Shown in pieces: positions 1-64,000 of a DNA stretch of 64,000 nucleotides (positions are counted from its first letter, which is position 1; each line of letters starts with the position of its first letter). Source of the DNA: Hormiphora californensis (taxonomy: Eukaryota > Animalia > Ctenophora). Location of the stretch: the NCBI GenBank assembly GCA_020137815.1, contig CM035357.1, forward strand, positions 1,922,001 to 1,986,000, given 5' to 3'. The position numbers were made by a program, and so were the translations under genes. The notes under the pieces are model-generated. The model did no database searches, was not told the origin of the DNA, and worked only from the letters and a program-made list of their open reading frames with translations.

Positions 1-1
1 C

Positions 2-301
2 GTGGACAATTACATTAAAAATTATAATAATAGATCTCAAATGCATCATCTTTTTTATTCTGTTTATGACGAAAAGTATTACCCTAACCGATTTTATTGT
101 GAGAAATCGGATGCCATTTGGGTGACATCGGATAAGATGTGTAACGGGTTTAAAGACTGCGAAAACGGTCAAGACACACACCTTCCGACAAATAATTTCA
201 TAATGTTAACGGATAATGTTTTCGATGGTACAGCACAATTTCTTCAAAGTTATTATAGGTCACACCGATATCACACCCTATACTTCTCTGGGTATCAATA
301 A
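2..301 (+). other. ORF fragment with an LDL-receptor class A-like motif; partial or degenerate exon at the window edge
   Basis: FYCEKSDAIWVTSDKMCNGFKDCENGQD resembles LDLa (F-x-C...C-[DN]-G-x-x-D-C-x-x-G-x-D-E); the terminal E and last Cys are missing. Confidence 0.35.
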
Positions 302-447
302 AATTAAAACGTTAAACGAGTGTGAACAATACAAAGCTCACTAAAGTCACGATAATAAAAGTGATATTTTAGCAATTGAAGCGTCAACATACGACATCTT
401 ACAGTTTGTGTGCTGAAGTTGCCACAGCCTATAGACTATAGAGTCCA

Positions 448-450
<3 letters not shown>

Positions 451-546
<96 letters not shown>

Positions 547-550
547 CCTC
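451..550. repeat. (CT)n microsatellite
   Basis: about 100 bp of near-perfect CT dinucleotides. Confidence 0.97.
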
Positions 551-3189
551 TCACATTTTCACCACCGTATTCTGTATCACAAGATTCCTCACATTACTCT
601 CCTCTCCCTCCGCTACTAGTATCATAATCCTCGGCAGAAAGATGGCCAGTAGAAACGCCATGCTAGCTAGAAACATGACGATAGCTCGGAGAAGAGCCTT
701 CAACAGGGGATCAGCTAAGGTATACCCCGTTAAAAACATGACACAACACAGCAATACTATGAGTGTTGCAGTGAAAATGTTGAGCGTTTCCTTGAAATTG
801 TGTGGAAACAGGCGCATTCTGAAGGCCATGATGAGGGAGAGGAGGAGAAGGGATATTGGCAGTAAGACAGGAATCATAGCAGTTACCATGGCAACTGTTT
901 CCGTAGCAACGGTACATATGGGGTTGATTACATCATGGGGTGTCGCCTGGTAATCCAGACGGACCCAACCTGGCCCAAGGACGACCAAGTTGAGAAACAC
1001 TAAAAACAGGACGGTGATTTGGCTGAAAATGTTGATGCTGAGCTGTCCTTTCTTTTTAAGTAAAAAGGAACATTTCGGAGTATCAAAGTTTTCCGAGCTG
1101 GTAAAAATTCCGTAGATTTTCCAGCACTTCCACGCTAGGTTAGTAGTGGTCATGGTGGTGAAGAGGATAAACAGGGTGTACTCAAGAGAGCACAGGCTGG
1201 CTGATAGAAGGGGGACAATTGAAGCTACGAATCCAATCATCAGACTAACTAGAACAGTGTAGAGGTATCCCACATCGGATGCTTTGATTACTGGACGAGC
1301 CTCATTACGGTAAATCACAACTCCGAACGAGATCGCTATCACCTCACCCACCGCGGACAAGAATATGCCACTGTATAGGAAGACTTTGCGTTGGCTAATG
1401 TGCTCCACTTCCACGGTGATACAAGATGTACCGTTGTCGGTACTGGATTGGTTGTCATGACAACTGCTACACGCCGCTGCGTTAGTTGTCATGGAGAATG
1501 TGTTAAGGGAACACTCAACACACTTCCAACAACAGGGTAACTCCGCAACATCATCGCCGGTGAAAAGCCGGTATGATCCAGGGGTGCAGTCTGCGGAACA
1601 CGTTCGCCCATGGGTTAGTCCAGATAGAAGGTCCGGGTTGGTGATATCAAGGTGATCAGGGGTGACCTTGCCAGCGATACCAGATCTCCCATCTGGACGG
1701 GAGATGAAGATGTCGTATCCGAACTGGATCACTCTGTCCTCAATGTTACCGTGGAGGGTTATATTTCTACCAAGCTCAACAGTTATATTGTCTTCTGTTG
1801 AGATGATCTTGGAGTAGAGAATGTTACGGAGAGCCATTGGACATTCAGGTGTTTGTGTTTCAAGTACTTCGGTAAGTTGTTCAATCAAAACTTGGGCCGA
1901 TATTTTGAAGAAGGGTACCCAACTACTAACAGTACATGGTCCATCGTCACATATGGAATCTTGTGCCTCTATGTAGTACTGATCTAACACCTCTCCAGTC
2001 TCATTCCAAGGTGCCGACAGAACCTCATTAATCTCAGGAATTTCAGCGTTGAGCAGTGCATGTGCGGTAAACAGAAGAGTGTTGGTAGACCCGATGATGT
2101 CTTTAAAGGATTCTACGTACTCATAACGGGACAAACTTGTCCCGAAGACGAACATCTTGTTCCGGAACCCTAGTTCATTCACCATGTATTCCAGTGTGAT
2201 CTTGGCTTGAGTTAGGCTATTATCTAGAAACACTTGAACATCAGCAACTGGTTCGTTTGTAGTTGCGTATGTCGCCTCAACTTCCCGTATCGCCTGATCT
2301 GTACCTGTCATTAGGGGTTTGTGGTAAAGTCTGATTTTATTGAAGTTGTCGCCCCCCAGCCCCAACTCATGCGTGTATGATATTTATAATTTTAAGGGGT
2401 AACAACTTTCAAAAATCATACTTTTAATGTTAACCGCTCACCTGTTAGTTGTGTTAGCCGGGCACAAAAACCCTGTCCCTTCTCCCTGTGTTTCTCGAAG
2501 ACGTACAGGGCATTATCCTCAGAGTAACTGTGATACCAGATATCAATGAACCGGTAATCAAAGTACTCCAGCAAGTGTAGAACCAACTTCCCTTCATTGA
2601 CCTCCGTGTCAATCATGGATATGAGGGTTGGGAAGTTGTCCGAGGTACTCAGCTCGGAGTCAAAGAAGTAGGATGCAAAAGTTGGGACTGAGAATGATGT
2701 TAGGGTGCTTGCGGCGTATTTTGTTAGATTCGCCCGATCTGGAGCGGTTGCTCCGACCACTTTTTCAACCCGAGCTATATTCGCAGCAGCAACACCGGTC
2801 TTTGGTAGATCCAGGCAACCATCGTAGATGAGATAGCCTAGGGTGGCATTTGTGCGTCGATAAAACTCCCCTGAAGCCCTCAGAACTGTGTCACGGTAGG
2901 CAAGGGCTCGTTGCAAACCTGATAGCGAGTTTGTTTCGAAAACGCACTCTTTCGTTCCGTTAACTGATATCATTGTTCTGGTATTGAATATCCCAGCAAG
3001 TATATAATCGCCATCCTTAGAGGCTAGGATTGAATCGGTGCTGCCACTGCAGGTGTTGTTTGTGTTTCCTAACCCGACACTCTGGCCAGAAGAAGAAGGA
3101 TTGTTGTTTGTAGTTGTTATACAGCTGGTTGGGACACTCCATAATGTACACCAGGAATATAGGAGTAGGATCAATAGGATACGATACAT
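551..3189 (-). CDS. Class C GPCR (mGluR/CaSR-like): signal peptide, Venus flytrap, Cys-rich domain, 7TM; exons 3189-2442 and 2304-551, about 833 aa
   Basis: GDYILAGIF and GYLIYDGC (VFT), CSADC...PCCWKCVEC...C (nine-Cys domain), PVIKAS and PHNFKET 7TM motifs; phase-1 GT-AG intron 2441-2305 joins the two ORFs in frame. The stop overlaps a possible donor (GTGAGA), so a further 3' exon is possible. Confidence 0.92.
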
Positions 3190-4343
3190 GTGTGCAGCTA
3201 TAATAATGTAATGATCAGATACACTTTACTAGGTGTCTTAAAAACCAGACATCTATTTTAAAGCAGATCTAGAATGGAGTATTGTAGAGAGTGCTCACTG
3301 CTCTATCCAGGAGTGTGAACATGGCTATTAACAAAATAGACGAGCAATTTTCAAAAAGTACAATTGTTTCACAATATTGAAGTAGATCTAGATAGACGAT
3401 AGAGCTCAAAAAGTACGTAGTGAATACCATTAAATAGAAACGTGGGGGTGTAGGGAGAGATACAGCTAGGACAGAGACTGAGACTAAGACATAGACAGAG
3501 AGAGCAACCCGGTGTGGAGGACCCAAAAACCAGTCCTGCCACACATATAATGGCAGCATAAATCACGTGAAACTGCTTCTGAAAGTATACAGGTAACGCA
3601 TATAACGGTCCGCAGCTTATTCATGTTCCGTGGACTATATTTGGGCGGGTGTCTGAAGGACTATTGTTTTAATTTTTTGTGTGTGAAAACGTTTGCATGT
3701 ACCCTGTTCTTAGAGTTCTTAGATGAAAATATGTTATATTCGTACAAACAATAAAGAGTCTGGCTGCGTTGAGAAGCTATAAGGAGACGAGTGTATAACA
3801 CTCTCTACTTATTTCCTTAGTCTCAAGGGACTGCGTTCTGACTCTCTAAACAATAGTATTAATGGAATAGATAACTAATACACGTACAACTAGTCGTACC
3901 GCTGATGACCCCATATATAAGATACACCGAGAATTATACACACACAAGCTATATGGTGCGTCTCGCATGTTTTAGCTCGATGTTCAAAAGTTACTCTAGT
4001 ATCTATCAAAGGAGTAACCACATAATTTTTCAAGAAAATCCCTGCTGTTTTCTCCCACCTCACGACAATCGGTAAGCTTAAAAGTCTACAGCTGCGGTAA
4101 TGATAGCATATTTAATTGTTCCGTTTTGAGACCACAATTTCGCTGATCTGAACGTGTAAAACGGAAATGTCTAGCATAAATTATTTCAATGCTGACATGT
4201 TTCAGGAAGACCGTTGATGGGAGAACAATCAGCTGACTATATTGCTCACCGGTTAGAATTATTCGGGGCCTGGCACCAGCTCAACATATGACACCAGCTC
4301 AAAATGACATGGACTCAACATGAAACCGTGGTGTCATTAATTG

Positions 4344-4383
4344 ACCAATTAATTGAGTCGGTGCACCGACTCAATTAATTGGT
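4344..4383. repeat. perfect 40-bp palindrome
   Basis: ACCAATTAATTGAGTCGGTGCACCGACTCAATTAATTGGT equals its own reverse complement. Confidence 0.9.
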
Positions 4384-4453
4384 TTCCTGTTAACGAGGAA
4401 ACAGTAAATGAGAAATGGCCTATCACAATCAAAGAACTCTGACCATTTGTAAA

Positions 4454-5717
4454 ATGTCGTTTGGTATCCCTTTTAACAGTGCAATTGGGTGCGAGCGTAT
4501 TGATGATTTGACGAAGTTGCTAGTTCCACGACAAGTGTTGGCCCACTACAGAGCAGGTGAGGTACTTACTAATCAGTGCTTATTTATAAACACTCAATCT
4601 ATATTGTCGTTCTGTCAATAGGAGCCCACCGGGATTTTGTCTTTAATTATGCATCGTGTATACTGATTTTTATCCTTTTTCAAATCAGTATTCTACGAGG
4701 AGGGATCTAAATCCGTGAGGGATTCAATTTCCTTGACTGCTGATGTCGTGCTTGTTGTTTTTGCCAACATGGGCTACAACAAAGTTACTAAACAGAGTGT
4801 GATGAAGTGAGTTAATAAATAATGATAGTGGTATTTCCTTGGCCCTTGCTAGGTGATACAGATATACGTTGATGTCAAATCCCTATCCCATTATTTTGCC
4901 TTAATTTACTCTAAATAAGCCCATTTAATTAAGAGGCTCTATCTTGTCATTACAGTGCCCTAACAAAGCTGGTCGATGCCACCAAGAAGGCAAATCAAAA
5001 GAAGGGAAAGAGCTTTGACGATTATGTTTTGAAACTAAGCAGCCAGTTGTTTATGGCAGGGACCAGGAACTTTGGAAAGGTAAATTAGAATCACCCAGTG
5101 TTGATTGATGTTTCGATGAGTTTTGATCAATTTAATGGAGCCCGGTCATGACCCAAAATCACAGGTGACGCAAAGACAGTGGGAAACCCGGTATATCATA
5201 GTATATCATAGTATATCATAGTATATCATAGTCAATTAGTGGTGTTGCTGTATAAATCAGTCACTATTATCACACATTTCAATAACGGTGTCCCCCCCCC
5301 CCATAATAACAGACGCTTATATCACGACAAACAGCGCAGAGTACAGCTACTGAACCAACAGCACCCCCAACCACCCAAACTTCAACTCGATTACGCCCCA
5401 TTCGGACAACCTTCCACAAGGTATAAAGCTGGGCTTGCTCGACCCTCTATCTCTCGCCGTGCCGGCCGCCACTTTATTGCAAAGGATGGTCAGAATATAG
5501 CAAGATAATTCTCTGTACTGGGCTTTTCTTTTTTCCAACTTCAAGCTAACCAAAGTCATCAAATTAATTTCTCTTTCAGATATTTGAGAGCGAAGACTCT
5601 ATCGATCAGTGTAATGACAGCAGGAGGTCAAGAAGGATACTAAGCGGAGATGAAGACTACGAAGTTAACTTATCTGATCAGGACAGTAGTGATAGTGATG
5701 ATGACACGACATTCTGA
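4454..5717 (+). CDS. Uncharacterised four-exon protein with acidic tail (exons about 4454-4556, 4689-4807, 4956-5079, 5580-5717)
   Basis: Three GT-AG introns of phase 1, 2 and 0 give a continuous frame MSFGIPFNSAIG...LLVPRQVLAHYRAVFYEEG...DSSDSDDDTTF*; start codon uncertain. Confidence 0.6.
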
Positions 5718-6269
5718 TAAACTGTATTTAGCGAAAGTGTTTTCACAATCTATAAACCTGTCAGAGCATTGGCCTGGCTGCAGTCAGAGCAATGGCCTGA
5801 CTGCGGTCAGAGTATTGGTCTGATAGATCTAGAGCCCTTTTATAATTTATAAATTATAGATTCATAGATTCTATGGATTGTTTCAATTAAAGAGAAACAA
5901 CGATTTTGCAGTACTAATATTCAATTAAGAACAGGAGCTTTCGACTGATCTATGTCAGACGTCTTCATGGATTGTTTCCATTTATATATTAGTACTGTTT
6001 ACCTGTATTGTAGTTGGTTACAGTGTGCAGTTTGCCATTCGAAAATAGTGTCCAATACCCTTGCTCCAACCTAAAGGGAGAAAGAGAGATTTATGAAAAC
6101 AATGCGAATTCTTAATTATTGTTGATGGTCCTTGTCCCGGAGAAAATTCTTAATTATATTTTGTTATTAGTAGTCTTTACAGATTTGTTTTGCTAGCAAC
6201 CGGCCCCGCTCAACATTTTAGATTATTGAACCGACCGATTTAGTACCATTACATCTTGTTAGATACCTA

Positions 6270-6683
6270 CCTCAAACAGAGGGAGTGTTGGACATTAGGG
6301 TACATGTCAGTAGATACCATGAAAAATGTTGACGGTGATTCTACCTGGAAAAACACAGAGAGTTATAACATTATGTAATCCTATAGTTGTCTTACAAAAG
6401 ACTTCCCTCTCCGAACCAGCGTCTGTGATGTTACAGTCATGTAGTATGACATATCCTAGATATCTTACTACTTATAAATGGAAATTGTCTTTCGCAACGA
6501 AGTAATACAGCTGTATTTTGGACGTATTTTGGAAATTGTCTTGCAGAATTTCCACGTGCATATTGAGGGAGGGGGGATGCATACCTGGAGTACTTCAGGG
6601 GGGTTAAGTAGAACATGCAGCATTCCATAGTCCAGAAAAGGTCCTGGACCCAGGTCTCTGAATGTTGCACATACCGTCAGTTC
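6270..6683 (-). CDS. Possible internal exons of an unidentified gene
   Basis: Three AG/GT-bounded segments splice in frame (LTVCATFRDLGPGPFLDYGMLHVLLNPPEVLQ / TLVRRGKSF / VESPSTFFMVSTDMYPNVQHSLCL); no homology recognised; boundaries approximate. Confidence 0.3.
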
Positions 6684-7632
6684 TGGTGGGAAGATATAGG
6701 ATATTTAGTCGGAGACACGTCTAAGATAGGAGATTATGAGGCACTTTATGATACCAGAAAACATCAGGAGGTGGTTGTACAGTGTACACTGCACAAGTCA
6801 GTGCTGAATGTTAACCCTGATTTTGGTGGTAGTAAATCGTGTTATATGTGTAATGTAGATCTGTCAGGACAATGCTCTGACCACAGTTCTCGTGCGCTCT
6901 GCGGTCAGGTCAATATGCTCTGACAGATGTAGATTTAAATCTGTCACATAGGTCGGGGAGACCATAGCAAATGATTTAGTACAATTTCTTGTAGCCATTG
7001 ATTACGTGTGCCACACTGCCACACTGCTTCACTTTGACACTCTTTGGCTCCCTAAATAAGTAGCTGACATTACCAGCACATGTGTACCTTGGTTACCTAG
7101 CAACATCAGTTATTATCGCCAGCCAGGTCTTTAAAACGCTACCTAACCAATGAACGCCCTTCAAAGCTACTTGATCCGCACGTGTTGGTAATGTTTTTTC
7201 GCTGATCTGTCCAAGTATGTGCTGTCTTTAGCTTTCTACTTATAGTCCTTCCAGTGCTCTCCATTTCGTTACAATCCCATCCGATATTTCAACCATACAA
7301 TATCCCATACAATATCTTAGAGAGAGACTAGAGAGTCAGGGTTGAGAGCTGTTACTTTCTTGTGTAACTCCGGACAATTACTAAGAAAGGGGAATATGCC
7401 GCACAGAGGAAGCAAAAAAAGAGAGTATTTTTGCACTGTTCGCATTGAGTTGGCTTCTAACCAGTATTGAAATTGTTGAAAACGACTAAAATGATGATCT
7501 TTGCTGATTGTTCGCCTCTTGCCACTCCCTTCTCCTCCGAAGGGATCCACCCTACCAGATTGATTGTTCTGCTCAACTCAAATTGACTCTTTATTTGCCA
7601 CTCATTCACTCCTCCGTTTTCTAGATCAGCAG

Positions 7633-8967
7633 ATGGCAGTGTTCAGTGAGGGTGGTGTAACACATCCTGACTTCCTAATCTTCCTCTGCTCCCTTCTACT
7701 TCTCCTCCTAGCAGTCACCCTCAACTCATTTGTCCTCCATCGCAACTACAAGAAACGTCCCTCCCTACCCCGGACTCTGTACATAATACTGGCCATTGCG
7801 GATATTTTGGTATGTGCAACCTTCTCAGTCGGATCCGCTTACTCTTCCTACACCCCAAAAATCAATAAGACCATCATCCAATGCGCTAAGAATGAAACAT
7901 ATAATGAAGTAATGTATGATGATTACTACTATATATGTGCAATTCAGCAAGCTAGATATATAACACTTGATAAACAAGTATTCACTGTTTTAGCATTTGG
8001 TGGCCAGTTAGCACCGGCCATAGTAACGGGAGTTTTCACCACAATACGGTTCATCAGCATCAGATTTCCTCTCCGCATCATAAACAAGAAGATGATTTTT
8101 GTGTTCCTGGGTGTCACAATTCCTTTTGCCTTTGTGGTTTTCATTGTTTGTTTCGCTGATACCGGAACATTCGAAACATCTTATCCCATCGCCCTGAACA
8201 TAGCCATGCCCCGGTTGGGTATGGATAAGCCTAGTAACATTGATAGCGGTGAAGGAGCACCTATGGGAAGAATGATAATGCTGAAAGGTGATGGAGGCAC
8301 AGGAGGTAAAGATGGAGGGAAGGATAATGGTGGAGGTATGTCGAATACCAGTGACAGTTCCGGAAAGGATAGTGGTGGGGGTGGAGGCAATAGTGGTGGG
8401 AGCGGAGGCAATGGTTCGACTGGAGGCAATGGTCCAAGCATGACGGAATTAGATTGCGGAGGGGACATGGGTGAATCCTGTTCAAATTACATCACTACGG
8501 TTATATCCCATATCATCGCCATATCCCCCACTCTGGCTATCCAACTGGTAGGACTGGTGGCTACTGGTCTCACCATCTGCCATCTCCTAAAGATGCACTA
8601 CAAACCAGATGTAACCGGGAGTAACCGACCCCGATCACACATCAAAGGAACCATCAAACTCCTGATCATGAATCTTGGTAGTCTCCTGTCATTCATTCTC
8701 TTCATTACAGTCATTGCCATGGCCGATGCCATCTCGAATGCGTCCAATGATGGCCGTTATGGGGAGTTTGTTGAGTCTTTTATCTTCCAGTATTTTACAT
8801 TCCAGCTCCTGCCAACCCTCACCTCCACCCTCAATCCACTGCTGTACATCGCCTTCACCAACGACACAGTGCTACCAAGTTGCCTGACCAGGTGGCATAA
8901 GAAGAAGACCCCCAGGACAGGCAACTCGACAATGGCTTCTAGGACAAGGGAGACTGTACTTAACTGA
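7633..8967 (+). CDS. Intronless rhodopsin-like (class A) GPCR, orphan, with Gly/Ser-rich second extracellular loop
   Basis: Seven hydrophobic segments, LAIAD (TM2), IRFISIRFP (DRY-equivalent), NPLLY (NPxxY); ATG at 7633 follows a pyrimidine tract plus AG. Confidence 0.9.
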   Translation: MAVFSEGGVTHPDFLIFLCSLLLLLLAVTLNSFVLHRNYKKRPSLPRTLYIILAIADILVCATFSVGSAYSSYTPKINKTIIQCAKNETYNEVMYDDYYYICAIQQARYITLDKQVFTVLAFGGQLAPAIVTGVFTTIRFISIRFPLRIINKKMIFVFLGVTIPFAFVVFIVCFADTGTFETSYPIALNIAMPRLGMDKPSNIDSGEGAPMGRMIMLKGDGGTGGKDGGKDNGGGMSNTSDSSGKDSGGGGGNSGGSGGNGSTGGNGPSMTELDCGGDMGESCSNYITTVISHIIAISPTLAIQLVGLVATGLTICHLLKMHYKPDVTGSNRPRSHIKGTIKLLIMNLGSLLSFILFITVIAMADAISNASNDGRYGEFVESFIFQYFTFQLLPTLTSTLNPLLYIAFTNDTVLPSCLTRWHKKKTPRTGNSTMASRTRETVLN

Positions 8968-8991
8968 ATTGTAAAACTCCTTCGCTATATA

Positions 8992-9964
8992 CGTGGGCCA
9001 ATAAAAAGGGAGGGTCTTAAATCTTAGATTTCTCCGGCACCTTAGTTCCAGTGGTTCTGAAATTTTGACACAATGTTGTTGAGCTTATGCCAGATATGTG
9101 TACAGAGTTTCAAGTCCAAAAATGAAAAAAATTCATTAATGAACCTAAATTCATGTGTTTAGGCCAATGTAGGTTTTCTCTATTCGGTTTTTTTCGTTTT
9201 TAGGGACTTCGTTTGCACTCCACACCGGATATGTGATACTGGGTACAACAAAGGACATTCGAGAGCTATTGCAATCTTGCTAACATGATTTTGTCACACC
9301 CTGATGACGTTTTTTCTTGCTTACATGGAGGTCACATGACGCTTGTTGTTACCAATCAGTATAGGCAATGGTAAGCTTCCATTAGCAAGGTTTCGATTTA
9401 GTAATGTCTCAACTAACGGTTTATTTATGAACTATCGGTTTGATGTTAATTTATACAGTTATTAACGAAAAATTAAAAATTTTTAAAAAAATCGGAAATT
9501 TAAAAAAAAATAATTTAAAAAAAATTAAACAGTTTTTCATACCAGAATGAACTTAAATGATTAAAGCATAACCCAGCTAGGTTTTAATTTCATCTCTACA
9601 GTGCAAATCTCTCATTTTCAGCGAAAATATGATTTTTGAAAAAATGATCATTTTTAATTCATTAATTTCACCCACTAAACTTTATTCATTTTCAATGAAA
9701 ATTCAGATTGCCATTGATAAATGTAAATACTATTGAGTGGCTGCAATTTTGCGATCCAAATCGACTTGGAACAAGGTAAAACCTTCAATTAACTTTAAAA
9801 AAAGGAATTTAGGTTCATTAATGAATTTCTGCATTTTTGGACTTGAAACTCTGTACACATATCTGGCATAAGCTCAACAACATTGTGTCAAAATTTCAGA
9901 ACCATTGGAATTAAGGTGCCGGAGAAATCTAAGATTTAAGACCCTCCCTTTTTATTGGCCCACG
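8992..9964. mobile_element. Non-autonomous DNA transposon with about 160-bp TIRs, Tc1/mariner-like ends
   Basis: CGTGGGCCAATAAAAAGGGAGGGTCTTAAATC...GAACCTAAATTC is mirrored at about 9806-9964; TA dinucleotides lie just outside; AT-rich non-coding interior. Confidence 0.88.
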
Positions 9965-11882
9965 CGGTAAGTCAGTTAAAGTTTAGCAGTGTGATTCTTT
10001 CAAACAAACAATATTGGACTTTAAAGCTATCGGACAGAAGCTCTACAGCATCGACAGAAGGCGTATTTTCAGCCGATGTTTTATGTGATAATCCTGGAGA
10101 CAACATTGGTCGCATATTCTAATGAAAGGGAGTATTTGATATTCCCTGATGCTGCTGCTGCGGCAGGTGATCGTACAGACTTTGATGTAATATTTGCTAA
10201 ACTATCATGAATGTCGCACCCTTTGACGTAAAGATAAGTTATTATTGTTGTATCTTGCTATTCGTTATATTTTACCTGTTAAACCCTGAAGAATGTTGCC
10301 CTCAAACGTTGCAACCGTCTTGTTGCTCATCAAAACCTTCTTCTTCGGAACAGACACACCTACAATAAGAAGCAATTGTAAAAACTGGGGTTCATATGAG
10401 TATAGCTAGGGGTCTAAGTAAACCTACGGCAAATCTTGGAATAATATGAAGGGATACGGATTACGGATATTTGAATTATTGTTTTCAGGGTACCTTCTGA
10501 GACAAAACAAGAAGGACATGCCTTAAAACAAACCTTTTAGTTCCTCATCACTCTTCCCAATACACTCGTCTGAAAACCTGGTGTACTCACAGGAGACAGT
10601 ACAGAGGTGGTAAAAAGGGACAACCCCATCATTACAGCTACCATCACCTGGTGGATAATTTCATTTGGTAAGAGCGGTTGCCATGGGCGTGAACTCCCGT
10701 TGGGAATCCTACGCACAAGTTCTAATCACTTAGTGATACCAGCACCACTTTAGTGAGGGTCGTGAGTGATTTTAGAGATGGAGGGGAGGTATTACTATCG
10801 AGGATGTACGGAGTTGTCTCTCTCCGAACCGAACCGAGCAGTGTGCGACGTGCGTGATGTTATGGTCATGAAGAATGGCCAATGGCCATTGGCCATGGAT
10901 GGAGGGAATTTTTAGCCGACCATAATTTTCAATTTTCATAATTTTCAAGTTTCCTTCTTCTATACTTTACGGAATATTACTAGGGTGCTAAAGTAGGGAA
11001 TGGATCGTGGTAGTAGGGGATGTAAGGGGATGGAGTGGAGGCTGGATATCATCTCATTGGAGCTGTAGAGGCTGTCAGAGCGCGTGAGAACTGTGGTCAG
11101 AGCATTGGCCTGACAGTGTAGAGGTATATTTAGATGGAATGAATTCTATGAGATCTATAGGTACAGATCTCTACCGATTCAGAGTGGAGATAGAGTGGAG
11201 TCGAGAGTAATGAACTGCTATATATAATAGTTGTTAGGAGGCCCTGATAAACTATAGTTATTCTAGCTCGATATATTGATAAAGACTAAAGAGCGAGAGA
11301 ACACATTGTCATGGTTCTCAATTATCACTTTGTGAGTCAGTGCACCGCTTTAACACATAACTTATCACGGTCATGTTAATTTGACAATAGGGAGTGCATT
11401 GTTTAGGTTTGAGTGAGTATAAATTTTGAAGGTTAAACTTTGCACCACGTGGTTCCTTCCTCTGTCTATTTTGAACCTATATTATGGGTACGCCATCTCG
11501 TAGCCTGTGTTGTTATGTTCTAACCCTTCCTCGCAAAAAGAGGGTCGAGCTAGGCAAGCCTGGTGTTAAACTCAAAGACACACACGACAAGCTCCATAGG
11601 ACGTCTTTTGTTATATATCGAACAGGATAACCTTTATTTGATGCGGCTCATGAAATATTTCTAGTTATAAAACCTGAGCAGTAAATAATACTGGATAAGC
11701 ATAGTACTGGATAGTATAAGTCTATGGGATGTCATTCCTTGCAGATGAAGTTCTCGCGGGGCTCAATATTTAATGTGGTGCTCCTTTATTTTAGTAGTAA
11801 AGGCCTCTACTGAACTGCTAAAATATTAGTCCAGTGCACTATATACCTATCTGATGTGGTGACTGGTGCTGTTCATTCTAAC

Positions 11883-12013
11883 AATCAGACCAACAGGTCC
11901 TGTTGGTCTGATGATCTGCCGAACCCTCACAGAGCGTGCTCCGCGCTCGCTCTATTTATCTGCCGAAATAAAAGTGCACTGTGAACTACACAACTGATGT
12001 CTGATGGTCTGAT
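11883..12013. mobile_element. Small MITE-like element
   Basis: AATCAGACCAACAG at left, CTGATGGTCTGATT at right; internal hairpin. Confidence 0.45.
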
Positions 12014-12431
12014 TATATGTTTTCATATGCCTTAGAAAACAACCTGCGGTACCCAAACAAGCCGGTACACGACATGCAACAAGCCGGTTTACTGTTATGA
12101 CAGGTCGACAGTTGTGTAATTTGTTATATTTATCTCGAGTATTCGTCGATTTCTCCTTTACAATTAAAATAGCTCCGTGAAGGACGCGTCCGGACTTAAT
12201 TATTAGATTTTTCGTGAACCCATTGCTGTGAACTTAGATAATGCTAGCTAGTACATACATATCTCACTGAGATAATATTATTCTCTCAGCTCTGCCTGTA
12301 TGCTCCTTTATGTCAACTTTACGCTCTCTTGACCTTTGAAAAATAACAATAAGGCGGGTAGAACTGCCTATTGTAAAATAAGGCGGGTAGGAAGTAGGCG
12401 AATATTCACAATATTTTCAGCCAACAGCAGG

Positions 12432-13139
12432 ATGTTACCGAAGACGGGAGCTCTTTTGTTCATTCTACTTATCTCACTCGGTATGTTTCGTTTAGTTGTG
12501 TCAGTTACGCTCATCCTGTGCATCCTGGAAAGCGCCGCTCTCGCTCAAGGTTTTAACCATTTTATTACTGTCAGAGCACTGGCCTGGCATTATTCTCAAT
12601 TTGCGGAGTGTGCGAGAACAGCGGTCAAAACTCAGAAGAATGAATGTCAGTGTTTTTACTATTAGATAAAGTAACCCCTGTTTTTTATAGGTGTGGCAGT
12701 TGAAAAGGCGCAGTTTTGTGAAAAGAACCAATCTGCTGGACAACTCTCCTGCTCAGGAGGGAAGACACTTTACATTTACAATGCATTTGCTGGGGCGAAA
12801 CGAACTGTCGATGGTAAGATGATCTAAATTTTATCGTCCAAAACACCCTCCAAAAAATCCTCCAAAATATTTCCTAAAATACCCTCCAAAATATATCGCT
12901 ATAGATCAATGTAAGTTATATTAAGTGAAATCTGCAATCCCCTTTCATCAGGTTGTAACACAAAGAGTAACTCATTCTGCTGGGAGGCTGTTACTGACGA
13001 TATAAAAGATGTTTGTGACGGAGAATCCTCCTGTTCTTTCTATACCGACGGAGAGGAATATGATGCCGTGAATGCTGACTGGCAATGTAGTGACCTTAGT
13101 GGAAACTTCTATATTGAAGTCTCCTACTCCTGCGTGTAG
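12432..13139 (+). CDS. Secreted SUEL/Gal-lectin-like single-domain protein, copy 1 (exons 12432-12480, 12691-12813, 12952-13139)
   Basis: Signal peptide plus FCE...LSCSGGKTLYIYNAFAG...C...C...VCDGESSC...C...YIEVSYSC: the 8-Cys SUEL pattern; two phase-1 introns. Confidence 0.8.
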
Positions 13140-13459
13140 ATTTATGAAGGAGCAGCCAATGTGATGTTTTATGAAGGAGTATGTGGTAGTTTAGGTTTCT
13201 TTTTCGACGTTATTTTGAATCAAAATGAATGTGTGAATGTAGATTAATTCTCTGTTTCAAAAACTTATTGATCTGAAATACTTTGTATCTGTCTTTCTAC
13301 AACTTCAAATAAGGCAACCGGATATGCCACATGCCACATGGCTCACGACATGTCTCATGAGAAATACTAATGCGCCATTGGAGCATCTAAAACATGGGAT
13401 AAACTAATACAATAAGTAACTCACTATCATAATTCAGTTTAGTTGGTTTTGTTAACGTG

Positions 13460-14081
13460 ATGTTGGTTGTTATTGTTGTTGCATCAATCCTTGCCATAGG
13501 TAAGTGACATAAATTAAACAAATTAAAAGCTGTATATTTGTCGTTGAGCATGACACTCACTCACTCACTCACTCACTCACTCACTCACTCAATCACTCCC
13601 CATAAAACAGCCACTCGATTGACAATTATATATATCACTGACCACTAATTTATTAGGCCATTCTGAATTTATGAGGATGTGCCCCTTGGAGTACAATGGT
13701 GCTCCTGCTGACCTTTCGTGCAGTGATGGAAAAACGATCTCAATTCTGAATTCAGAAATAGGTGCTCATGAACTCATCGAAGGTATTGTACCTCTTTTTC
13801 TCTCTTTATCTCACTCCCCCCCCCTCTCTCTCTCTCCCTCTCTTTCTCTATCATTCTCTCTCTCCCTCCTACTATCTCTCTCCCCTCCCACAGGTTGTAA
13901 CGAGGCTTACGACACCAAGTGCATGGTCGACCTAACGACCTCTCTAAGTAAACTTTGTAACGGGAAAGACTCCTGCCGCGTTTCAACGGAGGGAAAGGAT
14001 TACATAGGTGTGGCGAGCAACTTCTATTGTTCTGGAGTTATCCCTCACATTTATCTGGAAGTCGATTGGGTGTGCCAGTAA
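13460..14081 (+). CDS. Secreted SUEL/Gal-lectin-like protein, copy 2 (exons 13460-13499, 13657-13782, 13894-14081)
   Basis: Signal peptide plus LSCSDGKTISILNSEIG...LCNGKDSC...YLEVDWVC; same intron positions and phases as copy 1. Confidence 0.82.
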
Positions 14082-14461
14082 TATGTGTCAGTAGTACGTT
14101 AATTGTGTGTCAAATGTGTGTCCGTAATGTGGATTGGGTGCATGTCAGTAGTGTGTCAGTAGTACGTTAATTGTGTGTCAAATGTGTTTCTGGGGTGTGT
14201 CCGCAGTATGGATTGGGTGCATATCAGTAGGACTGTTTTATGTGCATGCTGTTCGCTAGTATTTAAACTTCAAATTATAATCTTAACTTATCAACAAAAA
14301 TATCTCATCATCACTTGTCATACTATAACATGACGCCCACGCCCGGTTCGGATTGGTTACGAAGTTACCCCTTGCCAGTGCGCGCGAAGGTCGCCCGGCG
14401 ACCTGAGTGTGAGGTGTCTTCGATACCAACGGTTCGGACAGGGCAGTCTTTTGTGAGACTA

Positions 14462-16273
<1,812 letters not shown>

Positions 16274-16609
16274 CTCAATAATACAAAACACGGCGACGAA
16301 GTGGGTGATCTGAGTTTGGGATTTTAGTTGATATAATTGGTAGAACAAAGGATCTTGGGAGAGACGGTCGTGTGTGCAGTACGTTTGACAACAAGTGTGT
16401 TTGTGTGTGTGTATCTTTTTGTTTTGTTCAATATATAATTGGTAAAATTTAAAACTCGCTGGCTCTCATTCAATAGAAAACATAAAACTGGACAAAACAA
16501 TTCACACACGAACCACCTTCAATAACACCCGTCAAAAAGTTCTTCAAAGACTAAAACTCTCAAATCACCATTATATCATGAATGAGATCTGTTCAAGATC
16601 AAATAAAAC

Positions 16610-17143
16610 TCATGACGTCATAGCGGAGATTTGTCCCTTCACCTGTTTCAGTGAGTTAATCATATCTGTCAGGGCTTCCTCAGTTAGGTGACTATTCACC
16701 GACTTGATGTCCCCCTTGCTCTGTTTAATATTCAAATTCAGGAAACAGACCGGCTCACCCTTTTTCTGCTCCGTAGCAACGGACCAGGAGAATGATGATA
16801 ATCGAGGTAGTCCAACACTATTCTCAGCCATGATCTCCCTCCAGAAAGGTACCAGCTCCACGGAAATCTTTGTCAACAGCCCTCCTAGAGACTTGTGGAA
16901 CGATTCAGGGAACACTCCAGCTATCTCCTCCGCGCTGGAGAGGTTGTTGGAGACAATACGCCGTGCCATGTGACCGAGTGATGTGAGAAGGGCACGGGAA
17001 TCTGATCTGGAACAAGTTAGGATATCTGATATAGTTGTTATGACAGTTTCCGAGTGGTGATCTGAGATGCACTCACTGCAAATCTTATGGACGACATCCT
17101 TGCTCTTTGCTTTTAGCAGGAGGTTCAATATTTCGAAATCCAT
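16610..17143 (-). CDS. COMMD9: COMM domain-containing protein 9
   Basis: LLKAKSKDVV, FPESFHKSLGGLLTKI, LPRLSSFSWSV and C-terminal LKQVKGQISA match COMMD9 as recalled; single coding exon. Confidence 0.88.
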   Translation of the reverse strand: MDFEILNLLLKAKSKDVVHKICSECISDHHSETVITTISDILTCSRSDSRALLTSLGHMARRIVSNNLSSAEEIAGVFPESFHKSLGGLLTKISVELVPFWREIMAENSVGLPRLSSFSWSVATEQKKGEPVCFLNLNIKQSKGDIKSVNSHLTEEALTDMINSLKQVKGQISAMTS

Positions 17144-17261
17144 GGATCTAGAAGAAGGAATATGTCACTGCGCTGGCAAGCGCAAGGTAGCCCAACAGCG
17201 TAGATATAACAATTTCAAATGTTTAGTCAACTTTGGGAATATTAGACCAGAGACCTCATGA

Positions 17262-17399
17262 GACTGTGATTTCTTTTTGTGTGCATGAAAATGCAGAATC
17301 GGTTAGGGACCGTCTCCACTCCCCAATAGCGTGTTGACAAAAGCCCTAACCAAGCTAACGGGAGGTTCTGCATTTTCATGCACACAAAAAAACACAGTC
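17262..17399. mobile_element. MITE upstream of COMMD9
   Basis: GACTGTGATTTCTTTTTGTGTGCATGAAAATGCAGAA is mirrored at the right end. Confidence 0.8.
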
Positions 17400-17647
17400 A
17401 CACCCACTTTCTGAAGGCTACCTGCACCCCCGTGCTTGATTCCCGTGTCGGAGAAAGTGTAATATACAAAAACCCTTGATGAATATTAGACCTCTCCTTA
17501 ACCCGGAACCAGATGCCCTAGGAGACTGAAATTTAGTACTGTATACTAATTAAGAAGCTTTGGATAAATCTCTACAGTGGCTAGCTCTTTTCGTTCGTAA
17601 GTTAAAACACTACCCCCAAAACAAAATTCCCAAAACAGAATTCAGTG

Positions 17648-17803
17648 TCCTGGAAACACTACGGCAGTTCAAGAGATGAGTCCAGCCAAAAAATTAACAG
17701 GAGAACGTCTTCATGCACACAATGGAAGGAAGAATCGTCCAATCGAGGTCTTTAATTATTGAGCGGCTCAGTAGCTTCCTCGTTTACATTTTCTAAATAG
17801 GGA
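17648..17803 (-). pseudogene. Decayed duplicate of the 5' end (acceptor, start region, first F-box) of the adjacent F-box gene
   Basis: Collinear similarity to about 19448-19615 with indels. Confidence 0.75.
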
Positions 17804-17805
17804 GT

Positions 17806-19602
17806 TTAGGCGTACACCGTTCTTCCACAGTTAGCAGTTCTAAGAAACTTCCAGTAATATTCTGACAATAATCTATCTCTAGATATTTCATATTTTTTTA
17901 GATGAGAAATAATGAACGCTAGCTCAGTGTCCAAAATATCAAAGTGGAACAGAGTGAGACTTGTTAAGGATTTGCAGAATGAAAGATATATTGGTTCCAT
18001 TTGCATTAAAGATTTTGAGGTTCCGAACTCTTGACATTTGACGAAATGTGTAGATGTCTGGATTATTATCACTGGTCACACCGCAAATCTCACAAACATC
18101 CAGATAGTGAATCTTCATAGAAAACGTGAAATTTCTAAAATTTACTCCCTGCAGATTAGGCATTCGGTCAAGAAGACTCAACAGTTGAGAGGATAAGTCG
18201 GTATTTTGATGATCAGATAGGTCGAAATAGCCATAACGGCACCCACTTGCCAAACCCAAAAAGGTCAGTTTTGGGAACACTGAAAGTTGATGAAACCTGT
18301 TGATCTTCAAAAATTCACAGGGAAGTTTCAACTGTTCCAGTGTATCACTAAAAGCGAGTAGAATCTAAAATATCGTATCGTTTTCAAATTTGCTGTGTAA
18401 TCCTCTTTCGAAAGTTATGCACTCGATAGGAAGGCCTTGTAGCGTTTTGACGATAGACTTTCCTGTTATATTTTGACGAAAACTCAACTGTCTCAGTTTG
18501 GGCATTCTGGATAACAAACTTTCCAACGATTTCTCATCCAATCTGTCACATTCCCGAAATGCAAGGTTCTTTAGGTTTTTGAAATATGGTAACGGGATTA
18601 TAGGGTCGACCAGAAAAGAGCCTCTGACGTTCAACTGCTCCAATGTTCCTGCGACGCTTGCAAAGATTTTGTTTACTTTAACTGGAAATCTGTCTTGGTT
18701 CTTCATGCCAAAGAGGTTTAAGGTAAGTTTACGAAGTTGAAGTGTTTTTAAAATGCTCGCAAACTTTTCCACTGAATAGAAATCCGTGCCTCCTAAACCA
18801 AGCTTTCCCTTCATCTCAGCCCCTCACGGAACTGAGACAGCCTCTACGAAGAAGAAGAAGAAACCAAGCTTTTGAAGGAAGGGTTGTTTCGATATGATTT
18901 GGCAAATTCGAACATGATTTCGAAGGTTGTTTATATCAAGACTTTCGAGTGACCTGGGCAAGCGGCTGCATGTGCGAAAGCTATGGACATTGTTGTACAC
19001 TCCAAAAACAGCGACTTAAGATTCGGTAGGTTGTTTAGAGCCGCTAAATTCTCCATTGAAAGTGCACATTGCACGTGATACACTATTCCTTTAAAAGTAT
19101 TTAAAGCTGCGGCAATGTTCTTCTCTGAACAAGTAATGGTTCTCCAAGAATTCTCGTATGATATAGGTCGTGGCTGTACGTTAGGCTCGAATTTGATCGA
19201 TTGAACAGAGAACTGTTCAACAGACCGCAGAGCGTCCCTCGACAGGATGAACCATAGCTTACAGACCTTGCCACAGTTCAGTAACTCAACCGGTCCAAGA
19301 AAAGTAAAAATGTGAAGAATCACCTCGCCCGGTAGCTGATGAAGACTCAGTTCTCCCTCGACCACTCTTTCTGTTGTAAACTCTGCAAATCGAGGTTCAT
19401 ACTCTGCTTGATGTGAAAGCAACAACACATTTGACAGTTCACGCCATGTCCTGGAAACACTACGACAATTCAAGAGATCAGGTGAGTCCAGATAGCGAAA
19501 GATGAACAGGAGAACTTCGCTAGGCATACAATGGAAGGGAGACTCGTACAATCGAGGTCGTTTATTGAGAGGTTCAGTAGCTTCCTCGTCTACTTCTGAC
19601 AT
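17806..19602 (-). pseudogene. Double F-box plus leucine-rich-repeat gene, broken into four ORFs by frameshifts or stops
   Basis: Two F-boxes (MPSEVLLFIFRYLD...VSRTW; LPGEVILHIFTFLG...VCKLW) followed by LRR-like LKNLAF, LRQLSF, LQGVNF in different frames with no evident introns; could be assembly indels. Confidence 0.72.
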
Positions 19603-19784
19603 GTTTCTAAATAGGGGGATAAAAGTTTAGGATCTCCGGGGGGCCGGGGGGGGATGGCTGGAAGGTCAGGAGTGAGTTACGAACAAAACATATTTGAGGA
19701 ATAATGAGACTCTGAAAATATTCAAAAAAGAAAACATAAATTAATCATCACATACAGACACGAAACACAAAAACTACATTCAGT

Positions 19785-20313
19785 TCATCTTTTTTCGAGT
19801 TTCTTGAACTTCGATTCCAGAACTTTCGTATATGCATCAAGTCGAAGGGTAGCTTGCTCCAGAGACGCAACCGAAACATCTGAAAGCATATTCATATTGC
19901 ATTAGTCAAACGTAACTGCTAGACGACAGTGTTGAGTTTTTATTGTTATTCCTTACCTAATTGGTTGAGCTGCTCTAGGTAGGGGAGTAGCAGCTTGTAC
20001 TTCACATCGAGATCATTCAAACTGTCTTTAATCTGACTCGTAGAATGAGTCAAGTTGGAATACTGCTCCAGTGCAATCCCGTTCAGCTCCTGCCAGATAA
20101 AATTGTTATTGATATAATAGACAACCTTGAATACCCCGCAGCCATTCTTACCTCAAGCATAGCATATGTATCTTTGGTTCCTGACAACTCTGTCTGCATG
20201 TAATCGGCCATTTTGTTAAAAAGTTCGTGTGAAACCCGATTTAGCCTGCTTTCGTCGTCATTTTGTGCTTCTGTAACTTCCTCCTCAAGCTTAGAAACTT
20301 CTGGGATATCCAT
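19785..20313 (-). CDS. BLOC1S2: BLOC-1 subunit 2, three exons (about 20313-20152, 20089-19957, 19879-19785)
   Basis: LFNKMADYMQTEL...YAMLE, LLPYLEQL, VASLEQATLRLDAYTKVLESKFKKLEKR* match the BLOS2 family; GT-AG introns in phase. Confidence 0.92.
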
Positions 20314-20434
20314 ACTACTTTAAAAGAGACGTCTAAAGTATAAATTCTCTCAAAATTTAATTCAATCGATCGATAAGAGAGCAAAATCGAAAGTTTGACG
20401 AAAAAATTGGCAAACGTTGCTGGCCCCCCGCGGG

Positions 20435-20657
20435 ATAGGGATCCCTAATAAAGTTGTGACTTGTCACCAAACATGTGGTTCCCGTGGCGGCGCGGCTTCA
20501 AAATGCGCGATTGTAGTCACCGCATGGTTTACGCCGCGCTGCAGCTACGCGTAGTGGGAACCACGTGCGTTTTGGTACGCGCACACGCGGTGACAAGTCA
20601 CAACCGCGCCTCCGCAAGACTACAGTGACAAGTCACAACTTTATTAGGGATCCCTAT
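20435..20657. mobile_element. MITE in the divergent promoter between BLOC1S2 and the CEP63-like gene
   Basis: 33-bp TIR ATAGGGATCCCTAATAAAGTTGTGACTTGTCAC, with a further internal inverted repeat. Confidence 0.85.
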
Positions 20658-20938
20658 ATAAGGCAGTGCTTTTCAAACGAAAAAACGAAAACAAAAAATG
20701 AAAAATCAAATCGACTGGATTTGCGATTCAAGGGATTTTATGACGCGCATACGTGCCGCGCAAAACATCGTTCAGGACGCGCATCTTCAAAAGATTTCAC
20801 GCGCGCAGTAAAACTCGATGTGATGCAAAATTTTGCGAAATCAAGATCCTTTTTTAAAACTTTTTGCGGCCAGTTTTAGAAACTTTTGCTCTGTTGTTCT
20901 GTTGCTCTGTAACTCGCCCTCACACCTCGGAGTTCGTC

Positions 20939-22576
20939 ATGGAGTCATGTCTGGAACGGCTGGGACAATCATATGAAGGTTGTGAGGAGGAAATCAGTGA
21001 CCTTGTTTACCAGATAAACAAACTTTTAGAGGAAAAGCGGTCTGAGTGGGAGAACTCCTATAATAATCTCCTCGAAAGTCATAACAACATAACAAAATCT
21101 GTGTCAGAATACAAGCTTTGTATTGCTGATAGAGATGCTGAGATATCTGACTTACGGAAGGAGCTTTCCGTCATTGACAAATCAAATTACGAGAGACGCT
21201 TAGTGCTTGAATCTAAAATCAGCGAATTGTCTCAAACTGTAACGAGTTTAAAATCGAAATGTCCATCTCCTATTCCGCCGAGCTCTCCGAACAGTCTGGA
21301 GCTGACTATTTCCGCTTTAAAGAAGGAATCGGATTACTACAAGGACAAAATCGCAGAGCTTGAGGTCGTACAGAGCACGCACAACACTCAGATCCAACTG
21401 CTAGAGGAGCAGAGAACGGGATTACTCCGGAAAAACGAGGATCAACGCCAGAAGTTCTCTCGGTGCCGAAGAGAATATCAGTGCAAAGTTGAAACAATCA
21501 CCAGTGAACTTGACCGGTTGGGGCAGCTAAAAACCCAGCACGAAAGTACTATCTCTACTCTAAAAGAGAAGATTGAATCAAAAGATGGGGAGGTCCGAGC
21601 AGCAAAGGATTCTCTCGAGGATGTTTTGTCATCGAATCACCGCAATAACTCAGCATTTTCAAACATGAAATCATCGCTCTCCCATCTTCAATCAGAGAAT
21701 GATTCACTGACGTCTCAAATTTCCGCACTCACTGCTGAAAACTCACGACTTCGTCAGGAGAAGGACTCTTATGAGTGTAAAATTACATACAGTGAAAGAA
21801 GTGTCGAGAACGTCACGAGCACGGCTCAAAAAGAGATCTCGCTGCTTCAAGGCCAAGTCGAGGTTTACCACCGAGAGAATGAGTTCCTGAGATCAATGCT
21901 TATGGCTAGGGAACAGACCCCAGTTTTGGAGCGTTTAGAAGCGGACAACAACAGTCTAAAGGATAACATTCAATCTATGGAGAGGGAGATAGCTAACCTT
22001 ATCCGAATATCGAAAGAGGGAGCAGGGGGCGAGGTCATGGCTGTAAAAGAGAGATATGAACGACACCTTCACAACATGAAAGCTGAAGTTGAGCAGTTGA
22101 GGCTGGAGAATTTGTCTCTCAAGGTTGCTCACGGCGGGGGAAGTTTCATGGGTGGGTCCACGTTTTCCTCCATGGTTTTCGGGACAGAGAGAATGGATGT
22201 GACGATCGAGGAACAAAATATGGATAAAGAGGAAGAGAAAAAGGATGCAGTGATCATGGATGAACCACAGCAAGCACCACTAACTCCTATAAAATCCTCG
22301 GTACCTCCTTCCGTCCTTTCAACCCCACCCCGATCACCAGCACTATCCTCATTTGATAGCCCCCGATCAGTCCGTTCTGCACCCTGCAAATCCATATCAT
22401 CCCCTCTCACCAGAACAACAACAACTTCGTCTCCGAAAACCGAACATCGAACCCCAACCAACACAACTATCATTCGAGAGTTTGAGGAGATTCAAAGTCA
22501 ATCGTTGCGGCTTTTCGAGGAAAAGTTGAATGAGTGTGTGGCAAGTTTTTCGGAACAATTCGCTCGGGAATCATAA
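20939..22576 (+). CDS. CEP63: CEP63/DEUP1-family centrosomal coiled-coil protein, intronless, 545 aa
   Basis: N-terminal CEEEISDLVYQINKLLEEKRSEWE matches the CEP63/Deup1 signature (CEAELQELMKQID...KKSEWE); long coiled coil; C-terminal IIREF...LFEEKLNECV helix. Confidence 0.7.
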   Translation: MESCLERLGQSYEGCEEEISDLVYQINKLLEEKRSEWENSYNNLLESHNNITKSVSEYKLCIADRDAEISDLRKELSVIDKSNYERRLVLESKISELSQTVTSLKSKCPSPIPPSSPNSLELTISALKKESDYYKDKIAELEVVQSTHNTQIQLLEEQRTGLLRKNEDQRQKFSRCRREYQCKVETITSELDRLGQLKTQHESTISTLKEKIESKDGEVRAAKDSLEDVLSSNHRNNSAFSNMKSSLSHLQSENDSLTSQISALTAENSRLRQEKDSYECKITYSERSVENVTSTAQKEISLLQGQVEVYHRENEFLRSMLMAREQTPVLERLEADNNSLKDNIQSMEREIANLIRISKEGAGGEVMAVKERYERHLHNMKAEVEQLRLENLSLKVAHGGGSFMGGSTFSSMVFGTERMDVTIEEQNMDKEEEKKDAVIMDEPQQAPLTPIKSSVPPSVLSTPPRSPALSSFDSPRSVRSAPCKSISSPLTRTTTTSSPKTEHRTPTNTTIIREFEEIQSQSLRLFEEKLNECVASFSEQFARES

Positions 22577-22739
22577 GCTGAGGAGGAGTTTGTAACTTTT
22601 TTAGGTTTTTTCAATGTTCGCAGCCGGTCTTGCGAACTTTTTTTATATCGGTTTAGGACTTCTTGGGTTGAGATATCGGGTTGATAAAGTGTGTATTGTG
22701 TGTACAGAGTAATATTTGTTATTTAAGTGTCACATCATT

Positions 22740-23800
22740 GCGTGCCTTTAAAACCCAAAATTTTACACAAATTGGGGGGGGGAATGGGAAAAAAGAAAAA
22801 AAAGGGAAAGAAGTGAGAGAGAAAAAAGAGAGGGGGGGTGAGAGGAAGAGGGGAGAGTGACAGAAGATGTATTTTGTATTTTTTCTTACCTTTTTATTTA
22901 TGACAGAAAAAGATGATTTTTCACTCATTGCCAATTTTTTTGCAAAATTTTGGGTTCCCCCTTTATCCTTTTCCTCCTCCTATCTCCTCGATCTTCCCCC
23001 TCTCCCCCCCCCCCAAAAAAACTATTTCCCTTTTCCCCAAAAATGCTTTTTACCCAACCCTTCTCTCTCTCTTGTTTTTAAAAATGTAACATGATAATAG
23101 AAAGTGATACGGGAACGAAAAAAAAGATAAAAAGGAGAACGGAAACAAACGGGAAATTTTTTTTGGCAATTTAAAAAAATTTTATATCCCTAGGGAAATA
23201 CATTTCTTGTATTTTTTCCTAAAAATTTACTTCAAATTTTTTTTCCACCACCCCCCGGGCGCTCCATACCATCTTCACCCCCCCAAAAGCTCCCGAAATT
23301 AACTTTACCTTTAAGAAAACGCATCCCATTTTTCCTTCTAAACAAAATCTCTCTTTTTCTCTTTTCTCTTCTTCCTCTCTCTTCTCTTCCCCTTTTTCCC
23401 TCTCTCTCCTCCCCTCTCTCTCTCTCCTTTTTCCCTTCTCTCTTTTTTTTCCCCGTTTTCCCCCCTTTTTTTTCTTCCCCTCAAAAAAAAAAAGGGGGAA
23501 AGAGAAGGGGAAAAAAGGGGAAAGAGGGAGAGGAGAAGAGGGGGGAGAGAGGGGAAAGGGAGGGGGAAAAAGGGGGGGGGGTACCGGTAAAACTCATTAA
23601 CCCCCGTCCCCGACCTCCCCACCCCCACAAAAAACTTTCTTTTAAACTTAAAACATGTGAGTTTCATTTCAAAAGTTTTTGGTTTATCCGTCAAAAAAAT
23701 CTCACACTTCGTCTGTAAAGCTTTTTGTAAAACTTTTTGGGTTTCTTTTACCAAAATAGGTTTCCCACTAAAAAAGAACAAACAGAGCGTCTGCGAATGG
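22740..23800. other. Homopolymer-rich low-complexity tract, probably low-quality consensus
   Basis: Abrupt excess of A, C, G and T homopolymer runs unlike the flanks; no credible ORF. Confidence 0.6.
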
Positions 23801-23963
23801 GGTAGGGAGAACAGAGAAAGAGAGAGAGAGAGATCGAGGGCAGAGCGGAGAAAGAGAAGGAAAGGAAGAGAGAGAGCGTAGGAGATCGACGAGAGAGAAA
23901 TGAGAGAGGGTAAAACTCTTTATAGCCTCTTTCTTATCTCTGTAGTATAGAATACCCTTTTCC

Positions 23964-23998
<35 letters not shown>

Positions 23999-24396
23999 CT
24001 CTCTCTCTCTAACACAAATTAATAAACTGAGCTGTTGCCAAGTTAAAGAAGTGGCCTGAAATACACACTGTACACAGATACAAGCTTTTTTAAGATACAG
24101 ATAAAGCAAGAGAGTCTGTGTGTGTGCGTCGAAAAATTTCAGTTGTAAAATATGTGCGACAGAAACAGATGTAAAAATGTCAGTTTGAGGTATAACGAAA
24201 AGCATGATATTCCCTGATACCTCCATTCCCAGCTCAATCTCTTACTGTGATCATGTTGCATATATTTCATCAGTGTGTGTGTGAGAAGAGGCACAAAATT
24301 AAACTGCTACATACGAACACAGACAATCATCACCACACCCATCTCTATCTCTATCTTCTCTCTATCTTCTTATTCTATCTTCTCTCTCTCTCTCTC

Positions 24397-24432
<36 letters not shown>

Positions 24433-25139
24433 CTTCCTCCATTAGTCCATTTTCACCGACTATCGCGACATCTTTAGGTCTCCATGTTACGTAATCTTGG
24501 TGCGGTTTAGTTACTTTACAGGCGCATTTTGTTTCGAACCATGTGTGAACCGTGTATGTGTCTGGTGATGTTTATCAAACGTTAAAAACGTTCTGTGTAC
24601 AGCAGCTGGCATGCATACCATATTGTGTGTCCCGTATGTTTACCGTTAATCTGCCCCTCCCCTCTCTCTCTCGAATGTAACTTGTCATGCATACTGGGCA
24701 CTGTGTCTCCCATTCTTTATGTCTTCCGTCTCCCTTTCTTTATGTCTTCCGTCTCCATCTCTCTCTTCTCTCTTCTATTTCTCTCCCTCTTTCCATCTTC
24801 CGTCTGTCACTTTCTTCTTCCGTTTTATTCTGTATCCTTCATTTCATTATAAAGTTTTGCGATGTAAAACTATTATAGATAGATTATAGATTCCCCCTCC
24901 TCGACCCCTCTTACCAACTCTACCCCCCCCCCCCTCATTCCTGTCTTCATTCCATTCCCGAACACCCTCTTGGCTCTTATAATTTACCAAAACTAACTCC
25001 CTCATTCCTCTCTAAATAACACTAACTCCCTCATTCTTTGACCCTCTCTCCAATAAAATAACAAATTCCTCCCTTGACTTGTCACCCTTCCCCCGACTTG
25101 TTCGACCCTCTCTCTCCAGTAACACATTCCTCCCTCCAG

Positions 25140-27078
25140 GATGTGGGTGGTCAGGATAAGATAAGACCCCTTTGGAGGCATTACTTTGCCGGCACACAGG
25201 TAATAATACCCCCCCCCCCCCCCCCCCATATAACAGCCCTATCATAACACGTCATATATGTCACATTTTGTTACGTCATTTTGGGTATCGCGGGTGTGGG
25301 GCGATCTGATTTTGATTTCTTGCTCTCTCAGGAAACCTGTTCTCTGAGCTGTCAAGTTCTAACCCCCCCTCCCGTTCTAACGTCCGATTTTAATTAAAAA
25401 AGATGCACCCACCGATTTTATTACGAACTGACGTTACAAAGTTGTGCAAGACGAACTAGAAGAGATTCTAAATCATTTCTCTGATGCCGATATATTATAT
25501 CTCAATCAAAAAGTGGGGAACCCATCTAAAGGCTATTAATTTTACGACATTCCTATTGATTGGAAAGGGTTGGATTTGTCACGAGATTTACTATCTAGAA
25601 CACTTTAGAAACAGAATTCAATAACTGCTAACCCCTTCCTCTACGACCCCCCCCCCTTACTGTTCGAGACAGTCTGAAACCCACCATTATAACTATAAAA
25701 CCCGTCCCTCTTCCTACAGGGTCTGATATTATAGACAACTATAAAACCCGTCCCTCTAACTCAGGGTCTGATATTATAGACAACTTTAAAACCCTTCTTT
25801 CTAGAGGGTCTGATATTACAGACCACTCTAAAAAATTTTCTCCATAGAGGGTCTGACAATTATTATAAACTCCTTTTTTTCTCCAGGGACTTATATTCGT
25901 TGTGGATTGTGCAGACAGAGACAGGGTAGAGGAGGCCCGACACGAACTGCACCGGATTATTAATGACAGAGAAATGCGGGAAGCTGTTGTTCTAATATTC
26001 GCTAACAAACAGGATCTACAAGATGGTAATTATATTTTTAGTAACCACACACACTTGACACACAATACACATCACACATGTGTTTTTAATTGTCTCCTGG
26101 TGTAGTGGAATGGTTACCAAATTGTTTGGAAATGTAACCAAGTGTGTTGTGTAACCGTTTGTGTAACCATAACAATGCCGTTTTCCGACGGCGACCACTA
26201 TAAAAGCATGTTACACCCTGAAACCGTTAGATCACTCAATTCCTCTCGACCAGTAAACGTCGTAACGCGCGATGTCATGAGCGTGGCGCGCGGTGTACAA
26301 AAGTACATCGTTTCAGCAGTGCTGTACTCCGACCGTGAGAGGATATAGGGTTTGAATTGCAATTTTGGTCGCCGGGAAAATCTCCTCACGAAGATCAAAT
26401 CAAGTGAAACTTCTTCCCAGTATTAATTTCACACTATCGTGTGAGAGAATGTAATAATAATATTCTCACATTCCTCTTTTTCAGCTATGCGACCGCAAGA
26501 GATCCAAGAAAAGCTCGGACTTTCTAAAATCGGAGACCGGAAATGGTAATATATACAGGGTGGTCCAATATGTCACAATCTGCATACTGGATCATTTCTC
26601 TCCATAATAATATGTCACAATCTGCATACTGGATCATTTCTCTCCACGCATAATATTATTGTTGTCACACAGAGAGGAGATGTATGTGTATTTAGCTATC
26701 AAAGACACAACGATGCATCTCTTATCGGTATTGACATGAAATGGACAATGATAGTGATAATTGACTGAGTTTTTATTATTCTCTCTGGGCTGAAGGAGAA
26801 TAATAAAAACTCTGTCCATCTAAATGAGGTAGATATAAACATACTGGTCCGATCATCCAACTGTCTGTCTGCTGATAAATTGCCTTGCTCGACCCTCTTT
26901 CCGTGCGCAAATGTAAATGATGGACAAAAGTAGAACATAATCATAATATTAATAACCACTGTCTGTCTCCTGATAACTAACATACTAATTTCCTAGGTTT
27001 GTACAGCCTTCCTGTTCGACCACCGGTGATGGACTTTACGAGGGACTTAACTGGCTGACAGCTAATGTGAAATCTTAG
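25140..27078 (+). CDS. ARF6: ADP-ribosylation factor 6; last four exons (25140-25199, 25887-26025, 26485-26545, 26997-27078); 5' exons not found
   Basis: [20 protein letters not shown] / [32 protein letters not shown]...FANKQDL / ...[10 protein letters not shown]; DCADRDR and [10 protein letters not shown] are ARF6-type. Confidence 0.93.
25692..25898 (+). repeat. About 45-bp degenerate tandem repeat abutting an ARF6 splice acceptor
   Basis: Four units of ACTATAAAACCC...AGGGTCTGATATTATAGACA plus the true acceptor. Confidence 0.8.
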
Positions 27079-27088
27079 AAAATGGACT

Positions 27089-27103
27089 GAGAGAGAGATA
27101 GAG

Positions 27104-27172
<69 letters not shown>

Positions 27173-27203
27173 GAGAGAGAACGAGATAGAGAGAGAGATA
27201 GAG
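27089..27203. repeat. (GA)n microsatellite
   Basis: direct inspection. Confidence 0.95.
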
Positions 27204-27459
27204 ATTGACTGAAACTGAGCTTTCTTACACATTTCATTGCAATTGGGCGCATTTTAAGAATATTCTGTTTTTTGATGAAAGATAATGGTTTATTACGAAT
27301 ATGTTGAGTGTGATCGGGAAATGAAATTAGGGCACTGTTCAGTATAGGACAGGGATTTGAATTTATAAATTCATGAAGAATCGTGATGAATATCAGCCGA
27401 AATTGTAAAATGTTCTATTTAGAGGTCGCTGTGTTTTGCAAAAGGACATATATGATAGG

Positions 27460-27654
27460 GGGTATGTATAATCCCGGATAACTTGGATATTGATATCCTG
27501 ACTAATATGGGTTTCCTGGATGTCTATCCTGGTTTTCTGAGTTCTGTCTGACGGCGCCAGACCCGTTTTGATTCTCAGTGCGCTCAGATCGGGTCGGCGC
27601 CGCCGGTCATTCAGAGCTTGATTATATCCGTGTTACCCGGGATTATACATACTC
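27460..27654. mobile_element. MITE with GTATGTATAATCCCGG TIRs, containing a piece of another dispersed repeat
   Basis: Inverted termini; the internal GGCGCC..ACCC...GATTC...CAGTGCGCTCAGAT motif recurs at about 28340 and 46200. Confidence 0.65.
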
Positions 27655-27939
27655 ATAATAATCTCCTTGCATCTGGGTGTTAACAACTACTGTTCAATAA
27701 AGAGTTGTACATGATCTAGGTTATAATATGAGAAAGTGATTATAGAGGATAAATATTTCGAGAGAAAGAGAGAGAGGGAAACTCTATTTTTTGGAGAATT
27801 ATCAGTTCCTCCTAACAAACCCACACTTACACTTGATTGTTTTGTATTCACCACTAATAAACCTTAAAAAGATGACTGTTTTACTTCTCGGAAAATGTTG
27901 GTAACGAAATTACCCCTACCTGAGGCGTTGCGGTAGTAA

Positions 27940-28223
27940 GGGGAAACTCTAACTGAATGGCATCCCATTAATGGGATCCCATCAACAGTAAAACTCTAAC
28001 TGATAATGAACCACAGTAATGGTTCTTTCTCTGTATTCTCTCTGTAGGCAGTACATCTATGTAATGCCTACTGCAGCGAGAAAGAACTATAGGGCATGCC
28101 CGGGCGTGGGCGCGCACACAGAGAGAATACAGAGAAAGAACCATCACTGTGGTCCATTATCAGTTAGAGTTTTACTGTTGATGGGATCCCATTAATGGGA
28201 TGCCATTCAGTTAGAGTTTCCCC
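27940..28223. mobile_element. PIF/Harbinger-type (Tourist-like) MITE nested in an older MITE (about 27897-28274)
   Basis: About 105-bp TIRs GGGGAAACTCTAACTG..., TAA TSD on both sides; outer TIR TTGGTAACGAAATTACCCCTACC also seen near 14355 and 33960. Confidence 0.88.
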
Positions 28224-29061
28224 TAAGGCACGTTCTAGCGTGCTGGCAAGGTAGGGGTAATTTCGTCACCAACGGGAAATGGAGGGTTTGGAATTGGTAT
28301 GGCCGTGCTGAATTCCACGGTGTATAATATTGCTGTCTGGCGGCGCCGACCCGATCTGAGTACACTGTCGCTCGTGCTGTTGAGAATCAAAACGGGGTCG
28401 ACACCACGAGATCGATCGGTATGATATTCCACCGTCCACTGAAGGGCAGACTGAACCGATGACATGTTGTACATAGGGTACGGTGTTCCCATGTGGGCTG
28501 TCAGCGCAATGCTCGCAGCAGGCAGCAATTCACGACCGCAGCTAACCACCCCTCGCTCTGGTCACAATTGAGCGAAGTAGTACCATTACCAACGTTGCTG
28601 CGGGGGGAGTCAGGTGACAGGATTTTCTGACTCCCTGTGGCAGCCTAGGGCCTAATCTCATGGGGGGGGGGGGGTGCTGCGGGTCCTTCGCAGGAAGGAC
28701 CTGGGGAGGGAGGTCTCTCTGGGGAAAGGCCAGGGATAGGTCCCGTAGCCGCGATCCTGGGGCCTGATGGATCAATAAAGTGCGGTCAACTGTAACAAAT
28801 GGTATTAACACAAATTGAGGGAATCCTGCCCTACGACCAACACGATAACACTTAGTAAATATATACCAACATTACTCAAGTGCCAATAAAGCTTTTGTGC
28901 AAGGGCTCCTGTTGCTCCAATAACAGGCACCGGCGGGCCAGAATCTGGCCGGGTGAACTTTCTTGAAAAACCGAGTAGGGGCCAGGAGCCCCTGGGGAAC
29001 CTCTGCCAAAATTTCTAATCTCGGCACAGGATAAGTATGTCTGAATTGCACTGTACCTAAC

Positions 29062-29134
29062 AGCTCCGTGGTCTAATGGCCACAATCTGGGCTAAGAAGC
29101 ATAAGATGCCAGGTTCAAATCCCGGTCAGGCGAC
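29062..29134 (+). other. tRNA-derived SINE head or tRNA pseudogene
   Basis: Pol III A box TGGTCTAATGG and B box GGTTCAAATCC at tRNA spacing; acceptor and anticodon stems do not pair. Confidence 0.55.
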
Positions 29135-29219
29135 TTTATAGATATCTTTTTTCACTATTGCTTGATATTGAAACATTTAAATTTCCGATAGTATCGGCGA
29201 TACACGATACAACAAAACA

Positions 29220-30908
29220 AATATGACAAAGACCAGAAACTGGATTCTGGCAAACTAACAGCACCCGAAAACACCATAGATCAAGCAGAGCTACTGGCAA
29301 TACAATTGGTAATAAAGAAACTGCTAGAAATGGGAATAAAGGAGCCACACCTAGTGATCCACACCGACTCTAGCACTACACTATCCCTCACTCGAAGGCG
29401 ATGACATTACTCTTAACAAGCCTAAAAATTCCTAATGCCATCGACCAGACAAAACACACCGATATAACCTTCGAACAAAACTCCCAACTGAGCAAGAACA
29501 AAGTAATAAACGCGTACACAGATGGGTCAAGAATTAAGATAGACTCAACACACATGACAGGGGCAGGAGCCATAATCTACATGGATAACCAGGAAATCAT
29601 CCTTCAAGAGCCCCTTGCACCCGAAAACACCATAAACCAAGCTACTGGCAATACCAAGCTACTGGCAATACATATGGTAATAAAGAAACTACTAGAAATG
29701 GAAACAAAGGAGTCACACCTAGTGATCCACACCGACTCTAGCACTACACTGAGAAGACTGACAAGAAACTTCTCAAACTCAAAACAACTAACCGAAACTA
29801 TACGAAGTATACACGAACTGCAAAGAGATAATGGCGTAGAAATAGTAATTAGTAAAGGTGAAGGCCCATGCAAACGTAGAAGGTAATGAGAGGGCAGATC
29901 AAATAGCAAAACAAGCGACTGCAAACAGCAAAAACACCCAGAATGCACTGGGACAAACAACCCCCATAGGAATTTCGCGCGGAGGAACCTGCATTCTCCA
30001 GCCTTTTCATCACGCGAATGAAGGTGGTTATCCAAGAAAAAACTAGCTAAAGTCCTGGAGAAAACAGGCATTCGTGCAATCATTGTTTACTGCCGCGTTC
30101 CCCCTGTCAACACTGTCTGGCTGGAGAGGGGCGAGAATGGGAGAGAAAGAGGGGGTAGCTGTCAAGTGAATACCTACAACAATGGGAGAAAATTATGACA
30201 CCAAGTGTCACTAACTATAGCTATGTATCTGTGCATTAATCTAAATAAAACACAGATAGTATTATATTTTCTACAATATTATGTTACCTCCCGTTTTTTG
30301 GGAGTCTGTAAGTTAAATATTTTCTGAGATACACCAGACAAAGTTGAAAGGGGGAACGCGGCAATAGACAATGACTGCACTAATGCCTGTTTTCTCCAGG
30401 ACTTTAGCTAGTTTTTTCTTGGATAACCACCTTCATTCGCGTGACGAAAAGGCTGGAGAATGCAGGTTCCTCCGCGCGAAATTCCTATGGGGGAAAGAGT
30501 CAAATAACGACAAAGCTGAAACAACAACACAAGACAGGGATAATCGCCGAACTAAAGACAAAAAATTACTCTGAGTTTACCACAACGATTATCGGGAAGA
30601 TTATTAAAGAAAACACAAAACTAACAATCAAAAACAAGGAAACAATGAGAAGTCTGACACTGGCCATATCGGGCCAGAACAACCTGGGAAGCGCCCTCTC
30701 CCACAGAGACCCTTCCATAAATCCCAACTGTGAGTTATGCGGGGAAAGAGAAAACTCCAAACACAAACTACTAAACTGTCCTGACCTTGACCACCTCAGA
30801 TACACCCAAGAGTATCAAAACATCAAAGAAAACATTTACAATGAAGACGAGCCACTGGAACTAAGGAAACTCACCAATGTAGTCACCAAATCCGGTCTAT
30901 TCAAATAA
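29220..30908 (+). mobile_element. 5'-truncated RNase H-bearing non-LTR retrotransposon remnant (R1/I-group like), frameshifted and interrupted
   Basis: YTDGS, IHTDS and KAHANVEGNERADQIAK RNase H motifs; C-terminal CELCGEREN..H.LLNCP zinc finger; partial duplicate of the RNase H segment at about 29260-29382. Confidence 0.88.
29961..30493. mobile_element. Non-autonomous element with long TIRs and CCC termini (EnSpm/CACTA-like), inserted in the LINE remnant
   Basis: CCCCCATAGGAATTTCGCGCGG... mirrored for about 110-150 bp; AA on both flanks (possible 2-bp TSD). Confidence 0.8.
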
Positions 30909-31190
30909 AACATAACGCTACCACCAAAATGATTCTATACCAACGGTAGTTTAAAAGTGCACACTGGCAAAGTCCTGATCTCATCAGGTAGAGTCTGTTG
31001 AAACCATCACGGCAGAAGCAAATCCGCAACTAGCAAAAGCGCAATACAAACCAAGTCACTAGCCTTTGGACTGGCCCCCCACAGCTAGATCGGCAAAACA
31101 AAAAAAGAACAGCGCCACCTGGGTCGACTCGATCATAGCTGCTATGACGACTCGATGGACCGAACCCTACCACTGTACCGGGTACAGTGG

Positions 31191-32011
31191 TAGGGTGTGC
31201 TATTTTTCCCAACTCATAAATCAAATCCAATTTTCACAAAGTTTACCCCTAGAATGAGTTCCTACGATCATTCTAAAACATTTGGTAAAAAAATTTTAGT
31301 CCTACCCTGGCCCAATTACGTGGGCCGATGTATGCCCATATATGGGCATATTCATATCAAAAAATGTTTTTTGGGGCGTTATTTCGAAAAAACCACACAT
31401 ATGAATCGCCTCATGAGAACCAGTACAACTATTATTTCCAGTCTGCACCTTCAGAACTCCATTTTATAATGAAAATTTTATTTTTTTTCATCTTTTTTTC
31501 TTGCACATTTTCCTACTTTGCAGTATTAGTTGAGACGAATTTTAACTTTTTGAGATTTTATTTGTCGGAAACCAAATTCCGGTTGTAACCGACTACTTTT
31601 GACCTGCTGAACACGATCCCGTTCATGAAAAAGCTCTCAAAATTGAAGAAAATGGCCAAAATGAACATTTTTAGTCAAAAATGAACATTTTTGGTCCAAA
31701 ATGAACATTTTCAGGTCAAAAATGACCTTTGGCTAACTTTCATGATACACATCCATTCTGATCGGTATCAAACCGCTGAACACGACCCTGACCATAAAAG
31801 TTGATATCAAGAACATGCCAAACACTGGTGTAAAACACACATATTTTCCTTTTTTCGGTAAAAAAGTAAACTTTTTTAATCGTCTGGCCCACGTAATTGA
31901 CATACACTATCCCAATTCCGTTTTCAGGATGTAGTAGACAATTGTCCATAGTTTCATATCTACCCTTAACCTTTTGGCCAAGTCGACAAAATTTTCACTT
32001 AGCACACCCTA
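31191..32011. mobile_element. About 820-bp non-autonomous DNA transposon, copy 1
   Basis: TAGGGTGTGCTA...TAGCACACCCTA TIRs; internal AAAATGAACATTTT tandem; highly similar copy at 32530-33348. Confidence 0.85.
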
Positions 32012-32529
32012 CTGTACCCCGATCAGCTGTCAGAGCATTGGCCTGACCCTATTCGAGCGGAACTGTGGTCAGAGCATTGGCCTGACAGCCGATCAGAGGT
32101 ACACGCCTGGAAACAGGCAGGTGGTAGTGCACAAATGGTGCCTCATCATGGTGAAGATGAACGCGCACTATCGTTCGGCGATTTAACCTATTCTGGGGAA
32201 ACCCAGTACCGTAAGACTGGTACAGTAGTACTAGTGCGCCTGCTGTTGGTGGTGACCTTCATGCTCTTTATCGGAACAGTTCTCGTCTGTCGACTCGTGT
32301 CTTCCAATGGAAGGGTACTACTAGGGGGTACCGGGGAAACCCGGCGCTACCTTGGTGGGACCTGACCGGGAGATCGAGCACGGCGCTCTGGGCAGCCATG
32401 TGTGTTGGTGACCTGAGGAGAGAATTGTGAAATCAAGGGAACGCTGCTCCCCAACGACAGCAAGTGGGTGGAAGTACGGGAGGTACACGACACACACACA
32501 CACACACCAACGTTGCACGGTGTACACAC

Positions 32530-33348
32530 GGTGTGCTATTTTTCCCAACTCATAAATCAAATCCAATTTTCACAAAGGTTACCCCTAGAATGAGTTCCTA
32601 CGATCATTCTAAAACATTTGGTAAAAAAATTTTAGTCCTACCCTGGCCCAATTACGTGGGCCGATGTATGCCCATATATGGGCATATTCATATCAAAAAA
32701 TGTTTTTTTGGGGCGTTATTTCGAAAAAACCACACATATGAATCGCCTCATGAGAACCAGTATAACCATTATTTCCAGTCTGCACCTACAGAACTCCATT
32801 TTATAATGAAAAATTTATTTTTTTAATCTTTTTTTCTTGCACATTTTCCTACTTTGCAGTATTAGTGGAGACGAATTTTTACTTTTTGAGACTTTATTTG
32901 TCGTAAAGCAAATTCCGGTTGTAACCGACTAATTTTGACCTGCTGAACACGATCCCGTTCATGAAATAGCTCTCAAAATTGAAGAAAATGACCAAAATGA
33001 ACATTTTTAGTCAAAAATGAACATTTTCAGGTCAAAAATGAACATTTTCAGGTCAAAATGAACTTTGGCTAACTTTCATGATACACATCCATTCTGATCG
33101 GTATCAAACCGCTGAACACGACCCTGACCATAAAAAGTTGATACCAAAAACATGCCAAACACTGGTGTAAAACACACATATTTTCCTTTTTTCGGTAAAA
33201 TAGTAAAAATTTTTAATCGCCTGGCCCACGTAATTGACATACACTACCCCAATTCCGTTTTCAGGATGTAGTAGACAATTGTCCATAGTTTCATATCTAC
33301 CCTTAACCTATTGGCCAAGTCGACAAAATTTTCACTTAGCACACCCTA
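32530..33348. mobile_element. About 820-bp non-autonomous DNA transposon, copy 2 (direct orientation)
   Basis: Collinear with 31191-32011 over its whole length. Confidence 0.85.
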
Positions 33349-33664
33349 GTGTACAGTCAGTGTCTGACAGCACGCAGGTAACACCGTGCCCAAATAATTC
33401 AGTGATTAACAGAGATTTTGTGGAAAGGGGAACTCTAATTATACACGTGAATCATGGTTATACACTGACACAAGGATTATAGGATACACCAACATATTCT
33501 CTGCTCTCTCTCAACGCTCCTTCCCCTCAGATCCTATTTTCCCTTTTTTCACGTGTCACAAGGTCCACAGGACGTATACCAGCACCCCCTCATCAGCTCT
33601 TTTACGAAATGTTTTGCTAAAGTCTTTACAGTATTTGTATAATCTCTAAAACACCACGCTCAAA

Positions 33665-36600
33665 TTAGTTCTTCTTTCCCTTCCTCTTTTTCCCCTTCCT
33701 GCCCCCCTCATTATATCCCTTCTTCTTTTCCTCACACAGCCCACAACTATCCGCACAGAACCTCTTCATCATCCGTGGCTTCTTCTTGCATGCTCCCTGA
33801 GCCGCCATAATGTCACAGTGATGCTTCTCCTTACTTCCTTCCTCCCGTTCCTTGCAGTGTACTCGCACTTCAGGACCTGGAATAACACATTGGTTACGAA
33901 ATAATACATTGGTTATTATATTACGAAATAACCCCTTTAAGGGGTCGCCTCGCGCTGGCAAGGGAGGGGTAACTTCGTTACCAAAATAATACAGATAACG
34001 AGTTCTGATTGGTTGTTTACTTGTTTCGGTCGGTTCCTGATCTAAAGAGTAAAGAAACACTGGACGTATTCAACTTACTTAGAGAATCGGGATCTGACTT
34101 TTTCTGATACTGGTTATTCACTTTGAAGCCTGTAAAAGTGATAAATTAAAGAAACCGCTGTCAGAGCATTTTCATGACCCTATTCTCACATCGGGGTGCG
34201 TGAGAACCGTGGTCAGAGCATTTAATCAATCAATTAATCAATTAATTAATTAATTAATCAATTAATTGGCAGCTGACACAGGAACTTACTGAGCCAGTAG
34301 CCACAGTTGAGGTTACTACAAACATTAGCACGTGCAACGTGCATGTATCCTCCCAGGCCCCAGTTAGTTCCCCAACTGTTCCGCATATTGAAATAGTCTT
34401 TGGTGTAACCCACAAGGGTCATGGCATGGTTCACGTTTGCTCCTCCGCAATTCTCGTTGTAAACCCCTGGAGAATGAGGTTGTTAGTTCGTCTGTGCAGT
34501 GTGTGTGTGTGTGTAGTGTGTGTGTGTATTATGTAGTGTGTACTATACACAGTCACGCAGTGTTGCTGGTATAACAGTGGACGGGGAAATGATGGTCAGA
34601 TTACAGATCAGTGGCCAATTACCAATCCAATTCAAAACAAGCAAAAAAGCCGATTTAGCATTGAAATTTCTGTACTAGAACAGTATACTGTTTCAGGGCG
34701 GTGGAGTCCTTCCCCTCACCCCATAAATATACCGCAAAAATATACCCCATAAATACACCTACATTTCAAGAATTACAAAGTAATACAAGATTTAATAATT
34801 GTTATAAATCTTGTAATCTTGTATTACTAATCAGCTCCAGAATCTTGATCCTGTCGAGCGCTTTACCAGAAATCCCTTTTAAATAAGCAAAGATACCTTT
34901 CAAGATTCGTTCATTCAAATTACCTTTACTATACTTGTAGAAGTTGTTGCTGACATACATTGCAATTGCAATGGGTCCATGGCTAGCAATCAACGCTTCC
35001 ATCCCAGCGACACCGGGATTAAATTTAGAACCCACGCCCAATTGTGAGAACATTCCCTTGTAAGCATTGGGATGAGAATGGTAGTTGCATGTGTTGTCTT
35101 TCCCATTGTACCCGTAGTCCTTTTTTTTCGTCATGTGCCGTGTCGTGGCGACCCATTCGTACGGAGCGTCATACCAGCCACCCTTGCAGCCGTCCTTCCT
35201 TCCTTCGTAAGAGCAATCGAGGATTTCCTAGGGACGAAGACATCAGTGACTTATTATTGACTAGGGGAATTATTATGGGGGAGTTGGGGGACTTATTATG
35301 GGGGAGTGCAGGATATATTTAGGCAAAATTGACAGTCAGAATGTGTGTGACCGAGAGTAATGTGAGTAGTGACCGGGTATCATGGTTATGTATGTGACCG
35401 GATATTACCGACCTGATCAGAGAGAGGAATGAGGTTTCCACTTCCCACTTTGTAGGCGTACTCAAGAGAAACCGTCTGAAAATTGAAAGCGTATTAGAAT
35501 GGTGTAAAATGGTGTATCAAATCGTGCGACAGTGCAGATCGGGTGGGCACCGCCAGACAGGAATTATGCGACTCAAATATATATTAAGTTGGTTAATTGT
35601 TTTATCATTTACAGGAACCGACCGAAACAAGTAAACAACCAATCAGAACTCGTTATTTAGGTCACGTGACTGGTTATCAGCCAATCAGGGACCAGTATTT
35701 CCTGATTCGGTCGGTTCCTGATCATTTATATACCGATGCAAAAGCCCAACATGATCCGCAAGTCCCCTGATTCTTGCCCGGGACTACATATCCCTTTTTC
35801 ACCCAACAAAGCTCATCGGGTGTATTTGATCGAATGAGGCGTGATGGTGGACCGCTCTCTTCAGCATTTCGTGCTATGGGGGGTGAAATGAGGGGTGAAA
35901 TGAGGGGTGAGGTGAGGTGAGGTGAGGTGAAATGAGGGGTGAAATGAGGGGTGAAATGAGGGGTGAGGTGAGGTGAGGGGTGAGGTGAGGTGAGGTGACT
36001 GGTGAGGTGAGGTGAGGTGAAATGAGGGGTGAGGTGAGGACATCTTACCTATATCAGTGAGATTGACACTGATTCCCAAATGTAACTTCATCTCTTCATC
36101 ACTCTGAGTGTGAAAAACAATAAATCAGATATTATATTATTATCCCTTCGTATCGTCCGATCTACTCAAACTTTCAATAGAAAAGTCAGTGTATGTCATA
36201 TATCACGTGACCAAAATAATTTGGCCCCACCACTTTCAAAACTTCCCCTACTATACATGCCTGGACACAACAACAAACAACCAAAGACAAACTAAGTTAT
36301 ATATACTCCATTTTTTTTCAACTGTTCACCCCCCAAAGTCGTGTGCGGAATTGTTTTGCGCGTTTATCACATGTTAACGTGTAGCGCACGCAGTGTTAAT
36401 TAAAATATCGCACGCGCACGAGTTGAGGGGTGAACAGTTGAATAAAAATGGACTTTACCATGGCAGTGAATTGGTTGACGGATTCAGCGTATGATGATAG
36501 CCCATGTGCATAGTTCCGGTTGTGCAATCTGCAGTGCCGGACGTTCTTGATAAATGTCAGTGCTCGTGTCGCTCTGTGGAAATTGGTTTGAGTTCGACGC

Positions 36601-37167
36601 ATTTCCTATCTATCCCTAATAAAACCTTGATGTGTGCTTCAACTCCCTTTTCAATAAGAAGAGTATGAACAGAATCCCTGTTACCCGGCCCAGTCTCCAC
36701 TCCCCAACCCCCGGTCCCAACCCCAGTCTCCACTCCCCAACCCCCGGTCCCAACCCCAGTCTCCACTCCCCTACCCCCGGTCCCAACCCCAGTCAACCCA
36801 CAAACTTACTCTTCTTCGACTGCCATTTCTTGCATCTGAGGACTCATAGAACCAAAGTTAGCAGTCACAGACACAGTTTTCTTCTTGTAGTAAGTTTTCA
36901 TATATTTGTCATACGCGTCCTGATAAAATGGAGAGAATTTAGAGTCACAAATAAAGCATGTATGACAACACACCCGCAGAACCAACACACCAGCTACCGG
37001 TACATCAACAACAAAAAACGTCAGAAACTCACGGCAAAGCTGTTAGAGTTGAGAATCTCATCGCTGACCCCCTCTGCCACGACTATGTCGTCTTCTTGGT
37101 CGGGTTCGAAGATGTAGCACTGGCAGGTAGCTGCAAGCAGTGCTACAACAACAGCTTGTACCCACAT
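33665..37167 (-). CDS. Papain-family (C1A, cathepsin L-like) cysteine protease with signal peptide, I29-like prodomain and C-terminal ShK domain; about 10 exons
   Basis: [13 protein letters not shown] (catalytic Cys), [24 protein letters not shown] (His), RNSWGTNWG (Asn); prodomain VNQFTAMSDEE; last exon C...C......GAC......[12 protein letters not shown] is ShK. Confidence 0.92.
35612..35720. mobile_element. 109-bp hAT-type MITE, copy 2, in a cathepsin intron
   Basis: Same TIRs as 15791-15899, opposite orientation, perfect 8-bp TSD ATCATTTA. Confidence 0.93.
35878..36040. repeat. Intronic GAGGT / GAAATGAGGGGT tandem repeat
   Basis: direct inspection. Confidence 0.85.
36684..36793. repeat. 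Intronic 33-bp tandem repeat, about 3 copies
   Basis: CCCCAGTCTCCACTCCCCAACCCCCGGTCCCAA unit. Confidence 0.9.
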
Positions 37168-37509
37168 GGTGGCTAATGAAAGGGTGAAAATGTTATAAAA
37201 ACTAGGGCGGACTCTTAAAAAAAGAGATTTTGTTGAGTCATATCACGGAATCTTTTCTGTTTTCTGTCACACTTGCACTCTCAGAGAAGCTTGCGCGCGG
37301 ATCTTTTACCAGAAAATACGTTCCGCGCCCTACACACACAAAAGCGGGACAGAGTTTCAAAATTTACATTCGGGCAGCTCTGCAGCAGACCGCAGTGAAC
37401 TGAAATCTCACTATTGATAGTGAAGTCGTTTATTCCTTGCCCTTCTTGGGCTCAGGCTTCGTAGACACAGGCGTCCCAGTTGTAGGCTTCTGGCTTAGGC
37501 GTCGTAGGC

Positions 37510-37745
37510 TCATGAGTCATGACTCATCAGGAGCATCTGAAAGACTTGCTACCACGTCTGACGTCGTGACATGACTGCATGGTTAAGGGTAGAGGGAGTA
37601 CTGTGAAAGTTGACAACACGTCACCATGACGTCATTGGTCACGTGACTTGGTCACGTGGTGTGGTCACTTGCTGTGGTCACGTGACATATAACGGACCCT
37701 AATCTTGTACACCAAATTTTCCCAATTCTATCTGTCACGTGAGTT
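37510..37745 (-). promoter_or_regulatory. Putative cathepsin promoter with clustered E-box (CLEAR-like), CRE and AP-1 motifs
   Basis: GTCACGTGAC at 37638 and 37677, GTCACGTG at 37651 and 37734, TGACGTCA at 37627, TGAGTCATGACTCA at 37513. Confidence 0.55.
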
Positions 37746-37989
37746 GTAACCCTAACTCTAATGATACCTACACACACTCACACACACACAATCTGCAATC
37801 AGCCCAAGGCGTTATTAGGTCACCTGGGTGATTAGCTGGAAGGGCAGCTGGAACCGTTACAACATCAGACTCGATTAAAGCGATACCAAACACTGACCGG
37901 TAATTGGGTTGATTGATATTTAAAACCTCTGTTACAACACAAACATGCCAGTCAGATTCAATCTTCCCGGTAGCGGTGTACGCCCCTGA

Positions 37990-38154
37990 AGTCTTGAGTG
38001 CACCATTTGTTTCGAAGTTGTGGAGCAGGTTACCACACCAGTTATTGTGTATGAGTGTGCCCATTGGGCTTGTGCAGCTTGTGCTTGTCGATGGCTGCTC
38101 ACCCGTTCTGCTATCTGCCAGATGTGCCGTCGTGTGGTTAAACGTATACTTTGA
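37990..38154 (+). pseudogene. C3HC4 RING finger remnant, absent from the ORF track
   Basis: Manual translation SLECTICFEVVEQVTTPVIVYECAHWACAACACRWLLTRSAICQMCRRVVKRIL* has all eight ligands; in-frame stop just upstream. Confidence 0.75.
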
Positions 38155-38192
38155 ATGGGTGGATGGATGGGACCATGCCACCACCTATCTCG

Positions 38193-39235
38193 TATGGTAT
38201 TGGAGGAGAACAAGGGATATATACTTGAATTGTTTCCTCCCGAAACTCACGACAAGTTTTCGGATTTCCCTCCAGCTCCATCACACACGGGAATAACCGA
38301 TGACATGCTCTCTCCATTTTCGAGGTAAATATTCTCTGATTCTTTCCATCACTCGCTCGCGTTCTCTTTCATTTCTATCCTTTACCCCCCCCCCCCCCAG
38401 AGATGCGAAGATCGGAAAAGGGATGGTAAAGAATGTTAAGCTTGCCCCGACTCTGCTCAAAAAATCCAATTACGTGGTGCACCTCACCAATCTGAAATTC
38501 TATATTGAAGAATGTGTTCGTGTTACTAAGGTGCATAGGGCCATCAAATTTAATCAGAGATGTTGGCTCAAGCCATACATTATCGCTAATACAGAGAGAA
38601 GGAGGCAGTCTGTGGACGCCGTCGAGAAAGCGTTTTGGAAGTTGTTGAATAACAGTCTTTTCGGTAAGTTATTTTCCTAATTTATTTCCAATTCATCTTT
38701 TAATCTCCGAATTTTAATCTAAATCTCTGAATTTAAATCTAAATTTTAACAGGGAAAACGATAGAATCGGTGCGAAAGGGAACATCAATTACGTTGGTGA
38801 ACAAGGAGACCGCCGCTTCCAAACCCAACTATAAACGATTCAAGATACTCTCTGACACCTTAGTGGCTGTTGAAAGGGTTAAAACAGATACCATCTTCGA
38901 CAAGCCAATATATGTAAGTTTTAAAGTGATTTTTTTTCATTTTTTTTTTCTATTAATTTTTTTAATTTTTTTTCATCAACCGACTGAAAAGTTTTTTGCA
39001 TAAATTATTCCTTTTTTTCAGATTGGTTTTACGGTGCTTGAATCCAGTAAGCTCCTGATGTTTGATTATCATTATCGAGCAATTCTTTGCAAACACAGAT
39101 TCATTTTTGTATATAACCTAACTACAAATGATCTGTGCGGAACGCAGATGCCCCTCCTGAAGCATCATTTGGATCTTTCCAATTAGACCCGATCACACCC
39201 TCTGTATTCTGATGGGCGTTTCAAGGATGAACTGC
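38193..39235 (+). pseudogene. Polinton/Maverick-type protein-primed DNA polymerase B fragment, decayed, with three spliceosomal introns (38325-38400, 38664-38752, 38914-39021)
   Basis: GYILE...HDKFSDFPPAP, KLAPTL..K.NYVVH, WLKPYI..NTERR, FWKLLNNSLFG^KTIESVR (motif B), KPIY^IGFTVLESSKLLMFDYHY, frameshifted NTDSF (motif C), DLSN*..HPLYS, FKDE. Confidence 0.88.
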
Positions 39236-39423
39236 TGGTTCCAGCGGAAAATGGCCGCTGCTGGGATTCCTCGAGCGATAGCCAGCAGAGAGTTAACTCA
39301 TAATCGCTAACTGGAGGCTCTCAATTCAAGGGGCGACTATCAGTTAATTAATATCCAACAGACCAATATCCGTTTGAAAGCTCACACTCTTTACACCATC
39401 ACAAAAACAACAACATCAAAACA

Positions 39424-39605
39424 TGTGCCCGGTTTGCGATTCGCAAGTTGCGAATTCTCTGTGCTGGATACTACTTCACCCATCTCCATCTACCCCTGCG
39501 GAGACTGGTCCTGTTTTGAATGGGTACTCAAAAATCAAAACGGAACACGCTCCCACTAACCACTTGTCCTACGGTGCCATCGCTCTACCAGAAAGGTGTT
39601 GGTGG
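39424..39605 (+). pseudogene. Possible second, more degenerate RING-like remnant
   Basis: TTSPISIYPCGDWSCFE parallels TTPVIVYECAHWACAA of the first RING; Cys ligands are split across frames. Confidence 0.35.
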
Positions 39606-41457
39606 TAAGTTACTAAGTTGTCAGACGGATTATTGTCTCTAATTTGAGTAATAAAGCAATCAAATAGTAATTAAGTAATCAAATGAGTAACCCCTTCTTC
39701 TTTCAGACCCACGGTAAACCAATATCTAAACTATGCAACTATGCTGTGGTTTTCAAGTTGTTCAAGATACCCACGAACCAGAGATTTCATCCAACGATTC
39801 TATGGGAGATAATTGCGGTTGATAAGGAGCTTAATCTTTTAACATCACAGAGGAGCTACAAAGATGAGATGGCGGCTTACGAGTAGAATTTTCAGTTGGT
39901 GGTCCGAGTGGCCAAGGACCAGAAGATTGGCTAATGAGGGAGAATGGAGGACGGACAATGTCATTTGTGAACATATTTTCTGAGAGAGTGTCAGCGGAGG
40001 TGTTGAGGCCAAAACAACAACACTGACTATTGACTATGTACTAAACAAGGAGTAAAATTTGTTTTTTTGAAGTAAGCTCTTATATAATGAACAACTTTGT
40101 GTGAAATATCTATGAAGAACAATGAAGATATTAAATATTCTACTCTAAATCAACCATTGTTTAGCACTTTGTTACTACTTTTGTACAAGCTAACCACTTG
40201 CTCGACGGGTTGTTGTGGTTCTTAATAAAAAGGGTTTTGCGATATTTTCCATGGTCAATGCTCATAGCGGGTGGACCGCAGAGAATATCGTTAACCCCAA
40301 AGGGACTTTTGTTGATAAGGCTGAAGGCGGGACTGACAATTTCAAAAGCCCAGGGACGTCGCTGGGCCTAGCGTGTACCTGTGTAAGCAAGGTCTAGGCG
40401 CTGCAAGCCCCGCTGGGGGTCGAGGATAACAATAACAATAACAATAACATTATACATATTTAAATCGCTTTTGAGCTATATAATGCTATTCTCGATCAGC
40501 TTAAACAGCGTCCTCTCGATAATAGCAAGCTTTCTAAAGCGCTTCATCGCTGAAATAACCTATAGACATTCGTCCTCGTCGTCATAGATAATAAATTATA
40601 TAAAAATAAAAACGGACTTAGATAATTAATAAATAAGATACAAAAGACAGACTGAACTCCGATGGACACACAAATACATGCAACACACACACACACACAC
40701 ACGTCATACACATACACATTCATACAAACACAAGCAAGTACTTAACATACGAACAATTAAGCACACAACCAAATTCACCAACGTCCAACGGAGTCCAGAG
40801 ATAATCAACCCTACCACATACTGAACAAAATAAAGAAATAAACGCTAATTGAGTGTTGTCCTCATTACTCATTAGTTCATTGTGACTAGGACTCGCTTTG
40901 TCTTGGATTATTATTATCATGGTTATTTGTTATCATGGAGGAATATCAGTTTCACACTTAGGAGATACCATGTAGGATTTCAGGATTTAGGAATTTACTT
41001 TAGGTCTTTTAGTTCTGAAAATAAGGTGCTCTGGAGGGGGTTAATCTTCATAGTAGAAGCCTCCAAGAGCAATATAGCGCTGTGAATTGCGTAGCCAAGA
41101 CTACACAATTCACAGTCCCATTGTGTGAAAAGTCAACTGTACACGTCAAACAGTTGCCAAAAGGCGTATCTACAAGTAAGTCAGTGTCTAGATCTGTCAT
41201 GGGTGGGGATTCTTTTTTTTATTCTCACACACACTTTTTTCTCACATTATTTTTCTGACATCCCTCTTTCTTTTTTTAACTTTTACTACCTCACATTCGA
41301 TCATGTATTTTTCCGTTTTTTGCTGAGGAGGACGAAACATACAGAAACATTTCAATAATATCTACTCAGTACTCTATCTCCCATGACCCCGTCTTGAAAG
41401 ATCAATATTCAAACCCATATTATCCATCACTCGCAACTACACACATATAATAACATG

Positions 41458-44369
41458 CTACTCAGAGAAGGCCTTGGAAAACAACAGTGTTTTTAGATCA
41501 GTTTTGAACCTCTGTAAAGTCCTAGATCGACGGAGCTCCCGCGGAAGATTGTTCCATAGCTTAGGCCCTGATACACTGAAAGCCCTTTCCGTTGTTTTGT
41601 ATTTGGGATGCGGAGTTTCAAGAAGAAGATCATCATAATCTGCACGAAGTGTCATTGGTTTTTTCTTCCTCTTTTCCAGAAGGCCAGTTAGGTATTCGGG
41701 TGCAAGGCCGTTCAGACATTTATAGACCAAAACACAGGTTTTGAAATTGATCCTTTCACTCACTGGTAGGAAATGTAATGCCTTACGCAACGTCGTTGTG
41801 CCTTGCCACCTCCTCTGTCCATAAATGAATCTAGCTGCTGCATTTTGTACCTTTTGTAACTCAGCAACATTCCGTTTAGTCATCCCAGACATCAGAGAAT
41901 TGCAGTAGTCTATTTTTGAATGAACTAAGCTGCATACCAATATTGTCCTAAGCTTCCGAGATAGCTTTCCGGCAATTCGCCACAGATTAACCAGAGTAGA
42001 TTTACATGACCTGACCACAGCCGTGACGTGCTCATCTAAGGACAGCTTCGAGTCAAAGTACACCCCGAGGTTCTTCGCCGAACTCGTTACCAATGAGGGC
42101 CCACTATCTTCAAACAGCTGCATAGAGTCAACAGAACTACTACCTCTCGGGGACAAAATCAGTACTTCAGTCTTAGTTGGGTTAAGTTGAAGGAAGTTTG
42201 TCGTGAGCCAGGCCTGTATATCAGAGACACAACGCCTTAACTTTTGTTCTACCTCTGAGATATCATCCGAGGAATATGCCGCATAGACCTGTGTATCATC
42301 CGCATAAAAGTGAATACCAACACCATGTCGATCAGCAATGGCTTCTAGCTCAGTCGTGTAACAAATGAACAATATCGGTCCTAAAATAGACCCCTGTGGA
42401 ACTCCGATGGATAGTTCAGCAAGGGCTGACTTCATATCCCCCAACACCACTGCAGCATTACGCCCCGTTAAGTAACTCTGAAACCAATTCAGAGTAGTCC
42501 CCTTTACTCCATACAACTTTTCTAGCCGCTTCAGAAGTATCACATGATTCACTGTATCAAAAGCAGCACTTAAGTCTAACAACAACAGTACTACCTTCGA
42601 CTTGTCATCAGTCAGAGTCAGTAGATCATCAAAGATCCGTAAGGTGGCAGTTTCGCAACTTTTGTGTCGACGATATGCAGACTGTTTCTTCGAGAGTAAA
42701 TTGTTATCCTCCAGGTGCCTTACAAACTGGTCCGCTGCACACTTCTCTATTAGCTTTCCAAGGAACGGAAGATTACTCACCGGTCGATAGTTCCCCAAGT
42801 CATCCGGGTCAAGATTTGCCTTCTTGATGGTTGGACGAATCAATGCCGTTTTTAAAGCCGTAGGAAAAACCCCCGATGACAAGCTATCATTAACTATTTT
42901 CGACAAGATAGGAAGTAGTTCACCGAACAGTTTTCGTACAAAGGATGTTGGTATAGGATCAAGGGTACAGTGTTTCGTGCTCATTTCCATGATGGTAGAC
43001 CGAAGCACTTCATCAGAAACCGGCTCAAATTTGAAAATCGGAACAGATGATGGTGAGTCACTTTGTGTAGTCATGGAGACAGGTTGAACGTGATTGTGGC
43101 ACTTCTCCTCCATTCGTCGATAGATTTTCTCAACCTTCCCTTTAAAAGCTCCCATGAAGGTGTCAGCAAGCTTGACTTTTTCAATGTTCCCAGGCATGAC
43201 TTCAACATTTTCCCTCCCAGAAGGTGGTTCGAAGTTTGCCAAGTAGCCCGAGGGTCATGCTGTTGTTCTTCGAGACGAGCCGCGAAGTAGTTTTCTCTTA
43301 CTCCCGTCAGGATTTTATCAGTTTCCTTCTCCTGTGCCTTACAGTCCTCAAAGAAGTTGAGTATCACAACAGGGTCTGTTTTGGTCCGAAGAATTGCCCT
43401 ATACTTCCTTTCTTTCCTCCTTCTTTCCCTTCTTGCCCCTTGGCAGATCTCATAGTTCTGTGTGAACCATTTATTACTGCGAGTTTTAACCTTCCTAGTA
43501 ACCACGGGCGCCCGACTATCCATAAACCCCGTCAACACCGAGACATACAGCTCAACACACTGGTCCAGGTCATCAGGTAACTCATCACAAAGATCCGACT
43601 GAAGAATGTCTTCCCTAAGATCCTCAATGTTAAGGTCTTTCATTTTTCGGCTTGTAACTAGCTTAAACTCACTGTTAGAACTACAGCCAGCCACATTTAC
43701 AGAGAAGCTCACTAGTGAATGATCAGGAAGAGCAGGTGCCCTATAAGTTTCCAGTCCGTCCAACGCCGTAAGGTCTGCATCCCTGGTTAGCACCAAATCA
43801 AGTGTGCCACCCCTCACATGCGTAGGCCCGATAACATGTTGAGACCATCCCTCCGACAGAATAAGCGCTTTAAACTTCTGTGTGAATCGGTCAGTATCAT
43901 CTTGGAACCTAACATTAAAGTCGCCCATGACAACAGGAACACCGCCCTTTGATACAAAGGAATTCAGATAGCTGCCAAACTCAGTTATGAAGTGAGTATA
44001 GTCATTCCCCGTGCGATAGATAACAGCAAGCCGGACTCCAACACTGCCCTTCACGAAGATCTCCAGACATTCAAAAGACTTTGTGGATGTTTTACACGTA
44101 GTAAACTTGATCTTATTCCGAATAATGAACGCCACTCCACCCCCTCGCTTCCCTTTCCTCGGTGCATTAACCAGAGTGTGCCTCCAATCCCCCACCTCCG
44201 CCGCCAGTGAAGATTCATCCAAGTTAAGCCACGTTTCAGTAAGAGCTAGAATCCCAAGTCCATTTTCGACCATCATTCCCATGACCTGATTAACCTTGTT
44301 CCGCAAGGAAAAACAGTTGCCAAGTCCAACCTTAATGGTCCTGCACCCTACCTTCCCTAGATCAGTCAC
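41458..44369 (-). CDS. LINE ORF2: APE endonuclease plus reverse transcriptase, one frameshift near 43215
   Basis: LTETWL, GGGVA, MGDFN, TLDLV, DHSLV (APE); NYRPVSNL, LDLSAAFDTV, GVPQGSILGP, YADDT (RT); LHFLPVSERI, AFSVSGPKLWNNLP. Confidence 0.93.
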
Positions 44370-44386
44370 ACGCCCATCTTCACCAA

Positions 44387-45505
44387 CTAGTTTTTTGCAT
44401 TCCTTAGTTTAAGAAGGAAAACAGGACAGTCAGGCGAACCGGCATTGTGTGAGTTGGCATTACCCTTCAGCTTAGGGTCACTAGCATTTTTACAGTTAGT
44501 GCAACACACTCTCCCCCTGTTCTTACAGTCCTTTGTCTTGTGGCCTTCCGCACAGAACATACATGTAGCCTGTGGTTGCTCGCATTCCCACGCTTTGTGG
44601 CCAAATTTCTGGCAACGGTAGCACTGTGGAATATAGTACCGATCCTCCACCCTACAGGAAACATTTCTAACGAAAAGTTTTCCTCCCTTGACCAACAAGT
44701 CCCGAAGAGCGCAAGAAACTCTCAACCCCACGTTAACCCGTTCTCTCGCTCTCGATTTCCCAACATAGACAACCTCCAAAGTATGCCCCTGGTCTATTAG
44801 AGAGCTCACCTTAGAGTTCTTCATCCGAATCATCTCAACTATGGCACTATCCAAATCACTCCGGCCCATATCAACTGGAAATTCTTCCACGGGAAGTGGA
44901 AAGTCCTTAACCGTAACCTTAGGCAGTTTAATAGATGTCTTATAGGTCGCTGCCTCGGGAAGAACTGCCTTAAGCTGACTCTCAGCAGATTGAAGCATGT
45001 CCTGATCAGGTAAGGCAATTATTACATCGCCATTGGCCTCCGCCCTCATGAAGGACACAGGTGTCTCCTTTAGAGCCTCAGAAGCTCGTTTTACAGCCGT
45101 ATCTCCCGCATTACTAATCGTAATTTTTGCAGCAGGTTTCTTAAGCACTTCAGCAAATGACCCACCGAGATTCTCACCAAGACTCGCCCTTAACCCCACT
45201 TCATCACCCCGACGTAAGTCCATTTCTCCAACAAGTTTTTCTACTATGAAATCAGCGTGCTTACCAAGCTCACTCACAACACATCGAGCAATCTCCTCTC
45301 CACTAGCCCCGGTCTGCCCAAACCCCTTAGCCTTCCCGCTATCCACCGAATCAAAACACGGGGGGCATAGCCAGCATAATCCCACGAGTTTACTTACTTC
45401 GACGGGTACGGGCGGATCAGCATCATCTCGCTCCTCTTTGCACATCAAACATACCATCTTCTCTGTAACTGCTATCTCTGCAGCCGCCTTTCTCGTTTTT
45501 GTCAT
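44387..45505 (-). CDS. LINE ORF1: truncated PHD-like N-terminus plus gag-like CCHC zinc knuckles
   Basis: CLMC...WLCPPC; QCYRCQKFGHKAWEC, CMFCAEGHKTKDC, CTNC...H....PDCP. Confidence 0.9.
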   Translation of the reverse strand: MTKTRKAAAEIAVTEKMVCLMCKEERDDADPPVPVEVSKLVGLCWLCPPCFDSVDSGKAKGFGQTGASGEEIARCVVSELGKHADFIVEKLVGEMDLRRGDEVGLRASLGENLGGSFAEVLKKPAAKITISNAGDTAVKRASEALKETPVSFMRAEANGDVIIALPDQDMLQSAESQLKAVLPEAATYKTSIKLPKVTVKDFPLPVEEFPVDMGRSDLDSAIVEMIRMKNSKVSSLIDQGHTLEVVYVGKSRARERVNVGLRVSCALRDLLVKGGKLFVRNVSCRVEDRYYIPQCYRCQKFGHKAWECEQPQATCMFCAEGHKTKDCKNRGRVCCTNCKNASDPKLKGNANSHNAGSPDCPVFLLKLRNAKN

Positions 45506-45671
45506 CGTCTAGATGGGGAATTGAGGTGCCTCACGACAACCTCAATAAATAGTTTTACGTTGTAGTTGATGAAAGTTTGAAGGAGGCGAAGTCCTCGAAA
45601 AATGATGACGTAAAGTTTGGCAAACGCTGCTGAGTGCTGACCGCAGCGGTTTAAAAATTAAAAAAGTAAAG

Positions 45672-45887
45672 TCGGATTTTTTGAAACTGTCACCCCCCTA
45701 GAGTTTTCAAATTTCTTTAAATGACCATAAGTCCGGTTCCTGATGAGATAGAGACTTGAAATTTGGAAGTTACAAAGATCTTGCTAAGTTCTTCCAAACC
45801 TCCAAATTTCAAGTCTCTATCTTATCAGGAACCGGAGATATGACAAATTTTGTTATTTCAGGGGGGTGACAGTTTCAAAAAATCCGA
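45672..45887. mobile_element. Foldback MITE
   Basis: TCGGATTTTTTGAAACTGTCACCCCCCT TIR plus inner inverted repeat CCGGTTCCTGAT.AGATAGAGACTTGAAATTTGGA. Confidence 0.85.
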
Positions 45888-47159
45888 GTATAAAACGGAT
45901 TTTGAAAAAAAAACGGATTTTGAAAATCTTTCCGTTTTAAAAAAACTCGCGTAAAATGCAAAAAATGTGTATTTTGCGCGCGCCTCTCTCACGCGCTTTT
46001 ATCGCGCCGCGCTATTTCCGAACTCTTCGCTCCAATTCCCGAACGATTTAGAAAAATTCTCAATTTTATAGTGGCTCTTTTTTGCAACAAAGACCCTGAC
46101 CATTCTACCTGCTATATACCCACTGACAGAGTATTGGGCATGCCGACCTTACGGACTATTCTCAATTCTTCTAATTTCGGAGACTGCTGTCAGACCTGTA
46201 TGGCGGCGCCATACCCCATTTGATTCGACAGTGCGCTCAGATGGGTCGCGGCGCCAGACAGTGTCAGACGTTGTTGAGTCTCAACGGGGTTCAGATAGCC
46301 TGGCCTGGGTTGTTCAACAACATTCTCCAAACTGGCGACATTACCAGTCTAGCAACTTCCCTTATTATCGCAAAATGAAACGCACGAATTTTAAATTTAA
46401 ATGTTGAAGGGGATTAAAAAGGGATGGAAAACCACTCTGAAGATGTTGAAATGTCAGAAAACGGTGTTCTCATTTTCTCGTTCTCTCCCTAGTGACCAGG
46501 ACAAATTGAGACACAATTCCAGTTGAATTTATCCCAAAAGTGTCACTGCATGTCACTTTCCTCGATCTCTCTCACACACATCTTTCTCTCACTCTCTCAC
46601 TTTTGACGTAGTGCATACTGCACTGCTGCTTAATTCAGCCGTTTTGTCCTGTTAGACAAATAAATAAATAACGTTAGAAAGGCAAAAACGTTAGAAAGGC
46701 AAAAACACGCACATTATATATGGGGAAGAAACAGTTTTAAACTTGTACTTGGACTAAAAATGGGGGTAAGTAACGTAAGCTAATAACTTAACTAAAACAT
46801 AGATATATGCTAAACGGCTAAGGTCTGAAAAATGTAATGTCTCAGAAATTTTCGTACTTCATTAACAATATTCTTCAGCAATGCTCACTCTCTCTCTCTC
46901 GCTATCTTCATTTCTCTCAGTATACATATTTCTAACACTCTCACTATCGCTCTCTTTCAATATCTTTTTCTTTCTCCTCCTCAACACTCTATTTTTCATC
47001 TAAGTTTGGATAAATATAACTGTATACTCCTCTCTCTATCTCACACGCTGTTCTAGTTCTCAAGTGACCCTTACATTTGGGACACAGTAAAAGAGGGTAG
47101 ATTCATGAAATATATTACTCCCGTGCGACAAAAAAAGGTTTCGATCATTGTTCATTATA

Positions 47160-47428
47160 AGGCAACACGTTGTAACCATGGAAACACATTGTAACCATGG
47201 CAACACATTGTAACCAAGGCAACACGGTGTAACCATGGCAACAAGTTGTAACCATGGATACACGGTTGGCAACAAGTTGTAACCATGGCAACACATTGTA
47301 ACCATGGCAACAAGTTGTAACCATGGCAACACATTGTAACCATGGCAACACATTGTAACCATGGCAACACGATGTAACCATGGCAACAAGTTGTAACCAT
47401 GGCAACAAGTTGTAACCATGGATACACG
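47160..47428. repeat. 20-bp minisatellite built on TTGTAACCATGGCAACA, about 13 copies
   Basis: direct inspection; the unit contains an RFX X-box-like GTAACCATGGCAAC. Confidence 0.92.
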
Positions 47429-47472
47429 TCTCTTTGTAACGTCGCACACACGAGGGAGGGTGTAGATTCTTC

Positions 47473-50400
47473 TTATGCAGCATCCACACAGTTCCGGGCA
47501 ATGTGACCTGAAATGGGGGTGTGTGAGATTCATCATGTCTTTCATACTTTCGTGTCGATAATATCAATATTAATTACTGCTATCTAAATCTGGTGTCTCT
47601 CATGGTATACTGTACGATGCTACAGAATGGCCCCTCTGTCAGATTCCCCCTATCTCTGTCATATATTCTCACCTGGCTTGTTGCAGGAGTAGCAGACATC
47701 CTCTGTCTGGCTGCAGTCCTTTGAGATGTGACCCTTCTCATTGCATCTGTAGCACGTCTGAAGTATGGGTTGTGTGTGTGAGAGTGCTCTGTAACCACGT
47801 GTATAATAACTTGATTTGTTATAGAAACATCTTCTCTTCAAAATAACGAATGAAGTAGTACAGCTGTACTAGGGGGAGGAATAGGCCGTAGTGGAGCAAT
47901 ACTCTCTTCAGAATAACGAATACTGCGCTAGGCCGGGTGGGGGAGCAATACTTACTGGTTGATCAGGATCACGTCGTGCTCTCTTCCCGTTATCAGGTTG
48001 ATCACAACCCTTGGCAATGTGCCCGGGTTGTCCACAGTTGTAACAGGTATCACTATTGGGACACTCCTTCCTCAGATGTCCCTGGCCTCCGCACTTGTAG
48101 CAGTCACGGCCATCAGAGGGACAGTCCCGGGCAATGTGTCCTCGACCCCCACAACTGTAGCAGCTGTCAAATCCACGCTTGTTCCTGCAGTCTCGGATTA
48201 TGTGACCTGGGGAGGATGATATATGTTAATTAATTGTTTCCCGGGCAACATAGAAAAGTGGAAAACAAATAGATCATTGTAACTTGGGTTCCATTTAATG
48301 AGAGTGAGGTATTATATCACAATACTTGTTTTGTTCAAATCCAGACTCGCGAAAAGAGGGTCGAGCTAGGTAACACAGTACCTGGTTCTCCGCACTGGTA
48401 ACAGCCAGGAGCAGAAGGATCACTAGCACAGTTCCTGGCAATGTGCCCAGTTCCACTGCAGTTGTAACACATCTGCTCACTGTCCTCCTGAGATGGACAC
48501 TCCCTGGCAATATGTCCATCACCCCGGCAGTTGTAGCAGACCATCTCACTTCCCCTGCATTCCCTGGCCTGGTGTCCAGATTTACCACATTTGTAACACT
48601 TTTCTGGGGAAATGAGGGTTAATTTAGTGGAGAAAGGAGCGGGCATCCCCTTTTTTAGCTCGGAACGGCCCTTTGAAACATATAGTGGTAGAGAGAAAGG
48701 TAAGTTTCTATGCAAGTAAGGGATGTAAAAAGGGGGCTAATTGAGGGAAATCATTGCTACAATTAACAAGACAAAGGTTTCAGTAGATCTCTGCATAAAT
48801 GAACAATGTAGTAGAGAAAGAAGAAGGGATGGGCCATGAGGAATTTGGGAAATGAACATGGCCTGGATTTGAGGAGTTCCACAGAACACAACAGCTGTCA
48901 CGTGACTGCGAGATGAACGCGCGCGGCTTAAAACCAGAATGCGCGCAAGATGCACTTTCTACATGTGGGAGGTCGAAGCAAATGGGTACCACACCCGCCC
49001 TCTCCGTCGCGTTCTCACACACACTGATCATGTTTGCATATTAAATCGTGATCACGTCTAACCCATCTTTCTCCAGTCTCCACTATAATATTCTGCACTC
49101 TGACTCAACTACAAAGACAAAACATGGTGTCCCCTTCTTTTTAATGAAATAATAATATTTCCCCCCTTCCTTCCTAAACAGACAAAAGTTGGAAACTGTC
49201 CAAATAAAAACTCCACCCCACTGCAGCAGTAGCTGTTGCTGTGGACTGGGAGTAGACCGTTAACTACCTGAGTTGAGCTCACCTCTTGGCCTTCGTCGGC
49301 TTGTAGGAGGTCGCTCCTTGGCTGAAATGAAACGTATTTAGATGATCACACATTTTAAGATCTGATCAGGGAATATGATTTAAGTTTGGTAATTAAAAAG
49401 TAGTGTAATTTGTTTGGTAATTACTAACTAGTAGCGGAAAGTGGATAGATATGGAAGGGGTTAATATAAATAATAACACCTTCTAGGCGAGAATGAAGGA
49501 GACCAGACTGATAATAAGCAGATAACGAAATCCGAGCATTTGATTTTGCAGTATAATGTTTCAAGGCCGTTTTTTTTCTTGAATTATGCTAGATGATGAC
49601 CTAATCATAAGTCAAGCATGATGTAATGTATAGGAGAAATGGAAAGAGATGGGCGGAAGATCAAAGCAGATCAAAGTATGAATTGTACGTGAAATAATAA
49701 TTCTCCCTTGCCCTCTAGATTTATAACGTTATAACGTCCCTAAGTATTTGAAAGTAGGAAAATCAAGCTGGGGAGGGGTGAGACGAAGAATCAGAAAGTG
49801 AGACTTCACTGAAGATAGCGGAAGTGGAGAAACAAGGACCGGTGAAATCTTGTCAGGGCGCTAGAAACTATATACTGGAGTCGCCTGACACTGTGTCTAA
49901 AATGTACAATTCAATGAAACTCACGTTCTTCAGGGCATTCTTTGGAAATGTGACCTGTCAGCAGACAATTGTAACACAGGGCATCTGAAATTAGGTTTGG
50001 TGTTAGAAAATGGAAGGATAAATGGTGATTGGTGACTGGCGAGAGAATGATATCTTACACTTTATTAGATTGCTTGACATGCTATAACTTTTTACAACTA
50101 CACACACACAACTACTACTGGCAAAACTAGTCGATTCGGAGTGCTTTTCAGTGTGTACTGTGTACCCCAAAATCAAGTACTGGCAAAATTTAGAGGGCGG
50201 AGATATAATAGGAAAACCCCCTATTAAATCGATCCTATTAGGCCAAGTAACATCACTTTGGGTGTGCTATGCGAAGGAACTAAATAATTTATCACCAAAC
50301 CAAGCAGTGAAAAGTTATGAAACCTGAGTTCTTAGATGAGATTTCTGAGATACGAGGGCTCAAAGTTAGATGTCTCTCAGTCATTTAAAAAACACACTGT

Positions 50401-50604
50401 ATAAAAAGTTTACATCCGTAGAACAAACATAGAATACATAACAATGGGTTGTGTATACTGTGTATTGTATAATACTGTGTTTTGTATTGCATTACTGTAA
50501 TACTGTAATACTGTATTACAATTGTATAATTGTATACCTTCAGAAGTACATTCCTTAACCAGGTGACCGGCCTCTCCGCATCTGTAACACCCTCCTCTCA
50601 CCAT
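47473..50604 (-). CDS. CNBP/GIS2-like nucleic-acid-binding protein with 11 CCHC zinc knuckles, seven coding exons
   Basis: Exons near 50604-50538, 49984-49925, 49322-49283, 48603-48382, 48206-47956, 47757-47673, 47507-47473 splice in phase; repeated CY.C...GH....C. Confidence 0.88.
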
Positions 50605-50857
50605 CTCTCTCTCTCGCACCGCCTGACGCCTACTACAACAGGATGAGATTTAGATTGAGGGGGGGGGGGGGTTAAGGTTTTATTAGTCGAAACCTAACTT
50701 TTCCATCAGGCACCAGGGTCCAGGGCACCAAGAGAAACATATTTAAATCTTTTACGCATTTGACGCTGCACTGCCCTCTTATTTGCGAGGAAAATAAAAG
50801 ACAGCAAAGACAAAAATTACCACCGCAGGAGACGACACTCGACAGGATATTTCATTG

Positions 50858-51853
50858 TTTAATAATAATAATAATAATAAAAATGACAGTTTATATCCCG
50901 CACTGACACAGTTTTAATTACAGACAACTCGTTTTCCTTCATTTGAAAGGGACTGCAGCAGACTGCCTGCTCCTAGCACGGTTCTCTGATAACGGTGAAT
51001 TAGTCGGGAACTATCCCACTTGGATAACATTGTTACGGATAAAATAGCAGCCGTCTGGATCTTCTAGTCGTATCCGTTTCAAAGTGGACCTGAGAGCTTT
51101 TTGCTCCTTCAGTTCAGAGGGCGTTAGATCCGGAGATAGATAAACAGCCGAAAACTGTTTGGAGTCTTTGAGGTTTCGTGCTTTTTTGAGAAGCGCCAGG
51201 AGAGTCGCTCTCCTCTCCAGGGATACTAAGAGCGGTCTAGGACGTTTCTCATTTCTTTCCCCGATGCGTTCTATCGTTGTCATTTTCGGTTTCTCTTGCA
51301 GTTCCTCAAAAAGTTCGTCTAAAGTAGTTTTAGCCACTCTATCGGTTGTTTCTTGGAGACCAAACACAATCAGGTTCTTCTCTCTTCCGGGTTGTTGGAC
51401 GGGAGTAGGGTGGTGCGACGTTAGTGGTTTTACCACTTTAGGGGAGGTTGCAGCACAATTCTGTGCAAGCACAGAAGAGTAGGCTTTCACCTTCTGCACC
51501 GAAGTTGACACTGCACTTAGTTGTTGCTTTTGGGCTTCAATAACCGTTTGCTGAAGCTCAATCACGCTAAGACGGTGGCGATCAAGTTCTTCTTTGCATT
51601 CACATAGTTGCTTCTCGAGTTTTTCAGCGCTCATAACATTTTCAAAATTGGCCCAGTTACCCCGGTTTTCGCAACGACAAAAAAGACCCCGGATTTCGCT
51701 AAAAAAAGGAGGCGACAGTTTACCCGATACACCAGTGCAGTGACGGCGCTCGTGGGTGTCCGCAGACACCCATGCCAGACGCCCTGCCGTTTGATCTCCC
51801 CAGAGCGCCGGCTGGGGCACCCATGTTCCCGGCGCCTTGTCAGTCTCTACCAT
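50858..51853 (-). mobile_element. ORF1-only LINE derivative (CR1/Jockey-type ORF1 at 51853-51011) ending in a (TTA)n tail
   Basis: Coiled coil, REKNLIVFGLQE, RIG...RPRPLLV, VYLSPDLT; (TTA)n about 130 bp after the stop; no ORF2. Confidence 0.75.
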
Positions 51854-52728
51854 CTGTTAGTTCTTATGGCCCTTTTTCGAGTGGGTTGCCGGTTGCGACT
51901 TGGGTATGTTAGGCCGTTTTAAAATTTTAGCCAGCTTTTGGGGAATTTTTTTTGCGAAAGCCGGGGTACCGGTTCAAATAGAACATGTCAATACAATAAT
52001 TTATACAGATTATTATTATTATTATTAACTCTAAAATGTATACATTACATATACTGCCCCTTTTTGTGGGCGAAACGGATAGTCATTAATAAGTCCCATT
52101 AGAAGTCTCTTCAGTGCACATGTCACTGATTAGAAATCAGCCACATTTAATTACCCCCCTGCTAACCCAGTATCGTCCATTCGGACTGTCTCGCCTCAGT
52201 CCTTTCACTGTATCAACGAGAGAAAGCGTTATAAAAATAAAATTTACTCTTCTGTCGTCATAATAAGTTAAATACATACATAATAATAATAATAATAATA
52301 TTCCGCGCTTATATACCGCCCATACCCGACGGAAACATGTCAAAATATTGGCGATGTTCCGACGAGTCATCAGAGCGGTATATCCTAGAGTAAAAATATC
52401 GCACACGAACAATTCTGGTTGAAAAAGACAATATATGGAAAACTAAATTAACTGGACTTATCAAACTGGGGGAATAACTGGTCCCATAAACCTGTAGATA
52501 TAATTTTAAACACGCTATACTCACACCTGCTCAAAAAAGGATACCAGATAGTGATTTAATAACATGACTAGAGAGAGGATGACACTGACTGCCCGCAGAC
52601 CCCACAACTACAACAAACATTACAACTCAGCCATGGGTTCCCCATCACCCACTCCAAATGCACCAACGAAGAGATGTGTTTTCAGGCGAGCTTTAAAGGT
52701 ATCAACGTTGGGGATCGACCTTAACATA

Positions 52729-53136
52729 TCAAATAAGATGAAAATCGTTTGTTTTACTACAAAAGTGTGTCCATTTATTGCCCCTGTACCCCCTGATGGC
52801 GATTAGGATGGTCTTCAACAACGAGAAAGACAGCCGAAGCCGAATGCACCGGATGGCATCGTTGTAAGTGTGGCCCGTTTTGTCAGATAGAAGTTTAGCG
52901 ACCTTCTTGTAGAACACCTCCGATTGGGGGCCCATAACCCCAGTTGTTGAAAAGACTAGAGGTGTGAAAGTTGCCTTCTCGACCTGAAGGACTCTGTCGT
53001 TGTAATTTAGTACCTTTTCCCTCTCGTGTCTCCTCATAGTGTCCTGGAGGGACTTGCCGATGTTGGTTGGCGCAAGACTGTTGAATACACGGATGTCAGT
53101 GTAAACTTTGTCTAAGTCACTCCACACATTACGCAC
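52729..53136 (-). mobile_element. 3' fragment of a CRE-type (restriction-like endonuclease) non-LTR retrotransposon
   Basis: DIRVFN..AP, HEREK...YN.RVLQVEKATFTPLVFSTTGVMG, RLRLSFSLL.....IRGYR. Confidence 0.8.
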
Positions 53137-53696
53137 CAGTTACAGATTGATACCCTGATATCAGGGGGACGCTCCCTGATATCAGGGCACCGCGCGTTCC
53201 TGCATGCCCGGCCATCTTGATGCCCGGGCACGCAGATGGTTCTGTGGGAACCATGTGACATTGCTGCGCGTCACGTAATTTGAATGCAAATGTACAGCTA
53301 ACGCGCATGTCAGCACTCACTTGCTTGCCGACCATACAGCTTGGGAACTGATGCATGGGAATCTCTAACTGGTGCCTAACGGGCAGAAACATCCAAACGG
53401 GCACTGTTAGTAGAACGGGGAAAAAAATTTAAAAACACAGAACCTTTTTGTTTTTTGAATTCCGAATTGCAGTGCACGCGCGTCACAACATTTCAATGCG
53501 CGGCTCGGTTTGGCAGACGCTTAACAAAATTATGGCGCGCCACGTAGAAACCCTGATATGATAAAATTTTGACAATCTCAAAGAAATATTTTGAAAAATG
53601 TTGAAACAGCACAGTACACAGAAGATTTCTTGAATTTCAATAACACAACTCTCTGTCTCTATCAGAAAGTTCTTCTTTCTATCTCTCTCTATTTCT

Positions 53697-55381
53697 TTAT
53701 CTCTCAACAAACTCTTCAGCTACAAAAGGTCCCGTTTCCTCAATGACAATGGTTGGTGGTGGATCCTTGAGGGAGATTAGGAGACTTTGGGAATCTTCCT
53801 CCGAGGACGGAGGACCCAGGACACCCATCGTGTGGAATTGGTTGTGCCTGCAGCAGTAGGGTTGGGGTTAGGTATTTCAGAAGTTTTTAGAAATAGAAAC
53901 GGCTGATCTGATAGAAACTCAGCAGGACAAAAGGAACGTTTGAATCAGCTGGGAACGAATAATTTAAAGCAAAAATATTCGGTAACTATAATAGTTCTTG
54001 AAATCACCAAACACACAGAAATAACTTGTTATGTCCTAACCCTCCTTTACAATACCGCCACCAAGGCAACCATAAAATACCTTGTTTTCTTGATGTAAGG
54101 TTGATCACTAAGAACGCTCCGAGTATCAATGGATGGTCCAGTTCTTTTGTGTGATGGTTGGTGACTTACTGTATCTGTTAACGCACTTCTCGCATCCCAT
54201 TCTATCCTTTCCACTTTACTAGCCCTGTGTGGTAGAGAAATGGTGGTTAAGACTTTGGAGATGAAAAATGTTAACAGTGATGAATAATATATGAGGGAAA
54301 GTTATTGCCCCACCCCCTCCTTGATGTACCGAACCCTCACAGACGGTGCGAGCTCCACAACCCCCCTCCCCGATAGAGATTTACTTTTTGTAAGTTGGTC
54401 TGTTACCTGAAGATTCGTTTCCTGAGGGGTGTGGCAGCTGGAGAGGGTAGAACATCTATCTCATCAGGAAGGGAGAACGTTCGGTGTCCCAACTTTCTCT
54501 GTTTATCAATAATCTGAAATGGGTTCAATATTTCATACCACTAGTCCAACATGTAATGGACGGCATAATTTCAATTCAAATTTTACTAACTTCACATAGT
54601 GATGACCTTTGCCGCAGTGCCACTACCGACAAGACAAGAGTAGGAGCACCGTGCCTAACATGTCACGCCACATTTTGGGCACATGTTGTGACAACATTGT
54701 TATCACGCCACTTACCAGTCGTATTTCTGTGTTGAGAGTTCGTTCCCGTAACCTTTGTTGCATATCAATCTGCTTCAGCTTGTTCTCTAATGATATTTCC
54801 TCCCCGGCGTTCCTTCTGTTCGCATGGTCCTGGGGGAGGGGGGAGTTTGATTGTTATGTTCTAACCCTCCCTTTTACATGTGTACCCTTTTGAGGATTTT
54901 AAGTTATATTCTCGATATTTTGAGAGGTGGGGAGGGGAGTTTGAGAGGTCCTGGGGAGGGATAGTTTGAGAGGTCCTAGGGAGGGAGAGTTTGAGAGATG
55001 GGAGAGTTTGAGAGGTAGAGATCCCTCCGAGCCCCAAGGGATCAATAGTTTGGATCGGGAGGGATCAGGGAGGATAGGTAATACAGAGTCGTCGGTGTAT
55101 CGGACAAGGGAGTTGTTTACTAGACAGGCTTACACATCAATCATACAATCGCACACGTGTGCAACAGGAGAGAGAGGGAGACAGAAAGATAGAGAGAGAA
55201 AGCAGGGTACGGTTATGATATAGTCTGTAGCAGTGCTATGGTATATTATACCGGACCCTGTTTAAGTAGTTTGTGATTGTTGTTAGCTTTTGCTGCGTCT
55301 GTTGTCAGCTTTTGTACTTATTACATATTATATGGGATCTATCTGCCACACCTGTCGCTTGGTAAAGTAGTAGTTTTCCAT
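53697..55381 (-). CDS. Uncharacterised five-exon protein with an N-terminal coiled coil
   Basis: MENYYFTKRQ / DHANRRNAGEEISLENKLKQIDMQQRLRERTLNTEIRL / IIDKQRKL... / ASKVERIEWD... / HNQF...EEFVER* joined by in-phase GT-AG introns; first exon tentative. Confidence 0.6.
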
Positions 55382-57806
55382 TAGTTACCGCTGTTACAAT
55401 TTAACATTTTGGGTTTGAACTATTCTGAAGAACTGAACAACTTGAACTAAGAGAACTTGTGGTATAATCACTATGAGATATATCTGTTAGGAAATACAAA
55501 TTCAAAGTGTAGTCGAAGCAAGACAATAGTTGAACTGTTCGGGGGCCCAACTGTTCGCACTGCTACCCGAACAATCCAAGACAATAGTAGTATAACCACA
55601 TAACGATCGGCCATAAAACGGAGTGATACATGTGGCAGTTGTTCATGTACTACTGATACACGTCCATTAGTACTAGTGGTCATGGTGGTAAAGTCACGTG
55701 GGGACGGATTGTGGTTTTCAGTGATCATTTTAACACACTTTATCAGAGATGAGAGAGGGAGTATGAGGGACTAGGAGAGAAGGAGATTTAGTACAGAGCT
55801 CATTACATCTTTGAACTTATCAGATGAATGATGATACGCCATATCAGATACGGCCAAACTACTGAATAGCTGATAGCACTGTTTTAGCGCTAAAACAGAA
55901 CAGGAGAATTTTGCGTTAAAAAAGGCCTCCTAGGCGGCACTTTGATTAAAAAGAAGTATTGTACTTCAAGTACCTAACTGATCCTAGATTTGAGTGACCG
56001 CATGAGCAGAAGAAGAAGAAGGAGGAGTGAATGTTAAAAATGAAGCTATAGTATACGGAGCTGTCATGTATTATAATATCCAGTACTACTACATGCACCT
56101 GTCGGCACGAAAATCAATTTCAAATGCAACGAGGAGAGATGGATTCTTAGAAAGAGAGGGAGGGAGAGAGATGGATAGAGAGGGAGAGAGAGAGAGGGAG
56201 AGAAGATGCTTAAAAAGTGATTTTAGGAAAATTGGGTGGAATTAGGGATAGATGCTAAAGAGCTTGACGACGTAGCAGGAGACAGGAAAGTAGGAATTGC
56301 GTAGTAAATGCAACAAGCACTAATGTGGATAATGGGAGAGGGCGAGAGATATAGAAAGAGAGAGAGAGAGAGACAAGGAAAGAGAGAGAGATGGAAAGAG
56401 ATGGGAGAGAGATGGGGGGGAGCAAAGAGACGGGGTGATTGTATGCATTTTATGATCGTGATACTAAGAAAATAAAGCACAAACTACAAACTAGAAACAG
56501 AGAAAAATTGTTACAGGCATTAGGCCAAATGTCATACATGCATGCACAATCTGAGTGATTTATGTTTGAAGATATATATCACGATTTGCTACATTGATTC
56601 AACACCGTTTTAACTTCCATTCTGCCGTTTTAGATATGCACAAACTATAGTTTTACAGCACTAGAGGACAAATCGTGAATGATCATCAAACGATCCGATA
56701 TTGGATTGGACACAAAGAGGAGGGGTCAGTTAAATTTACACTGCTTGAAGTGTTATGACGGATTAGTTTTAAAATCTAACGATCTCCTGCCGACCGCAAC
56801 ATAAATCAGAGGATATATATATCTCCAGCAGAGAGACAAAGAAAGAATTGTAAGATATACCCCCTTCATCAAGCTGTCAATAAAATCATTCTAAAAAAAG
56901 GGCAGTAGCTAGCCATGTAAATTAACCAGAAATCACAACCAGATCAGCTATCAGAGAGATTTGACACCAGAGAGATATTATATCAGAGAGTTCTGTAATC
57001 GGAGAGATCATAGAGATCATAAACATCATGCCAGAGCAATGGGCAGTGTGCGTGGAGCAAGTTAACGGCGGGAGAGGGAGTAGTAAAATGGTCGTATTGC
57101 CTGTACAGATAGGTGATACAGTAAAAATCGTAGCTAAGGTAGGTGTAACTTGTGCAGTAATAATGAGCGATTTGATATGTGACAAATCACCACACTAGCT
57201 CACATTCCTAGCCTCGTATTTTGTTTCTGACGCATGAAGGAGCAAATTCTCTGTGAGTCACGGTGATGTGCTGCAGCAGCACTGTATAATGTATCATGTA
57301 GCCATTAATTAACCACCGAATTCTGACTTCTGAGAAATCGAGATATGATAGTGGTCTATTCGATTCGTAAAACACACGTGATACATTCCAACAAAATACT
57401 TGATCGGCACTATGTAACTATGTATTCTACCCCCCCCCCCCCAAGGAGCCCCTTTTTAACTTCATACAAGATCAGGGAGATACCCATCCCCCTCCCAGAT
57501 CTACAATGATTCAACCCCCCCCCACAGGGCCTCATTTTAACCAGGGAGATGCTAGACACTATACAACCCATGCTCCTCCCAGACTCCAGAGCTCCGAATA
57601 TCCCCCACAAGACTAGTATAAACACTCATTTTTCTCCTCCCAGAGTTCCGACGATTGGTGGATGTGTAGCGACGGAGAGGAAGTTGGGTACATTCCACCC
57701 TCCTGTCTGTTGGAAACAAATCAATCTCTAGATATCCAGGACATTGATGTACCGGAAGAGGTCGATCTGAAGAGCATTTTGAAATCTGTCATAGAGGAGG
57801 ATGACA

Positions 57807-57808
<2 letters not shown>

Positions 57809-57895
<87 letters not shown>

Positions 57896-57931
57896 AGAGA
57901 GAAAGAGAGAGAGAGATAGATAGAGATAGAG
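57809..57931. repeat. (GA)n microsatellite
   Basis: direct inspection. Confidence 0.95.
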
Positions 57932-58115
57932 ACCCGTTGGAATGTTTCTGCTGGTCTTGTTTTTCATCAACGGGAGCATTATAGCAAACAATGAAAGCAA
58001 TTAAGTATTTTGAAATAAATGAAAAGAAGAAACTAAAATAAATAGCACCCTCAGCGGCGACGAACCGGCGAACCGGAGAGAACTCTCGAGAATTCATATA
58101 TTTTGAATTCGGGCT

Positions 58116-58692
58116 GGGGGGGTTATCATGGTGACAAATGGTGACAAATGGTGACTCATCTGACCATTTAGGGTATGTCACCATCACCATTTGTCACCAT
58201 TTGTCACCATTTATCTCCATTTGTCACCATTTGTCTCCATTTGTCTCCATTTTTTGACGAAATTTGCGGATTTCGGCAGAATTTCTTTAAAATTTTTAAA
58301 GAAATTTGATAAAATTTTTTAATTTCTTTAGACCGATATATTTGTTCATAAGTTGTTACCATGGCCATCCCGGATCGGCTAGTAGTGTTTTGGACCGCTA
58401 AAACTTCCCGAAAGTCACGTTGAGGGTGTACCTCCCTCGCAGAACACATAAAAGCGCAATTAACCACCTGTGACCCCTTAATTACATCCAATCGACTTGA
58501 AACTTGGTAGAAGTGTCCCCCAGTGTCCCATAACATCATATTATGTCCCATAACATCATATTATGCCTGTAGGAAGCTGCAGAGAGAATGGTGACAAATG
58601 GTGACTCATCTCAAAATTTTGGTCATGTCACCATCACCATTTGTCACCATATGTCACCATTTGTCACCATTTGTCACCATGATTACCCCCCC
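58116..58692. mobile_element. Non-autonomous DNA element with poly-G/poly-C termini, subterminal ATGGTGACAA arrays and 8-bp TSD
   Basis: TTCGGGCT | GGGGGGGTTATCATGGTGACAAATGGTGAC ... GTCACCATGATTACCCCCCC | TTCGGGCT. Confidence 0.85.
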
Positions 58693-60203
58693 TTCGGGCT
58701 AGCGTTAAAATATAACAAAACCGGAGAGAATTCATAGTTTTTGAAGTCTAACAAAAACCTCTTTCCTAGTTTTCTATTCTCTGGTAAAGGCAAGGGGAAG
58801 AGAAAGAGTGTTTCGTTTGATCCGGAGCACAGTGTTCAACTAATCCCCGCTAAAGGGAGTGTAACATCACTAGATCTACACCAGAACTACAGAGAACCTA
58901 TGTTACCAGAAGATACAGGTGGGTGACGTGATTGTTCTATTTTTAGTTTATATGTAGAGGCTGAGTGTGTGGTTCTTCTGTTTTATAGTGGCTGGGTGAG
59001 TCTAAACAAGCACTGAATATGATAATGTGGTCAAGTTGTACCATATTGAGATTTCAGAACGTTAGTTGCCGCTGCTGTAGTCCTTCTATTTAGCACCTGC
59101 TTACATCTAACGTGTCTCTAGTCAAACTAAATAGGTCCCCTTTTATTTACTGAGCGACATAAACATGTTACATAAAATATTTAACACCATAAGGGGGGGG
59201 GGGGCTTGTGTCTGTTACCATAACGTTATATTGTGAGAGCATGTACTGTGTGTTAACCGATTCTCTGATTCTCTCTCCAGGTTCCCCAACTTCATCACCA
59301 CTCCCGTCCCGAGCTAAGAAAATCAAGATAACCTTCACCCGAAACAACAAATACGGATATTTTGCTAATCCAGAATACGAGGAATCTGGTTATAGCGTTC
59401 ATCATAGCAGCAAGTGAGTCTAATGGAATCTAATGAAACCAAAAGTGGCTCGATGTTATTTTTCCCGATTAAAAGATTAGATGAGTGTTGTAATAGCCGA
59501 GCTATAGAGCAAATGCAATCTCACAAAACAGTTTGAACACCCTGAATGAACATTGACCAACCCTGCTCTCCCCGTGTTTTAGTTGCGATAAAGATATCTG
59601 CGTTCATTGGAAGACAGGAAACCATGACCGATGCATGAACACTGAACAATTCAAGAAGGGTGCTGAGAAAATAGGGTTGCTTGCGGAGGGACTAAGTATT
59701 GTTTCATCTCTGTTCAAGGATAAGCAGAGTCCAGAAGATGATAAGGAGAAACATAGCAAGTTTAGTTTGATGGAGTTTTTGATACCGCGGGAGTAATTTG
59801 CTTGTCAGTTGTTTTTATTATGATTTTCAACAAAGAGAGTGACAATGATTCGATTTCTAAAATTAGACCTTTACCCCAGCCCGCCCTTCCCCAAATGTTT
59901 CCCCAAAAATGATTCTTGCTCGGAAACTTTAACTCCCCCTTTCTTATTGCTGTTGTCAGTTCTTCAAAAACCCCGGGGGAGCTGTCAGTTATCACAATAG
60001 CATAAATAAAATGTTCTAACACATAACTCATAAACTAACCTGTCGCCTGCTTGATTTCAGAGCCAGCTCCACCCAGGCAGGTTTAAAGGCACGTTCTTCA
60101 TCTCCCTCTGCATCCATACACAGTGTGTATTACACAGTGTATTACACACCCACTACAGCCTGTTGGGAGAGAGGGTGGGTTTAGGGGGAAATGCAGGTTT
60201 ATA

Positions 60204-61768
60204 CAAGGTGGGCCACGGATTGTTGGTAAGGGTTAGCGAGTTGTCCCGTCAAAACGGTGATAGTTGCGAGAATAAAAATCATGGGAGCACTCTGGATCAA
60301 TTTCTTGGTAACTTTCTCCATAATTTTTTGTCAAAAATTCGAAAATTCATTTTTCATTCCTTCATTCATTTCTCGTTCATTTATGATGTGAGCATCCTAA
60401 TTTTCCATCATGGTGCTATTTTTCTTTGGCTTGAATTTATCTTTCCAACGAACACCATAAAAATGAAATTGAAGCACCAGGTCACGTTGCAGTTGAGAAA
60501 ATGCTCATGCATGATTTTGGCTCTTCCTGCGACTTTCAATGAGCTGTATCACGGCTCCCTTTTGTTCAATCTTTTTCAAAATTTGGGTGAACATTGGATA
60601 AACAAAGATCTTTGCTCACAAGAAAAATCAAGGTCAAAACTCAAAGTTCATTTTTCATTTTTGGTAGTTCATTCCACTTATGCAGGAACTAACATCCCTA
60701 AAGTCATGAAAAGTTTTGGGTTTTGTTTGGCCTATGCTCTGCAATGCCAGAGAGGTGTAGTAGCGTGTTTCCGGGCTAGTTTTTGGGTGTCCATGTGATC
60801 ATGATGATATCTGACACCTTATTTGGGCCATAATTAAGCGATTTTCTCAAGTTGAAGCATGTGACTTGGGTTTTCTGTGATTGATATCGTGAAACAATGT
60901 TATGGGATCCCATAGCACCCCTAAAATGATGATTAATTCAACAAAATGAGTTGATTTATGATCGAAATTGTTCGTTTAGTTGAGTTTGTCTTCGGTTTGA
61001 ATCTTTTCAATAATAAATCAACTCATTTTGTTGAATTAATCATCATTTTAGGGGTGCTATGGGATCCCATAACATTGTTTCACGATATCAATCACAGAAA
61101 ACCCAAGTCACATGCTTCAACTTGAGAAAATCTCTTAATTATGGCCCAAATAAGGTGTCAGGTATCATCATGATCACATGGACGCCCAAAAACTAGCCCG
61201 GAAACACGCTACTACACCTCTCTGGCATTGCAGAGCATAGGCCAAACAAAACCCAAAACTTTTCATGACTTTAGGGATGTTAGTTCCTGAATGAGTGGAA
61301 TGAACTACCAAAAATGAAAAATGAACTTTGAGTTTTGACCTTGATTTTTCTTGTGAGCAAAGATCTTTGTTTATCCAATGTTCTCCCAAATTTTGAAAAA
61401 GATTGAACAAAAGGGAGCCGTGATACAGCTCATTGAAAGTCGCAGGAAGAGCCAAAATCATGCATGAGCATTTTCTCAACTGCAACGTGACCTGGTGCTT
61501 CAATTTCATTTTTATGGTGTTCGTTGGAAAGATAAATTCAAGCCAAAGAAAAATAGCACCATGATGGAAAATTAGGATGCTCACATCATAAATGAACGAG
61601 AAATGAATGAAGGAATGAAAAATGAATTTTCGAATTTTTGACAAAAAATTATGGAGAAAGTTACCAAGAAATTGATCCAGAGTGCTCCCATGATTTTTAT
61701 TCTCGCAACTATCACCGTTTTGACGGGACAACTCGCTAACCCTTACCAACAATCCGTGGCCCACCTTG
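60204..61768. mobile_element. 1.57-kb foldback element: about 755-bp near-identical inverted arms, about 50-bp spacer, TA-flanked (Tc1/mariner-like)
   Basis: TA|CAAGGTGGGCCACGG ... CCGTGGCCCACCTTG|TA; mirror-image ORFs 60163+ and 61764- differ at only a few residues. Confidence 0.93.
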
Positions 61769-61983
61769 TATATAATAGTCAGCCACTACAACAAAGGGCA
61801 CATAGTCACTGCTGCTATGGGGGAATTAAAAGTTGTGAGAGGCAGAGCTGTATTGTAGATGGATGGGTTATCACTTGTCGGATAGTATCTGACAGTGAAA
61901 GGGAATGTCAAATTGTCAAGAAATATCCTATATTCCCATATACGGTGGGGCATTGTATCAAGCACCATCTTTCAAACTTCAAG

Positions 61984-62055
61984 GATGTGGTTACCATGGT
62001 TACCACATTGTGGTACAAAGATGTGGTTACCATGGTTACCACATTGTGGTACAAA
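61984..62055. repeat. 36-bp tandem duplication containing GTTACCATGGTTACC
   Basis: GATGTGGTTACCATGGTTACCACATTGTGGTACAAA occurs twice. Confidence 0.8.
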
Positions 62056-63063
62056 GGGGAAGCTGTAAAAACCTCAGTAAAGGGAAGGCGTCAAACAATG
62101 AGAGAAACCATGACAGTAACTACAGTGTTTGAGATCAAATTATGAATCTACCAGAGCGCTCTCGACCACACTGACCATTTACTTCTCTCTTTCATTCTTC
62201 TCTCTATCTTTTTTAGTTTCTCTTTTTTTGTAAAGAACGTCACTCTCAAGTCTCACTTGTTATGTTCTAACTCTCCTTTACAATTTTGGGACGCGGTGAT
62301 TATTGATCTACCAAAATACAATTTTATAACATAAAGTGACGGTGAGCCACACAAGGTGATTAGTGATAGAGGATCGAGAGCAAGGCAACTTTCTCACTGA
62401 ATCTAAGAAAAAGAAGAAAAAGGGCCATGTAAAGATGACACAGATCAAAAAGATATGACCGACTGAAAATGTGTAACACCGTTACAACATTACTTTTGTT
62501 GGGGGTCTACTACAGTTAACAAGCTCTGATTTCTCTCACCATCCATTTTCCTTCTCTCCTGCTGCTGTCTCTTTCTCTATCTCTCGCACTCTCTCTATCT
62601 TTATCGCTCTCTTCTACTGGTAACAAAGTAATATACTTGGCGGTATCACAAAGACATGAACTACCAGTTACCACCATTAGACAAGCATATCATGATCATC
62701 GATATCGGTTAGATTATCGGTATCTACCGGTCCGATACATATCCAATGCTAGTGTGTGGACCATTGCAATCCAAATTAGAGCTCTACCGTAAGTGACACA
62801 GGAGTTTAGTTTTGTCATTATATACGGTTCAATACATATCGGTAGAATATAATGATCTATATCAGACGGTGTCTCACAAGGGACTGATCTCTCCGAACCA
62901 GATGGGGAATAGGAAGGAATAGTGAACGGACTAACGGACGGCCACAATTCCAGCCATAAACAATCGCAATATATAATACCATATTGTATGAGGGAAATTA
63001 TTACAGATTACTAACTAAATAGTAATACACGACAAGCATAGACTAGACTTAGGATTTCCAGGT

Positions 63064-63065
63064 GA

Positions 63066-63123
<58 letters not shown>

Positions 63124-63138
63124 GAGATAGAGAGAGAT

Positions 63139-63201
<63 letters not shown>

Positions 63202-63216
63202 GAGATAGAGAGAGAT

Positions 63217-63285
<69 letters not shown>

Positions 63286-63333
63286 AAGAGAGAGAGAGAG
63301 AGAGAGAGAGGAGAGGGGGGGAGAAAGAGAGAA
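63064..63333. repeat. Compound (GA)n microsatellite
   Basis: direct inspection. Confidence 0.96.
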
Positions 63334-64000
63334 AGTAAGATATAAAGATAGAGCGAATGGTACAGTTTAAAACCAACTGCTACTTTATACGCATTGTTAT
63401 CTCTGTGTGTGCACGAGCGGAGAGGTACTTGAGAGAGTGACAATGGAGAAGGGAAGTGTGAAAATCTGTAAAACAGGAGCCTGGGAATTGGTCAAGTATC
63501 AAACTTTGATTCAAAGGGAGAGAGAGCAGGGAAGGAGCAGGGGGGGGGGGGGAGAGCATGGAGGAGAGAGCAGGGGAGAGCATGGGGACAATCTATCTAT
63601 GTGAGCATTTATTAAACATGGCCTAACTAATAGTTAACTAGGCTGGTAGTACTTACATGTTGGGTGACGTAGTAAAACCGAATTGCTCATCATCTCATGT
63701 TGTTTGTTGCACCTTCACTCCACTATCCATTGTACTTTGCTCATGCTTCACATTATATTTTGGTCGTATCGCGTTGATCTACCGTACCCATGACGGTCTG
63801 AGCCGCACAAATACCACATCCTCCAACTGCCATCTTCCATGTTTGAGATTTAGCTATAACATAGGCATGTTAGGAATTTTAAGTAACAGTACAATAAATG
63901 GGGATAGGGGTTGAGAATTTGGAACTTATCTACCAATTAAAACATCCAAGTTTCAAATAAAATTAAACTGAAAAACAACTTAAAAACATTAAAATAGGAC

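Follow-up and report, generated by a model that had tools for sequence, protein, structure and literature searches.

A truncated and decayed protein-primed DNA polymerase remnant with three GT-AG inserts in Hormiphora californensis, probably derived from a Polinton/Maverick family with a host-spliced polymerase

The window analyzed here is a 64,000-nucleotide stretch of the Hormiphora californensis genome (GenBank assembly GCA_020137815.1, contig CM035357.1, positions 1,922,001 to 1,986,000 of the forward strand), and all coordinates below count from its first letter. At 38200-39409, on the plus strand and in alternating frames, it carries pieces of a protein-primed family B DNA polymerase (pPolB). 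The first surviving exon remnant (38200..38324, recognized by spliced and profile alignment) covers profile columns 833-875, which lie past motif A. It is followed by an exon with motif B (KLLNNSLFG) in an open frame (38401..38663), which has a weak PF03175 match (E 0.02), by a second open exon between motifs B and C (38753..38913), identified by alignment to homologues, and by a decayed last exon (39022..39409), identified by profile search, which has internal deletions and lacks the extreme C-terminus. Together the pieces span columns 833 to about 1186 of the 1217 columns of the profile; motif A and the entire N-terminal part, the 5' two-thirds of the gene, are missing. The initial annotation had described this copy as decayed, with a frameshift at motif C and stops, and indeed motif C is out of frame, its residues being encoded near 39085-39110, and stops follow at 39184 and 39308. 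The remnant continues beyond position 39235 to about 39409 (profile match, E 0.001), and no more pPolB pieces turned up when all six frames of the 64-kb window were searched with the profile. The window copy makes no working polymerase.

Directly upstream of the remnant, on the same strand, is a RING-finger ORF with one internal stop (37945..38154; PF13639, E 2e-6). Downstream is a second, frameshifted RING-like remnant (39423..39604, plus strand), which resembles the first and is without a Pfam match, followed by a candidate GT-AG intron of 102 nt (39605..39706, plus strand), recognized from the sequence. These two related, decayed RING-finger ORFs (within 37450-38200 and 39423-39886) bracket the pPolB remnant, and the upstream RING-finger region appears to be multi-copy in a second sample. 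A host gene for a papain-family cysteine protease, its introns filled with repeats, lies on the opposite (minus) strand at about 34260-37170. A 45-nt perfect inverted pair (33995-34039 and 35612-35656) is part of a very abundant short repeat, and the sequence at 31194-33354 is duplicated in tandem, repeating about every 1,336 nt. Elsewhere, the minus strand carries what we take to be an apparently intact non-LTR retrotransposon (41458-45508), with a zinc-knuckle ORF1 and endonuclease and reverse transcriptase frames. Two long, nearly intron-free ORFs presumably encode a class C GPCR-like protein (551-3225, minus strand) and a seven-helix receptor with a Gly/Ser-rich insertion (7564-8967, plus strand).

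The pPolB pieces are separated by three inserts, all on the plus strand. Intron 1 (i1, 38325..38400; 76 nt, GTAAAT...C12-AG, phase 2) has an AT content of 51% and is not AT-rich, unlike the other two. Intron 2 (i2, 38664..38752; 89 nt, GTAAGT...TAACAG, 79% AT) splits the Gly codon of NNSLFG^KT (phase 1), and intron 3 (i3, 38914..39021; 108 nt, GTAAGT...TTTCAG, 81% AT) lies in phase 0 at KPIY^IG. The initial annotation had reported three GT-AG introns of these lengths, with GTAAAT and GTAAGT donors, whose removal restores one frame and two of which split conserved motifs. The same lengths and ends were recovered unaided by a purpose-written spliced aligner, which was supplied with no coordinates and used a profile of 29 uninterrupted pPolBs, each of at least 1,000 aa; it called exactly i1, i2 and i3 and retained them under three penalty settings. 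Extra upstream exons that the aligner proposed under cheap penalties were rejected, because the profile search gives them no support. Homologues without interruptions are contiguous precisely at these points (P0003 across i1; P0003, P0004 and P0009 across i2; P0004 and P0009 across i3). None of the inserts is readable as protein, as each contains an in-frame stop and two of them shift the frame; they have no likeness to each other or to the rest of the window and no duplicated flanks. When each insert was shuffled 20,000 times, GT..AG ends arose in 0.04% (i1), 0.035% (i2) and 0.08% (i3) of cases, figures that ignore a few bases of freedom in gap placement. All three resemble U2-type introns in their GT-AG ends, GTRAG-like donors and pyrimidine-rich acceptors, and their removal restores colinearity. 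The observation that three inserts interrupt a Polinton/Maverick-type pPolB is thereby confirmed. No joints skipping the inserts were seen in DNA contigs, which cannot demonstrate their absence; an RNA-like run (X7) contributed 7 short records, which cover neither the pPolB locus nor the neighboring host cathepsin gene.

The type of polymerase is indicated by both domain matches and predicted structure. P0028, a member of the clade to which the window copy belongs (see below), matches Pfam DNA_pol_B_2 at 45.1 bits (cut-off 25.8), and the cellular PolB family (Pfam DNA_pol_B) is not among the matches listed for the window or for clade members. The predicted structure of another clade member, P0018 (pLDDT 90), has 9 matches at E<=0.001, with phi29 polymerase in all of them, and matches archaeal and yeast (Pol alpha) B polymerases only at E>=0.29. 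A PDB sequence search with P0028 returned zinc fingers only. Searches for exon 2 homologues gave 10 of 42 candidates, 3 of 3, and 4,144 representatives at E<=0.001, of which the best 150 were listed; the named homologues among the matches listed are uncharacterized arthropod proteins, and long homologues carry Endonuclease_7 and DNA_pol_B_2 domains. These matches and the modeled phi29-like fold assign the polymerase to the protein-primed kind found in Polintons and adintoviruses. Grouping with ordinary cellular B-family polymerases, the outcome that the initial annotation had named as fatal to its reading, did not materialize.

The remnant stands alone. With the ORFs of its relative L029 and 81 capsid proteins as queries (0 matches), no integrase, capsid, ATPase or protease was found in the 64-kb window, and no long inverted repeat brackets 37150-40500. 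The core genes and terminal repeats that the initial annotation had proposed to look for nearby are thus not there; the core genes are present instead in L029. Because no inverted repeat brackets it, we regard the locus as a Polinton-derived fragment and an incomplete element. We weighed the CACGTG-rich sequence at 37550-37760 as a possible terminal remnant and discarded the idea, since it has no match to the end of L029 and the window contains 20 copies of the motif.

Two samples, with six DNA runs between them, contain all or part of the stretch. In the second sample, contigs retain i1 (X5 record 12 and X6 record 23) and i2 (X5 record 14). Between this sample and the window there are 0 substitutions in 245 nt of the decayed last exon versus at least 22 differences in exon 2, counted among the 40 that were listed of 62 differences in all. 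The differences concentrate in two exon 2 patches (38411-38650), and the introns and the dead last exon are nearly unchanged. Read in the polymerase frame, 18 of the 22 exon 2 differences are synonymous; read in the two alternative frames, 4 and 2 are, respectively (P 5e-6 even under a transitions-only expectation). Such divergence is not expected of a dead locus. Most likely, either a different member of the family, one shaped by selection, was the source of the patches, or the short contigs stem from more than one copy; gene conversion of exon 2 from a working family member is possible. Either origin of the patches would imply that working members existed in the ancestry of the species. We rejected a one-haplotype insertion, for which an X1 contig depth of 25 over the remnant against 36-44 might speak, because contig depth is not copy number.

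Synonymous bias in exon 2, together with a position among host genes and the lack of any other core Polinton gene in 64 kb, is what might be cited for a domesticated host gene that arose from a pPolB and gained its introns as host genes do. However, the fragment is truncated at both ends, its catalytic motif is frameshifted, its decayed 3' part recurs in the second sample without a substitution, and its relatives reside in full elements or multi-copy clusters. We consider domestication highly improbable. The initial annotation had offered two origins, a domesticated gene and a host-spliced, Polinton-like lineage; the first finds no support here, and the second is favored by the company that the window copy keeps in the phylogeny.

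Relatives were gathered by a scan of metagenomes, which confirmed 329 stretches, of which 80 were kept; a viral scan added 3 more, for 83 loci. In a FastTree phylogeny of 253 rows the window copy pairs with P0012 (support 0.93) within an 18-row clade (0.894) that includes L029. A narrower 12-row clade, consisting of the window copy, P0012, P0154, L029, P0022, L028, P0165, P0169, P0014, P0018, P0028 and P0257, has an SH-aLRT of 97.4 and an aBayes of 1.0 in the last topology of an unfinished IQ-TREE search on 57 hand-picked rows of the 253; with P0103 added, its FastTree support is 0.954. The pPolB phylogeny that the initial annotation called for thus places the window copy in a supported clade with a 15-intron Polinton. 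The same clade also holds P0028, which is uninterrupted over 1,325 aa and has 13 cluster members, many of them on contigs of 60-650 kb, as well as P0018 and P0022, which are uninterrupted from site 1 onward. Because these intronless or intron-poor members nest there, intron number varies within the clade from 0 to 15, and the "intron-rich lineage" of the initial annotation holds for L029 but does not describe the clade as a whole.

L029 is a near-complete Polinton on a 13.9 kb contig (1-13863), and L026 is nearly identical to it. Its pPolB gene, cut by the contig start, contains 15 GT-AG introns of 87-211 nt, none of which is readable as protein and whose GC content is 0.285 versus 0.406 in the exons. 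With the introns removed it has 1,176 codons and 0 internal stops, versus 72 and 115 stops in the other frames. Between L029 and L026, 16 of 21 exon substitutions are synonymous and there are 0 indels in 2,857 nt, versus 3 indels in 1,506 nt of intron, a pattern by which the L029 exons appear to be under purifying selection. A 37-nt call and a frameshift at the end of the L029/L026 pPolB are artefacts, the last exon being open. Downstream of pPolB on the opposite strand are the virion and packaging genes and the integrase: a Peptidase_C48 protease (E 0.003), a capsid of 430 aa whose model is of low quality (pLDDT 51, TM about 0.26) and whose top Foldseek matches are all double jelly-roll capsids (E 1e-10), a probable penton named from its position and size without a family match, a packaging-type ATPase with a Pox_A32 match (E 0.03), and an integrase of the rve family, recognized in both exons (E 3.5e-5 and 0.015) on either side of an 89-nt GT-AG intron. 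The left end of the element is cut off and the right end is palindromic at 13269-13842. The capsid, penton, protease and ATPase ORFs have 0 introns; all 16 introns of this one element fall in the polymerase and integrase (P 2e-4 against a uniform spread that includes the four virion/packaging ORFs). As a guess, introns in replication but not virion genes might reflect tolerance in lowly expressed early genes.

The capsid also bears on the host. It has 81 homologues and is 85% identical to a cluster that holds Mnemiopsis leidyi KAL5272719.1 and KAL5249223.1, which points to a comb jelly as the likely host of the L029 lineage. P0197, a Mnemiopsis gene model that seemingly fuses a penton-like N-terminus to a capsid, is probably a mis-spliced Polinton annotation. 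No further loci of the L029 clade were confirmed among viral contigs (43 stretches with the capsid alignment and 4 with the P0028 query) or among genome contigs (49 stretches).

The comparison of intron positions that the initial annotation had suggested is informative for i1, partly so for i2, and leaves i3 unique so far. Across profile columns 820-1060, 77 of 84 rows have no intron call. The i1 position (column 875, phase 2) is that of intron 14 of L029/L026 and is common to 2 of the 83 loci; the i2 or i3 position is found at the DNA level in none of the 83. L029 lacks introns at the i2 and i3 sites, and i3 was seen in no relative examined. For i2 there are protein tails. Several exon-sized proteins (P0012, P0014, P0154, P0101, P0103, P0131 and the P0019 cluster) lose homology after NNxxFG with a read-through that resembles a GT donor. 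P0012 is 64% identical to the window copy, and its tail ends in the same shifted-frame residues as those that follow i2 in the window; P0014 and P0165 also start at the i1 acceptor and appear to have sites 1 and 2. Judged by eye, the i2 site of 169 proteins is contiguous in 103, flagged in 30 (many of them contiguous with variant residues), the end of the protein in 7 and without pattern in 29. From these tails, the i2 position would be common to P0012, P0014, P0154 and the P0019 group.

Shared positions need not mean shared ancestry, and the introns may be real and spliced yet gained independently at proto-splice hot spots, with no intron-rich common ancestor of the window family and L029. 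Donor-like tails after FG also occur in scattered branches outside the clade (P0101, P0131 and P0056), so the i2 site may be one of the hot spots at which introns are gained in parallel. The i1 sites of the window and L029 are both proto-splice-like AG|R, and the two polymerases are only about 45-50% identical. The intronless P0028 and P0018 are placed between the window and L029 branches, i2 and i3 are absent from L029, and sporadic non-triplet, AT-rich GT-AG inserts were called in the unrelated loci L042, L009 and L080. Against this, i1 matches L029 in both column and phase inside one supported clade, and sites 1 and 2 both seem to be occupied in P0014 and P0165. We regard independent gain as a possibility to be taken seriously, though not the one we favor. 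Other pPolBs outside the clade (P0029, P0071, P0084, P0096, P0088 and P0117) begin or stop at points that look like intron boundaries (NAV^, KLL^, FQ^VDL), which suggests that intron-bearing pPolBs arose in several lineages. In-frame calls of 36-105 nt in L002, L034, L036, L039, L068, L079 and L083 are probably protein insertions and were not counted, nor was an unreliable call at column 887 in L028/L030.

A different history would have the inserts enter the copy after integration, as introners or other host insertions that the active element never needed. Precedent comes from dinoflagellates, whose eupolintoviral elements, according to the available portions of Gozashti and Corbett-Detig (PMC12166617), gained introners mostly post-integration, and i3 is found in no other locus. 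However, the inserts are unlike each other, the rest of the window and the L029 introns (beyond a 22-nt AT-rich match) and lack duplicated flanks. Among all 18 introns (3 in the window and 15 in L029) there is no family likeness and there are no flanking repeats, only short AT-rich matches; neither similar intron families, inverted ends nor duplicated flanks, the marks of introners, were found, and each insert occurs only once in the window. No selection would have stood behind three insertions with perfect splice ends in a gene already dead, and the relative L029 combines 15 introns with purifying selection on its exons. Such late insertion is very unlikely in our view and, like domestication, fits worse than descent from an active element.

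We therefore return to that descent and hold, with good confidence, that the locus is a truncated, decayed pPolB remnant with three GT-AG inserts, likely from a Polinton/Maverick family that likely lived in comb jellies and whose polymerase transcripts the host likely spliced when the element was active. Polintons replicate by protein-primed DNA synthesis. The parent element would have been integrated or episomal in the nucleus and transcribed by the host RNA polymerase II, and the host major spliceosome would have removed the introns from the pPolB transcripts (and, in L029, from those of the integrase). The polymerase would then have copied the element from DNA to DNA by protein-primed synthesis, so that introns would pass to every new copy. 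The positions in common would on this account be inherited rather than gained in parallel, with repeated gain or loss producing the range of 0 to 15 introns. The window copy would later have lost its 5' two-thirds and then decayed.

The dead fragment is of value as a marker of this lineage. A pPolB in up to 16 exons is fragmented by ORF-based tools and appears as pieces of 60-130 aa in protein databases. An intron-split pPolB lineage would show element expression by way of the nuclear spliceosome, and would offer a compact system for following intron gain and loss among related mobile elements. More tentatively, and with well under even odds, comb-jelly Polintons may still be mobile, introns may have colonized their replication and integration genes repeatedly (from 0 to at least 15 in pPolB) and left the virion genes intron-free, and splicing may let the host gate the transposition module, in a layer of animal polintoviruses that is invisible to ORF-based surveys.

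Published accounts describe a different picture. Intact vertebrate Mavericks have intronless core genes, in agreement with Kapitonov and Jurka 2006, according to the accessible text of PMC8097293, and the nematode Maverick is described in the accessible text of bioRxiv 10.1101/2022.07.12.499685 as having introns only in captured cargo genes, its core genes being intronless. Surveys of endogenous polinton-like viruses have relied on gene callers made for prokaryotes, the reason given being that endogenous viruses "do not contain introns" (PMC10120064, in the portion available). The available sections of PMC8502044, PMC11296320, 10.1101/2023.08.22.554363, PMC12220804, 10.64898/2026.10.13.758929, PMC12859917, 10.64898/2026.07.28.741278 and PMC5718144 make no mention of core Polinton genes that carry spliceosomal introns. 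In the literature outside subscription journals, Repbase and supplements, we found no published intron-split pPolB and no ctenophore Polintons.

The family described here resembles animal Polintons/Mavericks (polintoviruses; proposed adintoviruses) in its DNA_pol_B_2 protein-primed PolB with a predicted phi29-like fold and, in the relative L029, in its rve integrase, ATPase, cysteine protease and double jelly-roll capsid. It differs in that the polymerase gene has from 3 introns (in the fragment) to 15, whereas the core genes described in the accessible accounts are intronless. With the introner-invaded eupolintoviral elements of dinoflagellates it shares spliceosomal-type inserts in polinton-like elements; in the available text of PMC12166617, however, the introners belong to repeated transposon families and were acquired mostly post-integration, whereas here the inserts are unique sequences, the exons appear to be under purifying selection and the clade is linked to animals. 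Intron-rich mirusviruses are likewise dsDNA viruses with many short GT-AG introns, which the portions available of PMC12768974 read as nuclear, spliceosome-dependent expression; introns in the polymerase and integrase with intron-free virion genes would, if true, be the reverse of the arrangement in those viruses.
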